This document shows, in pieces, positions 1 to 64,000 of a stretch of 64,000 nucleotides of DNA. The notes below the pieces were generated by a model that worked only from the letters and a program-made list of their open reading frames with translations, was not told the DNA's origin and did not search any database. Origin of the DNA: Dehalococcoidia bacterium (GTDB taxonomy: Bacteria; Chloroflexota; Dehalococcoidia; Lucifugimonadales; QGNO01); contig OZ220698.1 of assembly GCA_965116555.1 (NCBI GenBank), positions 1,083,106 to 1,147,105 on the forward strand, read 5' to 3'. The position numbers and the translations under genes are program-made. Numbering within the stretch: the first letter of the stretch is position 1; each line of letters opens with the position of its first letter.

Positions 1-18
1 GCTAAAGGAGCGTGAATA

Positions 19-1059
19 GTGACTCCGGAAAAGATCAGGGTGGGAATAGTAGGCGCAGGCGGCAACGTTCGTATCCGCCACGCCCCCGGGTTCAAAGCCA
101 CAGAAGGAGTGGAGCTTGTCAGCGTGTGCAACCGCACCAGGGAGTCCAGCGAGCGCGCCGCCAAGGAGTTCGGCATATCCAAGGTATACGACAACTGGCT
201 GGACCTGGTGCAGGCAGACGACACGGACGCCATATGCATAGGCACCTGGCCCTACCTCCACGCCGCCATCACCATCGCCGCTCTAGAGTACGACAAACAC
301 GTCCTGACCGAAGCCCGCATGGCCATGAACGCCGAAGAGGCCCACGCCATGCTGGAGGCGTCGCGGGCGTCTCCGCACCTGGTCGCACAGATTGTGCCCG
401 CCCCTATGACCCTGAAGGTGGACCAGACCGTGCAGGAGATGATTTCCCAGGGCTATCTGGGCCCGGTGCTGGCCGTTGACATGAGAAACAACTCCTCCGC
501 TTTTCTGGATGCGGAGGCACCGCTTCACTGGCGCCAGAGCCGCGACCTGAGCGGCCTCAACATCATGATGATGGGCATCTGGTACGAGATGCTGATGCGC
601 TGGATAGGCCCCGCCACAAAGGTAATGGCCATGACCAACACCTTTGTCAAGCAGCGCCGCGATGCCGAGGGCCAACTCCACACAGTGGACGTCCCCGACC
701 ACGCCGACGTTATCTGCGAAATGGCCTGCGGCGCACGCGCTCAGATGCGGTTCAGCTCCGTGACCGGCCTTGCTCCGGCCAACGAGGTGTGGCTGTTTGG
801 CGCGGACGGCACAATCAAGCTGGACGCCGACAAGATGGAGCTTTACGCGGGCAAGCGCGGCGACAGCCAGCTATCCAAGGTAGAGATAGACCCCCAAAAG
901 CAGGGCGACTGGCGTGTGGAGGAGGAGTTCATCAACGCTATCAGGGGCATTGAGCAGGTGAAGTTGACCACCTTTGAGGATGGCGTGAAGTACATGGAGT
1001 TCACCGAAGCAGTAACTCGCAGCGCGCAAAGCGGCGAGGCCGTATCCTTACCCTTATAG
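19..1059 (+). CDS. Gfo/Idh/MocA family oxidoreductase
   Basis: N-terminal RVGIVGAGG Rossmann motif; 'HVLTEARMA' variant of the EKP motif; GTG start after AGGGAG. Confidence 0.88.
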   Translation: MTPEKIRVGIVGAGGNVRIRHAPGFKATEGVELVSVCNRTRESSERAAKEFGISKVYDNWLDLVQADDTDAICIGTWPYLHAAITIAALEYDKHVLTEARMAMNAEEAHAMLEASRASPHLVAQIVPAPMTLKVDQTVQEMISQGYLGPVLAVDMRNNSSAFLDAEAPLHWRQSRDLSGLNIMMMGIWYEMLMRWIGPATKVMAMTNTFVKQRRDAEGQLHTVDVPDHADVICEMACGARAQMRFSSVTGLAPANEVWLFGADGTIKLDADKMELYAGKRGDSQLSKVEIDPQKQGDWRVEEEFINAIRGIEQVKLTTFEDGVKYMEFTEAVTRSAQSGEAVSLPL

Positions 1060-1069
1060 GAGCAGGACC

Positions 1070-1444
1070 ATGGACGAGCAGACCAGAAACGCGCTCATCA
1101 ACGACTCCGTTATAGACATCACCACCCTGGGCCGCAGGTCCGGCCAGCAGCGACGCATAGAGATCTGGGCCCATTACCAGGACGACAAAGTGTACATCAC
1201 AGGAAGCCCGGGGAGGCGCGGTTGGTATGCCAACCTGCTGGCAAGCCCTGATTTCACCCTCCACATCAAGCAGAGCTTTCAAAGAGACATCCCGGCAAAG
1301 GCCACGCCAGTAATCGACGAGGCCCAGCGCCGAGCCGTGTTCAACGCCATGATGGAGTCCCTGCCCCGGTTGCAGAACCTGCGCGCCAACTTCGATCAAT
1401 GGCTGGAGGACAGCCCGCTGATAGAAGTGGGGTTGTCGGCCTAA
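1070..1444 (+). CDS. Deazaflavin (F420)-dependent nitroreductase-family protein (DUF385-like)
   Basis: ITTLGRRSGQQRRIEIW and WYANLLASP motifs; AGGAG RBS. Confidence 0.8.
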   Translation: MDEQTRNALINDSVIDITTLGRRSGQQRRIEIWAHYQDDKVYITGSPGRRGWYANLLASPDFTLHIKQSFQRDIPAKATPVIDEAQRRAVFNAMMESLPRLQNLRANFDQWLEDSPLIEVGLSA

Positions 1445-1458
1445 CCGCCCCACTCTCC

Positions 1459-1550
1459 CGTCATTCCCGCCTCCGAGCGGGAATCCACCCCCTACCCCTT
1501 CCACCGACCCCTACCCGCTCATGGTGAGCTTGTCGAACCATTTGAGCGGG
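1459..1550 (+). repeat. Palindromic intergenic repeats (GTCATTCCCGC...GCGGGAATCC and CCCGCTCATGGTGAGCTTGTCGAACCA...GAGCGGG)
   Basis: Hairpin units that recur many times across the window. Confidence 0.8.
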
Positions 1551-1601
1551 CATACTCGAACACCTCCACCATACCTCCCTGTGTGATATCCTCCAGCAGT
1601 C

Positions 1602-1790
1602 ATGTCTCAGAACCCTACTAGCCAGCCGGAACAGGAACTAGCGGACGCCATGCTGCAGCGGGCCGTCGCCCTTTGGGGCAACGACTACGCCGAGCAGTTG
1701 CTCCCACATATAGAGGAGATGGCCGGCCATCTCCACGCCCTCTCAACTGACCTCTCCGACAACGAAGTTGAGCCGGGATTCTTCCTCTAA
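1602..1790 (+). CDS. Small acidic protein, possible amidase partner subunit
   Basis: 62-aa ORF ending EPGFFL, 8 bp upstream of an amidase. Confidence 0.6.
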   Translation: MSQNPTSQPEQELADAMLQRAVALWGNDYAEQLLPHIEEMAGHLHALSTDLSDNEVEPGFFL

Positions 1791-1798
1791 TCGCGCCC

Positions 1799-3247
1799 AT
1801 GGAACCAAGAGACCTCGCCATAGCCCAAGCTTCTCAGGCCATCGCCGCTGGCAAGCTGTCCCCGCCTGAGCTGGTGGAATCCCTGTTGGAGCGCGTCAGG
1901 GATCTGGAGCCTTCGCTCAAAGCCTGGGTCACCCTCGACGAAGAGGCCGCCATGCGGTCGGCCAGAGCCGCCGAAACGGAGATCCATAGCTCCGGCCCCC
2001 GCAGCCCGTTGCACGGCATACCTATCGGCGTAAAGGACATCTACTACACCAAGGGCGTCCTCACCACGGCAGGCGCACCGCAGTACAACAATTTCGTTCC
2101 CGAATACGACGCAACCAGCGTGGCCAAGCTGAAGGACGCAGGCGCCATCATACTGGGCAAGGCGGTCACCACCCAGTTCGCCGATGGAGACCCCGCGCCT
2201 ACTTTCAATCCCTGGAACCTTGAGCATACGCCCGGCGGTTCCAGCAGCGGGTCGGCGGTGGCGGTTGCCACACGCATGTGTCCCGCAGCCCTCGGTTCTC
2301 AGACCGGCGGCTCCACTCTGCGACCCGCCGCATACAACGGCGTGGTCGGACTGAAACCAACCTACGGAAGGATCAGCCGCTATGGGGTCGTCCCCTTCGC
2401 CTGGTCGCTCGATACCGTGGGCATCATCGCCCGCACCGTGAACGATACCGCTCTGCTGCTTCAAGCTATGGCCGGACACGACCCCAACGATGCCAGCTCA
2501 TCCCTTGAACCCGTCGGAGACTACGTGAGCGGCTTGACCGCCCCAAACGACCCGCCGCGCATCGGCGTTATACGCCAGTTCTACTACGAAACCGCCAGCG
2601 AAGAGGTGGGCTGCCACACCGACGAGGTCATGCGAAACCTGGAGAAAGCGGGAGCCGCCGTGTCCGAAATCAAGCTACCAGACAGCTTCCACCTCCACGA
2701 GGCGGCGCGAAGCGTGGTCATAAACGTCGATGCGGCCGCTTTCCACCAGCGGATGTACAACCAAAACCCCGATGACTACGGCCTGTACCTGCGTCGCATA
2801 ATAGAGGTGGGCATGCTTGTCCCGGGAGCGCAATACCTGCAGGCGCAGCGCGTTCGAGCCAGGTTCCGCAGGGACGCTGAGGCCATGTTCAAGGACTGCG
2901 ACGTGCTGCTCACCCCTGCAACACCGACGGCGGCGCCAAGAGACCGCACCACCACGGGAGACCCTACCTTTCAGGCGGGATGGACTTCCGCTGGACTTCC
3001 CGCCGTAGCGATCCCCTCGGGGCTGGATGCCTCCGGCATGCCGCTCGGTGTCCAGCTGGTGGCGGCGCCGTTCGCCGAAGCCAAGCTGCTTGCCGCCGCC
3101 CACTGGTGCGAGTCGGCGCTTGGCGTGGAGTTGCGCCCGCCGGGTTTGGGCTACCGCCCACGCAGTTCGGGTATCGGCGCATCAGGGCACACAGACACAG
3201 CGAGCAAAGCGAGTGACATACGGCCGGAGCCTCGTTCTTGGCGCTAG
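1799..3247 (+). CDS. Amidase signature family protein
   Basis: LHGIPIGVKD, PGGSSSGS and GSQTGGSTLRPAA (Lys-Ser-Ser triad). Confidence 0.92.
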   Translation: MEPRDLAIAQASQAIAAGKLSPPELVESLLERVRDLEPSLKAWVTLDEEAAMRSARAAETEIHSSGPRSPLHGIPIGVKDIYYTKGVLTTAGAPQYNNFVPEYDATSVAKLKDAGAIILGKAVTTQFADGDPAPTFNPWNLEHTPGGSSSGSAVAVATRMCPAALGSQTGGSTLRPAAYNGVVGLKPTYGRISRYGVVPFAWSLDTVGIIARTVNDTALLLQAMAGHDPNDASSSLEPVGDYVSGLTAPNDPPRIGVIRQFYYETASEEVGCHTDEVMRNLEKAGAAVSEIKLPDSFHLHEAARSVVINVDAAAFHQRMYNQNPDDYGLYLRRIIEVGMLVPGAQYLQAQRVRARFRRDAEAMFKDCDVLLTPATPTAAPRDRTTTGDPTFQAGWTSAGLPAVAIPSGLDASGMPLGVQLVAAPFAEAKLLAAAHWCESALGVELRPPGLGYRPRSSGIGASGHTDTASKASDIRPEPRSWR

Positions 3248-3270
3248 TCCATCCAAAATCGCCAGAACCC

Positions 3271-3675
3271 CTACCCTAACCGCGACTCGTGCTCCTTCTT
3301 GATGCAGAGGTCCATGACCACGGGAATCCCCGCCGCCTTGGCCTTTTCCGCCGCCTCCTCGTTCACAATCCCCTCTTGCATCCAGACGTACGCCGCTCCC
3401 GCCTCTATGGCATCCTCCACCACCGGCATGACGTCGCTGGGCCGGCGAAAAACGTCCACCACGTCGATGCTCTCCGGAACTGACTTGAGATCGGGGTAAC
3501 TCTTCTCTCCCAGCACCTCTTCTACCGCTGGATTGACGGGAACAATCCGGTATCCTGCGTCTTTGAGGTATTCGGCAACCTGGTAGCTGGGCCTATCCGG
3601 CCTGGGCGAAAGGCCTACCACGGCAATCGTCTTCTGCGCCAGGATTTCCTCTATCAAACCGTCCACGTCGCTCAT
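3271..3675 (-). CDS. CoA-binding protein (YccU-like)
   Basis: TIAVVGLSPRPDRPS, VDVFRR, VWMQEGI, VVMDLCIK; start moved to MSDVDG. Confidence 0.9.
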   Translation of the reverse strand: MSDVDGLIEEILAQKTIAVVGLSPRPDRPSYQVAEYLKDAGYRIVPVNPAVEEVLGEKSYPDLKSVPESIDVVDVFRRPSDVMPVVEDAIEAGAAYVWMQEGIVNEEAAEKAKAAGIPVVMDLCIKKEHESRLG

Positions 3676-3796
3676 AGCCGGATTGTACCCTACGAAGCCG
3701 TGGCTGTCAGTCTGCCCGCCCACATCCCTCCGCCCGCTTGCCCGCCTGCCCCTGCCACTGCTAGAATCCTCCTACAACTAGCGCATGGGGGTTCTC

Positions 3797-4591
3797 ATGG
3801 CAATCAGTACGCTTCCTTCTTCTCCGGCTGCATTGCGCCACATCATCCGCAATGGCGAATACGACACCGTAACGGCGGGACTGGCGCCCGGCTACGTCCA
3901 AGCCAACCTCGTCATCCTGCCACAGGCCCAGGCTTTCGACTTCCTGCTCTTCTGCCAGCGCAACCCCAAGCCCTGTCCTCTCATAGAAGTCGTGGAGGCC
4001 GGCAGCGTCGAGCCCTCCATTACCGCACCCGGCGCAGACATCCGCACCGACCTGCCAAAGTACCGCGTCTACAGGGACGGCGTGCTGGAGCAGGAAACGG
4101 AGAACGTTCTGGACGTCTGGCGAGACGACCTCGTCTCTTTCCTCATCGGCTGCAGCTTCACCTTCGAGACGGCGCTGCTGGCGGCTGGGATCTCCATGCG
4201 GCACATAGAAGAGAACAGCAACGTCTCCATGTACATCACCAACATGCCAACGGTGCCCGCCGGACAGTTCTCCGGCCCCACCGTGGTGTCCATGCGACCC
4301 ATTGGCCGGGAAAAGGTGGTGAAGGCCGTGCAGGTGACTTCCCGATTCCCCAACACCCACGGCGCGCCTCTGCACGTCGGTGACCCGGAATCGATAGGCA
4401 TCGATGACATCCAGAAGCCGGACTACGGGGACGTTGTGCCCTTCAAACCGGGCGAGATACCCGTTTTCTGGGCTTGCGGCGTTACTCCTCAGGCCGTGGC
4501 TATGGAGTCCAAGCCGCCATTCATGATTACCCACTCGCCGGGGCACATGTTCATCACGGACGTCCGCGACGAAGACCTGGCAGTTCTCTGA
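3797..4591 (+). CDS. DUF1445 putative hydro-lyase (D-glutamate cyclase N-terminal-like, YcsI-like)
   Basis: QANLVILP, FCQRNPKPCP, GCSFTFE, FWACGVTPQ, THSPGHMFITD. Confidence 0.9.
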   Translation: MAISTLPSSPAALRHIIRNGEYDTVTAGLAPGYVQANLVILPQAQAFDFLLFCQRNPKPCPLIEVVEAGSVEPSITAPGADIRTDLPKYRVYRDGVLEQETENVLDVWRDDLVSFLIGCSFTFETALLAAGISMRHIEENSNVSMYITNMPTVPAGQFSGPTVVSMRPIGREKVVKAVQVTSRFPNTHGAPLHVGDPESIGIDDIQKPDYGDVVPFKPGEIPVFWACGVTPQAVAMESKPPFMITHSPGHMFITDVRDEDLAVL

Positions 4592-4628
4592 TTAGATAAT
4601 CCTGTACTCGCAAATTGGGAGGGCAACC

Positions 4629-5480
4629 GTGTCCGCTATAGAAGACATCATCCTTGACCGTGACCAGAGGGGCATATCCAAGCTGCGTGGGCACCTCCCT
4701 GAAGACTACTGCGAAGACGCCGCTCAGCTCATCTTGAGCAATCCGGGACGCGCCTTCGTCATCAGCGGTTTCTTCATAGTCGGGGCCATGGCCTCGGAGA
4801 CCGACGGCCCTCCCGGCGCTTACTTCATCGGCAAAGCGCTGCAAAAGCTGGGCTACGATGTCACCCACATTACCGACGAGTTCAGCTCGTCTCTCTACAA
4901 CTGCATTTCAGACGTGGGCGAAGTCGTTGAATTCCCCGTTACGGACGAAGACTCCAGCCGGAAGTTTGCCAGTGAGCTCCTCGGCGACCTGAAGCCTTCG
5001 GTTGTCATCTCCACCGAACGCTGCGGCGTGACCCAGAAGGGCGAATATCTGAACATGCGTGGCGTAGACATCTCGCAGTACAACGCCCGTGCCGACTACC
5101 TTGTGCTCGACCACAACGCCACCGTCGGCATAGGAGACGGCGGCAACGAGATAGGCATGGGCAAGCTTGCCGAGCAGATCCCCACCATCGATACCCTGCC
5201 CAAGCAGCCCACCATAGTCCCCACCGACAAGCTCATCCTGGCCAGCGTCTCCAACTGGGGCGCTTCCGGACTCATAGCAGGCCTCTCTCTGCAGGCGAAA
5301 CAGAATCTGCTGCCCTCGCCGGAGGAAGAAGAAGAGGTCATCAAGCAGATGGTCGACATCGGCGCAGTGGACGGATTCAAAGTCGAACGCACCTACGCCG
5401 TGGACGGCTTCCCCCTGGAGGAGAACCGTAAAACGCTGGAACGCCTCCACGATTACTTGAAGCAGCAGGGCGTCTCCTAG
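4629..5480 (+). CDS. DUF4392 glutamate-cyclase-domain protein
   Basis: ETDGPPGA, YLNMRGVDIS, GIGDGGNEIGMG, SVSNWGA. Confidence 0.88.
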   Translation: MSAIEDIILDRDQRGISKLRGHLPEDYCEDAAQLILSNPGRAFVISGFFIVGAMASETDGPPGAYFIGKALQKLGYDVTHITDEFSSSLYNCISDVGEVVEFPVTDEDSSRKFASELLGDLKPSVVISTERCGVTQKGEYLNMRGVDISQYNARADYLVLDHNATVGIGDGGNEIGMGKLAEQIPTIDTLPKQPTIVPTDKLILASVSNWGASGLIAGLSLQAKQNLLPSPEEEEEVIKQMVDIGAVDGFKVERTYAVDGFPLEENRKTLERLHDYLKQQGVS

Positions 5481-5594
5481 CACCACTCTCGCCATCTATG
5501 CGCCCCGTCCTATTGTGCACGGCCCGCACCCCCTTACCGTCTTGCCCGCGCAGGCGGGCATCTAGGGGCGGAGGGAGTCTTGGGCGTTCCCTGC

Positions 5595-6002
5595 CTATCT
5601 ACTTTCGAACGGATTTACATAGCCAACACCAAGGTCTTCAAAGTCGTCCACGTTTCTGGTGACCACCGTCAATCTATGAACCATGGCTGTCGCCGCTATC
5701 ATAGCGTCTTCAGTTATGGCGCCTGATCTCCCGTGCATCAGTCGCGCCCACTCCCTGAAAGCGAACGCATCCATTGGCAGTATGCCGTAGGAAGCCAGGA
5801 CCTTGTCCAGCCACGCTTCCAACTCCTCAGCCTTGGCTTCATCCTGATCACGAGTGATCTCGATTCCTGACTGTATCTCGCCAACCGTAACCGCAGACAC
5901 AAAGAGCTGCTCCGCCGGAACGTCCGCAATCCAATCCAGAACTGCGCCATGCGGACGGGGCCGACGCAGCTCCGAAACCACGTTGGTGTCCAAGAGGTAC
6001 AT
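5595..6002 (-). CDS. vapC: Type II toxin, VapC/PIN domain
   Basis: MYLLDTNVVSE, DAMIAATA, VTRNVDDF. Confidence 0.92.
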   Translation of the reverse strand: MYLLDTNVVSELRRPRPHGAVLDWIADVPAEQLFVSAVTVGEIQSGIEITRDQDEAKAEELEAWLDKVLASYGILPMDAFAFREWARLMHGRSGAITEDAMIAATAMVHRLTVVTRNVDDFEDLGVGYVNPFESR

Positions 6003-6005
6003 AGG

Positions 6006-6266
6006 CTACTCCATTACTACGGGTGGGCGGCGGCGCTGCTGCTGGCGCGGCGCCGCAAGGGTCTCCGTTCGTGCCCCAGGAGCAAGCAGCAACTCTTTTA
6101 GATCCGGTCTCGTCATCCGCTCTAACCTCCGCCACTGCTCAATGGGAAGGAGCACGGCGGCTTCCACACCTCGCTTGGTTACAATCTGCGGCCCCTCCGC
6201 TAGCGTCGTGTCCAGAAGCTCGCTGAATCTCGATTTGGCATCCTGAACCGGCCATCTCTTGCTCAC
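6006..6266 (-). CDS. Type II antitoxin, Phd/YefM family
   Basis: WPVQDAKSRFSELL...GPQIVTKRG; directly upstream of the PIN toxin. Confidence 0.9.
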   Translation of the reverse strand: MSKRWPVQDAKSRFSELLDTTLAEGPQIVTKRGVEAAVLLPIEQWRRLERMTRPDLKELLLAPGARTETLAAPRQQQRRRPPVVME

Positions 6267-6302
6267 GGTTAACCTCTTTATCCATTGTGCTGACTAGCCA
6301 TC

Positions 6303-6331
6303 AGACTAGGTTAAATCAACATTAGTGTCAA
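6303..6331 (-). promoter_or_regulatory. Sigma70-type promoter of the TA operon
   Basis: TTGACA-17 bp-TAGTCT on the minus strand; adjacent GACTAG repeats may be the autoregulatory operator. Confidence 0.6.
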
Positions 6332-6385
6332 GGTAGAACGCGCCTACGCCGTGGACGGATGTCCCATGAAAGAGAACCGCAAAAC
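6328..6385 (+). repeat. Diverged direct copy of the 3' part of the DUF4392 gene (5376-5433)
   Basis: tcaaggtagaacgcgcctacgccgtggacggatgtcccatgaaagagaaccgcaaaac vs tcaaagtcgaacgcacctacgccgtggacggcttccccctggaggagaaccgtaaaac. Confidence 0.85.
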
Positions 6386-6494
6386 CTGAGGCTGATTGAC
6401 ATGGTGGGCGCCCCATCCCCCCTTGCGGCCTCGTATAATGGAAGTGGCGGCTTGTGATAGAGAAGCCCAATCATGCTGTAATTGGGGGGTCCTC

Positions 6495-7664
6495 ATGCGC
6501 GTAGCACTTGTTTCTGGACTCATTGCTTTCGTAGTACTCGTGGCAGGAGGAGTAGGCTTTCTGCTCCTGGAACTGAATAACACCAATGCCAAATTGCTGG
6601 CAGCCAACAAGAAGATAGATACGGTTAGCGCTGAAGCTCGCACAGAGATAGAAGGCTTGGAGAATTACATCACTGAACTACTGGACACTATTGATGAAGC
6701 GGTAGATGCCAACGCTGCATACGCTAAGAGTAATGAGGAATTGCAGGCTGCTCTGTCCGGTACCCAGGCCAACTACGATAGTGCCGTTGCTCTTACCATC
6801 GACTTGGAGAACCGGCTGACTGCCGCTGAGGGCGAAGTTAGTAGTCTCAATACACAAGTAGCTGAGCGTGATACAAGAATTGACGGCTTCGTCAGCGACA
6901 TTATTACGCTCAATGCACAAGTAGCTGAGCGTACCACAAGAATCGCCGGCTTAGTCAACGACAACAGTAGGCTGAGGACGGATTATCAGGCACTGGTAGA
7001 TGCGGGAGGTGATCTAGAGCAGGTTAGAGCCATGGAGGAAGCCAGCCAAAAAAGGGCAGATGAACTGGAGATAGAAATAAAAGAGCTCCAGGAACAGCGC
7101 AAACCTTTGATACTGACGCCTGGAGGTGTGGCTACCAGTGGATTTCTATGTACTGGAAGCATGTATCCGGCTATCACTTGTATGGATAGGGGCACTTGGC
7201 TTGAAGAGTTCAATCCTGAGGATATCGTAGTAGGCGCCACGATTAGTTTTAGTCCCAACTGCTGGGAAGAAGAGCCAGATGACATATCCACAGCTCACAG
7301 GGTTAAGGAGATCAGGGTGGAGGATGGTACCTACTACTTCTGGCCGCGGGGAGATGCCAACAGGGAGGATGATGGATGCTGGGTGCATCAGGACAATGTG
7401 GAAGGCTATCTCATTGAACTAGAGAAGGATGTGGTGCCGGAGAATGCTTATCTACAAAGCCAAGTCAGAGCTTCACGGGTAGCTTACGATAACCTCTGGT
7501 CGAGACACTGCGGTCATGTTGATCCATCTGGAACATGCTATCTGTCAGGATATATCTACGACATTGTTCGGGATGCTCTAAACCTCTATAACTGCTGGCT
7601 TGGGAACGCTAGAGAATCGAAGTATCCCGGGCATATTCCAAACCACTGTAGGCCAGTCCAATGA
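6495..7664 (+). CDS. Membrane-anchored coiled-coil protein with C-terminal S26/S24 peptidase-like domain
   Basis: N-terminal TM helix, long heptad region with a 63-bp internal tandem repeat, then TGSMYPAI...AHRV...RGDAN; lower GC than flanks. Confidence 0.65.
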   Translation: MRVALVSGLIAFVVLVAGGVGFLLLELNNTNAKLLAANKKIDTVSAEARTEIEGLENYITELLDTIDEAVDANAAYAKSNEELQAALSGTQANYDSAVALTIDLENRLTAAEGEVSSLNTQVAERDTRIDGFVSDIITLNAQVAERTTRIAGLVNDNSRLRTDYQALVDAGGDLEQVRAMEEASQKRADELEIEIKELQEQRKPLILTPGGVATSGFLCTGSMYPAITCMDRGTWLEEFNPEDIVVGATISFSPNCWEEEPDDISTAHRVKEIRVEDGTYYFWPRGDANREDDGCWVHQDNVEGYLIELEKDVVPENAYLQSQVRASRVAYDNLWSRHCGHVDPSGTCYLSGYIYDIVRDALNLYNCWLGNARESKYPGHIPNHCRPVQ

Positions 7665-7798
7665 AGCAGCCGGAGCCTAGCCCTGGCGCAATGGGTCTTG
7701 ACGTATTGTCACAGGCAATGGCTGCTAGGCTTGCGGAGTTCCTGGTTCCTTTGGAAGATGAGCCGCTGTAGTTTGAAACAAAGCCCCCTCAACCAGCA

Positions 7799-8642
7799 GG
7801 TAGTGTCTCAGTTTCAGGAGGGTAGCCATGGAAGTAAAGGTTCCGGAAAAGAAGGTCTGCATTCTCGGGGCGACCGGCTGTATCGGCTTCGAGGTGACCG
7901 TTCACCTGTTGAAAGCCGGATGCGGTGTGCTCGCCGTGGTGCGTGACACCAACAAGTTCCGACGAATGCTCAGCGCGCAGGGAATAGACGATCTTGAGGG
8001 ATTGTCCGTTGTCGAACTGGACCTATTTGCTGAAAAGGCCGTCGCCGACCCATCTGTGGCGCAGGAGATGATGGCTTGCGACTACATCTTCAACGTCGCC
8101 TCCAAGCCTGTCTCTTGGGTTCCCTGGTCCCGGGCCAATCGCGAATGGGGTGGTGTCGTTTCATCGTTGACGAGAGAGATTGTGGAGATTGCTTCCCAGG
8201 ACGGAAGGAAGCCACACATCGTTGCCTTTTGTGGGACAGAGTATTTTGTGGGGTATGACGCCAATGTCAGCTTTCTCCAACAGGTGTTGCCGAAGGTGCT
8301 GAACAAGATGAGCGCGGCGCTGCACGACAATCACGACGAGGCGATGCTTCTTCTGACGTCGGGGTACGGACGGTGGAGCGTGTTCCGCTGCGGCAGCATC
8401 CGGCCGAGTTCTGGGCAACCGGGCGACGCCGGCCGGATTGGGATGGATTTGCACAAAGACGGCAGCGACTATCGACGTGGGAAGGGGAAGGCGTTGGTTG
8501 TTGAAGACCTTGCTGCGTATCTCACCAACACAATCCAGAGTGGAGCATTCTCAGGATTTGAGGGGGAGATGCCGTTTCTGTTCAATACGCGCTTCTAAGG
8601 GCTTCTGCGTGTAAATTTGTTTCCTGAAACTGAGACGCTACG
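7799..8642. mobile_element. Non-autonomous insertion cassette with 21-bp TIRs and an 8-bp target duplication, carrying one passenger gene
   Basis: Left ggtagtgtctcagtttcagga, right tcctgaaactgagacgctacg (19/21 match); AACCAGCA at 7791-7798 and 8643-8650. Confidence 0.88.
7828..8598 (+). CDS. NAD(P)H-binding protein (atypical SDR, biliverdin reductase B-like)
   Basis: CILGATGCIG Rossmann motif and LAVVRD; GGAGGG RBS partly supplied by the left TIR. Confidence 0.75.
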   Translation: MEVKVPEKKVCILGATGCIGFEVTVHLLKAGCGVLAVVRDTNKFRRMLSAQGIDDLEGLSVVELDLFAEKAVADPSVAQEMMACDYIFNVASKPVSWVPWSRANREWGGVVSSLTREIVEIASQDGRKPHIVAFCGTEYFVGYDANVSFLQQVLPKVLNKMSAALHDNHDEAMLLLTSGYGRWSVFRCGSIRPSSGQPGDAGRIGMDLHKDGSDYRRGKGKALVVEDLAAYLTNTIQSGAFSGFEGEMPFLFNTRF

Positions 8643-8766
8643 AACCAGCACAAACTTTTGACACTGAGGCAAGCTCAATGCTAGCATTCAAACGGAGTTT
8701 GCCGTCCACCCTGTGAACCAGGTAGTTGAAGCAAAGCCGGCGCTCTGAACAGCGAAAGAGAGGCCG

Positions 8767-9702
8767 ATCATAGAAGTCTTACTCAGCTCACCCAGAGGGT
8801 TTTGTGCGGGCGTTGTCCGCGCCATTGACGTGGTAGAGCTATGCCTGGAGCGTTTCCAGCCCCCCGTTTACGTTCGACACGAGATTGTGCATAACTCTCA
8901 CGTCGTGGACGAGTTGCGGGACAAAGGGGCCATCTTCGTAGAGGACATCGACGATATCCCTGAGGGCAGCGTCGTGGTCTTCTCCGCGCACGGCGTCTCC
9001 CCTGCCGTCTGGCAGCAAGCCCAAGCCAGGGGACTGGACATCATAGACGCCACCTGCCCCCTGGTCACCAAGGTCCACCTTGAAGCCATCAAATACGCCC
9101 GTGAAGGCTACACCATAATCCTCATCGGTCACCGCGGCCACGTCGAAATCGATGGCACAATGGGCCAAGCGCCCGAGAGCACCATCCTAATTGAAACGCC
9201 TGAAGAAGCGGCTCAGGTGCAGGTTGAAAACCCGGACATGGTGGTGGCTCTAACTCAGACCACTCTGAGCATGGACGACACTGAAGCAGTCATATCCGTT
9301 CTCAAAGAGAGATTCCCTGCCCTGCTAACTCGCAACGACATCTGCTACGCCACTACCAACAGGCAGAACGCGCTCAAGGCCATAGCGCCTGAAATTGACC
9401 TGGTCCTGGTTGTGGGAGCGCAGAACAGCTCCAACAGCAACCGGCTGCGGGAAACTGCTGAGGCCGCCGGAAGAACGGCTTATCTCATCGACGGCCCGGA
9501 CGATATAGACGACGCCTGGCTGGAAGGCGTGCAAAGCGTGGGCATTACTTCCGGCGCTTCAACGCCGGAATGGCTGGTAGAAGCCGTGGTGGATAGACTG
9601 AAGCCCAAGAACGTTCGCACAACATCCATAGCGGAAGAGAACTTCACCTTCGTGCTGCCCAAACAACTACGGGAAGAGGCTACGCCTGAAACGGGGAGAT
9701 AA
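8767..9702 (+). CDS. ispH: 4-hydroxy-3-methylbut-2-enyl diphosphate reductase; non-canonical ATC/ATA start
   Basis: SPRGFCAGVVRAI lies in frame upstream of the ORF-track start; also HEIVHN, DATCPLV, ICYATTNRQ, SSNSNRL, SGASTP. Confidence 0.93.
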   Translation: MIEVLLSSPRGFCAGVVRAIDVVELCLERFQPPVYVRHEIVHNSHVVDELRDKGAIFVEDIDDIPEGSVVVFSAHGVSPAVWQQAQARGLDIIDATCPLVTKVHLEAIKYAREGYTIILIGHRGHVEIDGTMGQAPESTILIETPEEAAQVQVENPDMVVALTQTTLSMDDTEAVISVLKERFPALLTRNDICYATTNRQNALKAIAPEIDLVLVVGAQNSSNSNRLRETAEAAGRTAYLIDGPDDIDDAWLEGVQSVGITSGASTPEWLVEAVVDRLKPKNVRTTSIAEENFTFVLPKQLREEATPETGR

Positions 9703-9739
9703 TGCTCACCGACAAAGTCGTCTGCCCGGCGCCTTAGGA

Positions 9740-10645
9740 ATGTCAGGCACGGATACCTGTCCATCTGAAATAGACCCAGACCTCCTATCCTCCATAGAAG
9801 AACACGCCGTCTCACTAGCCGCAAGCGCCGGTGAGTTGCTTCTGGACTACTTCCACCGTGATATGAAGGTGGAGTACAAGTCTGAAGGGTCAAGAAGCCC
9901 CGTCAGCGATGCCGACAAAGGCGCTGAACAGCTCATCGTAGATGGTATCCGCAGCCGCTTCCCCGGCCACGGCATCCTCTCCGAAGAGACACCGCCGGCA
10001 GAAGACCTTGACCAGACCTTCGTTTGGGTGATAGACCCGCTGGACGGCACCACCAACTTCGTCAACGGCTTTCCTGTCTTCTCATCCTCCATCGGAGTTC
10101 TCCACCACGGCAAACCCGTCGCAGGGGCCATCTACGTCCCGTCGCCAACCACGTCCGCCGGTCTGGTGTTTCACGCCCGTTGCGGGGGAGGCGCATTCGC
10201 CGGAGACACCCCCATACGTGTCTACGATAAGGCCAAACCCATGCCCAACGGCCTCGTCTCCCTCCCCATGGCCTTCTGGCGGCGATACCGGATCGGCAAG
10301 GAGTTGAGAAGGCTTGGCGAGCTGCGCAACATCGGCAGCGTCGCTTACGAGATGACGCTGGTGGCTTCAGGAGTCATGCAGTACGCCGCTTTCTCCGCGC
10401 CGCATATATGGGACGTTGCCGCGGGAGTAGCAATTGTGCGAGAGGCCGGCGGCGAGGTACTGGCAAGAACATCAAATCGATGGCTGCCCCTCGAAACGCT
10501 ATACGGCCGCAAGGAAGCGGGCCGCTCTACGGAAGGAGACCTCGCCAAGTGGAGGGCCAGCCTGCTGGTTGGCAATTCCGCTATAGTTGCCCACCTCAGC
10601 GAAAACCTCAAACCCGCCAAGCGCCTCTGGCTCTGGCCAAAGTAA
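9740..10645 (+). CDS. Inositol monophosphatase family protein
   Basis: ILSEE, WVIDPLDGTTNF, WDVAAG. Confidence 0.9.
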   Translation: MSGTDTCPSEIDPDLLSSIEEHAVSLAASAGELLLDYFHRDMKVEYKSEGSRSPVSDADKGAEQLIVDGIRSRFPGHGILSEETPPAEDLDQTFVWVIDPLDGTTNFVNGFPVFSSSIGVLHHGKPVAGAIYVPSPTTSAGLVFHARCGGGAFAGDTPIRVYDKAKPMPNGLVSLPMAFWRRYRIGKELRRLGELRNIGSVAYEMTLVASGVMQYAAFSAPHIWDVAAGVAIVREAGGEVLARTSNRWLPLETLYGRKEAGRSTEGDLAKWRASLLVGNSAIVAHLSENLKPAKRLWLWPK

Positions 10646-10647
10646 CC

Positions 10648-10736
10648 CCCCTACTCTGCCAGGCAAAGCGCCCCTTTCCGTAGGGGCGGTTCGTGAACCG
10701 CCCAGAACCGCAGGTTGAGAACAACCGCTCCTTCCG
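10648..10736 (+). repeat. ~89-bp direct repeat, copy 1 (contains REP-like GTAGGGGCGGTTCGTGAACCGCCC)
   Basis: Aligns with 11791-11879. Confidence 0.85.
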
Positions 10737-10742
10737 GGATAA

Positions 10743-11684
10743 CTACAGACTGTCCAACCTCTCCATGATATCCGGAGGTAGCCTTAAGTCTACTGCTCGG
10801 ACGTTCTCCGCTATCTGTTCAGGCCTGCTGGAGCCCACGACTATTGCACTGACGCCGGGTTTGTGCAATGCCCACGCCTGCGCAATCTGGGCCGGTGAAT
10901 ATCCCAGTTCTAAGGCTATGGAACTGAGTTCACTCACCAAGTGGAAGGTCTGGTCATTCCACCAGCGCTCCTTGTCTTCCAATGCGTGGCGAGACGCTAA
11001 GTGACTATCTTTGGGCGGCCCCAAGTGACGATTGTAAGTTCCCGTTAGCAGCCCGCCCATAAGAAGCAGGTACGGTATGATACCCACTTCCTGGTCTAGA
11101 CATAGAGGCGCCATTTCCCGTTCTACGTCTCTTTCCTTCAGGTTGTAAAGCAGTTGAATAGACTCGAAACGTTCCAGGCCCAGACTGTCGCTGACCCACA
11201 GGGCCTTAGTCAGTTGCCAGGCCGCGAAGTTGGAGCACCCTATATACCTGATCTTGCCCTGCCGCACCAGGTTATCTAGAGCGCGCAGCGTCTCCTCGAT
11301 GGGAGTATGGGGGTCCCACCAGTGCACCTGATACAGGTCTATGTATTCGGTGCCCAGACGCCGGAGGCTGCCCTCCACTGCTTCTATCAGGTGTTTGCGA
11401 GAAAGTCCCATGTCATTGACGCCCGGACCGGTAGTGGAGAATCCTTTGGTGCCAATGACAAGCTCATGCCGGTTGTGACGTTTGACCGCCTTTCCAACAA
11501 CCTCCTCAGAGCGACCATCGTAGTATAGGTCGGCAGTATCGATAAAGTTGATACCGTTTTCAATTGCTGCATCCACCACGGAAATGGCGCGATCGTCGTC
11601 CACGTACTCCGCACCGAACATGTTGGTGCCCAGGCAGAGTCTGGATGCCCAAACCCCTGTGCGACCAATCCTGGTGTACTCCAT
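10743..11684 (-). CDS. Aldo/keto reductase
   Basis: LCLGT, FIDTADLY, YIDLYQVH, GKIRYIGCSNF, QIAQAW. Confidence 0.92.
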   Translation of the reverse strand: MEYTRIGRTGVWASRLCLGTNMFGAEYVDDDRAISVVDAAIENGINFIDTADLYYDGRSEEVVGKAVKRHNRHELVIGTKGFSTTGPGVNDMGLSRKHLIEAVEGSLRRLGTEYIDLYQVHWWDPHTPIEETLRALDNLVRQGKIRYIGCSNFAAWQLTKALWVSDSLGLERFESIQLLYNLKERDVEREMAPLCLDQEVGIIPYLLLMGGLLTGTYNRHLGPPKDSHLASRHALEDKERWWNDQTFHLVSELSSIALELGYSPAQIAQAWALHKPGVSAIVVGSSRPEQIAENVRAVDLRLPPDIMERLDSL

Positions 11685-11790
11685 AACACATGCCTCCACA
11701 TGAAGAACAACCACTTAACTTATTGTGGGTGTTCCCCTATTGCACCGTAGGGCTAACATACCTGGCTCAGAGCTTCTCAACAAAGTAGCT

Positions 11791-11879
11791 CCCCTACCCT
11801 GTCAGGCCAGACATGCCCTTTCCGTAGGGGCGGTTCGCGAACCGCCCAGGACCGCAGGCTGAGAACAACCGCCCCTCCG
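11791..11879 (+). repeat. ~89-bp direct repeat, copy 2
   Basis: Aligns with 10648-10736; followed by further palindromic units to about 12010. Confidence 0.85.
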
Positions 11880-12186
11880 TCATTGACAGCGCAGCGAAGT
11901 GAAGTGAAGAATCCCAGCCCCTAGTCATTGCATGCCAACCTCAGCCGCCCCTACCCGCTCATGGTGAGCCTAAAGTTTACCCCTGAGCGTAGTCTAAGGG
12001 AACCATCCTCCTGAGCCACGACTACTTGCCAGACTAACCTGCCAAGTAGGACAATAAGATTGGGCCTGCCTAGTCTGCAATAGCAACGGACTGGACAGGC
12101 GCTATTTGTGCCGAACACAACGTTGTGCATCTACGTGGTGTCATTGACCGTAAGGACATTGCATAAGCACGGAGAAGAGGATATAG

Positions 12187-15100
12187 ATGAGCGGAAAACT
12201 CAAGTTGGCTGTAGCAGTTGCACTTGTCTCCCTAGTAGTCGCCTTGATAGCGTGCGATCCGGAACCCACGCCCACGCCAACTCCTGAGCCCACCGTCGCC
12301 CCGGCGCCTACGGCCACGGCTACGGCTACCGCCACTCCTGAACCCACGGTCACGGCGACCCCAACGGCGACCCCAACGCCCACCCCAACCATGGCCCCCA
12401 CGGCCACGCCGGTAGCGCCCACCGCTACTGCTACACCGACGCCCACTCCTAGCCCGGAACCTACGGCAACGCCTACGCCTACACCCGAGCCGGAAGTCGA
12501 AGCTCCCCTGGCATTCGACCCCAGGGTGGTCCGGGGCACCCTCTCCAACGGCCTGAGCTACTACATCAGGCACAACGAGGAGCCCCGCGATAGGGCGCAC
12601 ATTGCGCTGGCGGTGAAGGCCGGCTCCGTCCTCGAGACGGACGACCAGCAAGGCCTGGCACACTTCCTGGAGCACATGGCATTCAACGGCACAGAGCGTT
12701 TCGCCAAGCAGGAGATCATCGACTACCTGGAGTCCATCGGCAGCACGTTCGGCCCTGACCTGAACGCCCGCACCGGCTTCGACGACACCCTTTACTTCTT
12801 TGAGATTCCGACCGGCGATCCCGAGATAACGGAGAGAGGGTTCCAGATTCTCAGCGACTGGGCCTTCTCCATAGCGCTTGAACCGGAAGAGGTTGAGCTT
12901 GAGCGCGGCGTCGTGCTGGAGGAGTGGCGCCTCTCCCAAGGATTCGACTCGCGCCTCCAGCAGAACCTGCTCGATCTCCTCTTCAGCGACTCGCTCTACG
13001 CCAGTCGTGCCCCCATCGGCCTCACCGAGGTTATCGAGAACGCCCCGGCAGAGGCCCTGCGGGCCTACTACGAGCGGTGGTACAGGCCCAACTTGATGGC
13101 TGTGGTCGCCGTGGGCGACTTCAACGTGGAGGAGATCGAAGCCAAGATCAAGCAGTACTTCGCGCCCCCGCCCGAGGGCGAAGCCGCACAGGAGCGCGCT
13201 GCCATCGGACAATCCACCGACAGGCCGCAGATCGACGTTCCGGGCCACGAGACCCCGCTCATCGAGGTATTCACCGACCCCGAGTCTCCCGCCACACAGT
13301 TCGTGCTCATCCGCAAGTACGACCCCGAACCGGTCGAGGACGAGGCGGATTTCAGGCGTACCATCGTTGAGAGGCTCGCCTTCATGATGCTCAACGCGCG
13401 GCTGTCCGAGCGCGGCCAAGTCGCTGAACCACCATACATCACCGCCAGCGCGACCCGTTACAACTACGTCTACACGCTTGACATCGCCACTTTTTCGGCC
13501 TGGGTCGAGACCGACGGCGTCGAGGCCGGCCTCGCGGCCATGCTCGAGGAGATTCAGCGCGCCCACCAGCACGGCTTCACCGAGGGCGAGTTGGAGCGCG
13601 AGAAGAGTAACCTGCTCAGCTCGATCGAGAGCCGGTACAAGCAGCGAGACCAGACGCCCTCCACGAACCTCGCCAACGCGTATGCCAACCACTTCTTCGT
13701 CGGAGACCCCGTCCCAGGCATCGAGGCCGAATGGGAGCTGTACCAGCAGCTCTTGCCGCAGGTCACCCTGGCCGAGTTCGCCGACGTGGCGCAATCCTGG
13801 GCACAGACCGAGGACCTGGCCCTGCTGGTGGTGCGTCCCGAGGAGACCGACGTCGCGGGCGCTGACGACGAGTTCGGCACGGCCCTGCTGACTCAGCTAC
13901 AAACGGCCCACACATTAGCGGTGGAGCCCTACGCGGACGACGTCGGTGACGTCCCGCTGCTGGCCAACCTGCCGGAGCCGGGGACCGTCACCGCCGAAGA
14001 ACAGATCGAGTCCATCGACGCCGTGAAGTGGACGCTGTCCAACGGGGTCACCGTCTTGGCCAAGCAGACCGACTTCCGCGACGACGAGGTGCTGTTCCGG
14101 GCCTTCAGCCCCGGCGGCCACTCGCTAGTCACCGACGAGGAACACCAGTCCGCTATCTACGCCGCCCAACTCATCTCAGGCAGCGGCGCGGGCCCGCACG
14201 ACAGCGTGACCCTGGATAAACTGCTCGCTGGCAAGAGGGTTTCGGTTGCGCCGTTTATTGGAGAGTTATTCGAAGGTCTTTCAGGCAACGCTTCTCCCGA
14301 GGACCTGGAAACCCTGTTCCAGCTCATCACCCTCTACGCCACCGAGCACCGGCTCGACCCGGACTACTTCGCGAGGTACAAGGCCAGGCTGCATAGCGTC
14401 GCCGAGTTCCGTGCCGCCGACCCGGATTCGGTCTTCTTCAACTCCATAAACAGTCTTCTCAGCCAGGGACACCACCGCGGACGACCCCTCTCCGTCGAGG
14501 TGCTGGAAGAGCTGGACATGGAGACGGCGGAGGCCGTCTATGCCGACCGCTTTGCGGACCTGGGCGACGCAACCTTTGTCTTCGTTGGCGCATTCGACTG
14601 GGACAACCTGCGATCATTGACCGAGACTTACCTGGCAAGCCTGCCGACCGCCGGCCGCGCTGAGCAGTGGGTCGACCACGGCATCGACCCGCCGATGGGA
14701 ATAGAAGACCACGTTGTCCGCAGCGGCATCGAGCCGCGCAGCAACACGGTCGTTGTGTACGCCGGGGATATGGAGTGGAGCCGTCAGGAGGCGCTCGCGC
14801 TGGACGTTGCGGGCGAGATGCTGGGGATCCGTCTGCGGGAACGTGTGCGCGAGGAGCTGGGAGGCACCTACAGCATTGGAGTGAACGCGGGTGGCTCCAG
14901 TCTGCCGGACGAGGAGTACTTGGTCTCCATCATCTTCGGCAGCGACCCCTCTCGCACCGAAGAGCTCTTTGGCGAGGTCCAGGATGAGGTGGAGTGGCTG
15001 CGCATGGGCGGCGAGCAGGAGTACCTGGACACTGTCAAGGAGCTTCTGCGTACCTCTCGTCAGGAAGACCTACGGAACAACGGGTTCTGGCTCAATCAGG

Positions 15101-15264
15101 TCAGGGCTACGGCGCAGCGAGGCGAGTCGTTCTCAGAGATAATCGGCTTTGATGATCTGCTGGACGCTCTGACCCTGGAAGACATCCAGGCCGTGGCGCA
15201 GCGCTACTTCACCGCCGACAGCTACATTCGTGTGGTGCTTTTCCCCGAAGAGGAACAGTCCTAA
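12187..15264 (+). CDS. M16 family zinc peptidase (PqqL-like) lipoprotein with Pro/Thr-rich stalk
   Basis: Lipobox LIAC, (PT)n linker, inverted zincin [15 protein letters not shown]. Confidence 0.92.
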
Positions 15265-15316
15265 GCGGGCTTGGTTGGGCCCCCATAGCTCCCCTTGGCT
15301 AACAAGCCTCCCCATC

Positions 15317-15500
15317 GTCATGCCCGTGCAGCTTGCCCCGCACTTGATGCGGGGACGGGCATCCACGAACCGCGTATCCCTTACCCTGTGCCTCCCTACA
15401 CCCGTCATTCTGAGCGCAGCGAAGAATCTTCCACCACAGCAAATTAGGCTCCCCTACCCTCAAACTCCATTCACCTGCCCACATGCCCGCCTGTCCGTAT
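15317..15500 (+). repeat. Palindromic repeat cluster
   Basis: Nested GTCATGCCCGT...ACGGGCATCC and GTCATTCTGAGCGCAGCGAAGAATC; 15403-15500 resembles 30511-30610. Confidence 0.75.
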
Positions 15501-15567
15501 GTCCGGGGGTGTGGACGCGGCGGCTGGGCCAGTGATACCCTCCACCCAAACTCAGCGGGAGACGCGC

Positions 15568-16677
15568 ATGAAAGCCCTAGTCATCGGAGGCACCGGCCCC
15601 TCCGGCCCTCACCTCGTCAACGGCCTCCTGGAGCGCAGCTATCAGGTTGCCGTCCTCCACGGTGGACAGCACGAGGCCGAGTTCGACGCGGACGTTGAGC
15701 ACATTCACGCCGATCCTCACTTCAAGGAGACGCTGGAAGAGGGCCTGGCGGACCGCACCTTCGACCTTGCCGTCGCCACCTACGGCAGAATCCGCATTGT
15801 TGCCGACGTGCTCAAGGGCAAGACCCAGCGCCTTCTCACAGTGGGCGGCGGCGGAGTCTACGCCCGCAGCAACGACGAGCGTTGGGGCCCTCTCGGCATA
15901 CTGCCAATGGTGCCCGAGGACAGCCCGCTCAGCCATGACCCCGACGGGCCGCGTCTCAACTACATGATGTGGGTCACTGAACAGACCGTCATGCAGGCTC
16001 ACCAGGACGGCTTCTACAGCGCTTCCATCTTCAGGTACCCCCAGGTATACGGGCCCAACTCTCCAGCCAATCCGGAATGGAGCATAGTGCGCCGGTTGCT
16101 GGATGGCAGGAAGCGCCTCGTCGTCCCCAACAACGCCGCGCCGCGCCGCCGAGCCTTCGGCAAGAACGCCGCTCACGCTCTTCTCCTCGGCGTCGACAAG
16201 TTGGAGGAGTCGTCGGGGCAAATCTTCAACGTCAGGGAGGACGCTCAGTACTCCCAGCGCCAGATCGTAGATTTCATCATCAAGCACGTGGGCCGCGACT
16301 GCGAGATAGTGGAGATACCACCCGCCCTGGCAAGCAGAGTGTACAGGGGCAGCGGAGCGCCCGCGGTCGAGGCTGTCGCCAACTACGACATCACCAAGAT
16401 CAAGAGCCATCTGGGATACAGCGATATCGTCCCCGTGAGCGACGCCCTCGCCTGCTCCGTCGACTGGCTGTTGGAGAACAGACCGGAGCCCGGTGGAGAG
16501 ATCGAGATGCAGCTTGGCGACCCCTTCGCCTATGAAGCGGAGGACGCCCTTATCGACGCCTACAGGAAAGGCTCTGCCCTAATGGAGGCGGTCGCATTCC
16601 CTGAGGTGCAATCGGGCCATATGTACCGGCACCCCAGGCGGCCGGGAGAGGCCTGGGCGCCGCCCAGTCGTTCTTGA
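15568..16677 (+). CDS. NAD-dependent epimerase/dehydratase family protein
   Basis: MKALVIGGTGPSG, RYPQVYGP. Confidence 0.82.
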   Translation: MKALVIGGTGPSGPHLVNGLLERSYQVAVLHGGQHEAEFDADVEHIHADPHFKETLEEGLADRTFDLAVATYGRIRIVADVLKGKTQRLLTVGGGGVYARSNDERWGPLGILPMVPEDSPLSHDPDGPRLNYMMWVTEQTVMQAHQDGFYSASIFRYPQVYGPNSPANPEWSIVRRLLDGRKRLVVPNNAAPRRRAFGKNAAHALLLGVDKLEESSGQIFNVREDAQYSQRQIVDFIIKHVGRDCEIVEIPPALASRVYRGSGAPAVEAVANYDITKIKSHLGYSDIVPVSDALACSVDWLLENRPEPGGEIEMQLGDPFAYEAEDALIDAYRKGSALMEAVAFPEVQSGHMYRHPRRPGEAWAPPSRS

Positions 16678-16702
16678 CTCGCTGACCCGTCGGGCTTATC
16701 AT
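16674..16702 (+). promoter_or_regulatory. Sigma70-type promoter
   Basis: TTGACT-17 bp-TATCAT upstream of the AGGAGG RBS of the next gene. Confidence 0.55.
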
Positions 16703-16728
16703 CCGCTCAAGCGTAGGAGGGAAGAAAC

Positions 16729-18096
16729 ATGACATCTACCAGCGAGACCTTTGAACATCTAGTCGACGAGTTCAGGCGGCTTTCCCACGAAGACCTTGAA
16801 AAAGAGGTCATAGGGGAAGGCTATCCGCTCGATATGTACCTCTACCCGGGCACCACTCAGCCATACGACGCCTCAGGCCCTCCATACAAGAGTCCTTGGG
16901 TGCTCACTGAATCGTTGATCAAGGACTACGCCGCCAGCATCGGCGACGACAACCCACTCTACACAAACTCCGAATACGCGAAGAACGGCCCCTACGGCTG
17001 CCTCATAGCGCCGGGTACCGCGCTCATCATGGCAAGGAACGCCATGTGGCACGGCCCTCGACGCGTAGGCGGTTGGCCCATCGCCAACTTCCACTCCGGC
17101 ACCGCCTGGGAGTTCTTCGACGTCCTCCGCGTCGGTACCGCATTCAAGACCTCCTCGGTGGGCAAGGAGATCATCGAGAAGCCGGGAGCACACGGCAACC
17201 TCTTCTTCTTCATCACCGACGTCAACTACTGGGACATGCGCGGCGACCTCCTTGGCAAGTGCTACGGCACTCTCATCATGGTACCCCGCGAAGAGATGGG
17301 CACCGGACGAGCCATGTCGGTGGAGCGCTTGGGCGAGCGCATGATGTACGAGCGCAACGTCCCCAAGCTCAACACCGAGCAGGTGGAGGAGATCCTCGAC
17401 CTCATGGAGAAAGCCAAGCCCAGGGGCAAAGATGTCCTCTACTGGGAGGACGTCAACGAGGGCGATAAGCTCCCCACCTTCATCATCCCACCCTGGACAG
17501 ACCAGGACTGGACGTCCATGTTCCACCTCCGTAACGGCCCTCCAATGTTCGGATATAACTTCGAGGGCGGCCACAATATGCGCCGTCACATCCAGCACGA
17601 GGGCTTTGGCGGCTTTGCCTACACACACCCGGTCTCCCGATGGCCCTGGAGCGCCGCCGACGAGCACGGCGACCCTCTCATGGCAGCCTACCGCGGCCAG
17701 TCCCTCCCCTTCGACTGGGGCGGCCAGAGGTCTCAGATACCCCAGGCCCTGATGAGCAACTGGATGGGCGACAACGGCTTCATCCGGCGTCTCCAGATGG
17801 CCCTGCGCAGACCCTTCTACTACTCCGACATCGGCTACTACAACGGCACGGTCACCAAGAAGTTCACCGAAGTGCAGAAGGGCGAACCCGGAGAAGGCGC
17901 AGTGGACGGCGAGCGCACCTACTACGCCGTCGGCATCAAGTACGAGGGGCGCAACCAGGAGGACCAGGTCTTTGTACAGGGCACCTCCACCGTCTACCTG
18001 CCCTCGCGTGAAGGCGGCATGGTGCAGCTTCCCATCCCGCACGTAGCCAAGCCCCCCGCCATCCCCTACGAGACCTTCTACCGCGACTGGTACTAG
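16729..18096 (+). CDS. MaoC/FAS1-like double hot-dog acyl-CoA dehydratase
   Basis: IGDDNPLY...YGCLIAP, LYWEDVNEGD, NWMGDNGF; paralogue of 59207-60355. Confidence 0.78.
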   Translation: MTSTSETFEHLVDEFRRLSHEDLEKEVIGEGYPLDMYLYPGTTQPYDASGPPYKSPWVLTESLIKDYAASIGDDNPLYTNSEYAKNGPYGCLIAPGTALIMARNAMWHGPRRVGGWPIANFHSGTAWEFFDVLRVGTAFKTSSVGKEIIEKPGAHGNLFFFITDVNYWDMRGDLLGKCYGTLIMVPREEMGTGRAMSVERLGERMMYERNVPKLNTEQVEEILDLMEKAKPRGKDVLYWEDVNEGDKLPTFIIPPWTDQDWTSMFHLRNGPPMFGYNFEGGHNMRRHIQHEGFGGFAYTHPVSRWPWSAADEHGDPLMAAYRGQSLPFDWGGQRSQIPQALMSNWMGDNGFIRRLQMALRRPFYYSDIGYYNGTVTKKFTEVQKGEPGEGAVDGERTYYAVGIKYEGRNQEDQVFVQGTSTVYLPSREGGMVQLPIPHVAKPPAIPYETFYRDWY

Positions 18097-18110
18097 ACCG
18101 CATTCAATAG

Positions 18111-18330
18111 GGGTGTGCAGGCTCTGCACACCCACATTCTCGTCATTGCCAGCCCCGACAATCGGGGCGTGGCAATCTGGCGGCGGGGAGTTTACCCTGA
18201 GCGTAGCTGAAGGGTCATTCTGAGCGCAGCGAAGAATCCAGAGCCGCTTGCCCGTTTGCCCGCTTACCCACCCGTCTTTCTCGCGCAGCCTGTCCCCAAC
18301 CACGATTGGGGAGCGGGAAACTAGGCGGGG
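18111..18330 (+). repeat. Palindromic repeat cluster
   Basis: Several recurring hairpin families in tandem, including CTGTCCCCAACCACGATTGGGGAGCGGGAAAC. Confidence 0.8.
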
Positions 18331-18336
18331 GCGGCC

Positions 18337-19590
18337 TCACAACCGCCTCATCTCCTTGGCAAAGTACGTCCACACCGCGGTCATCGCTAGCCCGGAAACG
18401 CTCATTAGCCCGACTGCCTGTCTGGGCCCCAGCCACTCCGCCATCACGCCCAGCATGATCCCTCCTATCGGTTCCGCGCCGATCGCCAGGCTCAGAATCC
18501 CCATCGCCCTGCCCCGCATCTCCTCCCTGGCCGAGATCAGTATCAACGTAGCCTGCATCGTTCCAAATCCCGATATCGTAGCACCCGCCAGCATGAGCAA
18601 CGCCAGAGAAAGAGGGAACGATGTCGATAAGGAGAACACGGCCAGAATCCCCATCGAAATCAGCGTACCGCCATAGTAGTAGATCGACTTCCTCTGTATG
18701 TTCCCCCTCGCCGCTATGAACGTTGCTCCAACCAGAGAGCCTACGCCAGAAGCTGCGCCCAGAAGCCCCATGGCGGCAGGCTCCACCATCAACACCTTCT
18801 CCGCGAATACCGGGATCAACGGCATGAAGGGGAAGAACGCCAGGTTCATCAGCACCGTGACGCCCAGCACGCCCACCATTGCCCTGCTCCTTGACACTTC
18901 GCGGAACCCCTCCGATATGAAGGTCATGGTCTGCTTCAAGCTGATGTTGGCTTTCTCGCGAATCTGGGGTTTCACCCTGAGCATCAACACCACCGCCGCA
19001 ACGTAGAAGCTCGCTATCAACGAGTAAATGATGGCCACATTGACAAAGCCGTCCTCGGGGATGACGCCCAGCATGACTCCGGCTAGGACGGGCCCTAATA
19101 GCACCGCCACCGTCATGTTTACCGTGTCCAGCGACACCGCCGACGTCAGCATCTCCTTCCCCACGATGTCGATGACGAACGTTCTGCGCACAACCATGTC
19201 CAGGTTGAAGGAAACTCCGATGAGGAAGTTTATGGCCAAGATCCGGGGTGCTGTCGCCGTCTCGGTGAACACCAGCGCCGCCAGCAGCGCGAAGAGCAGC
19301 GCGTTCGCCAGGAAGGCAAGGCCAATCACTGTGCGCCGGTCATAGGCATCCGCTATGACTCCGGTGAACACGCCCATGAACGTCTGTGGCAGCAGAAAGG
19401 CGACTCCGGCCATCTGGCTCAAAAAGACGGAGTCGGTGAGCTGGAGCACAAGGTACCCGGAAACCAGCATCGCTATCCAGCGGGCCATCATGGCAAACAG
19501 ACCCGCACCCCACAGCAGACGATAGTCTCTGTTGGCTACTACCTGAACAATCGGCCTTTGACTGGGAGGTGAGACCACGGAATCTCGCAT
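18337..19590 (-). CDS. MFS transporter
   Basis: About 12 hydrophobic segments, GVIADAYDRR motif A, EEMRGRAMG. Confidence 0.9.
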   Translation of the reverse strand: MRDSVVSPPSQRPIVQVVANRDYRLLWGAGLFAMMARWIAMLVSGYLVLQLTDSVFLSQMAGVAFLLPQTFMGVFTGVIADAYDRRTVIGLAFLANALLFALLAALVFTETATAPRILAINFLIGVSFNLDMVVRRTFVIDIVGKEMLTSAVSLDTVNMTVAVLLGPVLAGVMLGVIPEDGFVNVAIIYSLIASFYVAAVVLMLRVKPQIREKANISLKQTMTFISEGFREVSRSRAMVGVLGVTVLMNLAFFPFMPLIPVFAEKVLMVEPAAMGLLGAASGVGSLVGATFIAARGNIQRKSIYYYGGTLISMGILAVFSLSTSFPLSLALLMLAGATISGFGTMQATLILISAREEMRGRAMGILSLAIGAEPIGGIMLGVMAEWLGPRQAVGLMSVSGLAMTAVWTYFAKEMRRL

Positions 19591-19664
19591 TTAAAAGGTT
19601 TACTGCTAATAATTGTATCCCCTCTAGTCCAGTGCCCACACCAGTCCCGCGAGGCAGACCTCGT

Positions 19665-19965
19665 AAAACCTCTTCCCCCTTGATGGGGGAAGATTGAGAT
19701 GGGGGTGAACCCTACCCATCTGCCCGCTCACCCAACCTGCCTCCCGACACCGTCTTTCCCGCGCAGTCTGTCCCCAACCACGATTGGGGAGCGGGAAACC
19801 AGGCGGGGTGGAGCCACCATCCAAAATCACCCCCCTTCCGTCATTGCGAGCGCAGCGAAGCAATCTGGCGGCGGGACAGCCTGTAGGGGCGGTTCGAGAA
19901 CCGCCCTCCTATCCCCCATCCCTCTCCGCGCATCTTGAGCACAATCGAAGGGAGTGAGCGGACAC
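19665..19965 (+). repeat. Palindromic repeat cluster
   Basis: AACCTCTTCCCCCTTGATGGGGGAAGATTGAGATGGGGGTGAAC plus other recurring units. Confidence 0.8.
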
Positions 19966-20082
19966 AACTGACTCTCACCCCCCTGCCCCCTTGCCCTCTT
20001 GCCCTCCTGATGATACATTCCCCAACTGGCAATCATCCTGCCATTCAAAGCCAACAACCAACGTTGTAAGGAGCAACACTTA

Positions 20083-22125
20083 ATGGAAACCTATCCGGAG
20101 CTCATCGCTGCTTCCATTGCCGTAGGAATCGTCGCATTACTCTTCTCCGTCTATCTCATCGCCAGGGTTCTCCGACAAAGCGCCGGCAATGAGACCGTTC
20201 AAGACATCGGCAAAGCCATCCAGGAAGGCGCCATGGCCTTCCTCAAGCGTGAGTACCGCATCCTCACCGTCTTTGTCGTCGTCATCGCGGTCATCATCGC
20301 CGTCTTCATCGACTACGACGTCCTGGATAAGGTCGGCTCGGACCGCTCATTGCCCTCCACCGCCATCTCATACCTGGTCGGAGCCATCGGCTCCGGTCTG
20401 GCCGGATTCGTCGGCATGACTATCGCGGTAAGGGCAAACACTCGAACCACCGCGGGCGCGGCTCAGGGCCTCAACCCCGGCCTCCGAGTAGCCTTCAACA
20501 GCGGCGCGGTAATGGGCATCACCGTCGTCGGAATAGGCATCATCGGAGTCGCCGTACTCTACTGGATCTTTCAAGACGCCAACATCGTCGCCGGATTTGG
20601 CTTCGGCGCGTCATCCATCGCCCTCTTCGCCCGCGTCGGAGGCGGTATCTACACCAAGGCCGCCGACGTCGGCGCGGACCTCGTGGGCAAGGTCGAGCAG
20701 AACATACCGGAGGACGACCCGCGGAATCCGGCCACCATCGCCGACAACGTCGGCGACAACGTCGGCGACGTCGCCGGTATGGGCGCTGACCTCTTCGAAT
20801 CCTACGTCGGCTCCATAATCGCCGCCATCGCCCTGGGAGCCACCGCCGCCGTTTTCAGTAGCTCCAGCGACTCCTTTGACGGAGCGCGCTTCGTGCTCCC
20901 GCTTCTCGTCGCCTCAATAGGCATCGTCTCATCCATATTGGGCACCTTCCTTGTCCGCACCGGAGAGAACGCCACCATGGGTCGATTGCTCTGGGCCCTT
21001 CGCACCGGCATCTACTCCGCCGGTGGACTCGTCCTCATCGGCACCGCCGTGGCCATCGCCATCCTGGGTCTCGACTTCAAGCTGTTCTGGGTCGTCCTGG
21101 TCGGTCTGGTGGTGGGACAGGTCATAGGGTTCGCCACCGAGTACTTCACCGCCTACGAATACGGCCCCACCAAGAAGCTGGCCGAGCAGGCCGTTACCGG
21201 CCCGGCCACCGTCATCATCGGCGGACTTGGCCTTGGCATGCTCAGCACCGTGGTGCCGCTGGTTGCCGTGGTCGCGGGCATCTGGATAGCCAACGAGCTG
21301 GCTGGCGTCTACGGTATTGCCCTTGCCGCAGTTGGCATGCTATCCACCCTTGGCATTACCCTGGCCACCGACGCCTACGGACCCGTGGCCGATAACGCGG
21401 GCGGCATCGCGGAGCAAGCCGGTCTTCCCCCGGAGGTCCGACAACGCACCGATGCCCTCGACGCTCTGGGCAATACGACCGCCGCTACCGGCAAAGGCTT
21501 CGCCATCGGCTCCGCCGTGCTCACCGCTCTCGCCCTCATGGTCGCCTACTCGCAGGTCGCCGACCTGGAACTTCTTGACCTGCTCGAACCCCAAGTCCTG
21601 CTCGGACTGCTCATCGGCGCGGTGCTTCCCTTTGTCTTCTCCTCCATGACCATGCAGGCCGTGGGCCGCGCCGCCAACAAGATGATCGAAGAGGTGCGGC
21701 GCCAGTTCCGCGAGATCCCCGGCATCATGGAGGGCACCGGCCGACCCGACTACGCCCGCGCCGTCGATATCAGCACCAGCGGCGCGCTCCGCGAGATGAT
21801 CCTGCCTGGGCTCATCGCCATCATCGCGCCCATAGCCGTCGGCGCAATCATGGGCGCCGAAGCCCTCGGCGGACTGCTCATAGGAGCCATCTCCGCCGGA
21901 TTCCTCCTCGCTATCACCATGGCCAATGCCGGAGGAGCCTGGGACAACGCCAAGAAATACGTGGAGCTGGGTAACTTCGGCGGCAAGGGCTCGGACACCC
22001 ACCACGCCGCCGTCGTCGGTGACACCGTCGGAGACCCGTTCAAGGACACCAGCGGCCCGTCACTTAACATCCTCATAAAGCTCATGGCCATAGTCTCCCT
22101 CGTCTTCGGCCCGCTGTTCATCTAG
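20083..22125 (+). CDS. hppA: Membrane-bound pyrophosphatase, K+-dependent, probably Na+-translocating
   Basis: GGGIYTKAADVGADLVGKVE, DNVGDNVGD, ADLFESY, GNTTAA, GDPFKDTSGPS. Confidence 0.95.
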   Translation: METYPELIAASIAVGIVALLFSVYLIARVLRQSAGNETVQDIGKAIQEGAMAFLKREYRILTVFVVVIAVIIAVFIDYDVLDKVGSDRSLPSTAISYLVGAIGSGLAGFVGMTIAVRANTRTTAGAAQGLNPGLRVAFNSGAVMGITVVGIGIIGVAVLYWIFQDANIVAGFGFGASSIALFARVGGGIYTKAADVGADLVGKVEQNIPEDDPRNPATIADNVGDNVGDVAGMGADLFESYVGSIIAAIALGATAAVFSSSSDSFDGARFVLPLLVASIGIVSSILGTFLVRTGENATMGRLLWALRTGIYSAGGLVLIGTAVAIAILGLDFKLFWVVLVGLVVGQVIGFATEYFTAYEYGPTKKLAEQAVTGPATVIIGGLGLGMLSTVVPLVAVVAGIWIANELAGVYGIALAAVGMLSTLGITLATDAYGPVADNAGGIAEQAGLPPEVRQRTDALDALGNTTAATGKGFAIGSAVLTALALMVAYSQVADLELLDLLEPQVLLGLLIGAVLPFVFSSMTMQAVGRAANKMIEEVRRQFREIPGIMEGTGRPDYARAVDISTSGALREMILPGLIAIIAPIAVGAIMGAEALGGLLIGAISAGFLLAITMANAGGAWDNAKKYVELGNFGGKGSDTHHAAVVGDTVGDPFKDTSGPSLNILIKLMAIVSLVFGPLFI

Positions 22126-22130
22126 CCCCA

Positions 22131-22710
22131 ACGTCGTTCCCCACGCAGGCAAACCTTGCAAAACCTCTTCCCCCTTGACGGGGGAAGATTGAGATGGGGG
22201 TGAACCTGCGTGGGCAGCTTAATCAACCCCGCCGACGGGCATCCAGGCCGTCCATTCCCCCGCTCATGGTGAGCCTGTCGAACCATATGAACGGGCGCCC
22301 CAAACGTCATGCCCGTGCAGGCAAACCTTGCAAAACCTCTTCCCCCTTGACGGGGGAAGATTGAGATGGGGGTGAACCGTGCGTGCACAGCCGACCCTCC
22401 CACCCCCGCTCACCCTGAGCTAGAGCTTATCCTGAGCGTAGCCGAAGGGAAGGAAATGAGCGGGCCCTCAGCCTCTGTTATTCTGTGAAGCGCCCTCATC
22501 GTCATTCCCGTGCTCGACACGGGAATCCATCCCCTCTGTCATTCTGAACGCAGTGAAGAATCCAAAATCTCTGCCCGCAAAACCGCGAACGCCCCTCTCA
22601 CGTCATGCCCGTGCAGGCTTGTCCTCGTGCCCCGACACGGGGGGCGGGAACCCAGCACACCCCCCTTTCGTCATTGCGAGCCCCGATATAGTCGGGGCGT
22701 GGCAATCTGG
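22131..22710 (+). repeat. Large cluster of nested palindromic repeats
   Basis: Two copies of the CTCTTCCCCCTTGACGGGGGAAGA unit plus CCCGCTCA...GAGCGGG, GTCATTCCCG, GTCATTCTGA and GTCATTGCGA units. Confidence 0.85.
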
Positions 22711-22843
22711 TGGTGGGGTCAACTATGCCCCATCTTGCCGAAAGTTACACAAAGTCACAGCAAATTGCACTAAAGGTTACTCAGCAGTAACACACATGAT
22801 GATAGAATGCGGTCGTGTCCATCATTCGTTAGGAGTTGAGCTA

Positions 22844-23776
22844 ATGCAAATCCAAGAACGAATTATCGTCCCCGGCCTTGGCGTCGTCATCCTGCTCTCC
22901 GCCTTTGTACTTGGCGTGCCGCTGGTATACAAGGTTCTTCTGGGGCTTCTCGGACTGGCCGCAGCCGGAACATACTTCGCGCCTCACAACGTGCAGGTGG
23001 AGACACGGATAGCTATAGCCGCACTGGGCCTGGTCATCCTCCTCATCATCAGTTCCACGGCCTTCTGGCTAATCCTGCTCTCGTTCGGAGCCATTGCCGC
23101 CTTGCAGATCCCGCATCGCCATACGCTGCAACGGTCTCCCGCCACCATTGAGTGGCTGAATGCGATGCTGAAGCGCTCCGGCGCGCCGGCCGGCGAGGCT
23201 GCCGGCGGTGGAGCCGGTGAAGAGACGGGCTCTGCAACCGCAGCCGGAAATGGCGAGAGCACCCAGGCCCCGGCCCGGTTAGGAGCCAGCGACCTCCCCG
23301 CGTTCGTGCGGATGAACCCCGCCGGCATAGGCAGCGCGATCCTCGGCGCGCTCGTCCTGCTCAGCCTCTTCATACCCTGGGTCATCTTCATGGTGACCTA
23401 CAACGACGAGTGGGAAAGCATGAGTCACACCCTCAGAGGGGCAACCGAGGCGCTGGAAGGCAACAACGTACCCCTCACCTTCTTCTACATCCTGCTCGTG
23501 GTGGGCCTGCTGAGCATCGCCTCAATCGTGCTGCCCCGCGCCGTGGTGGCTATCGTTGCCGCCATAGGCTGGATCGTCACCGCCTTCTCGTGCCTCTACT
23601 TCTTCGGGGAGCAGCCATTCACGAAAGCCCTCTTCGGAGATTTAGATTTTGTCCCGTCAGGTGTCGGCGCGATCACATTCCCCTACCTGGGCGCACTGCT
23701 GGCCGGCTTCTGCTTCACTGCCATATTCGTGCTTCAGCTCATCCCCCGCCTGAACAGGTCCAGGGGCAAGGGGTGA
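22844..23776 (+). CDS. Hypothetical multi-pass membrane protein
   Basis: AGGAG RBS before MQIQERI; two hydrophobic blocks separated by an Ala/Gly-rich linker. Confidence 0.7.
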   Translation: MQIQERIIVPGLGVVILLSAFVLGVPLVYKVLLGLLGLAAAGTYFAPHNVQVETRIAIAALGLVILLIISSTAFWLILLSFGAIAALQIPHRHTLQRSPATIEWLNAMLKRSGAPAGEAAGGGAGEETGSATAAGNGESTQAPARLGASDLPAFVRMNPAGIGSAILGALVLLSLFIPWVIFMVTYNDEWESMSHTLRGATEALEGNNVPLTFFYILLVVGLLSIASIVLPRAVVAIVAAIGWIVTAFSCLYFFGEQPFTKALFGDLDFVPSGVGAITFPYLGALLAGFCFTAIFVLQLIPRLNRSRGKG

Positions 23777-23830
23777 GATTCGTAAGATGTGTCGCGAGTT
23801 TGCCCAAAAGCGGGAGGTATGAGATAACCC

Positions 23831-25144
23831 ATGCATAAGGCGCTTCTGATTTTTGGCTTGTTGACTCTTCTAGTGGCTTGTACACAACCTGAGCCTACCC
23901 CTACTCCTACTCCAAGTCCTACGAATACTCCGGTACCAGCCCCTACATCCGTTCCTACGCCAACTCCTACAATTACGCCGACGCCGCTACCTACGAACAC
24001 ACCTACGCCGACCTTTACTCCTACGCCTATACCCTCTCCGACTCCTACACCTACACCTACGCCAGTACCCACGCCCACACCTCCCTCTACACTTACGCCA
24101 GCACCCACACCTACATCTGCCGGGCCTGACCGTGCCGTGCTCGTGGCCCTCTACAACGCCACAGACGGTCCCAACTGGACAGATAACGACAATTGGCTGA
24201 GCGACACGCCGCTCGTCGAATGGCACGGCGTCATCACCGACCGCACAGGTAGAGTCACTGCGCTGGACCTCTCTTCCAACGAGTTGAGGGGAGAGATCCC
24301 CTCGGAACTGGGCAGCCTCGCCAGCTTAGAGATTCTGCATCTCTATGACAATCAGTTGAGCGGAGAGATACCCCCAGAACTGGGCAGCCTCGCCAGTCTG
24401 CGTAGGCTGTCTCTTTATCAGAACCAGCTGAGCGGAGAGATCCCTCCAGAGTTGGGCAACCTCGCCAGCCTCGAATGGTTGAAGCTCTCCTCCAACGAAT
24501 TGAGCGGAGAAATCCCCCCGGAGCTGGGCAACCTCGCCAGCCTCGAATGGCTTCGCCTCTACCGCAACAATCTGAGCGGAGAGATACCCTCGGAGCTCGG
24601 CAGCCTCGGCAACCTCGAAATACTGGAACTCCGAAATAATGAACTGAGCGGAGAGATACCCTCTGAGTTTGGCAACCTCGTCAACCTGAGAACGTTGACC
24701 CTTTTTTCCAACGAGTTGAGTGGGGAGATCCCTTCGGAGCTGGGCAACCTCGCCAGCCTCGAATGGCTGAAGCTCTCCTCCAACGAGTTGAGTGGAGAGA
24801 TACCCTCCGAGTTGGGCAGCCTCGCCAGCCTGCGGTCTATGGAGCTCTCCGGCAATCGGTTAAGCGGGGAGATCCCCTCGGAGCTGGGCAACCTCGCCAG
24901 CTTGGAGTTTCTGTTCCTCGACCGCAACCGGTTGAGTGGAAGGATACCCGCAGAACTGGGCAACCTCGCCAGCCTTGAAACACTGCTCCTCAACCACAAC
25001 GATTTGAGTGGAGAGATACCCTCCGAGTTGGGCAATCTAGCCAGTTTGGAAAGGCTGAACATTTCTAGCAACCGGTTGAGCGGGTGCGTGCCGAGTGATC
25101 TGCGCGATGCGCGCATCTCAACCGACGATTTGGAATTCTGCTAG
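23831..25144 (+). CDS. Leucine-rich-repeat lipoprotein (plant-type 24-aa LRR) with Pro/Thr stalk
   Basis: Lipobox LVAC, (PT)n, [17 protein letters not shown] cap, 12 repeats of [20 protein letters not shown]. Confidence 0.93.
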
Positions 25145-25164
25145 CCAGCCCCAACCATCCCCCC

Positions 25165-26598
25165 CTACCCCGGATACCTGCTCCGCCCCCAGAAACCCTC
25201 CGGCAGCTCCAGCAGGTCTCGCACCCCTGCCCTGTCCAGCATCCTCTCCGTTGCCCTTTGCGACACCTCCAGCGCCTCCCTCTCGTCCACGCTCTTCACC
25301 ACGCGACCCTCCATCAGCACCTTCCCGTCCACCATCACCGTATCCACGTCGTGCCCGCTGGCGAAGTTGGTGATGCGGTACACCGGCATGTTCGACGGAT
25401 ATAGATGCGGCTTCTCCATGTCGACCAATATCAGGTCCGCCTTCTTGCCCGCCTCCAGCGACCCCAGCTCGCTCTCCACGCCCAGCGCCCTCGCCGAATC
25501 AATCGTCACCATCTCCAGCACCTTGCCCTGCGGCATGTACGACGGATCGTGAAAGTGCGTCCTCTGGTAGTGCATGCACTGGAACATGTGCCTGAACATG
25601 TCGAAGCCCCTGTCCGGGGCGTTCCCGTCCGAACCGAGTATCACCGTCACCCCTGCGTCTATCAGTTCAGGCACCGGGCACCGGGCCATTATTGCCGCCA
25701 CCGCGCTGGGGTTGTGCACTATCTTGGTGTCCGTCTCCCGGCAGATCTCTATCTCCTCGTCCGTCAACCCCGTTGAGTGCGATAGCAAAGCGTCCGGCCC
25801 CAGTACGCCCAGCTGCTCGTGCGCGAATTTCACCGTTCCCCTGGAGTGCCCGTCCTGCGCGAACATCACCCCGTACTTCCTGGTCAACGACCTCACAGCG
25901 TCCGCCTGCGCCTTGAGCTCCCCCGAATCGACGCGACCGCTTTCCGGGTTGTGCACCGGCAGCATCATCATCAACCGCATCCGGCCTTCCGCCCCGCCGT
26001 GCCATCTCTCTATCAGCGATTCGCTGCTGGCAAGGTAATCCTCGAATCCCACCATCCTCTCCGACCGCTTCTCACCGTTCCACTCCACGTACCTTCTTGG
26101 ATACGGCCCGTTGCTTGGCCCCACTGCCAGGAACTCCCGCGTCCCCATGCGTTCTATGGCCTCGCAGTGCCGCTCTCCGTAAACGGGACTGTCCGACCGT
26201 ACCACCATCGTCCCGCCACCCAGGAAGGTGACGCCCGCCGTCACCCCGAACTTCAGCCGCTCCAACGACGTGAGCAGCGCGTCCGCGTACCAGTACTCCT
26301 CGTCCGTGGCCTCGGCGTATATGCGGTCCGCAGTCTCCGCCCACACCCCCGGACGACCCACTCCCAACGTCTTCACCAGGCTGTGGCCCGCGTGGCCGTG
26401 ACCGTCTATCAGCCCCGGCATGACCACCTTGCCGCTTGCGTCTATCACCCTGCTTGCCCGGTGCCTGGCCTCCACCTCCCCCCTCGGCCCGACCTCCAGT
26501 ATGCGGTCGCCTTCTATTGCCACCGCACCGTTCTCAATGACCCGCCTATCCGGGTCCATGGTTATCACCCATCCACCGGCAACCAGTATGTCAGCCAT
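25165..26598 (-). CDS. Amidohydrolase family protein (SsnA/TrzA-like)
   Basis: MPGLIDGHGH, LGSDG, GSLEAGKKAD. Confidence 0.9.
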   Translation of the reverse strand: MADILVAGGWVITMDPDRRVIENGAVAIEGDRILEVGPRGEVEARHRASRVIDASGKVVMPGLIDGHGHAGHSLVKTLGVGRPGVWAETADRIYAEATDEEYWYADALLTSLERLKFGVTAGVTFLGGGTMVVRSDSPVYGERHCEAIERMGTREFLAVGPSNGPYPRRYVEWNGEKRSERMVGFEDYLASSESLIERWHGGAEGRMRLMMMLPVHNPESGRVDSGELKAQADAVRSLTRKYGVMFAQDGHSRGTVKFAHEQLGVLGPDALLSHSTGLTDEEIEICRETDTKIVHNPSAVAAIMARCPVPELIDAGVTVILGSDGNAPDRGFDMFRHMFQCMHYQRTHFHDPSYMPQGKVLEMVTIDSARALGVESELGSLEAGKKADLILVDMEKPHLYPSNMPVYRITNFASGHDVDTVMVDGKVLMEGRVVKSVDEREALEVSQRATERMLDRAGVRDLLELPEGFWGRSRYPG

Positions 26599-26600
26599 GC

Positions 26601-26963
26601 TTAACCCCCGATTATCGGCCCGTACAGCACCTGGCGTCTGTTTCTGGTGTACGGCCTGACCTGCTCCGGCCATCTGCCAAGCTCCACCGCTTTGGCCCAG
26701 TCGTCGCCCTTCAGCACGTCCGGGTTATCCAGCTCGTACAGCGCCGCGTAGGAAGGCTCGTCGTCGTGCTCGTACACCTGCAGCCCCCCGCCGATTGCTA
26801 TCTCCACCTTGGGGAACCTCTTGAACCGCACCGCCGAGAGCACTCCCGGCACCTTCAACAGCTCCGGCACGTGCTCCTGGTCGTACACCTCGTTGAACAC
26901 GTCCTCCTTACCCGGCTCCACGTCCATCCTGGTAAGCAAAAAGTACCTGCTATCTATCGGCAT
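26601..26963 (-). CDS. Small dimeric alpha-beta barrel protein (DUF4286/EthD-like)
   Basis: FNEVYDQEHVPELLKVPGV, YAALYEL; AGGAGG RBS. Confidence 0.72.
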   Translation of the reverse strand: MPIDSRYFLLTRMDVEPGKEDVFNEVYDQEHVPELLKVPGVLSAVRFKRFPKVEIAIGGGLQVYEHDDEPSYAALYELDNPDVLKGDDWAKAVELGRWPEQVRPYTRNRRQVLYGPIIGG

Positions 26964-26986
26964 CATCTCCTCCTATTCAAATGACT

Positions 26987-27090
26987 GTCATTCTGAGCGC
27001 AGCGAAGAATCCAAAACCTTTGCCCGCAAAATACCATGCCCCCCACCTCGCTCCCGCTCATCCTGAGCTTGTCGAAGGGAATGAGCGGGC
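26987..27090 (+). repeat. Palindromic repeats
   Basis: GTCATTCTGAGCGCAGCGAAGAATCC and CCCGCTCATCCTGAGCTTGTCGAAGGGAATGAGCGGG. Confidence 0.8.
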
Positions 27091-27107
27091 TCACCCCCAC
27101 GACCCCC

Positions 27108-27734
27108 CTACCGCAAGAACGGGTTGCTCCGCCTCTCATCACCCATTGTCGACCCCTCGCCGTGGCCGGGCAGCACAACCGTCGCGTCAGGCAGCGTCAG
27201 CAGCCGCGACTCGATGCTTTCCAGCAACTGCGGCCCGTCGCCGCCATCCAAATCGAAGCGGCCGATGCTCCCTTTGAACAGCGTATCGCCGGTAAACACC
27301 GTCCCCTCCCCGTAAAAGCACACCGACCCCGGCGTGTGGCCCGGCGTTTCAAGCACCCTAAGCGTCACTTCTCCCATGCACAGTTCGTCGCCGTCGCTTA
27401 GAAAGCCGTCGGGCGGTGGCGGCATCTCGTAGTCCGGTATCATCATCGGCGCCCACGACATGCTCGCCGCCATGACCCGCACGTCCGACTGGTGGATCCT
27501 GAACTCCGCGGACGTCCTCTCCTTGATCTCCTTTACCGCCCCATTGTGGTCTCCGTGGCCGTGCGTATTCACCATCAGCGCCACTCTGAGTCCGGCCTCT
27601 TCCACCGCTTGCAGTATCAGGTCGGCCTGCGCTCCGGGGTCGATCAGTATGCACTCCCCTGACTCCTCAGACCCCACGATATACGCATTCTCCGACATGG
27701 AGCCGACCACTACTTTTTTCAGGACTAGGCTCAT
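27108..27734 (-). CDS. MBL-fold metallo-hydrolase (glyoxalase II/YcbL-like)
   Basis: THGHGDH, TPGHTPGS, FTGDTLF, PGHG. Confidence 0.92.
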   Translation of the reverse strand: MSLVLKKVVVGSMSENAYIVGSEESGECILIDPGAQADLILQAVEEAGLRVALMVNTHGHGDHNGAVKEIKERTSAEFRIHQSDVRVMAASMSWAPMMIPDYEMPPPPDGFLSDGDELCMGEVTLRVLETPGHTPGSVCFYGEGTVFTGDTLFKGSIGRFDLDGGDGPQLLESIESRLLTLPDATVVLPGHGEGSTMGDERRSNPFLR

Positions 27735-27777
27735 GTATTACGTAAAGGCACAGCCACCGTCATTCCTAAGCCTCGCG

Positions 27778-27856
27778 CCCCGCTCATGGTGAGCTTGTCG
27801 AACCATATGAGCGGGCACAGCCACAATTGTCATTCTGAGCACAGCGAAGAATCCAA
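27778..27856 (+). repeat. Palindromic repeats
   Basis: CCCGCTCATGGTGAGCTTGTCGAACCATATGAGCGGG and GTCATTCTGAGCACAGCGAAGAATCC. Confidence 0.8.
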
Positions 27857-27877
27857 AGCCCCTGCCCGCCTGCTCCC

Positions 27878-28699
27878 CTACCGCTCCAGCGGATACCCCT
27901 CCTCGTTGGCCCACTCCGCAAACGATGCATCGTAGTTCGCCGCATTCTCGTACCCCAGCAGCTTCAGGGTGAACACTCCGTGCGCCGCACGGATGCCACC
28001 CTGTCAGTACGTGTACACCTGCTGCTCAGGCGTCACCCCCTTCTCCGACAGCATCGACCTGATCTCATCCGCAGGCCTGAACTCCCCCGATTCGACGTCC
28101 ATCACGTCGCTCCATTCCAGGTGCGACGCACCCGGAATGTGGCCGCTGTACTTGTTGCCTCTACTGTTCTCCCCGCTGTACTCATCCGATGCCCTTGTAT
28201 CCCAGATAACCGACCCCTCTTTGCCGATGGCCGTCTTCAATTCGTCAGCCTTCACTATCAGAGACGGGTCCACTTTGGGCGTGAAACGCCTCGGCTCAGC
28301 GGCGCTCGGCCTGTCCGTCATCGCGCGGCCCTCAGCCAGCCACTTTCGCCATCCCCCGTTCAGCACCTTCACGTTTGTATGCCCGTAGTAGCTCAGCACC
28401 CACCACAGCCTCGCCGCGTATATCGAGTGCCTGCCGCTGTAGGCCACCACCAGGGTCTCGTCTCCAATGCCGAGATTGCCCAGAAACTCCGACGCCTCCT
28501 CTGGCGCCATCACGTGCACGCTTCCGTCGCCCTTGATATAGTGGTTCTCTCCCAGGTTCACCGCACCCGGAATGTGCGCCCGGTTGTAAGCGTCCGGAAG
28601 ATCGCAGTCCACTATAACCATGTTGGCGTCGTTCAAATGCGATGCCAGCCACTCCGTATCCACCAGCATTTCCGGATGAGCATAGCCAGTTGTACTCAC
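27878..28699 (-). CDS. Two-domain sulfurtransferase (SseA/rhodanese, COG2897) with in-frame UGA, probably selenocysteine, at the active site
   Basis: HIPGA twice and LNGGWRKW; reading through TGA at 28004-28006 gives QVYTY-U-QGGIRAAH...YDASFAEW...PLER-stop. Confidence 0.9.
27965..28003 (-). promoter_or_regulatory. Candidate bacterial SECIS stem-loop immediately 3' of the UGA
   Basis: mRNA CAGGGUG-gca-UCCGUGC-GGC-GCACGGA-guguu-CACCCUG: two perfect 7-bp stems, apical loop starting with G. Confidence 0.75.
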
Positions 28700-28730
28700 G
28701 ATGAGACTCCTCCCCGCTCAATTTGCCCGA

Positions 28731-28759
28731 ATCCTAGTGACCTGCCCATCCCCTGTCAA
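28731..28759 (-). promoter_or_regulatory. Sigma70-type promoter of the sulfurtransferase gene
   Basis: TTGACA-17 bp-TAGGAT, then GAGGAG RBS. Confidence 0.6.
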
Positions 28760-28796
28760 CATAAGACACATACCCCTGCCCGTTCGCCGACGTGCC

Positions 28797-29000
28797 TGTA
28801 GGGGCGGTTCGCGAACCGCCCTGCTATCCCCCGTTCCCGCTCATCCTGAGCCTGTCGAAGGAAATGAGCGGACACATACCTCTGTCATGCTGAGGAGTCG
28901 GTTGCACCCCATCCGCCCTACACCACTCCCCGCCGACGAAGCATCCCACACCCCCCTTTCGTCATTGCGAGCGCAGCGTAGCAATCTGGTGGCGGCGCGG
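28797..29000 (+). repeat. Palindromic repeat cluster
   Basis: GTAGGGGCGGTTCGCGAACCGCCC, CCCGCTCA unit, GTCATGCTGAGGAGTCGG...CCGACGAAGCATC, GTCATTGCGAGCG unit. Confidence 0.8.
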
Positions 29001-29094
29001 GGGCAGGGCGGCTGCCCCCCTTACCCACCTGCCCGTCTCCCCTTTACGTATCCCCCATTAACCGTTAGCCTATTCGACACGGCCTCAACAGCAC

Positions 29095-30417
29095 ATGACA
29101 GACCTCAACACCATAGTATCCCTCGCCAAGCGACGCGGCTTCGTATTCCAGTCCAGCGAAATCTACGGCGGTCTCGCCTCCACCTACGATTACGGCCCAC
29201 TCGGCGTCGAAATGCGACGCAACATCAAGGACCACTGGTGGCGCACCTTCGTACACAAGCGCGCCGATATGGTCGGCCTCGACGCCGCCATCCTCATGGC
29301 GCCCCAGGTCTGGGACGCCTCCGGCCACACCTCCGCAGGATTCGCCGACCCTCTGGTGGAGTGCCCCGAATGCCGCAAGCGTTATCGCCCTGACCAAATC
29401 GACGACCCGTCTAAGTGTCCCGACGATGGCGTCACCCTCTCCGACCCCCGCATGTTCAACCTCATGCTCAAGACCTTCCTCGGCCCCGTGGAGGACAGCG
29501 CCTCGCAGACCTATCTCCGGCCGGAGACCGCGCAGGGCATCTTCGTCAACTTCCTCAACGTCCTCAACTCCACCCGCAAGAAGCTGCCCTTCGGCATCGC
29601 GCAGATAGGCAAGGCGTTCCGCAACGAGATTACCGTGGGCAACTTCATCTTCCGCACCCGTGAGTTCGAGCAGATGGAGATCGAGTACTTCGTCAAGCCG
29701 GGCGCCGAAGACGAGTGGCTCGACTCGTGGGTTCAAGCCTGCCTCAGCTGGTTCGTCGATTCGGGCATCTCTGAGGACAACCTCCGTGTCCGACAGCACG
29801 ACCCCGATGAGCTTGCCCACTACGCCAAGGCCACCTACGACATCGAGTACCGCTTCCCCTGGGGCTGGGGCGAAATCCAGGGTATAGCCAGCCGCACCGA
29901 CTACGACCTCAAGGCGCACTCGCAGGCCAGCGGCGTCGACCTCACCTACTTTGACGACGACGCCCAACAGCACTACCACCCCTACGTCATCGAGCCTTCC
30001 GCAGGCGTGGACCGACCCCTCCTCGCCTTCCTCTTTGACGCCTACAAGGAGGAGGAAGCGCCCACCGGCGGAGGTAAGATGGAAAAGCGAGTCGTCCTCA
30101 AGCTGCACCCCGTCATAGCACCCGTCAAAGTGGCCGTCCTGCCCCTCTCCCGCAACGAGAAGCTCGTGCCCAAAGCCAGAGAGGTCTTCGACATGGTCAA
30201 CGACCGCTTCGTGGCCCAGTACGACGACTCACAGAGCATCGGCCGCCGCTACCGCCGCCAGGACGAGATCGGCACCCCCCTCTGCGTCACCGTCGACTTC
30301 CAGACCGTGGAAGACGACAACGCCGTCACCATCCGTGACCGCGACACCATGGAACAAGTCCGCGTCCCCATCCCGGACCTCCTCCCCACCCTCACACAAC
30401 GCCTACCCATCCCGTAA
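29095..30417 (+). CDS. glyQS: Glycine--tRNA ligase (alpha2 homodimeric type)
   Basis: KRRGFVFQSSEIYGG, YLRPETAQGIF, FIFRTREFEQMEIE, SIGRRYRRQDEIGTP. Confidence 0.96.
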   Translation: MTDLNTIVSLAKRRGFVFQSSEIYGGLASTYDYGPLGVEMRRNIKDHWWRTFVHKRADMVGLDAAILMAPQVWDASGHTSAGFADPLVECPECRKRYRPDQIDDPSKCPDDGVTLSDPRMFNLMLKTFLGPVEDSASQTYLRPETAQGIFVNFLNVLNSTRKKLPFGIAQIGKAFRNEITVGNFIFRTREFEQMEIEYFVKPGAEDEWLDSWVQACLSWFVDSGISEDNLRVRQHDPDELAHYAKATYDIEYRFPWGWGEIQGIASRTDYDLKAHSQASGVDLTYFDDDAQQHYHPYVIEPSAGVDRPLLAFLFDAYKEEEAPTGGGKMEKRVVLKLHPVIAPVKVAVLPLSRNEKLVPKAREVFDMVNDRFVAQYDDSQSIGRRYRRQDEIGTPLCVTVDFQTVEDDNAVTIRDRDTMEQVRVPIPDLLPTLTQRLPIP

Positions 30418-30690
30418 CGGCGGTTCGAGAACCGCCATCCTATCCCGTCTTTCCCGTGCTACCCCTTCCGTCTTCCCGCGCAGGCGGGAACCCAGGGGTG
30501 GCGTGGCGGTGTCATTCTGAGCGCAGCGAAGAATCTTCTACCACAACAAACCAGGTCTTCCTACCCGCAAACTCCGTCCGTTGCCTGCCTGCCTGCTTGC
30601 CCGTATCCCGCTCCTCACCGTCATGCTGAGGAGTCGGTTGGCCTCCATCCGCACTAACACCACCTCCCGCCGACGAAGCATCCCACACTC
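30418..30690 (+). repeat. Palindromic repeat cluster
   Basis: Same unit families as the other clusters. Confidence 0.78.
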
Positions 30691-30742
30691 CACCTCTGGA
30701 TGCTTACAAATGGAACAGTTATAGCTATCTGCACATTACGGA

Positions 30743-31432
30743 CTAGGATATACCTAGGAAATGGACTTCCATCCAGAATCCATCATCGGGGGCGAGCGAC
30801 CAGGCAATATTGATGTAGGTGGGGTAGCCCAATGCGGAATGATAATTTACGTTCAGTGAATAGGCTGTGCCCAAAGCCCTTTGGACTAAGTGGAACAGGC
30901 CAGGGATGGTTCTGAGCACGCGCCTTCCTCGTGCTGCGGTTGCTTCCTCACCGGAGTCAAGGAAAGTTGACGATTCCATGACGCCATTCTTCACCACAAG
31001 GTAGATCGGCTTTGCGCTTTCCGGACATAGGCACCAAACCGTGTACAGTAGATTGTACATGTCTGAGCCCTCGGAGTCCCAGAGAGCCATGGCTGAGTTA
31101 AGTTCCGCCTTCGCCAAGGCAATATCGTATACAGATCCTGGTGTCTGGGATGGCCTGGTGCTTGCAGGTGCAGGTGTCGGTGTTGGTATCAGAGCCACAG
31201 CCGTAGCCGTAGCTCTTGCAGCTACAAGCTCGTGAAGTAGCTGGTCCTGAAGCCTCAGCGTAGGTATAGATGTGGGAGTTGCAGTAGGTAAAGGCGTAGG
31301 AGTAGTGGTAGGTGTTGGTGGAGGTATAGGTGTGAATGTGGGTGTAGGCGTGGACGAGGTACATGCTATCAATGCCGGTACTACGGTGATTGCTAGAAAA
31401 GCCAACAAAGTGTTGCGGTGCTGTACAACCAT
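30743..31432 (-). CDS. Lipoprotein with Pro/Thr stalk and DUF6174-like C-terminal domain
   Basis: LIAC lipobox, (PT)n, WCLCP, TIPGLF, YHSALGYPTYI; start uncertain. Confidence 0.68.
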   Translation of the reverse strand: MVVQHRNTLLAFLAITVVPALIACTSSTPTPTFTPIPPPTPTTTPTPLPTATPTSIPTLRLQDQLLHELVAARATATAVALIPTPTPAPASTRPSQTPGSVYDIALAKAELNSAMALWDSEGSDMYNLLYTVWCLCPESAKPIYLVVKNGVMESSTFLDSGEEATAARGRRVLRTIPGLFHLVQRALGTAYSLNVNYHSALGYPTYINIAWSLAPDDGFWMEVHFLGIS

Positions 31433-31746
31433 TGTAAAGACGCTACCTTGTATGGCAAAGGCTATCATGACTCTATCCATGGAGCTACTGCGGTGTGCCA
31501 AACACGTGAGAATAGGCTCGTCTGCGTACCAATCCTTTATTAGGGTCTGTTCCCATGCCTAAGCCCCCGCCATTGCATGTCGCCCTCCCCACGTTTGCCC
31601 CAACCCTTCTCTACCTGTTGTCCTTTCATTCATTCCTACACTCTATTTTACGTTTGTCTTTTTCCCTCGGATGTATCGTACGGCATGTCCACTTAACATT
31701 CCCGCTCATCCTGAGCCTGTCGAAGGGAGTGAGCGCCAAAACAACA

Positions 31747-31768
31747 ATTAGTGAACCAATGCACTAAT
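31747..31768. promoter_or_regulatory. Palindromic operator resembling a Rex (NADH/NAD+ sensor) site upstream of frdA
   Basis: ATTAGTG-aaccaatg-CACTAAT; core TAGTGAA-N4-TGCACTA vs consensus TTGTGAA-N4-TTCACAA; TAGAAT -10 just downstream. Confidence 0.55.
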
Positions 31769-31819
31769 CCACGTTTTATTGTAGAATGCCCTCTCGTACC
31801 CGTTACTTTCCTCTAACAC

Positions 31820-33538
31820 ATGGAAACCTTAGAACACGACATCCTGATCATCGGCGGCGGCGCAGCCGGCCTCAGAGCCGCCATTGAAGCGGCCCACACC
31901 GCCGATGCTGCCGGCAAGACCCTGGACATCGCCATCATATCCAAGGTCTACCCCGTCCGCAGTCACACCGTCTCCGCCGAAGGTGGCGCGGCAGGCGTCC
32001 TCCGCGACTACGATAGCCTTGAACTGCACGCCACCGACACCATCCGCGGCGCCGACTACCTCGCCGACCAGGACGCCGTCGAGCTATTCGTCCAGGAAGC
32101 CCCCAACGAGCTCATCCAGATGGAGCACTGGGGCTGTCCCTGGAGCCGCGACCCCGACGGCCACGTCGCCGTCCGCGCCTTCGGCGGCATGAGCGTCAAG
32201 CGCACCGTCTTCGCCTCCGATAAGACGGGCTTCCACATGCTGCACACCCTTTTCCAGACCTCCCTCAAGTACCCCTCCATCAAGCGTCACGACGAGTGGT
32301 TCGTCACCTCCATAATCGTCGACGATGGCAAAGCCAGGGGTGTCGTCGCCCTCGAGGTCAGCACCGGCAAGTTCCATCTCATCAAGGCCAAGTCCGTCAT
32401 CCTCACCGCCGGGGGAGGCGGTCGAGTCTTCGCCTTCACCACCAACGGCTCCATCTGCACCGGCGACGGCATGGCGCTGGCCTATCGCGCCGGCGCCCCG
32501 CTCAAGGACATGGAGTTCGTCCAGTTCCATCCCACCGGCCTACCCGATACCGGCATCCTCATCACGGAAGCCGCCCGCGGCGAAGGCGGATACCTCATCA
32601 ACGCCAGCGGCGAGCGTTTCTTGGAAAAGTACATCCCCAGCCGCATGGAGATGGGCCCCCGCGACATCATCTCCCGCGCCATCATCACCGAGCTGGAGCA
32701 GGGCCTCGGCTACGGCGAGCCCAAGGACGGCTACGTGCATCTGGACCTCCGCCACCTCGGCGAAAAGCACATCCATGAGCGTCTCCCCTTCATCCTGGAG
32801 CTTACCCGCACCTATGTCGGCATAGACCCCATCACCCAGCCCATACCCGTGCGGCCCGTGCTGCACTACATCATGGGAGGCGTCCACACCGATAACCACG
32901 GCCTCACCCCCATGGAAGGCCTCTACTCCGCCGGCGAAAACGCCTGCGTCACCATCAACGGCGCGAACCGGCTCGGCTCCAACTCCCTTACCGAATGCCT
33001 CGTATTCGGCGCAAGGGCCGGAGCCGCCGCCGCCACCTACGCGCTGGAGACCGACCACTCCGACGCCGACCTCTCCCCAGCCGCCGAGCGCGACGAACAG
33101 CGCATCCGCGATCACTTCCTCAGCGGCAACAGAGGCACGGAGAAGGTCGCCAACCTCCGCCGCGAGCTGCAGGACTCCATGGAGCAAGGCGCGGAGGTCT
33201 TCCGCACCAAGGAGGGCTTGCAGCAGTCCATGTCTGACATCGCCGACCTCCGTGAGCGCATCCAAAATCTCGACGTCCAGGACACCAGCGGCGTCTACAA
33301 CGTGGAGCTCATCGGCGCGCTGGAGCTTGATTTCATGCTGGACGTGGCCCAGACCATCGTCCACTCCGCCTACGCCCGGCAGGAGTCACGAGGCGCTCAC
33401 GTCCGCCGCGACTACCCTGACCGAAACGACAAAGAGTGGCTCGTCCACCAGTTGGCGCATCACACCGCAGACGGCCCCAAATTGGAGAACATCCCTGTTA
33501 CCATTACCAACTGGCAGCCTCAGGAGCGCAAGTACTAG
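31820..33538 (+). CDS. frdA: Fumarate reductase/succinate dehydrogenase flavoprotein subunit
   Basis: IIGGGAAG, RSHTVSAEGG (covalent FAD His), QFHPTG, GANRLGSNSL, ESRGAH. Confidence 0.93.
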   Translation: METLEHDILIIGGGAAGLRAAIEAAHTADAAGKTLDIAIISKVYPVRSHTVSAEGGAAGVLRDYDSLELHATDTIRGADYLADQDAVELFVQEAPNELIQMEHWGCPWSRDPDGHVAVRAFGGMSVKRTVFASDKTGFHMLHTLFQTSLKYPSIKRHDEWFVTSIIVDDGKARGVVALEVSTGKFHLIKAKSVILTAGGGGRVFAFTTNGSICTGDGMALAYRAGAPLKDMEFVQFHPTGLPDTGILITEAARGEGGYLINASGERFLEKYIPSRMEMGPRDIISRAIITELEQGLGYGEPKDGYVHLDLRHLGEKHIHERLPFILELTRTYVGIDPITQPIPVRPVLHYIMGGVHTDNHGLTPMEGLYSAGENACVTINGANRLGSNSLTECLVFGARAGAAAATYALETDHSDADLSPAAERDEQRIRDHFLSGNRGTEKVANLRRELQDSMEQGAEVFRTKEGLQQSMSDIADLRERIQNLDVQDTSGVYNVELIGALELDFMLDVAQTIVHSAYARQESRGAHVRRDYPDRNDKEWLVHQLAHHTADGPKLENIPVTITNWQPQERKY

Positions 33539-33564
33539 GATTAGCTGATACCCGGGAGCAAACC

Positions 33565-34311
33565 ATGGCACAGCGGCAACTCACAGTGAACGTAGAGCGA
33601 TACCACCCCGAACAGGGCGCCGCCGTCTATTTCGACTCCTACCAGGTCCCCGCCCGCGACGGCATGATGGTCCTCGACGCACTCAACTACATCCGCGACG
33701 ACCTCGACCCCACCCTTGCCTTCCGCTGGTCATGCCGCATGGGCATCTGCGGAAGCTGCGGCATGACCGTCGACGACCGCCCACGCCTCACCTGCCAGGA
33801 CAACCTGGCAGGCTACGGCAACGAGATCACCGTCGCACCCCTCGACGGCTTCCCCGTCATCCGTGACCTCGTCGTAGACATCGACGACTTCATGCAGAAC
33901 AAGCTCCCCTCCGTCAAGCCCTGGCTCATCCGCAAGGACACCAAGCCCCTCGCTGAAGGCGAGTACCTCCAGACGCCCAAGCAGATGGCCCCCTACGCCC
34001 AAAACTCCTCCTGCATCAACTGCATGCTCTGCTATGCCGCCTGCCCCGTCTACAACCTGGAGCCGCACTTCACCGGCCCCGCCGCCATCGCCCTGGCCCA
34101 GCGCTACAACCTCGACTCCCGCGACCAGGGCGCAGCCGAGCGCTACGCCATCCTTGCCCAGCCCGAAGGCGTCTGGGACTGCACCTTCATCGGTGAATGC
34201 TCCGTCGCCTGCCCCAAGGGCGTCTTCCCCGCCGAGGCCATCCAGCGCGCCAAGCCGCAAAGCGCCCAGAGCTGGGCCAAGTCCATCCTCATGCCCTGGA
34301 GCTCCCGATGA
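33565..34311 (+). CDS. frdB: Fumarate reductase/succinate dehydrogenase Fe-S subunit
   Basis: SCRMGICGSC, CINCMLCYAACP, CTFIGECSVACP. Confidence 0.93.
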   Translation: MAQRQLTVNVERYHPEQGAAVYFDSYQVPARDGMMVLDALNYIRDDLDPTLAFRWSCRMGICGSCGMTVDDRPRLTCQDNLAGYGNEITVAPLDGFPVIRDLVVDIDDFMQNKLPSVKPWLIRKDTKPLAEGEYLQTPKQMAPYAQNSSCINCMLCYAACPVYNLEPHFTGPAAIALAQRYNLDSRDQGAAERYAILAQPEGVWDCTFIGECSVACPKGVFPAEAIQRAKPQSAQSWAKSILMPWSSR

Positions 34312-34706
34312 ACGCCGCCGGCAGCCGGTACAAGCGACCCATGACTCGCACCTGGTGGCTGCGAAACCCGCGCTACACCCTTTTCATGGTCCGCGAGCTT
34401 ACCGCCATCCTCATTCTGGCCTTTGTCATCCTCTACCTGGCGCAGCTTGTCCGGCTTGGTTCCGGCCAGGCCTCCTACGATGCGTTCCTGGAACTCATGG
34501 AATCGCCCCTTTGGATAGCCCTTCACCTCATCTTCCTTCTCGGCGCGATCCTCCACTCCGTAACCTGGGTCCTCATGCTTGTGCCCAGGGCCATGCCAGA
34601 GTTCGTCTTGGGCATCCGTGTCCCGCAGGTCGCCATAGCCGCCGGCGGATTGGCCGCCTGGATCGTCGTCTCCGTCATCATCGTTCTAGCCTTCCGAGGC
34701 TTGTAG
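34308..34706 (+). CDS. frdC: Fumarate reductase membrane anchor subunit C
   Basis: YKRPMTRTWW...YTLFMVRELT, LHSVTW; ATGA overlap with frdB. Confidence 0.85.
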   Translation: MNAAGSRYKRPMTRTWWLRNPRYTLFMVRELTAILILAFVILYLAQLVRLGSGQASYDAFLELMESPLWIALHLIFLLGAILHSVTWVLMLVPRAMPEFVLGIRVPQVAIAAGGLAAWIVVSVIIVLAFRGL

Positions 34707-34721
34707 TGGTGGGAATAATCT

Positions 34722-35066
34722 ATGCATAAACTGGAACCTATGTGGTGGGCGCTCTTCAGCGTCGGCGGCACCATCGCCGCCTTCGCACTGCCCGCCCTTA
34801 TCTTCGTCAACAACGTCGCCGGCCCCCTCGGATGGCTGCCCGACGCCATAGCCTACGACAACGTCCTCTCCCTGTTTAGCAATCCCATCTCCAAGCTGCT
34901 CCTCATCGCCCTGCTGACCACCACCCTCTTCCACGTCGCCCATCGCATCGCCACCCTCCCCGCCGACTTCAAACTCCCCGTACCCAAGACCCTCGCCTCC
35001 GCCGTCAGCCACCTCAGCGCACTCGCCCTCTCCGTCCTCACCATCATCCTCGTCCTCCCCCTATAA
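34722..35066 (+). CDS. frdD: Fumarate reductase membrane anchor subunit D
   Basis: EPMWWALFSVGG, FHVAHRI. Confidence 0.85.
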   Translation: MHKLEPMWWALFSVGGTIAAFALPALIFVNNVAGPLGWLPDAIAYDNVLSLFSNPISKLLLIALLTTTLFHVAHRIATLPADFKLPVPKTLASAVSHLSALALSVLTIILVLPL

Positions 35067-35083
35067 CCCCCCTACCCTGCATT

Positions 35084-35200
35084 TGTAGGGGCGGTTCGCG
35101 AACCGCCCTCCTCTACCGTCATTGCGAGCGCAGCGTGGTAATCTGGCGGCGCGGGGCAGAGCCAACCCTCTTGCCCTCTTGCCCGTCTGCCCTCTTGCCC
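35084..35200 (+). repeat. Palindromic repeats plus an 8-nt tandem (TCTTGCCC)n
   Basis: GTAGGGGCGGTTCGCGAACCGCCC, GTCATTGCGAGCG unit, four TCTTGCCC-like units. Confidence 0.75.
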
Positions 35201-35225
35201 GTCCTTCTGATAACATACCCGCACA

Positions 35226-35927
35226 ATGACAAACCTCATGCGCTTAACCGAAAAGCAGCTCGGCGGCTGGTCCCTGCTCCTTGGCACCGCCGCAGTCGCC
35301 GTCGGCTACGCCCTCTCCCCGGGCCGAGGCGTCATCGACACCGTGCCCAGCACCGAACTCAATGAGCTCACCCAGGCCATGGCCCGCAACGAGATTCTGT
35401 CCTACACCGTCCCCATCGTCATCATCTGCGGCGCTCTCCTCATGCTCAACGGCCTCCTTACCCTGCGACGATACGCAGGCCCCGTGCCCAGGCTCGGCCT
35501 TATGGCCATGGCCCTAGCCCTCGTCCTCCAGATGGTCATGCGAGGCCTCGACTACATGATCACCGGCATGGGAGTGGCCGCCCTGGAGACCAGCGACACC
35601 GTGAAATCGCAGAAATGGCTCCAATCCGCGCTGCAGATGCTGCGGATGGCATGGGGATTGCACTTCACCTCCGGCGTCGCCGGCTACGTCGGACTCGCCG
35701 TCATGGCGCTTGGCCTCGCCTTCCGGCCTGAGCCCGTGCGACTACCCCCCGTCCTGAACGGCATCGTCGCCCTCCTCTCCGTAGCCTCGCTGGTCGTCTT
35801 CATCACCGCATGGCACTCCAACCGGTTGGAGCTGGCCTTCGCACCCGTCTTTGCCGCAATGTCCGTATCCGGATTCGTCTACATGGTCCTACTCGGCTGG
35901 GGCTTGACATCATCCAAAGACACCTAG
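35226..35927 (+). CDS. Hypothetical multi-pass membrane protein
   Basis: 233-aa ORF with about 6 hydrophobic segments and host-like codon usage. Confidence 0.7.
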   Translation: MTNLMRLTEKQLGGWSLLLGTAAVAVGYALSPGRGVIDTVPSTELNELTQAMARNEILSYTVPIVIICGALLMLNGLLTLRRYAGPVPRLGLMAMALALVLQMVMRGLDYMITGMGVAALETSDTVKSQKWLQSALQMLRMAWGLHFTSGVAGYVGLAVMALGLAFRPEPVRLPPVLNGIVALLSVASLVVFITAWHSNRLELAFAPVFAAMSVSGFVYMVLLGWGLTSSKDT

Positions 35928-35937
35928 CCCACCCACA

Positions 35938-36420
35938 CCCCGCTCACTCCCTCTTCCGTCATTGCGAGCGTAGCGTAGCAATCTGGTGGCGGCGCGGGGC
36001 GAGTAACCCTGAGCGCAGCCGAAGGGTCATTGCAAAACCTCTCCCCCCTTGACGGGGGAAGATTGAGATGGGGGTGAACCGTCTTTCCCACAAACCACCG
36101 TCGTTCCCGCGCCCCCTTCCGTCGTTCCCGTGCAGACGGGAACCTAGGGGTGGCGGATGGGAGTACCCTGAGCGTAGCCGAAGGGTCATGCTGAGGAGTC
36201 GGTTGCACAACGCCCTGACTAGAACCACCCCCGCCGACGAAGCATCCCCCACCCCGCTCATCCTGAGCTTAGAGTTTATCCTGAGCACCGCCGAAGGGAA
36301 GGACAATGAGCGGGCACCCAGGGGCGGCGGATGGGAGTTTACCCTGAGCGTAGCCGAAGGGTCATAGCAAAACCTCTTCCCCCTTGACGGGGGAAGATTG
36401 AGATGGGGGTGAACCCTGCC
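35938..36420 (+). repeat. Large cluster of nested palindromic repeats
   Basis: About nine consecutive units, including three CCCTGAGCGYAGCCGAAGGG and two CTC.CCCCCTTGACGGGGGAAGA units. Confidence 0.85.
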
Positions 36421-36465
36421 CTCTAACCCACCCCCACCAAAACCGACTCCATAACCCGACAAAAG

Positions 36466-36520
36466 GGTCCTCTCACCCCGCCAAAGGTCCGATACAATCC
36501 CGGAAACTTGTATCGGACCT
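36466..36520 (+). promoter_or_regulatory. Perfect 13-bp inverted repeat with GGWCC sites just upstream of the methyltransferase
   Basis: AGGTCCGATACAA-10 nt-TTGTATCGGACCT at 36485-36520; a third GGTCC at 36466; TACAAT -10-like box overlaps the left arm. Confidence 0.7.
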
Positions 36521-36523
36521 TCC

Positions 36524-37714
36524 ATGGCAACCATATACAAAGTCGACCAATTCAAACTGCTGCCCTTCACTGATTTTGCCTCGGTAGACCCACAAACCCG
36601 AGTTGAAGACCTTAACCTGAATTGGAAAGAGCGCGACCTTCCTGAGAAAGAAAGAACCAAGCACGTCCACCGCCTACACCCCTACTTGGGCAAATTCGTT
36701 CCCCAGCTCGTTGAGATTTTCCTCCGCAAGTATCAGCCACAGATGGTTGTAGATCCCTTCTGTGGATCAGGCACAACGCTTGTAGAGGCCCTATCACTTG
36801 GCATCGACAGTTTTGGCGCTGATATCTCTGAGTTCAATTGCCTGCTTAGCGGTGTAAAGACAGCGGAATATGATCTTGACCAGCTCGAAACTGAGATCAA
36901 AGGCATCCTTGAGGAATCCACCAGGCATATACCGGAACAAGACCGGCTCCGTCTCTTTGAACGCCAAATGCCTTACTTTGAAAACAGCTATCTGCAAGAC
37001 TGGTTTGCCTCCCAAGCACTGTTTGAGTTGCTTGCTTATCGCGACCGGATATCCAACTACACGAATCAGGATGTCCTAAAGATAATACTTTCACGCGCCG
37101 CTCGCTCAGCTCGCCAAAATACTCACTTTGACCTTGATTTCCCTAAAGTTCCCCAAAAGGAGCCGTATTACTGTTACAAGCACAGCCGTATGTGCAAACC
37201 TACGCAGTCGGCTAAGCAATTCCTTGTCAGATACAGCAACGATACCATCAAGCGGATACGACAGTTCGCTGACGTCCGAAAGTCCGCAAGTGTTGATGTG
37301 ACCCGCGGTGACTCACGGTACATAGATTTCCCAGAGTGCGATCTAGTTTTGACTTCGCCACCATACGTCGGCCTTATTGATTATCACCAGCAACATCGCT
37401 ATGCGTATGAACTATTGGGTTTGGAGATGAACGTCGAAGATGAGATTGGCTCAGCGGCTCTAGGCAGTTCACGAAGAGCACAACAAGCGTATCTTGATCA
37501 GATCGGCGAAGTCTTTGCCAATGTTAAAAGGTCCCTTACCAGGAACGCTCGCTTGGTTGTTATCGTGCATGACCGGAAGAATCTGTATCCACAACTAGCA
37601 GAACGCCTTGGCTTCAAAGTTGAGGCCGAGATACACAGGCACGTGGACCGGCGTACCGGTCGTCGTGCCAGCGACTTCTTTGAAAGCGTTTTTGTCTGGA
37701 AGCCTAACCGATGA
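36524..37714 (+). CDS. DNA amino-methyltransferase (probably N4-cytosine) of a type II R-M system
   Basis: HRLHPYLGKF, DPFCGSGTT (motif I), TSPPY (motif IV). Confidence 0.88.
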   Translation: MATIYKVDQFKLLPFTDFASVDPQTRVEDLNLNWKERDLPEKERTKHVHRLHPYLGKFVPQLVEIFLRKYQPQMVVDPFCGSGTTLVEALSLGIDSFGADISEFNCLLSGVKTAEYDLDQLETEIKGILEESTRHIPEQDRLRLFERQMPYFENSYLQDWFASQALFELLAYRDRISNYTNQDVLKIILSRAARSARQNTHFDLDFPKVPQKEPYYCYKHSRMCKPTQSAKQFLVRYSNDTIKRIRQFADVRKSASVDVTRGDSRYIDFPECDLVLTSPPYVGLIDYHQQHRYAYELLGLEMNVEDEIGSAALGSSRRAQQAYLDQIGEVFANVKRSLTRNARLVVIVHDRKNLYPQLAERLGFKVEAEIHRHVDRRTGRRASDFFESVFVWKPNR

Positions 37715-38481
37715 AACCAACCACTCGGAATGAAGTATCTAAAATTCTGCGCGACTTTGCTGTTGGGCAACTACCAAAGCTTACCAAGTGGACAATAGCT
37801 GAGTTGCGAATGGCGTACCCATTCCACAGGTTGTTCTTTCCAGACGAGGCCGTCTTGGCAGCTAGAGTAGAAAGAAGCGTTGTGACAATAATGGGCAACT
37901 CCCTATACCCATCACTAGCCAGGGCTGTAGCCCTTGATCGCTTCAATAGCGTCTACGTCGAACACTTGATTGAGGGCAATGTAAATGATGCTGCTTGCAA
38001 CATGATAGAGCAGATCGTTACAGAATTAAGGACTCCTCCCCGCAGAAGAACAGTTGAACGAAAGCCTATCCACGAACAAGAGGTTAAGGAAATCCTAGAT
38101 TCGCGTGGTGGAGGTAGTAGCTTGAGAGCCGTAACGGCTGATCTGTACATAGAAGATTTTACAGACGGCCCGTTGTTTATTGAACTCAAGAGCCCATTGC
38201 CCAATTTGGATGTTGCTGCCGAATCCAAGAGAAAAATCCTTTACTACCTTGCAATTAAGGAACGATCGGGTGTTGCAGACGCGAAGGCTTACTTAGGCCT
38301 CACTTACAATCCATTCATTACTAGAAAGAATTACGGTCACAGCTACACAAAGCAAATCATGGACATGGACAATCAAGTACTGATTGGTCAAGAACTATGG
38401 GATTACATTGGCGGTCCAGGAACGTATAACGAAATCTTGAACGCCATTGATGATGTACGACAGTCAATTCAGCTCCCCTAA
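37711..38481 (+). CDS. Type II restriction endonuclease, TdeIII/MjaII-like family
   Basis: PFH...ERSVVTIMG, ADLYI...FIELKSPLPN (PD-(D/E)xK), YNPF, ELWDYIGG..TY; ATGA coupling to the MTase. Confidence 0.78.
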   Translation: MKPTTRNEVSKILRDFAVGQLPKLTKWTIAELRMAYPFHRLFFPDEAVLAARVERSVVTIMGNSLYPSLARAVALDRFNSVYVEHLIEGNVNDAACNMIEQIVTELRTPPRRRTVERKPIHEQEVKEILDSRGGGSSLRAVTADLYIEDFTDGPLFIELKSPLPNLDVAAESKRKILYYLAIKERSGVADAKAYLGLTYNPFITRKNYGHSYTKQIMDMDNQVLIGQELWDYIGGPGTYNEILNAIDDVRQSIQLP

Positions 38482-38540
38482 CCCCTGCCACTTGCAAATC
38501 TGGGGAATTATCCCTTTATGTACCAAAGCAACCGAATCAA

Positions 38541-38771
38541 CTATGTGTGGGTACTCACCCTATTAAGCCTTCGACCTTGACCACGTAAGCAAACTTGGCA
38601 AGTGAACGCAAGCCGCCCAATTGTGTTCTCCACGTCCTCACGAGACGCAGCAAGGTACAAGTGTTCATCGTCCCAATTGTCCCTTACCAAGTAACAGCTT
38701 GGGGCGTGAATCATCACATTTATGTTGTGTTGTGGGTTGCGTGCCTACCAGTTGTTAACTGCTACTGTCAT
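38541..38771 (-). pseudogene. Small His/Cys (putative Zn-binding) ORF with an early in-frame TAG, or a 57-aa gene starting at 38714
   Basis: MTVAVNNW*ARNPQHNINVMIHAPSC...FTCQVC. Confidence 0.35.
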
Positions 38772-38999
38772 TTTGATTCTAGTCAGGAGGTTTACCAGTG
38801 GTACACATCTTTTTTTGGAAACTTACCTCTGCTAGCTCTCCTAGTGAAGTAAGCGTCCACTCAATCGTTACAACTCCTTTCTTCTAGCTTCTGGACTAAC
38901 ATAAATCCTCCGTTATATTTACGTTGTACGTGACAAATCTAAGTTGATTGCTGTGGTATGCTGAGTACATATTCTCTCCTTATTAGGGGGTCGGTTGTA

Positions 39000-39272
39000 A
39001 TGGATATAAGAGACATTGAAGTGCGGCTAAGCGAGTTAGAAACAGACTTACCTGAGTCTGAGGGTATGCTACTTGAAGCCATTCACAATCAGCATAAAGA
39101 GTGCAACCGAAGGATAGCATCCTTAGAAGAAAGACTTAACTCCCTAGAAAGGGAAGCTAGAGCCAAACAGATACAAGAAGCACTAGCCAAAGCAAGGCGA
39201 CCCTTTCTCCATCAGCCTCTTCTTCCTAGCTTCGAACCACTACCGCGTCCGCGTTGGCCTTGGGAACGTTAG
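39000..39272 (+). CDS. Hypothetical coiled-coil protein
   Basis: MDIRDIEVRLSELE...RIASLEERLNSLERE; AGGGGG RBS; stops just before the right IR. Confidence 0.55.
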   Translation: MDIRDIEVRLSELETDLPESEGMLLEAIHNQHKECNRRIASLEERLNSLEREARAKQIQEALAKARRPFLHQPLLPSFEPLPRPRWPWER

Positions 39273-39401
39273 AAAAGTCTTGGCACACAACGGGATAATT
39301 CCCCTTCAAAAGGTAGAGAGCTACTTAAGGAACTTGCCGGCAAGTTCTACCCCCCCCACCTCTTTCAGTGTGTTTGAGTTAATCGAATTCGCATAGCACC
39401 C

Positions 39402-39593
39402 ATGGAACAACCGCGCATCACAATTGACCCCAATATTCATTTCGGCAAGCCGTGTGTCAAAGGCACGCGTATCCCCGTCTATGCCGTACTGGAGTTGCTG
39501 GAAGACGGTGCCGCCTTTGACGACATCTTGCGTGACTACTACCCGGACATTACCCGTGATGACCTGGAGGCTTGTATCAGAGCAATCCTCTGA
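39402..39593 (+). CDS. DUF433 family antitoxin-like protein (possibly 3'-truncated)
   Basis: RITIDPNIHFGKPCVKGTRIPV...YPDITRDDLEAC. Confidence 0.85.
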   Translation: MEQPRITIDPNIHFGKPCVKGTRIPVYAVLELLEDGAAFDDILRDYYPDITRDDLEACIRAIL

Positions 39594-39933
39594 GCTTGTC
39601 GACTAACGTGCGGACATCTTGCAAATGGATGCCGATTAAACGGGCGTCAAGATCTCCTTCGTAAAAGGACACGTGGAGTGATCGAGCAGCGCCGAAGCAG
39701 CTCGCAATCTGAGTGTCATTGGTTTCCTCGGTAAGTCGCGAGGCCGCCTCTCCAAGATGCCAGTGAGCGCGATGCTCCCAGCCCCGCGAGTGCGCAACGG
39801 CCTTGATTGCCTGGGCAGCCGCCCCCCAACCCTTTTCAGCAGCTTGGCGGAGATCGCCTCTTGCCAGTTCTTCCGTTGCTTGTCTGAGGAAGACGTCGGC
39901 TTGCTCGGTATAGCGTTCTGTCCCGGTTGTCAT
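39577..39933 (-). CDS. PaREP1-family (HEPN-like) protein
   Basis: GDLRQAAEKGWGAAAQAIKA, LHVSFYE. Confidence 0.8.
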   Translation of the reverse strand: MTTGTERYTEQADVFLRQATEELARGDLRQAAEKGWGAAAQAIKAVAHSRGWEHRAHWHLGEAASRLTEETNDTQIASCFGAARSLHVSFYEGDLDARLIGIHLQDVRTLVDKLRGLL

Positions 39934-40182
39934 AGTGAGTAGATTATACCACGTAGACCGGGGCGGAGACAGGAACCCCCCTGCCACCTCCCCCTTCCCC
40001 ATCGCCCGCCGTTCTTGCTATCCTTGCCTCACCATGACAACCGCCAGCAATCACACCACCGCCCCCGGAGTTTACCCTGAGCCTAGCCGAAGGGTCGTTC
40101 CCACGCTACTCCCACCGTCGTTCCCGCGTAGGCGGGAACCCAGGAGCGGGGCAAAACCCTACCAGTTCAAAACAACAAAACG

Positions 40183-40364
40183 GATTTGTTTCCCATATTT
40201 TAATGAAAATACCTCGTTTTTGTGCCTAGCAACTTTACATAACCCTGAAAACGATTCCCTTCTCAGGCACGACACAACTCCGCCGTTGCACACTTTCTCA
40301 TGCCTAACATGTCATTTTTGGACATACCAAAATCGACTTATGTCAAGTTGCTCAACCATCACCC
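40183..40364 (+). repeat. ~180-bp structured element with Xer/dif-like core, copy 1
   Basis: Aligns with the reverse complement of 54775-54955; internal 15-bp IR agcaactttacataa/ttatgtcaagttgct. Confidence 0.75.
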
Positions 40365-40380
40365 AAAGGAGCCAACCGGC

Positions 40381-41628
40381 GTGAAGCTCATCCACTTCGC
40401 TGACCTCCACATCGGCGTCGAGAACTACGGCAGGCCCGACCCCGATACCGGCATGTCCACCCGCCTCCTCGACTTCCTCTCCGCCTACGATGAGATGGTC
40501 CAATACGCCCTCGACAACCGCGTCGACGCCGTCCTCTTCGCCGGCGACGCCTACAAGAACCGCGACCCCTCCCAGACCCACCAGCGCGAGTTCGCCAAGC
40601 GCATCGCCCAGCTCGCCTCGGAGGGCATCGCCGTCTTCCTCGTCACCGGCAACCACGACCTTCCCGCCGTCGCCGGGCGTGCCTCCGCCCTCGAGATATT
40701 CCCTACCCTGGCCGTGGAGCGCGTCCATGTCTCCGACCGTATCGAAACCACCCTTCTCCAGACCCGCTCCGGCCCCCTCCAGGTCGTCGGGCTGCCCTGG
40801 ATCAGGCGCAGCCGCTTCCTCTCCCGCGACGATACCCGCAACCTCACCATCGACCAGATTACCCAGCGTCTCCAGGAGCGCCTCACCTACAACCTCACCT
40901 GGGAGCTCCAGAACCTCAAGCCCAACATCCCCGCCGTCCTCGTCGGCCACGTCACCGTCTCCGGCTCCAGGGTCGGCACCGAGCGCTCCATGATGCTCGG
41001 CCGCGACCACGTCCTTCTCCTCTCCACCGTCTCCGACCCATCGCTGGACTACGTCGCCCTCGGCCACATCCACAAGTACCAGGTCCTCGGCCACAACCCC
41101 ATGGCCGTCTACTCCGGCAGCCTGCAGCGCGTAGACTTCTCCGAAGAGACCGAGACCAAGGGCTTCTGTGTATTGGAGATCGACCCGACCTTGCCCCAGG
41201 GCCAGCGTCTCGCCGGTTTCGACTTCCAACCAGTCCAGGCCCGCACCTTTGTCACCATCGACGTCGAAATCCCCCCCACCACCGACGACCCAACCCGCGC
41301 CGTCCTCGAAGCCATCGCCCGCAAGTACGTCAACCAGGCCATCGTCCGGGTCCGCATCAGCCTGCCCGAGGAGCTGGAACCGCGCCTCCGCGAACCCGAA
41401 ATCCGCGCCGCCCTCAAGGACGCCCACTACGTGGCCTCTATCCAGCGCAACGTAGTTCGCACCCGCCGCACCCGCATAGCCCCGGAGGCGGGCCGCGGCC
41501 TCTCCCCTGCCGACGCCATGCGCCTCTACTTCTCCGTCCGCGACACCGATCCCAAGCGCGCCCAGACCCTCCTCGCCCACGCCGACGCCCTCATCCAAGA
41601 GGAGCTGGAAGAGTCCCAGCCCCCCTAA
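40381..41628 (+). CDS. sbcD: Exonuclease SbcCD subunit D (Mre11-like)
   Basis: HFADLHIG, FAGD, GNHD, YVALGHIH, YSGS; GTG start after AAGGAG. Confidence 0.9.
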   Translation: MKLIHFADLHIGVENYGRPDPDTGMSTRLLDFLSAYDEMVQYALDNRVDAVLFAGDAYKNRDPSQTHQREFAKRIAQLASEGIAVFLVTGNHDLPAVAGRASALEIFPTLAVERVHVSDRIETTLLQTRSGPLQVVGLPWIRRSRFLSRDDTRNLTIDQITQRLQERLTYNLTWELQNLKPNIPAVLVGHVTVSGSRVGTERSMMLGRDHVLLLSTVSDPSLDYVALGHIHKYQVLGHNPMAVYSGSLQRVDFSEETETKGFCVLEIDPTLPQGQRLAGFDFQPVQARTFVTIDVEIPPTTDDPTRAVLEAIARKYVNQAIVRVRISLPEELEPRLREPEIRAALKDAHYVASIQRNVVRTRRTRIAPEAGRGLSPADAMRLYFSVRDTDPKRAQTLLAHADALIQEELEESQPP

Positions 41629-41636
41629 CCCTGCTC

Positions 41637-41684
41637 TAAACCTCTTCCCCCTTGATGGGGGAAGATTGAGATGGGGGTGAAACC
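41637..41684 (+). repeat. Palindromic repeat unit
   Basis: AAACCTCTTCCCCCTTGATGGGGGAAGATTGAGATGGGGGTGAA. Confidence 0.8.
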
Positions 41685-41739
41685 CCGTTGACCTCAACCA
41701 CCATCCAATCTACATTTAGTAGTATCAAGAGCTCGGCCA

Positions 41740-42312
41740 ATGGAAGAAACAACGCAAACAACCTATCCGTCCCTGGTCAGGCGGGTCACCCTGGTCATAG
41801 TAGCCGTCATCTTCGCCGGTATCGGAGCGCTTATCGCCTTCGGGCTCTTCCAGCTCCAGAACAACCCTGGCACTGCCCCATCCACCGGCAACCTGGAGCC
41901 CGCACCCGACTTCACCGCCCCCCTTTATTCGGGCGGCTCCGGCGATTTCACCCTCTCCGACCACCGGGGCAGCCCGGTCGTCGTCAACTTCTGGGGCTCC
42001 TGGTGCCCTCCCTGTCGCGCCGAGTTCCCTGCCCTTCAGGCCGTCGCCGACGAATACAAGGACCGAGGCCTTATAGTCTTCGGCGTCGACGTCCAGGACA
42101 CGGAGGAAAACGCCAGAGCCTTCCTGGAGGAGCAAGACACCACCTTCTTAACCGGCCCCGACCTCACCGGCCAGATCTCCCTTGACTACCAGGTGCTCTC
42201 CATGCCCACCACCTACTTCGTTACCAGCGACGGCAAGATCCTACGGTCTTGGGCCGGCCAGATAGATGAAGCTCGACTGACCACCTTCATTGAAGAGATC
42301 TTGAACACCTAG
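41740..42312 (+). CDS. TlpA/ResA-type thiol-disulfide oxidoreductase
   Basis: N-terminal TM, VVNFWGSWCPPCRAEFP, MPTTYF. Confidence 0.9.
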   Translation: MEETTQTTYPSLVRRVTLVIVAVIFAGIGALIAFGLFQLQNNPGTAPSTGNLEPAPDFTAPLYSGGSGDFTLSDHRGSPVVVNFWGSWCPPCRAEFPALQAVADEYKDRGLIVFGVDVQDTEENARAFLEEQDTTFLTGPDLTGQISLDYQVLSMPTTYFVTSDGKILRSWAGQIDEARLTTFIEEILNT

Positions 42313-42331
42313 AGGAACCCTTGTTAAGACC

Positions 42332-42820
42332 ATGGATTTAACCGGCTGGTTTATGGTAGCCATGCGCTGGCTGCACATACTGGCGGCAGCGGCGTGGATT
42401 GGCGGCAGCATTTTCTTCTTCGCTGTCCTGCGGCCTGCGTTGCGTGGCTCCTCGGGCGGGCCTCTGCTCGCCCGCCTCGCAGGCCAGGAGTTCCGCCAGA
42501 TGGTCGATGTCGCCATTTGGGTGCTCCTGGTAAGCGGCGCCATCATATCGGTGGACAGACTGACCTCCGGGCACTCTACGCCCACCTACGGGGTGGTCCT
42601 GGCCCTGAAGATTGCGTTTTCCCTTTGGATGTTCGGCCTGGTCTGGTTTCGCAGGCGCAGTTCAACCGTGCCGCCTGAAGAGGCCGCTCAGAACCCCAGC
42701 CTTCTCAGTCGCGTCTCATCCGTACTGACCCCAACTAACCTTATCCTGGCCCTTGGCCTGGTTGTTCTCCTCCTCGCCGAACTGCTGGGCCACCTCTTCG
42801 AGCAAAGCCTGGCCGGATAA
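42332..42820 (+). CDS. CopD-like membrane protein
   Basis: RWLHILAAAAWIGG, YGVVLALKI. Confidence 0.7.
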   Translation: MDLTGWFMVAMRWLHILAAAAWIGGSIFFFAVLRPALRGSSGGPLLARLAGQEFRQMVDVAIWVLLVSGAIISVDRLTSGHSTPTYGVVLALKIAFSLWMFGLVWFRRRSSTVPPEEAAQNPSLLSRVSSVLTPTNLILALGLVVLLLAELLGHLFEQSLAG

Positions 42821-42831
42821 GTCAGCCTTAC

Positions 42832-43602
42832 ATGGAACTCGTCAGACAGCTTGGCAACAACCTCCTGGTCAACTTCCAACTGGTAGCGGGACTTGTCTCC
42901 TTCTGGGTGGTTGACTTGCTGGTTCAACGGCGGCTCAGGTCCATGGGTTTAGAGGCCAAGTCCCTTGCCGGACTCACAGTCTGGGTAGGCGGTGGAGCGC
43001 TCATCGGTGGACGGCTTCTCTACGTTCTACCCAACCTGCCAAACTATCTCAGTCACCCCTTTGACCTTGTATACGTAAACATAGGCGCATCCATCTACGG
43101 CGCTTTCCTGGGAGCTACGCTCTCTCTGGCCATCTACGCGCGGCGAACCGGCATCCCTTTCATATATATGCTGGATGCTTACGCCTTGTTCGCCTCCATC
43201 GGCATCGCATCCTACCGCCTGAGCTGCTTCGTCCATAGCCCGTGCTGGGGCCGACCGACCGACTCTATTCTGGGCGTCCAGTTTCCCGGTCTCACCATCT
43301 CCAGATACCCCTCTGATATCTACGAGGGTCTGCTAGTGCTGGCGTTGTTCGCCGTCTTGTTGCAACTGGACCTCCGCAGAGCAATCCCCGGCCTGCTTTC
43401 CGCCGGCTTCTTGCTGGGGTATAGTCTGATCCGGGGCGTTGTGGACGTAACGCGCATGCAGCCGAGCTTCTGGGCTAAGATAGACCCCTGGATTACAATT
43501 GTAGTAGCACTGGCAGCGAGCGTAGCTGTCATACTTATCTTGTGGCAAAGGCCGTTTGCTGCTTTACAACTACGGCGGGAACAAGGAGACAAGAACCTAT
43601 GA
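42832..43602 (+). CDS. lgt: Prolipoprotein diacylglyceryl transferase-like protein
   Basis: IGGRLLYV, SIYGA, RLSCF...CWGRPT, RYPSDIYE, YSLIRGVVD; divergent. Confidence 0.72.
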   Translation: MELVRQLGNNLLVNFQLVAGLVSFWVVDLLVQRRLRSMGLEAKSLAGLTVWVGGGALIGGRLLYVLPNLPNYLSHPFDLVYVNIGASIYGAFLGATLSLAIYARRTGIPFIYMLDAYALFASIGIASYRLSCFVHSPCWGRPTDSILGVQFPGLTISRYPSDIYEGLLVLALFAVLLQLDLRRAIPGLLSAGFLLGYSLIRGVVDVTRMQPSFWAKIDPWITIVVALAASVAVILILWQRPFAALQLRREQGDKNL

Positions 43603-43781
43603 AGAAAGACCTTCTCAACATCCTGGCCTGCCCGGTCTGTAAAGCCAGTTTGGATCTGAGAGCGACCAGGGAAGACAACAACGACATAATCGAAGGCGCT
43701 TTGCACTGCGAACAGTGCAGCCAGGATTATCCTATCGAGGACTCTATACCCAATCTTCTCCCGCCCAGCCTTACCGGTTGA
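43599..43781 (+). CDS. Trm112 family protein
   Basis: MKKDLLNILACPVCK...CEQC...YPIEDSIPNLL. Confidence 0.88.
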   Translation: MKKDLLNILACPVCKASLDLRATREDNNDIIEGALHCEQCSQDYPIEDSIPNLLPPSLTG

Positions 43782-43784
43782 GCT

Positions 43785-44306
43785 TCAACGCCTCTCTTTG
43801 GGCAGCGCCAACGGCGAACCCCAGAGGCGCACGCCCTCTGTTCCGTTGACCTGCTCCAGCAGTTCAGTCGCCGTCCTGTTCAGAATGGGATGCCGCCACT
43901 GTGGCGCTATCTCCGCAAGCGGCGCCAGCACGAAAGCCCGTTCATGCAGCATGCCGTGCGGTATCGCCAGCGAACCCTTCTTAACAACCGCGTCTCCGTA
44001 GGCCAGTATGTCCACGTCCAGTGCTCTGGGCCCGTACTTGAAAGACGGTTCCCTGCCGGCCAGGGTCTCCAACCCTTTGCATACGGATAGAAGCTCTTCC
44101 GGTTCCAGCCTTGTTAGGCACCTGCAAACCATGTTGAGAAACTTGGGCTGGTCCAAGTAGCCCCAAGGCTCCGTCTCATAAAACGATGAAGTTTGAATGC
44201 CGCACACCGACTCGGAGAGCCGCTCAACGGCACGCCGGATGTTCTCCTCTCTATCACCCAGATTGCTGCCAAATCCCAGGTAGGCCTCAACAAATTCAGC
44301 CGCCAT
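43785..44306 (-). CDS. folK: 2-amino-4-hydroxy-6-hydroxymethyldihydropteridine diphosphokinase
   Basis: LGFGSNLGDR, YETEPWG, GPRALDVDIL, ERAFVLAPL; start overlaps the folP stop. Confidence 0.93.
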   Translation of the reverse strand: MAAEFVEAYLGFGSNLGDREENIRRAVERLSESVCGIQTSSFYETEPWGYLDQPKFLNMVCRCLTRLEPEELLSVCKGLETLAGREPSFKYGPRALDVDILAYGDAVVKKGSLAIPHGMLHERAFVLAPLAEIAPQWRHPILNRTATELLEQVNGTEGVRLWGSPLALPKERR

Positions 44307-45166
44307 TACTTTCGGCTCCAACCCCTGACCACTGCATCGGCCATACGGGCAACGCGGGCCATGGCCTTGACATCGTGTACCCTGATCAAATCGGTGCCAT
44401 TCGCTATGGCCAGGGCCACGGTTGCCGCGGTACCTTCAAGTCGCTCTTCAACCGGCAATCCCAGGACCGCCCCTATGGTAGATTTGCGGGAAGTGCCCAT
44501 CAACACTGGGAAACCGAGCGCCTTGATCTCGTTCAAGCGCCGCAGTATCTCTATGTTGTGCTCAGGGGTCTTGCCAAAGCCAAAACCAGGGTCAATCCAG
44601 ATGTTATGTCTGGCTACCCCGGCGTCAACTGCAACTCTCACACTTTCTTGAAGGCTCAGCTTGACCTCTGATAGCAAGTCCTTGTAGTGAGTACCTTGCT
44701 GATTGTGCATCAGAATGATGGGCACGTTGTAACTCGTTGCTACTTCCGCCAGGCCTGCATCCGCCTTCAGACCCCACACGTCGTTTATGATTGTGGCTCC
44801 TGCTTCCACAGCATATTTCGCAACCTCCGACTTGTACGTGTCCACACTTACAGGAACGTTTGCTTCCACGGACAGCTTCTGGATGACTGGGATGATGCGT
44901 CTCAACTCCTCAGCTACAGCAACCGTCCGGGACGCCTTACCCTGACTTCCACCCGAAACGTTGCTCTCCACCCTTGCCGAAGTCAGCGGCCTTGTGGACT
45001 CACCGCCAACGTCAAGGATATCCGCCCCCTCTTCAACAAACCTCAAGCCTTGCTCTACCGCTTCCTTTATATTGGAAAGGCCGTCGCCGGAGAAGGACTC
45101 AGGCGACATGTTAATGACGCCCATCACGTACGTCCTGCTTCCCCAGTCAAAAACAGGTTCTGCCAT
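44306..45166 (-). CDS. folP: Dihydropteroate synthase
   Basis: MGVINMSPESFSGDG, DVGGESTRP, DPGFGFGK, GTSRKS, RVHDV. Confidence 0.95.
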   Translation of the reverse strand: MAEPVFDWGSRTYVMGVINMSPESFSGDGLSNIKEAVEQGLRFVEEGADILDVGGESTRPLTSARVESNVSGGSQGKASRTVAVAEELRRIIPVIQKLSVEANVPVSVDTYKSEVAKYAVEAGATIINDVWGLKADAGLAEVATSYNVPIILMHNQQGTHYKDLLSEVKLSLQESVRVAVDAGVARHNIWIDPGFGFGKTPEHNIEILRRLNEIKALGFPVLMGTSRKSTIGAVLGLPVEERLEGTAATVALAIANGTDLIRVHDVKAMARVARMADAVVRGWSRK

Positions 45167-45179
45167 GGCTCGCCCCGCG

Positions 45180-46475
45180 TTACACATCATCTGAAAGGGA
45201 GACTGTTGATTTTCTGTCCGCCGCCGGGACATCCTCCCGAACAGCTGACGTCACCGGTCTGGCCCAATAAAGAGCTAGCATACCCAACGCGAATATGCCT
45301 ATCACAGATGCAAAAGCCGGGCTGTAGCTCCCGGTTGCATCGAAGATCAATCCCACCATTATGGGGGCCAAGAACGCTGCTCCTGCCGTCGCCATATTGA
45401 TGAGCCCAAATATAGTCCCAAAGTACTTCAAACCAAAGGTCTCCTGGGCCAGCAGGGCAAAAACCACGCCTGTGCCGCCCAAAGCCATCCCATACACAGG
45501 CGCCGCCGTCCAGACTAGGACTGTGCTGGGTAGGGCGATTAGTATGACCAGCCCCAAGCTTTGCACCAGAAGACCGCCCATCAGCACGTAGCGGGACGGG
45601 AAACGCTCGGTCATAAAGCCAAACACTATCTTGCCAGCCATGCCAAATACGGCGGTGAATCCCAAGAAGAGCGCCGCCCTGCCCTCAGTCATACCCTCAT
45701 TCTGCAAGTGAGGAATGATCTGGGTTAGCACGGCCTGGTAAGTAAAGCTGGCAGCCATCACCCCCAGGACCACAGCGTAGAATGATCCGCTCCTCAATGC
45801 CCCGCGGGCGGTCGCTCCTTGGACGGCGGCGGCCTGGGTCGGGCCCATTCGTAGGGAGCTGAATTGGGCTGGTTGCGTAGGATGGTCGCGCACAAAGAGC
45901 AAAGCCGTCAGAGCAGTGATGATGCATATAACGCCAAACGTGCTGTAGCCGCCTTGCCAGCCTGCATTAGATACAAGAACAACGGCGAACACCGGCATCA
46001 CAACGCCGCCGAAGTTGGCGCCCATCATAGCAATCCCCAGCATCCTTCCCGTTGTTCTGGGAAACCATGCGCCTATCAGCTTTCCGGCCGGCAGCATTGC
46101 GGAACCCGGCATACCGGCGTATTGCATGATGCTCAAAGCGTACCAGTGCCAGAGCTCGCTCATGAATGGACGCAACAAATAGCTTGCGCCAAACAGGACA
46201 AGCGAGGCGGCCATGACCGGCCTTGCTCCAACCTTATCCATGATCCTTCCCACCAGGGGAGCACTCAGACCACCTATGGCAAAGAACGACAATGAGACGT
46301 TGATCTGGGTTCTAGACCAAGCAAACTCCTGTTCCAAGGGCTCGACAAATACGCCGAAAGCGTACTGCCCCGTTCCTACGGCCACGCTCATAGAGGCAAA
46401 TACTATGGCAACAATTGCCCACCCGTAACCGGGCCTTTTGAGCAATGATTTTTGAGGATATGCGTTGTAATTCAT
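45180..46475 (-). CDS. MFS transporter
   Basis: About 12 TM segments, GRIMDKVGAR motif A. Confidence 0.88.
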   Translation of the reverse strand: MNYNAYPQKSLLKRPGYGWAIVAIVFASMSVAVGTGQYAFGVFVEPLEQEFAWSRTQINVSLSFFAIGGLSAPLVGRIMDKVGARPVMAASLVLFGASYLLRPFMSELWHWYALSIMQYAGMPGSAMLPAGKLIGAWFPRTTGRMLGIAMMGANFGGVVMPVFAVVLVSNAGWQGGYSTFGVICIITALTALLFVRDHPTQPAQFSSLRMGPTQAAAVQGATARGALRSGSFYAVVLGVMAASFTYQAVLTQIIPHLQNEGMTEGRAALFLGFTAVFGMAGKIVFGFMTERFPSRYVLMGGLLVQSLGLVILIALPSTVLVWTAAPVYGMALGGTGVVFALLAQETFGLKYFGTIFGLINMATAGAAFLAPIMVGLIFDATGSYSPAFASVIGIFALGMLALYWARPVTSAVREDVPAADRKSTVSLSDDV

Positions 46476-46499
46476 ACCTACTTCCACTAACGGTACGGG

Positions 46500-46528
46500 T
46501 TGCAGGACTGATATACAACCCTTACGAT
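46500..46528 (+). promoter_or_regulatory. Sigma70-type promoter of acnA
   Basis: TTGCAG-17 bp-TACGAT. Confidence 0.45.
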
Positions 46529-46559
46529 AGCACCAGCCTTTCTCCTGGGAGGGAGCACT

Positions 46560-49316
46560 ATGGTTAGCCAGGACCCGTTTGAGGCACGCGATACCCTGAG
46601 CACGTCTTTGGGAGATATTGCCTACTACCGGTTAGACGCGTTGCAGACCAAACACAACGTTGCTCTGGACCGTCTGCCGGTATCCATCCGTATCCTTCTT
46701 GAAAACGTTCTCCGTAATGTGGACGGTGAGATCATCACGGACAAAGATGTACTCACAATTACTGAGTGGAACCCGGACAGCCTACCTCCAAAAGAGATAC
46801 CCTTCATGCCTTCCAGGGTGCTCTTGCAGGACTTCACCGGCGTTCCCGTTTTTGTAGATCTAGCCAGTATGCGGTCGGCGGTGCGGCGCATGGGCGGGGA
46901 TCCTAACCGGATAAACCCTCTTGTACCCGTAGACCTGGTCATAGACCACTCGGTAAATGTCGACTACTTTGGCAGCCGTGATGCGTTCGGACTTAACTTG
47001 AAGCGGGAATTCGAAAGGAACCAGGAGAGGTACTCTCTGCTCAGATGGGCACAGCAAGCCTTTCAAAACACGCGCGTCCTGCCGCCGGGTATTGGCATTG
47101 TCCATCAAGTAAACCTGGAGTATCTGGCCGATGTAGTTTCCATCAAAGAAACCCAGGACGGCCCCGTAGCTTTCCCCGACACTTTGGTGGGTACCGATTC
47201 CCATACAACCATGGTGAACGGCCTGGGTGTACTTGGCTGGGGAGTCGGCGGCATAGAAGCGGAAGCCGTTATGGTGGGACAGCCTTACTACATGCTGCTT
47301 CCGGAGGTCATTGGCTTCAAGCTAACCGGAGAGCTCGGTGAAGGGGTCACCGCCACTGACCTTGTCCTCACCGTAACTGAGATGCTGAGGAAGAAAGGCG
47401 TCGTGGCAAAGATAGTTGAATTCTATGGTACTGGGCTATCCAAGCTTCCCCTACCCGACCGAGCCACTATATCCAATATGTCGCCGGAGTTTGGCGCAAC
47501 CGCCGCCATATTCCCCGTAGACCAAGAGACGCTGGTCTACCTTGCCGGCACCGGTCGTGACCCGGCCAAAGTGGAGATGGTCAAGGAATACCACCAGGCC
47601 CAGGGATTGTTCCGTACCGATGACAGCCCTGAACCCGAGTTTACGGACACTTTGACCCTTGACCTGAGCGATATAGAGTCCAGCCTTGCCGGGCCACGCC
47701 GTCCTCAAGATCGCGTATCTCTTGGAGATATGAAGCGCTCTTTTAGCGTAGCTCTTGGTGAGGTCTACGGCAATCCAAGGTCGGCTGCAGCGGAAGCCTC
47801 CGATATGAAATCGCAAACCGCTCCGGCGGCCACTGCCGTAGCGGAACCCGAAGGCTTCAAAGTCACGTTGGACAGCGGCGAAGATGTCATGCTTGACCAT
47901 GGCGCCGTGGTCATTTCAGCCATAACCAGTTGTACCAACACGTCCAATCCGTCGGTGATGGTGGGCGCAGGGCTACTCGCAAAAAGAGCTTCTGAGCATG
48001 GCTTGGCAGCCAAGCCATGGGTGAAGACAAGCATGGCGCCCGGTTCCAAGGTCGTCACCGACTACCTGGAGGCCGCCGGGTTGACTTCCTACTTGGAAGA
48101 GCTTGGCTTCTATACAGTAGGTTACGGTTGCACCACCTGTATAGGGAACAGCGGGCCGCTGCCGGAGCCGGTCGCGCAAGCGGTGTCGGAGCACAACATC
48201 ATCTCGGCCGCAGTTCTCAGCGGAAACCGCAACTTTGAAGCGCGTGTCCACCCACAAGTTAAAGCCAACTTCTTGGCTTCGCCCATGCTGGTAGTGGCCT
48301 ATGCCATTGCCGGTACTGTGGATGTCGACCTCACCAATGAACCCCTGGGCAAGGGAGCTGATGGAGAAGACATCTACCTGAGAGACATCTGGCCTTCCCA
48401 GGAGGAGATCAAGCAAACCGTCAATAGCTGCTTGAATCCGGAAACATATCGTCACGAGTACAGCACGGCGATGCAAGGAGACGAACAATGGGCAAGCCTG
48501 CCGGTTCCCGATGGGGAGCTGTACGAATGGGACACAGACTCCACCTACATCCAGGAGTTGCCCATATTCCATGATTTGCCCGTTGAGCCTGAGCCGCTAC
48601 GAGACATCTCTGAGGCTCGGGTACTGGCGGTCTTGGGTGATTCCATAACCACGGACCACATATCTCCAGCGGGCTCTATTTCATCGCAAAGCCCCGCCGG
48701 AGAGTACCTCTTGGCGCATGAGGTACCACAGCGCGACTTCAATACCTATGGCGCCCGTCGCGGCAACCATGAAGTATTGATTAGAGGCACTTTTGCCAAT
48801 GTTAGGCTGCGCAACGCCATGGCCCCGGACACGGAGGGAGGCTGGACGGTACACCTCCCTGAGAAGGAGCAAATGTCCATTTTCGATGCTTCAGTCCGCT
48901 ACCTGGAAGACGACGTGCCTTTGCTTGTCCTGGCCGGCAAAGAATACGGTTCCGGCAGTTCCCGGGACTGGGCCGCCAAGGGTCCCTACCTCATGGGAGT
49001 GAAAGCCGTTATTGCGGAGAGCTACGAGCGCATACATCGCAGTAACCTCATCGGCATGGGGGTCTTGCCCCTGCAATTCCTGGATGGCGAAAACCGTGAT
49101 TCGCTGGGACTTACCGGGTTCGAGACTTTTGACGTTTCCAGCATAGCCGACGGCTTGGCTCCAGGAAAGGTAATAGACGTGTCTGCCAGACGGGAGGACG
49201 GGAGTGAAGTTAACTTCAAGGCAATAGTGCGCATAGATACGCCAATTGAGGTCGAGTACTACCGACATGGAGGCGTTTTGCAGTACGTTTTGCGACAGAT
49301 ACTAAAGACGGCTTGA
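46560..49316 (+). CDS. acnA: Aconitate hydratase A
   Basis: LQDFTGVP, GTDSHTTM, ITSCTNTSNP, GCTTCIGNSG, GSGSSRDWAAKG. Confidence 0.97.
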   Translation: MVSQDPFEARDTLSTSLGDIAYYRLDALQTKHNVALDRLPVSIRILLENVLRNVDGEIITDKDVLTITEWNPDSLPPKEIPFMPSRVLLQDFTGVPVFVDLASMRSAVRRMGGDPNRINPLVPVDLVIDHSVNVDYFGSRDAFGLNLKREFERNQERYSLLRWAQQAFQNTRVLPPGIGIVHQVNLEYLADVVSIKETQDGPVAFPDTLVGTDSHTTMVNGLGVLGWGVGGIEAEAVMVGQPYYMLLPEVIGFKLTGELGEGVTATDLVLTVTEMLRKKGVVAKIVEFYGTGLSKLPLPDRATISNMSPEFGATAAIFPVDQETLVYLAGTGRDPAKVEMVKEYHQAQGLFRTDDSPEPEFTDTLTLDLSDIESSLAGPRRPQDRVSLGDMKRSFSVALGEVYGNPRSAAAEASDMKSQTAPAATAVAEPEGFKVTLDSGEDVMLDHGAVVISAITSCTNTSNPSVMVGAGLLAKRASEHGLAAKPWVKTSMAPGSKVVTDYLEAAGLTSYLEELGFYTVGYGCTTCIGNSGPLPEPVAQAVSEHNIISAAVLSGNRNFEARVHPQVKANFLASPMLVVAYAIAGTVDVDLTNEPLGKGADGEDIYLRDIWPSQEEIKQTVNSCLNPETYRHEYSTAMQGDEQWASLPVPDGELYEWDTDSTYIQELPIFHDLPVEPEPLRDISEARVLAVLGDSITTDHISPAGSISSQSPAGEYLLAHEVPQRDFNTYGARRGNHEVLIRGTFANVRLRNAMAPDTEGGWTVHLPEKEQMSIFDASVRYLEDDVPLLVLAGKEYGSGSSRDWAAKGPYLMGVKAVIAESYERIHRSNLIGMGVLPLQFLDGENRDSLGLTGFETFDVSSIADGLAPGKVIDVSARREDGSEVNFKAIVRIDTPIEVEYYRHGGVLQYVLRQILKTA

Positions 49317-49375
49317 ATGGCGTCTGCTAGAATTCCTAGGTACACTAGGACGTTAGAGGGGGTGCACACCTAGAT

Positions 49376-50002
49376 ATGTTTAGTGCATCAGTTTTGCCCG
49401 AACTGGCGCTATCGATACTGGCGGCTTATCTCATTGGCTCTATACCAATAGCCGCGCTGGTCAGCCGCATACGCGGGGTGGACATCTTCTCCACGGGAAC
49501 CGGTTTGGCTGGCGCAGCCAACGTTTTGCGAAACGTTGGCTACGTTGAAGGCTTGGTAGTTTTTACTGGAGACGCTTTAAAGGGCATACTGGCCATAGTC
49601 GTAGCTTCATGGCTAGGCATAAGTGGAGAGGCTATACTGATCCCCGCACTTGCTACTCTTGCTGGGCATTGGAAGCCGTTCTTAACAAAGTTCCGCGGCG
49701 GCGATGGTTTGTCCCCCCTGGTAGGCATCACGATAGCCGTGATTCCGTTGTTCGGGTTGCTTGCAGTTGTAACCGGCGGCGCGGTAGCGGGCATTGCCAA
49801 TCTCGCGGGCAGACATGCCTCTGTGTGGGGTGGCATAGCAGGCTACGGTTTCTTGCTGGTGCAGGCCCCCTTCACACAGGTTGATACCACTACGGCCTTG
49901 GGAATTGTGGCTCTTGCGCTCGCGGTCATGACACACGGAATAATTGGGCACCGTCGCCGGGCCGGAGGTCAGGAATCACAGGAAGCACTGATCGAATCGT
50001 AG
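49376..50002 (+). CDS. plsY: Glycerol-3-phosphate acyltransferase PlsY-like
   Basis: AYLIGSIP, GTGLAGAANV, DALKG, GHW.PF...FRGG.G. Confidence 0.8.
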   Translation: MFSASVLPELALSILAAYLIGSIPIAALVSRIRGVDIFSTGTGLAGAANVLRNVGYVEGLVVFTGDALKGILAIVVASWLGISGEAILIPALATLAGHWKPFLTKFRGGDGLSPLVGITIAVIPLFGLLAVVTGGAVAGIANLAGRHASVWGGIAGYGFLLVQAPFTQVDTTTALGIVALALAVMTHGIIGHRRRAGGQESQEALIES

Positions 50003-50009
50003 CCAGTTG

Positions 50010-50086
50010 TGGTCGGGGTGCCCGGACTTGAACCGGGGGCCTCTGCGTCCCAAACGCAGCGCTCTGCCAAACTGAGCTACACCCCG
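50010..50086 (-). tRNA. tRNA-Pro (UGG)
   Basis: CGGGGTGTAGCTCAG...CTGCG-TTTGGGA-CGCAG...GGTTCAAGTCC...CACCCCGACCA. Confidence 0.95.
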
Positions 50087-50179
50087 CTAGGTTTATCCTA
50101 TGGTCACAGCGGGCTATGGGTCAATGATACGGTGGCCTATTATACAGAATACACTCTTGAGAACCTTAGGGGAGGCTAA

Positions 50180-52513
50180 ATGGCTGCAATATCCCTGACA
50201 AGTGATGCTTTGACTTCGGCTCTTCCCGACACCTCGTCACCTCTGGCTCTACCGGGAATGCAATCGGCCGCCGAAGTCATCCGCGACAGATTCGGCATTC
50301 CTCACGTAAAGGCAACATCAAGCTGGGACGCCTTCTTTGCCCAGGGCTTTGTCACCGCCCAGGACAGGCTTTGGCATATGGACCTAGACAAGCACAGGGC
50401 TTATGGTCGCTGGGCCGAATTTGCCGGGCCGCCAGGATTAGAGCAGGACTTGATGATGCGGCGTTTCCGGCTTGGAGAAAGCGCTCAAGCGGATTACAAC
50501 GCAATCGATCAATCCAGCCGCAGTATGCTGGAAGCCTATTCTGCGGGCGTAAACGCATTCATCTCAACCACTGCTGCCCTGCCAGTGGAGTACGCCCTAG
50601 TAGGAGCCGCTCCCGAACCGTGGCAGCCCTGGGACTCGCTAGCCGTTCTCAAACTACGCCACATATTCATGGGCACATTTGAATCCAAGACATGGCGCGC
50701 CAAATTGGTCAACCACCTGGGGCCTGAGAAAGCCGCCGCCCTCCTTCCCGGCTATCAGAAAGGACAACTCCTGATCCTGCCTCCCGGCGCGGAATACCTG
50801 GGAGACCAGACAGACGTGTTGGAGGAGCTGAGCAAAGGGGCCAACGCCGCCTACTGGCTTCAAGAACACGACGCCGGCAGCAACAACTGGGTTGTTTCCG
50901 GAAGCAGGACCGCATCGGGAAAGCCCCTGCTAGCAGGCGATCCCCACCGTGCCCTGGATACGCCCAACGTCTATTATCAGAACCACATATCCTGTCCGGA
51001 CTTCGACGGCATCGGGCTCTCCTTCCCAGGAGTGCCCGGCTTCCCTCACTTTGGCCACAACCGGCACGTTGCCTGGTGCGTTACCCATACCGGCGCCGAT
51101 TATCAGGACTTATTCGTCGAGCGGTTCAAAGATGGTAACCCAACCAAGTACGAGTTCAAGGGTAGCTGGCTGGACGCCGAAGTGCACAAAGAGACCATCC
51201 TGGTTCGCGGCGCCGACCCCGTTGAAATCAACGTAACGGTGACGCACCACGGGCCCGTCATATCCGGGGACCCGTCCCAAGGCAGCGGAATCTCCTTTTG
51301 CTACAGCGCCACCGCCGGGCCCAACAACGCCGCCGATGCTCTGCTCGGCATGCTCACCTCCGAGTCCACAGACGAATTGCAAGAGGCCATACGTCCCTGG
51401 GTAGACCCTTGCAACAACTTCCTATTCGCGGACGTGCACGGCAACATCGGGTACCGCACCCGCGGCCGGTTGCCCGTAAGGTCACGCGCCAACGCCTGGC
51501 TGCCCGTGCCCGGCTGGACGGGAGAGCACGAATGGACAGGCGCAGTCCCATTCGAGGAGATGCCGCATCTCACAAACCCTGAGCAGGGCTATATCGTCAC
51601 CGCCAACAACAAGGTAATCGACGACTCCTACCCTCACTACATCGCCCTGGACTTCGCTCCCGGTTTCAGAGCCAGTCGTATAAATGAAAGGCTGCTCCGC
51701 ATAGACAACGTCACCGTGGACGACATGGCCTCCGTTCATAAGGAAAAGACCTCTATTCCCGGACAGGCCTTTGCCAAGCTGCTGATAGACGTGCCCACCC
51801 AGGACGAGCTCTCCTCCCAAGCCAAGGACGTACTGATTGGCTGGGACGGCGTGGTACAGCAGGACGGCGCAGCCCCCACCATCTACAACGCCTTTCGAGA
51901 TAATCTGGTCAAACTGGTCTTGCAGCCTTACCTCGGCTCTCTGGCCGGGGACGCCTTCGACACCCTGGGCAGGGGCGGCCCGGCGCACATCGGACGGCTC
52001 AAGTCCAAGTTCCACACCATGATTGAAGAGGACGACCATACTCTCCTCCCACCGGGCGCAGACTGGCAGTCGCTGATGAGCACGGCGCTTGCTCAGGCCG
52101 CGAAACAGCTGGAGGAGATGCTGGGGCCGGACGTAGAGGGATGGCTTTGGAGCAAGCTGCATCGCACCAAGCCGCGGCACCCGCTATCGGCGCTGTTCCC
52201 TGAGTCCGCCCAAGTGCTCGACCCACCGTCATTCCCCATGGACGGCGACGCCGATACTCCCCTTGCCGCTTCCTACCCCATGGCGGAGCCGTTCACGGTC
52301 ATGGGCATGTCCGTAGCAAGGTACGTCTTTGACTTGAGCGACTGGGACAATTCCAGATGGATAGTGCCCCTTGGCTCGTCCGGCCATCCGGGAAGCCCGC
52401 ACTATGCAGACCAGGCCGCCATATGGGCCAACGTTGAACTGATCCCCATGCTCTACGACTGGACCGGGCTGGAGCAGCAGGCCGAATCCCGTCAGGAGCT
52501 GAAGCCAGAATAA
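50180..52513 (+). CDS. Penicillin acylase family (Ntn hydrolase, S45)
   Basis: RDRFGIPH, AQDRLW, GSNNWVVSG, GHPGSPHYADQ. Confidence 0.93.
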   Translation: MAAISLTSDALTSALPDTSSPLALPGMQSAAEVIRDRFGIPHVKATSSWDAFFAQGFVTAQDRLWHMDLDKHRAYGRWAEFAGPPGLEQDLMMRRFRLGESAQADYNAIDQSSRSMLEAYSAGVNAFISTTAALPVEYALVGAAPEPWQPWDSLAVLKLRHIFMGTFESKTWRAKLVNHLGPEKAAALLPGYQKGQLLILPPGAEYLGDQTDVLEELSKGANAAYWLQEHDAGSNNWVVSGSRTASGKPLLAGDPHRALDTPNVYYQNHISCPDFDGIGLSFPGVPGFPHFGHNRHVAWCVTHTGADYQDLFVERFKDGNPTKYEFKGSWLDAEVHKETILVRGADPVEINVTVTHHGPVISGDPSQGSGISFCYSATAGPNNAADALLGMLTSESTDELQEAIRPWVDPCNNFLFADVHGNIGYRTRGRLPVRSRANAWLPVPGWTGEHEWTGAVPFEEMPHLTNPEQGYIVTANNKVIDDSYPHYIALDFAPGFRASRINERLLRIDNVTVDDMASVHKEKTSIPGQAFAKLLIDVPTQDELSSQAKDVLIGWDGVVQQDGAAPTIYNAFRDNLVKLVLQPYLGSLAGDAFDTLGRGGPAHIGRLKSKFHTMIEEDDHTLLPPGADWQSLMSTALAQAAKQLEEMLGPDVEGWLWSKLHRTKPRHPLSALFPESAQVLDPPSFPMDGDADTPLAASYPMAEPFTVMGMSVARYVFDLSDWDNSRWIVPLGSSGHPGSPHYADQAAIWANVELIPMLYDWTGLEQQAESRQELKPE

Positions 52514-52531
52514 CCACCAAAGGAGTCTACT

Positions 52532-53311
52532 ATGCGTCCCAACAAGATAAAGGCCATGTGGCGCGAGGGCAAACCCGCAGCGGCGGGATGGTTGTCCACG
52601 GGCAACACCTACCTGGCCGAGGCCATGGCCCACGCCGGATACGACACCGTAATCATCGACATGCAGCACGGCATGGGCGTCACCGAGGACATAGCCATCG
52701 CCTGCATGCAGGCGATCTCCACCACCGATACCGTTCCCATGGTGCGCCTGCCCTGGAACGACCCCCGGGTCATACAGTCCGTTCTCGACGCCGGCGCATA
52801 TGGCGTCATTGTTCCCCTGGTCAACACCTATGAGGACGCCGTTGCCGCGGGACGCGCCTCTCGCTATCCGCCCATCGGCGACAGGAGCTTTGGCGCAAAC
52901 CGCGCCCGCTTCTACGCGGGAGCGGACTACGCGGAGCACGCCAACGACGAAATCATAGTGCTGGTGATGATAGAGACGCTGCAGGCCGTGGAAAACCTGG
53001 AGCAGATAGCCCAAGCTCCCGGCATAGACGGCTTCTACATCGGCCCGTCCGACCTGGCCGTCTCCATGGGGCTGTCCCCCGGCCCGGACGCCTTCAAGCA
53101 CCCCGATCACCTGGCGGCCTGCCAGCGCGTTCTTGACGTAGGGAACGCTACCGGCATGGTGCCCTGCCATCACGGCGTCGGTCCCGCCGACGCGGCCCGA
53201 CTCTTTGCCCAGGGGTTCAAGCTCTGCCAGATAGGCAGCGACATCCTCATGGTGACCAACGGCGCAGCCAGCGCCTTAAAAACGCTGGCAGAAGAACGGG
53301 GGAAGGTTTAG
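52532..53311 (+). CDS. HpcH/HpaI aldolase family protein
   Basis: IDMQHG, LDAGAYG, MIET, YIGPSDL. Confidence 0.9.
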   Translation: MRPNKIKAMWREGKPAAAGWLSTGNTYLAEAMAHAGYDTVIIDMQHGMGVTEDIAIACMQAISTTDTVPMVRLPWNDPRVIQSVLDAGAYGVIVPLVNTYEDAVAAGRASRYPPIGDRSFGANRARFYAGADYAEHANDEIIVLVMIETLQAVENLEQIAQAPGIDGFYIGPSDLAVSMGLSPGPDAFKHPDHLAACQRVLDVGNATGMVPCHHGVGPADAARLFAQGFKLCQIGSDILMVTNGAASALKTLAEERGKV

Positions 53312-53325
53312 GGACAGGGACAACC

Positions 53326-54672
53326 TCACGCCCCCGCTCCAGACAGCACGGGCGATGCGGCGCGCAGACCGGCTATCGGGCAGCTTCCGCAGGCCGGGGT
53401 TACGCACGAGGAGCACCCGCCGCCCGCAGATGCCACGGGCAGCGCTCGCTCCGGCGGCGTCTTTACCTTCGTTTTATCGCCGAGGGCGAAGTCCATCTTC
53501 AGTTGCCGCGACTGCTCTGGCTTGTAGCCGTTGAATCCCACGAACGCCTTTGCCCTTTTGACCACCACTCCCATGGCCTGCAGGTCGCGCCAGGTGTCTA
53601 TGCGGTGTTCTGACCTGTACTTCACTATCCGCTCCGCGGAGGTCGGTCCCACGCCGGGAACCCTGATGAGCTGTCTGTAATCGGCGTGGTTCACGTCGAC
53701 GATGTTCCCCCAGAGCTGGTCCAGCGCCACCTGCAGCTTGGGATCAACGTCCATTGAAAGATGGCCCTTGGGATCGAAGGCGGTCTTCAATTCCTCCGCC
53801 GAGTAGCCGTATATCCTGCTCAGCCAGTCGGTCTGATAGAGGCGGTGCGCTCTCATCATGGGCGTGGCGGGATGCTCCTCCAGCGGGGTGTAACGGGCGG
53901 GACGAAACGGCTGGTAGTAGACGCGCTTGAAGCCCCACTGACCGTAGAGCTGCGTCATCCGCTGGTATATGTCCCAGTCCGATTCATCGGCGGCGCCAAC
54001 CACCATCTGGGTAGCCTGTCCTACCGCACCACCCTTGCCATCGTCTTTTATCAGGCGGTGTATGGCCGACATTGGGTCCAGTATGTGCGACTGGTAGTCT
54101 TTCATCGTGCTCAGGCGCTCCATGTGGGCCTGTGAAGGGGTCTCTATGTTGATCGACAAGCGCGTGCCGAGGCGGTAGGCCGCCTCCAGGTATTCCTCCG
54201 TAGCGCCCGGCATAACCTTGAGATGGATGTACCCCTTGAACTTGTAGCGGTTGCGCACAACGTCTACCACATCTATCAGCTTGCTCATGGTCTTGTCGGG
54301 GCTGCCCGAGATACCGGAACTGAGGAACAGGCCGTCCACGGTATGCCTGCCGTGCATCTCCATGAACAGCTTGGCCAGCTCGTCCACTTTGAACCCGTAC
54401 CGCCTGCGGGGCACCCAGGTGCTGTTGGGGCAGTAGAAGCAGTCGTACTTGCAGACGTCGGTGAACATAACCCGCATCAGAGAGATGGTCTTGCCGCCGG
54501 GCATGATCGCCTTGTAGACTCCGGCGGGCATGTCGCGGTTTCTGGACTGCGAATAGGCGTTCCTGGGCATGTTAAAGCGTCGCGCCGCATCCTCCGACAG
54601 CACGTCGTCCCCTGCCATACCTCCCAGCAGCCGCAGCTTGTCATAGGCGTCCGGTGCGGTCCTAACCAGCAT
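53326..54672 (-). CDS. Putative DNA modification/repair radical SAM protein with HhH motif (TIGR03916-like)
   Basis: CKYDCFYC, GLFLSSG, GYIHLKVMPG, HRLYQTDWL, RVPGVGP; AGGAGG RBS before MLVRTAP. Confidence 0.88.
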   Translation of the reverse strand: MLVRTAPDAYDKLRLLGGMAGDDVLSEDAARRFNMPRNAYSQSRNRDMPAGVYKAIMPGGKTISLMRVMFTDVCKYDCFYCPNSTWVPRRRYGFKVDELAKLFMEMHGRHTVDGLFLSSGISGSPDKTMSKLIDVVDVVRNRYKFKGYIHLKVMPGATEEYLEAAYRLGTRLSINIETPSQAHMERLSTMKDYQSHILDPMSAIHRLIKDDGKGGAVGQATQMVVGAADESDWDIYQRMTQLYGQWGFKRVYYQPFRPARYTPLEEHPATPMMRAHRLYQTDWLSRIYGYSAEELKTAFDPKGHLSMDVDPKLQVALDQLWGNIVDVNHADYRQLIRVPGVGPTSAERIVKYRSEHRIDTWRDLQAMGVVVKRAKAFVGFNGYKPEQSRQLKMDFALGDKTKVKTPPERALPVASAGGGCSSCVTPACGSCPIAGLRAASPVLSGAGA

Positions 54673-54688
54673 AATGACCTCCTGAAAA

Positions 54689-54702
54689 AGAACTGATGTT
54701 CT
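54689..54702. promoter_or_regulatory. LexA (SOS) box
   Basis: AGAAC-TGAT-GTTCT between a minus-strand TTGACA (54727-54732) and the RBS of the radical SAM gene. Confidence 0.78.
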
Positions 54703-54774
54703 ATTTGATGACGTCAGGAATGCTCTTGTCAAGGGGTCTATGACGTGCCACGGGACTTTGCTTTGCAGGGGGTC

Positions 54775-54955
54775 AGGGTGAGGTTGAACACTGGACAAAA
54801 AGTGGCGTTTTTTGCGTCGAAAAGGGGTTTTTGGCACAAAATGGCGTTTGATGGTGGAGTCGTGTTGTGCCTGAGAAGGGGGAATCGTTTCCAACATTAT
54901 GTTAAGTACAAGGCTAAATACGAGCCAAATTTTGGCGGAGGTGAGAAACGAATCA
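54775..54955 (-). repeat. ~180-bp structured element with Xer/dif-like core, copy 2 (inverted relative to copy 1)
   Basis: gggaatcgttt-ccaaca-ttatgttaagt at 54880-54907; shares gtgcctgagaagg and flanks with copy 1. Confidence 0.75.
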
Positions 54956-55035
54956 AATTCCGGGGCAAGGTTGAGGTCAGAAATCCGTCGAGGTGGGGCG
55001 GTTTTTGTCCGGAGAAGTGCGGCCCTCCTCCCAAC

Positions 55036-55243
55036 CCCTGGATTCCCGATCGGGTCGGGAATGACGGATGAGGAAATGGACAGGCGGTAGCTACAGGTAG
55101 TGCTCATGGATAGAGGATAAGGGGAGAGTGCAGGAGTGAGAAAGTAGGAAATGTCTGAGCATCACGCTGGGATCCAAGAGACGCCCTGCCCTACCGCTGC
55201 TTCACCCCCATCTCAATCTTCCCCCGTCAATGGGGAAGAGGTT
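55036..55243 (-). repeat. Palindromic repeat units in reverse orientation
   Basis: GGATTCCCGA...TCGGGAATGAC and TTCACCCCCATCTCAATCTTCCCCCGTCAATGGGGAAGAGGTT. Confidence 0.75.
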
Positions 55244-55304
55244 CGCACAAAAGCTGATGCAATGAGCTATATGGTTTAACATAGGCAAAAAGAGGGATTT
55301 GAAG

Positions 55305-55844
55305 ATGAAACCCATCGAAGCGATTGTTTTCAACTACCAACGGACTCACGAGCGCGCCATAGGTGCGGTCAGCGAGCTATCAGACGATCAACTCAAGTGG
55401 CGTCCCAACCTGACGGCGCCATCCATCGGCTTCCATATCTGGCACATGGCGCGGTGGGCCGATGATCTCGTCGAGACTATCAAAGGACCAGGGAGCGAGA
55501 TATGGCAAAGGGAAGGAGTTGCTGAGAGATGGGGCCTGACTCCGAGCAATTTAGGCCAAGCAGAGACGGGCGCAGGTATGGGTGACGATATGTCTGGGAA
55601 CTTGAGGTTGCCTGCAAGGGATGAGATATTGGACTACGTCCGGAGAGCATTCTCCGCCGCATATGAAGCCGTATCGTCTCTTAGCGAAAGCTCTTTCGAA
55701 AGGCCCAGCTATTCAAGAGGCCACGGAGAAGAGCAGCCCATTGGCGACATAGTGGTAAGTGCAATCACTCATAACAACCGCCACCTGGGAATGATGGAAG
55801 CCCTTAGAGGCTTGCTGGGTATGCCGGGCACAGCAACCGTGTGA
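55305..55844 (+). CDS. DinB family protein
   Basis: SIGFHIWHMARW, HNNRHLG. Confidence 0.85.
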   Translation: MKPIEAIVFNYQRTHERAIGAVSELSDDQLKWRPNLTAPSIGFHIWHMARWADDLVETIKGPGSEIWQREGVAERWGLTPSNLGQAETGAGMGDDMSGNLRLPARDEILDYVRRAFSAAYEAVSSLSESSFERPSYSRGHGEEQPIGDIVVSAITHNNRHLGMMEALRGLLGMPGTATV

Positions 55845-55853
55845 CTCCGGAAG

Positions 55854-56213
55854 CTACGCCGCTTCCACGTCGGTGAGGTCGGCCAGGAGCAGGTAAGGTT
55901 CGCCCCACTGACTAGCGTCGTCCAGACTCCATTCGCCTGCATCGTGATCCGGCGTCAGTCGCAGGCCGAAGTCGCCGCCGTGTATCAGAAACGAGAACCC
56001 TGCGCCTGAATCGCCCACCTTGGCGCAGAACGCCTCACAGGCGGAGCCGTCCTCATCGCTGCACCAACCGGTGACCAGACACCAGCCGTAGGAGCCGTCC
56101 GGCCGTTCCACCCTAACGCGTGATACTTGCCAAGGCTCTTCCAAGGCTTCAAAGACCTGCTGAGGGTGGTAGTCGCAGTTCGGGCTGGGTTCCACTTCCA
56201 CGGTTATAATCAT
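55854..56213 (-). CDS. Hypothetical protein
   Basis: 119-aa acidic ORF, ATGA-coupled to the upstream small ORF. Confidence 0.7.
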   Translation of the reverse strand: MIITVEVEPSPNCDYHPQQVFEALEEPWQVSRVRVERPDGSYGWCLVTGWCSDEDGSACEAFCAKVGDSGAGFSFLIHGGDFGLRLTPDHDAGEWSLDDASQWGEPYLLLADLTDVEAA

Positions 56214-56437
56214 TCGTCTGCCAGCACCGTCTTGAGCCGAGAATCAAGCGTTGGCAACCAGTCCTCAAGAGACGTGGTCAGGGGAACCGTGATCTCAATC
56301 ATCCCGGCTTCACTTTTCCTGACGGAGCCAGGGTCCTCCTTGGACAGGTCAACCCTTATATGTTCACGGTCGATTCCGTGGGCATCGGTAACTTCAAAGA
56401 TGAGGCCCATGTCGGACATGGAAATGATGTCTTCCAT
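56210..56437 (-). CDS. Hypothetical small protein
   Basis: MEDIISMSDMGLIFEVTD...; starts just after the amidase stop. Confidence 0.65.
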   Translation of the reverse strand: MEDIISMSDMGLIFEVTDAHGIDREHIRVDLSKEDPGSVRKSEAGMIEITVPLTTSLEDWLPTLDSRLKTVLADE

Positions 56438-56444
56438 GACAGGC

Positions 56445-57869
56445 TCAGGAAACGGGAGGCCTGAATCTTGCCCAGGGCCGCGCCTGTTCAAAGGCGGCGG
56501 AGGCTTGCAGGACTGTTGCTTCAGCGCCCTTATGGCCAATGATCTGCAGGCCCACCGGCATACCATCGCTATTGAAGCCGCAGGGAACGCTGGACGCGGT
56601 GTGCCCGCTCATGTTTATGGGGAACGTGAGCGGAGTGAAGCCCCAGAATGCGCCCACCTCCTTGCCATCAATGATGGTGGGACGCTCCTCCACGGGGAAG
56701 GCCGCCGTAGCCAAGGTAGGCGTAAGCAGCAGGTCATATTGGGTCACTATGTTGTTCATTTGATAACGGTGCCATTCCAGGCCGTGCAGAGCCGAAGCGA
56801 GCCTGGAAGCGGGCCAGGTCACCGCCTCTTCCAGCATCTCCCTGAGCTGGTCGGTGTATTCATCAGCGCGGGTCTCCAGCAACTCGGTATTCACCGCGGC
56901 GTAGTCGGAGAGCCAGATGATCATGAATATGTTGCGCAGATTATCATGGTCTATGGGGACATCCGCCTGCTCAACGGTTGCGCCAAGCTCTTCAAAGACA
57001 TGCGCCGCCTCTTCTGTGATGCGGCGCACTTCCGGGTCTATAGCCAGCGACCCCATGTCGGGGCTCCAGCCTATTCTCAGTCCGGCAACGCCCTTGTCCA
57101 GCTTAGCCGAAAAGTCGGGTGGGTCTTCCTGGAGAGCAATGGCATCCTCCGGGTCAGGGCCGGCCATAACCTGGAGCAGCAGAGCCGTATCCCGCACGGT
57201 GCGGGTCATGGGGCCGTTCTGGGAGAACTGGCCCCATCCGCCGGGACCTTTGTAAGGCCTGGCCACCCTACCCTGCGTGGGTTTGATGCCAAAGGTGCCG
57301 CAGAGGCTGGACGGAATGCGGATTGACCCTCCGCCGTCGCTGCCCTGTGCCAGGGGATGCAACCCGGCGGCAAGCCCTGCTCCGGCGCCTCCGCTGGAAC
57401 CTCCCGACGTACGCTTAGTATCCCAGGGATTGCGGCACGGTTCACCCAGCCTGTTCTCGGTAGTGGCAGAAGCGCCGAACTCAGGAGTATTGGTCTTGCC
57501 CAGAATAACGGCCCCCGCTTCCTTGATGCGTCTGACCACCGGCTCGTCGTTCTGTGGTACAAAGTCTTTGAACAACAAGGAACCCCTGGTCGTGCGCACT
57601 CCCTTGGTCAAGTTGAGGTCCTTGATAGATATGGGGATGCCGTGCAGCGGGCCCAGCGGCTGGCCGGATTGAATGGCAGCCTCCGCCTGCTTAGCGTCTT
57701 GCATCGCTTCGTCGGCGGTGACGGTGAGATAGGCGTTCAGGTTATGGTCCAAAGCCTCGATACGCCGCAGGTAAAGCTCGGTCAGCTCCACAGGCGATAC
57801 CTGCTTGGACGCCATCATGTCGCGCAGTTTCCAAGCCGGAGTAAAAGCTAGCTCTTGATCAGTAGTCAT
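56445..57869 (-). CDS. Amidase signature family protein
   Basis: LHGIPISIKD, SGGSSGG, GSDGGGSIRIP; GGAGG RBS before MTTDQEL. Confidence 0.92.
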   Translation of the reverse strand: MTTDQELAFTPAWKLRDMMASKQVSPVELTELYLRRIEALDHNLNAYLTVTADEAMQDAKQAEAAIQSGQPLGPLHGIPISIKDLNLTKGVRTTRGSLLFKDFVPQNDEPVVRRIKEAGAVILGKTNTPEFGASATTENRLGEPCRNPWDTKRTSGGSSGGAGAGLAAGLHPLAQGSDGGGSIRIPSSLCGTFGIKPTQGRVARPYKGPGGWGQFSQNGPMTRTVRDTALLLQVMAGPDPEDAIALQEDPPDFSAKLDKGVAGLRIGWSPDMGSLAIDPEVRRITEEAAHVFEELGATVEQADVPIDHDNLRNIFMIIWLSDYAAVNTELLETRADEYTDQLREMLEEAVTWPASRLASALHGLEWHRYQMNNIVTQYDLLLTPTLATAAFPVEERPTIIDGKEVGAFWGFTPLTFPINMSGHTASSVPCGFNSDGMPVGLQIIGHKGAEATVLQASAAFEQARPWARFRPPVS

Positions 57870-57984
57870 ACGTGCCTCCCTATCTATTGGCAGCACTAGT
57901 CTAGTTTCTTGAAAGCGCCGCTGCAACAGTTGGATAAAGGGTGGTTTGGGATTATTATTGCCTAGTATTCAAACGGAGGAAGAG

Positions 57985-59070
57985 ATGCTAAAGAGTTTCA
58001 CCATACCAGAAGAGGACATGCTGCTGGTGCAGGAAGCCGACCTTCACCGGACGGTGAGCGCCATCTTTCAAAAACTGAACGTGCCTCAAGCCGATGCCGA
58101 TGTTGGAGCAAGCGTGCTGGTCTCCGCCGACCTAAGGGGTATAGACAGCCACGGTGTATCCAATCAGCTGCGCAAATACGTAGCCGACTACAACGGCGGA
58201 CTCCTAAACCCACGACCCAACGTGAGAATAGTGAGGGAGACGCCGGCCACGGCCAACATAGACTCCGACAGAGGTCTGGGAATCATCACTACGCCCGCCG
58301 CCATGGAGGTCGCCATCCGAAAGGCCCAAAATACGGGGATAGGAATGGTCACGGTGCACAACGGCAAGCACCTGGGCATGGCTTCTTACCATTCAATGAT
58401 GGCGCTGGAGCATGACATGATAGGCGTATGCATGACGAGCACGCGTCCATCAGTACTGCCAACGTTTGGCAGGGAGCCGCGCCTGGGCACCAATCCCATA
58501 GCCGTAGCAGCACCAGCAAAGAGCGAACCTCCGTTTGTGATGGACATAGCCACCAGCGCTGTTGCGTCCAACAAGTTCGACCTGGCAAGGAGACTAGGAA
58601 TCGACGTAGAGGGGGGCTGGCTTTCCGACGAGAACGGAACACCCATCATGGCGCCCTCTCCCCTACCCGACGAGTACCACGGGCTACCGCTGGGCGCTAC
58701 CAGAGAGCTGGGGTCGCACAAGGGGTACGGCCTGGGAGCGGTAGTGGACATCCTGTGCGGCATTCTCTCAGGAAACGGCTCCGGCATGATATCGGGAGCC
58801 GTGGGCAACTATTCGCACATGGTAGCGGCCTATCGTATAGACGCTTTCGCCCCTGTCGACCAGTTCAAGGAGATGATGGACGAATTCCTGCGAACGCTGA
58901 GGGAGACGCCGACCGCTCCAGGTCACGACCGCGTACTTTACCCGGGACTCCCCGAGTACGAGGTGGAACAGGAACGCAAGGCCAATGGCATTCCGCTGCA
59001 CCGCGAGGTAGTGGAGTGGTTCAGAGACATCTGCGGGGAAATGGACATACCGTTCCTGTCGACTGGGTAA
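57985..59070 (+). CDS. Ldh_2 (AllD/ComC-like malate/L-lactate dehydrogenase) family oxidoreductase
   Basis: DLRGIDSHG, LGTNPIAVAAP, DIATS, HKGYGL, YPG. Confidence 0.9.
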   Translation: MLKSFTIPEEDMLLVQEADLHRTVSAIFQKLNVPQADADVGASVLVSADLRGIDSHGVSNQLRKYVADYNGGLLNPRPNVRIVRETPATANIDSDRGLGIITTPAAMEVAIRKAQNTGIGMVTVHNGKHLGMASYHSMMALEHDMIGVCMTSTRPSVLPTFGREPRLGTNPIAVAAPAKSEPPFVMDIATSAVASNKFDLARRLGIDVEGGWLSDENGTPIMAPSPLPDEYHGLPLGATRELGSHKGYGLGAVVDILCGILSGNGSGMISGAVGNYSHMVAAYRIDAFAPVDQFKEMMDEFLRTLRETPTAPGHDRVLYPGLPEYEVEQERKANGIPLHREVVEWFRDICGEMDIPFLSTG

Positions 59071-59206
59071 GTGAGACGGACATGCCATTGTGACAGGCAA
59101 CGGGGCTATTGACTAAACACGTTTTCTGAGATATACCCTAATCGATAATGTGCCGCAGTATGCAACCACGCCTAATACAGTTGCATCTCAGCTTGAAGGA
59201 GGCAAG

Positions 59207-60355
59207 ATGGCTAGTGATTTGAAAGGTTTTGTTGAGGACGCCAAGAAGCTGATTGGCCAAGAGGTTGATGACGTTGCCCCAGGCACCGATCTGGCTGACT
59301 GGCTGACTATCCGCCGATTCTGTGCAGCTTTGGGCGACCCCAACCTGCTGTACAAAGACCCCAGCAGCGGGGTTGCCACCAAGTACAACAGCATGATAGC
59401 TCCTCCCACCTTTGTGGTGGCAGTGAGGACTCCCAACTCGGCAGGCCCCTACGTCAGTAAGCAGTACGGCGTTTCCCCATTCCTCACCCGCGCCTCCTTT
59501 GAATGGAGTGACATCATCCGCGTCGGTGATCGACTGAACAGCAGCATCAAAGTCAGCGGCGCAGGAAACGCCGGGGCAACCTGGGGTCACGACTCTGCCC
59601 ACGTGGAGTCGTCCGTGGTGTACCGCAACTCGTACGGAGGTCTCGTTGGCTGCGCTACGGGCGTCAACACCATGGTGGCTTACGAGCGCGGCAAGGATAT
59701 GATAGAGCCCCGGGAGATCTATCGCTATTCCGACGAAGAAATCAGCCAGATCGAGAACGACATAGAGGCCGAACCCGAACCACGCGGCAAGCTCCTGCGC
59801 TACTGGGACGACGTGGAAGTCGGCGAGAAGCTGCCTCAACTGGTCAAGGGGCCCCTGACGTTGTCCGACATGATGGCCTGGGTGGTGGCTGAAGCCAAGT
59901 CCCTGGCCCTGGGCGCACTTGTCTACCACGACCTGAAGGATAAGTACCCAGGCAGAGTAGTTACCAACCCGACCACCAACTGGCCCTACTGGGACGCCGA
60001 CCAGAGCTTTGAAGACATCCTCTCCTGCCAGGAGATGGGCTTCAAGTCGCCTCCAAGCCGCGGCATTCAGCGCGTATGCCTGGCCGGACAGGTGCTCACT
60101 CACTGGATGGGCGACGACGCTTTTGTTCGCAGCCTTGACATTTGCGTACCGGAGCACTGGCTCTACGGCGACACCATGTGGCTCAACGGTGAAGTAACTC
60201 AGAAGCGCACCGAGCAGGTCGGTTCTGAGACGTACTATGCCGCAGACGTGAAGATCTCCGGAGTCAACCAGCTAGGCGCCACTGTGGCAGAAGGCACGGG
60301 GACCGTGTATCTGCCCAATCCAGGCCACCCGGTAACCCTGCCCATCCCTCACTAA
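59207..60355 (+). CDS. MaoC/FAS1-like double hot-dog protein
   Basis: LGDPNLLY...MIAPPTF, RYWDDVEVGE, HWMGDDAF; GGAGG RBS; TTGACT-17-TATACC upstream. Confidence 0.78.
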   Translation: MASDLKGFVEDAKKLIGQEVDDVAPGTDLADWLTIRRFCAALGDPNLLYKDPSSGVATKYNSMIAPPTFVVAVRTPNSAGPYVSKQYGVSPFLTRASFEWSDIIRVGDRLNSSIKVSGAGNAGATWGHDSAHVESSVVYRNSYGGLVGCATGVNTMVAYERGKDMIEPREIYRYSDEEISQIENDIEAEPEPRGKLLRYWDDVEVGEKLPQLVKGPLTLSDMMAWVVAEAKSLALGALVYHDLKDKYPGRVVTNPTTNWPYWDADQSFEDILSCQEMGFKSPPSRGIQRVCLAGQVLTHWMGDDAFVRSLDICVPEHWLYGDTMWLNGEVTQKRTEQVGSETYYAADVKISGVNQLGATVAEGTGTVYLPNPGHPVTLPIPH

Positions 60356-60495
60356 CAGGGCTAAAGGCAGGTGGCCTGAACCTCTAGGTGGTACTAATTG
60401 AGGTGAACATGGCAAAGCGGCAGCTCATTGATTCTTGGGCTGTCGCTTTGTAGTTATCAAGCTAGTGTGGCGAACATTATGTTGCGAGGTGAAAG

Positions 60496-61827
60496 ATGAG
60501 CGGAGCGCTTGAAGGGGTGCGAATCATAGACTCCACTACCATGGTTGCGATGCCAACGGCGTTGCACATCATGGCGGACATGGGTGCGGAGGTGATCAAG
60601 GTCGACAGCCATACCCTTTTCAGAACGGAGGGTGGAGTATTCCCCGAAAACGATCCCGGCGAAAGGCATTGGGATAGGGACGGCAGCTTCAACACACTGC
60701 AGAGGAGCAAGGTTGGGGTGACCCTGAACCTCAAAGAGGATGACTCCGTTAGAGCCTTCAAAGACATAGTCAGGGTGTCGGACGTGATCATAGAAAACAA
60801 CCGTGCAGGCACCATGGACCGCCTGGGCCTGGGCTATGAAGAGCTCCGTCAGATCAAGCCTGACCTGATATACCTATCCAATACGGGGTTCGGTTATACG
60901 GGGCCCTGGCGGCAGTACGCAGGAATAGGCAGAATGTTCGAGCTGACCTGCGGGCTCAGCCAGTTCGCCGGCTACCCGGAAGAAGGCCCCCGCCGGGTTG
61001 GCATCTCCTTCTTCGATCAGCACGTGGGCTGGATGGCCGTGTTCGCCGTACTGGCCGCGTTGCATCACCGCAATAGCACCGGTGAGGGACAATGGGTGGA
61101 CTTTGCCATGTACCAGATAGGCGTTTCCACAATGGGCGACGCCCTAATGGACTACATCTCCAATGGCCGCAGTGGAAATTCAATGGGCAACAGGCACAAC
61201 TACCTAGCGCCCCATGGGGTCTATCAATGCAAGGGTGAAGATAGGTGGATAGCCATTACGGCTGAGACGGACGATCAATGGGACGCCCTAGTGAGGGAGA
61301 TGGGGTCTCCGGCGTGGGCGGAGGAAGACAGGTTTGCCGATCCCATCTTGCGCTTGCGCAACCAGGATGACCTTGACGGCCATATAAGCGAGTGGACTAA
61401 GGACAAGGACCAGACGGCGCTGATGAACCAGCTCCAGAAGGCCGGCGTTCCGGCCATAGCGGTGATGGACGGCAGGGACTTCACTCTGGACCCTCACATC
61501 AAGGATCGCGAGTTCTTTGAAAGAGTCGCGCACCAACCGGAGACCGGCATTGGAACGCGTCTCTACTTTGGACGGCCTTGGAAGATGTCCAAAACGCCTT
61601 CGTATATACGCAGGCCCGCTCCCATGCTGGGCGAACACAACGAGTACGTATTGAGCGAGCTCCTGGGCATAGACGAGGGTGACATCGCGAGGATGTATGA
61701 GACCAATGCCATAGGAAAGGAGCCGGTCAATCCGGGGAGCGCTAGGCCCACCAACCTTCAGAAGCAAGTGGACGAGGGTGCCGTGGCTGCCATCGATCCG
61801 GACTACAGAAAGAAACTGGGGATTTAG
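60496..61827 (+). CDS. Family III (CaiB/BaiF) CoA-transferase
   Basis: ADMGAEVIKVD, DVIIENNRAG, TGFGYTGP, catalytic Asp in FFDQ, APMLGEHN. Confidence 0.9.
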   Translation: MSGALEGVRIIDSTTMVAMPTALHIMADMGAEVIKVDSHTLFRTEGGVFPENDPGERHWDRDGSFNTLQRSKVGVTLNLKEDDSVRAFKDIVRVSDVIIENNRAGTMDRLGLGYEELRQIKPDLIYLSNTGFGYTGPWRQYAGIGRMFELTCGLSQFAGYPEEGPRRVGISFFDQHVGWMAVFAVLAALHHRNSTGEGQWVDFAMYQIGVSTMGDALMDYISNGRSGNSMGNRHNYLAPHGVYQCKGEDRWIAITAETDDQWDALVREMGSPAWAEEDRFADPILRLRNQDDLDGHISEWTKDKDQTALMNQLQKAGVPAIAVMDGRDFTLDPHIKDREFFERVAHQPETGIGTRLYFGRPWKMSKTPSYIRRPAPMLGEHNEYVLSELLGIDEGDIARMYETNAIGKEPVNPGSARPTNLQKQVDEGAVAAIDPDYRKKLGI

Positions 61828-61832
61828 CAGCT

Positions 61833-63056
61833 ATGACTACAACAACCGGACTGGGAGAATACAAAGTTCTGGATTTGAGCACGGGTATATCCGGGCCGTT
61901 TGCCGCCAGGCTGTTCGGTGATTACGGTTCGGACGTAATCAAAATAGAATCGCCCGGCGTGGGTGACTCGTCCCGGCGGCTTGGACCGTTCCATCATGAC
62001 GAGCCGCACCCGGAGAAGAGCCTGTCCTATTTCTACGTGAACAACAACAAGAGAGGGGTTACCCTAAACCTGGAAACGGCACAGGGCAGAGAGATCTTCA
62101 AAGAGATGCTGAAGAGCGCCGACGGCCTTATAGAAAGTTACGATCCGGGCTACCTGGACAGCCTTGGACTGGGCTACGGGGAGATGGAACAAATAAACCC
62201 GCGCCTTGTGGTGACATCCATCACGCCTTTTGGACAAAGCGGCCCGTACAGGGACTTTCAGGGCAACGATCTTCTGTACCAGGCCATGGGCGGCATCATG
62301 TACACGAGTGGAGCCTACGACCGGGAACCGCTCAAACACGGCCATCCGCAAACACTCTGGATGGGGGGCATCATAGCGGCCTATGCAACGTCGGCGGCGC
62401 TGTTTACGGCGAAAATGAACGGCCAGGGACAAAGCATCGACCTATCTATGGCTGAGGTAGCGGCCTCACACCACTACACCTCTTCCATCAGGTACATCTA
62501 CAACGGCTCAATAGAAAGGCGCGCTCCCAAGATAGAAAGCGGCTCCACCAAGGGCACCAAGTTTGAAGGTATAGTCTCCTCTCAAGACGGGCACATAGGC
62601 CCGACTTTCCAAAAGGGCCGACAACGCGCATCTTTCGCGGAATATGTAGGTCTACTGGGCCGCTCCGACCTGGACGACCCGAGATTTGCCACGGAGGCGG
62701 AGCGTCAGCAGCATCTGGGGGAGATAGACGAGGTTCTGCTGCCGGTGTTAGCGGAGTGGAATAAATTCGACTATTTCAACACCACAATGTCGGAGGGCTT
62801 TGTGGCAGCAGTCGTGCAAACTTCCGAGGACTTGGTGAACTGTCCCCAGCTAGCAGAAAGGGAGTATTTTACGGAGATAGAACATCCCGTAATTGGGAAG
62901 ACCAAGATACCGGGTGAGGTGTTCAGACTGCCCAAAGCGCCGTGGGGCACAAGCCGTCCCGCGCCAGTACTGGGTCAGCATAACGGAGAGATATACTCAG
63001 GCCTTGGATATTCAAAAGATGACCTGCTGCAATTGCGCCGGCAGGGTGTGATCTAG
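61833..63056 (+). CDS. Family III CoA-transferase, second subunit (catalytic Asp apparently absent)
   Basis: GDYGSDVIKIESP, NNNKRG, SITPFGQSGP, APVLGQHN. Confidence 0.88.
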   Translation: MTTTTGLGEYKVLDLSTGISGPFAARLFGDYGSDVIKIESPGVGDSSRRLGPFHHDEPHPEKSLSYFYVNNNKRGVTLNLETAQGREIFKEMLKSADGLIESYDPGYLDSLGLGYGEMEQINPRLVVTSITPFGQSGPYRDFQGNDLLYQAMGGIMYTSGAYDREPLKHGHPQTLWMGGIIAAYATSAALFTAKMNGQGQSIDLSMAEVAASHHYTSSIRYIYNGSIERRAPKIESGSTKGTKFEGIVSSQDGHIGPTFQKGRQRASFAEYVGLLGRSDLDDPRFATEAERQQHLGEIDEVLLPVLAEWNKFDYFNTTMSEGFVAAVVQTSEDLVNCPQLAEREYFTEIEHPVIGKTKIPGEVFRLPKAPWGTSRPAPVLGQHNGEIYSGLGYSKDDLLQLRRQGVI

Positions 63057-63130
63057 CATTACGCCCTGTGGGGCGCGAACCGCTCCTAATATTGCCGAAG
63101 GGGTGACCTACCCGTCTATTCAGGCAAGGC

Positions 63131-63748
63131 CTAGCTTTTAAGGGTGAACGGCGGATAGCGGTCGGTAAGCCCGACAAGCCAAGCGCCCGTCCTGTAGTTC
63201 CAGCGCTGGACCCCAACCACCAAGTCGAACATCCCTCTGGGGTACCTACCGGTTATGAGCACCGCCCAGTAACTTATATAAACGACGACGAATGAGACTA
63301 AGCCCAGGGCGTAGAGAATTATAAGGTGTGGAATGAGCAGAAGCGCCTTGAGCAGGAAAAGCGCCCCAAGGAGCGCCAGTCCTCTGGATGAGGCATCCGG
63401 ATAGTCCACCTCTAAGTTTGCGGGGTAGTCCACCGCGCCCAGGCTGAACGGCGGGTATTTGTCCACAGTGCCGTACATCCATGAGTCCGTCCTCGCGCTC
63501 CATCGTTGGATGCCGAGTACGAAGGCGAAGAGGCCCTGTGGGTAGCTGCCGGTTATGAGCACCGCCCAGTAGCCAATGTAGAAGACGACGAAGGCGACAA
63601 TTCCGAGAACGGAGAGAATTATAATGTGTGGAATGAGTAGAAGCGCTTTGAGAAAAAAAAGCGCCCCAAGGAGCGCCAGTCCTCTGGATGGGGCATCCGG
63701 ATAGTCCACCTCAAACCGAACGGGATATCCACTGTCTGCTGACTGCAT
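63131..63748 (-). CDS. DUF4389 domain membrane protein (two tandem repeats)
   Basis: Twice LLLIPH.IIL...WAVLITG.YP...D.YPPF; AGGAG RBS before MQSAD. Confidence 0.85.
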   Translation of the reverse strand: MQSADSGYPVRFEVDYPDAPSRGLALLGALFFLKALLLIPHIIILSVLGIVAFVVFYIGYWAVLITGSYPQGLFAFVLGIQRWSARTDSWMYGTVDKYPPFSLGAVDYPANLEVDYPDASSRGLALLGALFLLKALLLIPHLIILYALGLVSFVVVYISYWAVLITGRYPRGMFDLVVGVQRWNYRTGAWLVGLTDRYPPFTLKS

Positions 63749-63793
63749 AGCTCTCCTCCTCTCCCGGTAGACAGATTCGTCCACAACTAAGCA

Positions 63794-63868
63794 TGGTACC
63801 CCTGGGCGGACTCGAACCGCCGCACCTGGCTCCGGAGGCCAGCGCTCTATCCACTGAGCTACAGGGGC
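63794..63868 (-). tRNA. tRNA-Arg (CCG)
   Basis: GCCCCTGTAGCTCAGTGGATAGAGC-CTGGC-CTCCGGA-GCCAG...GGTTCGAGTCC...CAGGGGTACCA. Confidence 0.95.
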
Positions 63869-63937
63869 AACAGTGGTTCAATATAGCAACGGGCGACCAC
63901 AAATTTCAAGTATTCGCCACATTTGAGCCATTTGAGC

Positions 63938-64000
63938 CTACGTCTGCTTCACCACGCGCACTTTGCGGACCCTGCGGCCACTGGTGGATACAACCAGGAA
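63938..64000 (-). CDS. 3' end of a gene entering from outside the window, possibly a CorC/HlyC transporter-associated domain
   Basis: FLVVSTSGRRVRKVRVVKQT-stop; only 20 codons visible. Confidence 0.45.
   Translation of the reverse strand, partial: FLVVSTSGRRVRKVRVVKQT

Follow-up and report, generated by a model that had tools for sequence, protein, structure and literature searches.

A gene on the minus strand of the DNA analyzed here, a stretch of 64,000 nucleotides from the Dehalococcoidia contig OZ220698.1 (hereafter the window), looks like a rhodanese sulfurtransferase gene that stops short of its own active site. The question raised by this locus is whether the in-frame TGA found there ends a short protein, marks a gene in decay, or specifies the catalytic residue. 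When the standard bacterial code (table 11) is applied, the ORF 28699..28004 (minus) encodes 231 amino acids and ends at the TGA at 28006-28004. When the TGA is read as selenocysteine (U), the frame stays open for 41 more codons, up to the TAG at 27880-27878, and the product has 273 amino acids. The initial annotation had described this extension of 41 sense codons past the TGA, together with the active-site loop and the YDASFAEW signature that it encodes, and all of these elements are present on the minus strand as described. The protein around U232 reads ...EQQVYTY-U-QGGIRAAHGVFTLKLLGYENAANYDASFAEWANEEGYPLER, with VYTY-U-QGGIRAAHG as the loop, and the motif ...NYDASFAEW... is located near the C-terminus of the 273-amino-acid rhodanese, in the portion encoded past the UGA. 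Table 1 lists the features of the locus.

Table 1. Features of the rhodanese locus (positions are those of the window; coordinates with the prefix G000:C1 are those of the whole contig).
Feature	Position	Strand	Remarks
Full CDS of the predicted selenoprotein	27878..28699	minus	GTG start 28699-28697; Sec-UGA is codon 232; TAG stop 27880-27878; 273 aa
In-frame UGA, U232	28004..28006	minus	Catalytic Cys position, C-terminal rhodanese domain
N-terminal rhodanese domain, inactive repeat	28334..28657	minus	G000:C1:1111439-1111762
C-terminal catalytic rhodanese domain, interrupted by the UGA	27905..28249	minus	Loop U-Q-G-G-I-R; G000:C1:1111010-1111354; 57.4 bits; 1 TGA inside
SECIS element (predicted), 39 nt directly 3′ of the UGA	27965..28003	minus	Lower stem 28003-27997 with 27971-27965, plus upper stem-loop
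Upper stem-loop UCCGUGC-GGC-GCACGGA, 17 nt	27977..27993	minus	Apical loop 27986-27984; 10 nt after the UGA; presumed SelB-binding core
Shine-Dalgarno-like GGAGGAG	28707..28713	minus	7 nt upstream of the GTG start; putative, read from the sequence
Sigma-70-like promoter match TTGACA-17-TAGGAT	28731..28759	minus	10/12 positions; consensus match only
Downstream MBL-fold hydrolase, 208 aa	27108..27734	minus	Context gene; membership in a unit not supported

Pfam PF00581 matched the 273-amino-acid protein in two stretches (127.3 bits), and the closest solved structure was the Thermus rhodanese PDB 1uar (E 1.6e-47, query residues 5-271). In the structure-sequence alignments, U232 stands opposite the catalytic Cys of 1uar (VVYCRIAERSSH) and of other solved rhodaneses, which is the position to which the initial annotation had assigned the UGA. 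The N-terminal rhodanese repeat has no Cys at the aligned active-site position. Two rhodanese domains, a catalytic residue in the C-terminal loop, and an inactive N-terminal repeat constitute the tandem-domain layout of the COG2897/SseA type. The Thermus enzyme has the same tandem-domain layout and a six-residue active-site loop of the form C-x4-R, but it has Cys where UGA/Sec is found here, and its loop is CRIAER rather than UQGGIR. The NCBIfam equivalog model of 3-mercaptopyruvate sulfurtransferase, NF008557, scored 118 bits against a cut-off of 250. The protein is then related to that family but is not a member of it, and for this reason its substrate was not assigned from the family score.

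A TGA at this position could have arisen by nonsense mutation in a Cys-rhodanese gene undergoing decay, or it could be a miscalled base, and the homologues bear directly on this possibility. The aligned codon is TGA in 113 of 130 homologous loci and TGC or TGT in the remaining 17 (the 130 loci comprise 110 loci, 107 with TGA and 3 with TGC/TGT, and 20 further loci, 6 with TGA and 14 with TGY). The alternation of TGA and TGC among orthologues for which the initial annotation proposed to look is found exactly at this codon. A search of 61 related genomes produced 35 matches, in 34 genomes, that carry a single in-frame TGA and range from 96% down to 38-39% identity; the other matches have no in-frame TGA. 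The record titles of the relatives name Dehalococcoidia/Chloroflexota, SAR202, and Binatia, and include marine, sponge, and groundwater MAGs. The loop motif [YH]-U/C-Q-[GA]-G-I-R-A-A-H is common to the Sec and Cys forms, which constitute a classical Sec/Cys pair. Past the UGA, the frame is open for 40-52 codons in each of the 96 distinct Sec-form sequences, and for exactly 41 codons in 81 of them. The entropy of this region is 1.25 bits at the third codon position versus 0.53 and 0.56 bits at positions 1 and 2. Such variation, biased toward the third position, indicates translation of the tail and selection acting on the encoded protein, and by this measure the tail evolves as coding sequence. 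A decaying gene is difficult to reconcile with the same TGA, one per gene, at 113 loci whose proteins are 38-96% identical, or with a downstream frame that is kept open in every distinct sequence and varies in this manner.

The genome that contains the window also has two Cys paralogues, at C1:1809529-1810356 (37% identical) and C1:1255976-1256725 (30% identical). Like the Sec rhodanese, these are tandem-domain rhodaneses, but they have TGC at the catalytic codon, the loop CRIGERSS, and no hairpin after that codon (L144 forms two of the seven upper pairs of the hairpin described below). Among the four rhodanese-domain proteins of the genome, the TGA is found in this one only. In one related genome, a second, divergent rhodanese (L149, G010:C2:717956-718765; 39% identical) likewise carries TGA at its catalytic codon, with a hairpin, UGCGCGGUC-GGC-GACCGCG, whose shape is the same and is maintained by several compensatory changes.

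Independent sequence data are also at odds with an assembly error. Contigs from four metagenome runs cover the site, and no variant is listed at 28004-28006. One of these contigs (X1 record 3) spans 27977-28825, TGA included, with 0 differences. TGC or TGT in the reads had been mentioned in the initial annotation as an observation that would speak against recoding; the metagenome contigs carry TGA. Over 27952-28039, the word depth of about 9 rises abruptly into the hundreds or thousands, which is expected if a near-invariant SECIS/active-site stretch is common to many community members. The nearest database proteins are short calls of 231-234 amino acids that cover 85% of the query, and the public calls, of 231-239 amino acids and with the NCBI name 'sulfurtransferase', belong to clusters of 120, 48, 226, and 97 members. 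The prediction that the gene would be mis-annotated is thus borne out, since the public protein sets hold it as UGA-truncated entries. Gene callers that stop at the TGA and these short entries are what can be said in favor of a pseudogene or an assembly error. Considering the recurrence of the codon, the state of the downstream frame, and the identical independent contig, we regard the probability of this explanation as negligible.

The 39 nt that follow the UGA had been proposed to fold into two 7-bp stems with an apical loop starting with G, and this was confirmed. The lower stem is CAGGGUG/CACCCUG, the upper stem is UCCGUGC/GCACGGA, each is perfect, and the apical loop is GGC. For the single sequence, the fold of 57 nt has an MFE of -26.7 kcal/mol. 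Of 200 shuffles, 6 were as stable or more so (z = -2.16), a modest excess over chance. An alignment (A1) of 84 distinct TGA-form sequences was used to assess the conservation of the structure. The upper helix is 93.7% paired, and compensatory changes are found in four of its seven pairs. Pair 19-25 is GC in 75 sequences, UA in 9, and unpaired in 0, and its U-A variants are found at three or more places on a FastTree tree. None of 500 shuffles reached the covariation score, although this control overstates the significance because the sequences are relatives. Slid controls paired at 33-57% compared with 84% for the observed hairpin. Conservation of the lower helix is weak: pairing is seen in 75.0% of its cells, and about every second sequence forms pairs 4-42 and 7-39. 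In the farthest Sec forms, L148-L150, the stem is retained through several further compensatory changes.

The comparison with the Cys forms showed that the structure goes with the TGA. The upper pairs formed were 6.56 of 7 in the 84 Sec forms versus 2.94 of 7 in the 17 Cys forms, and the hairpin MFE was -9.9 versus -4.0 kcal/mol (the value for the Sec forms is the mean for nt 11-33 over the 84 sequences). The Arg codon of the loop is CGT in 82 of the 84 Sec forms versus 2 of the 17 Cys forms, both Ala codons are nearly fixed as GCG in the Sec forms, and the third-position entropy over the hairpin codons is down to 0.64 bits. Cys forms that have the identical IRAAH peptide (e.g., L128) use different codons, and the stem is lost. 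The check for stem covariation that the initial annotation had suggested therefore came out positive in the TGA forms, with the stem lost in the 17 Cys forms.

The mechanistic archetype of a bacterial SECIS is that of E. coli fdhF, a hairpin inside the coding region and directly 3′ of the UGA. Its small loop has G in the first positions and is carried by a short upper stem located some 10-11 nt past the UGA. The rhodanese hairpin differs from it in sequence, and its GGC triloop lacks the bulged U of fdhF. The bSECIS model, as given in the Fig. 2 legend of a 2026 review, has a loop of 3-9 nt on an upper stem of 4-16 bp, G at the first two positions of the loop, a distance of 16-37 nt from the UGA to the loop, and an MFE of -7.5 kcal/mol or lower (PMC13188914). 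The rhodanese hairpin is within all of these limits, with a 3-nt loop (GGC) that starts with GG, a 7-bp stem, and a spacing of 17 nt. A search of Rfam at E ≤ 1 over 26500-29500 found no SECIS family; the single match was at chance level and unrelated to the hairpin. The sequence comparisons identify the hairpin as a conserved bacterial SECIS element, covarying in the Sec forms and missing from the Cys forms.

It could still be proposed that the TGA is a true terminator, that the 231-amino-acid product is functional without the active-site loop, and that the hairpin has another role, e.g., in mRNA stability or attenuation. Termination does compete at any Sec-UGA, and some short product is expected, especially under selenium limitation. 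A short protein as the intended product is nonetheless very improbable: selection at the protein level acts on the 41 downstream codons, which supply the rest of a domain known from solved structures; the hairpin accompanies TGA and has disappeared from the TGY forms; and the TGA form tracks the Sec machinery, as described next.

The genome surveyed is a single 2.37-Mb contig, 93% complete. The search for selA, selB, selC, and selD that the initial annotation had called for found all four in this genome, above the curated cut-offs: a tRNA-Sec (selC) with the anticodon TCA (65.5 bits), SelA (469 bits), SelB (346.8 bits versus a cut-off of 242), and SelD (383 bits), which has a U of its own in LASCAG-U-AAK. 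The SelD gene is located at G000:C1:248035-248955, with the TGA at C1:248065 and, 27 nt after the UGA, a hairpin of 8 bp capped by a GGG loop. An alternative genetic code in which TGA is a sense codon was ruled out, because TGA is an ordinary stop that closes 278 of the 770 frames of at least 400 codons in the genome. Among the relatives, full-length SelA is present in 52 of the 61 genomes and in 32 of the 34 genomes with the TGA form. The two TGA-form genomes without it have completeness values of 81% and 74%; tRNA-Sec is present in each, and one of them also has a SelB that exceeds the cut-off. In two 97%-complete genomes, SelA, SelB, and tRNA-Sec were searched for and none was found, and these have Cys forms only. 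The Sec machinery tracks the TGA form of the rhodanese.

In-frame TGA codons at redox-motif positions were also found in 6 of the 12 AhpC-TSA matches of the genome. These six AhpC-TSA/peroxiredoxin-like genes are located at G000:C1:609963-610340, 2331297-2331668, 1815224-1815574, 801148-801507, 871166-871525, and 870360-870716; two of them adjoin, and the motifs include TTW-U-PTC, TGG-U-E, and TPG-U-M. Judging from their sequences, the six genes probably encode further selenoproteins. The genome has at least 8 TGA-bearing candidates, and the BSepDB paper names MAGs of Dehalococcoidia in which the selenoprotein genes number 49 and 46 (PMC13326102).

The presence of the machinery is also relevant to the nature of the inserted residue. 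The initial annotation allowed for 'Sec (or Cys)', and the identity of the residue lies beyond sequence analysis, so that the UGA might be read through as Cys or another standard residue, by Cys-tRNA(Sec) or near-cognate suppression, and not as Sec. Several observations argue for Sec instead, i.e., the complete selABCD set, a SECIS within the published constraints, the other genes of the genome with TGA at classical redox-Cys positions, and the fact that lineages needing Cys use TGY, with the hairpin gone. Insertion of a standard residue is consequently regarded as quite improbable.

Taken together, the UGA/Cys homology, the covarying hairpin, the Sec machinery, and the coding-type tail strongly support the Sec reading. 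The gene very probably encodes a two-domain rhodanese sulfurtransferase with selenocysteine, from UGA 232, as the catalytic residue. The initial annotation had proposed Sec recoding, and on each point that it had named as a potential refutation (the orthologous codon and hairpin, the Sec machinery, and the reads) the outcome was in favor of Sec. In the proposed mechanism, the RNA just past the UGA would have two functions, as the code for the active-site loop QGGIRAAHG and as the SECIS. SelB-GTP-Sec-tRNA(Sec) would bind the upper stem-loop and bring Sec to the ribosome in place of the release factor, and the insertion at UGA 232 would result in a complete C-terminal catalytic domain. The selenolate, held in the U-Q-G-G-I-R cradle, would then accept a sulfane sulfur, with thiosulfate or a persulfide as the donor, forming a Se-S intermediate that would hand the sulfur to an acceptor, and the enzyme would otherwise work like a Cys rhodanese. 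Selenium has a lower pKa and is a better leaving group, which would speed both rhodanese half-reactions.

The claim that Sec-containing rhodaneses had already been reported in bacteria was correct. According to the relevant passages of the publications, a Sec 'rhodanese-related sulfurtransferase' of COG2897 was described in the Sargasso Sea in 2005, with three genes (PMC1088965), and again in GOS in 2008 (PMC2398784); the Olavius symbionts had a Sec 'Sulfurtransferase COG2897' in 2007 (PMC1976440); a 2022 review entered the Sec rhodanese as COG2897 (SseA) (PMC9312934); and the 2026 review lists a rhodanese-like 'form 4, UxxG' (PMC13188914). The protein described here agrees with this family, as far as the published descriptors go, in having PF00581, a two-domain architecture, a catalytic Sec, and UxxG (here U-Q-G-G); membership is based on those descriptors and not on an alignment to the example records. 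SECIS covariation and a Dehalococcoidia-wide distribution do not appear in the cited passages of the COG2897 papers. In the literature searched, Sec rhodaneses come up in bioinformatic catalogues only, whose supplementary tables may list the family in SAR202 or Dehalococcoidia, and no biochemical study of a Sec rhodanese was found in that literature. This kind of protein has then been known since 2005, and the lineage was already known to be rich in selenoproteins. Another rhodanese-domain selenoprotein is represented by NF041203 (rhodanese_LYCAU, 'rhodanese-related (seleno)protein'), which corresponds to form 3, CxU, of the review. It differs from the protein described here in being a single domain of about 126 amino acids with a CxU motif, and membership in NF041203 was ruled out (36.4 bits versus a cut-off of 115).

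The initial annotation also suggested that the downstream MBL hydrolase could be part of the same persulfide/selenium-handling unit, and this part of the proposal was not supported. The spacer between the rhodanese and MBL genes is 143 nt and includes REP-like repeats. The best PDB match of the MBL protein was 2xf4, a YcbL-type glyoxalase II (137.8 bits, full length), and its score with GSH_gloB, 97.1 bits, was below the cut-off of 200.8. Persulfide dioxygenases 4ysb and 4chl matched with 91.7 and 74.5 bits, over residues ~110-207 only. An MBL gene was present within the fetched flank in 10 of the 94 distinct loci, five of these with spacers of 6-30 nt. The synteny of the MBL and rhodanese genes is local and operon-like, in a few lineages only. 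A role of the MBL protein as a persulfide dioxygenase partner was not supported by the weaker, partial matches and the pairing in 10 of 94 loci. Outside the rhodanese coordinates, no neighbor cluster was found in more than 14 of the 94 loci, and many of the neighbor clusters are spurious antisense frames of GC-rich DNA. Since there is no conserved neighbor, the rhodanese is treated as a stand-alone gene, and from its sequence it appears to have its own promoter-like site and ribosome binding site.

Other elements are found in the intergenic spacers that flank the rhodanese and MBL genes. An element of 48 nt that contains an internal palindrome, CCCGCTCAT..N..ATGAGCGGG, occurs three times, at 27046-27093, 27772-27819, and 28829-28876. 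With up to six mismatches allowed, its 37-nt core is matched 17 times in the genome, and the metagenome contig depth over the element is in the thousands, with many contigs joining or breaking there. It looks like a REP/MITE-like dispersed repeat common to many community members. A second short dispersed repeat, GTCATTCTGAGCGCAGCGAAGAATCCAAA, is located at 26987-27007, 27829-27849, and 28961-28981 (also 26986-27027 and 27828-27869). It has five related copies within 2.2 kb and often adjoins the palindromic 48-nt element, and a 29-mer of it has 42 genome matches at six or fewer mismatches. Between the MBL and amidohydrolase genes there is an ORF of 121 amino acids (26601-26966, minus) that overlaps the start region of the amidohydrolase ORF (25165-26673). 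It has a relative in 6 of the 94 loci, and a Pfam search of this ORF produced no match.

The same decoding could also serve another job, in which the Sec rhodanese carries selenium, as a Se-Se or S-Se adduct, for selenophosphate synthesis. Rhodaneses bind selenium in vitro, which counts for this possibility, as does the number of TGA-bearing candidates in the genome. Its relatives are, moreover, among the most selenoprotein-rich bacteria (PMC13326102). However, the rhodanese gene, at 1,111 kb on the contig, is not linked to selD (248 kb), selA (806 kb), or selB (322 kb) and has no conserved neighbor. In addition, Cys forms of the same clade are found in genomes where the Sec machinery was not found, which suggests that the ancestral job is independent of the Sec trait. 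A selenium carrier is therefore unlikely, and sulfur transfer by a catalytic Sec is the preferred reading.

On the FastTree tree, 2 Cys forms are nested among 96 Sec forms in one clade, and four or more state changes are required; the tree came with long-branch warnings and no bootstrap, so that the direction of the Sec/Cys changes is a lead only. The Sec forms L064, L076, L083, and L088, with a near-identical upper stem-loop, are on contigs titled Candidatus Binatia, except that one of the four is titled 'uncultured Enterobacteriaceae', probably a mislabelled bin. These Sec forms cluster together within Dehalococcoidia sequences on the tree. Their sequences suggest that the UGA-SECIS cassette may have moved whole between phyla. 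When a stem pair changes from G-C to U-A, Ala is necessarily replaced by Ser and His by Asn, the two substitutions being coupled (IRAAH becomes IRSAN). Since the SECIS occupies codons that also specify the active-site loop, base pairing in the RNA would have an influence on protein evolution as well. A joint reading, in which the Sec form is ancestral and dominant in a large Dehalococcoidia clade, RNA pairing steers the protein, and a transfer of the cassette involving Binatia is possible, is put forward tentatively, with somewhat less than even confidence.

The Sec rhodanese does not open a new class of system. It strengthens, as a well-supported case, the view that Dehalococcoidia use selenium heavily, and it is a clean example of a SECIS that overlaps the active-site loop of an enzyme, where RNA structure and catalytic residues constrain each other. 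In the databases, this gene and its clustered relatives, which number in the hundreds, appear as shortened, catalytically dead sulfurtransferases, and because of these entries metabolic reconstructions of Dehalococcoidia misread what is, on the evidence above, very probably a functional selenoenzyme. If the Sec form is indeed ancestral and dominant, sulfane-sulfur handling in these Dehalococcoidia would be selenium-dependent.
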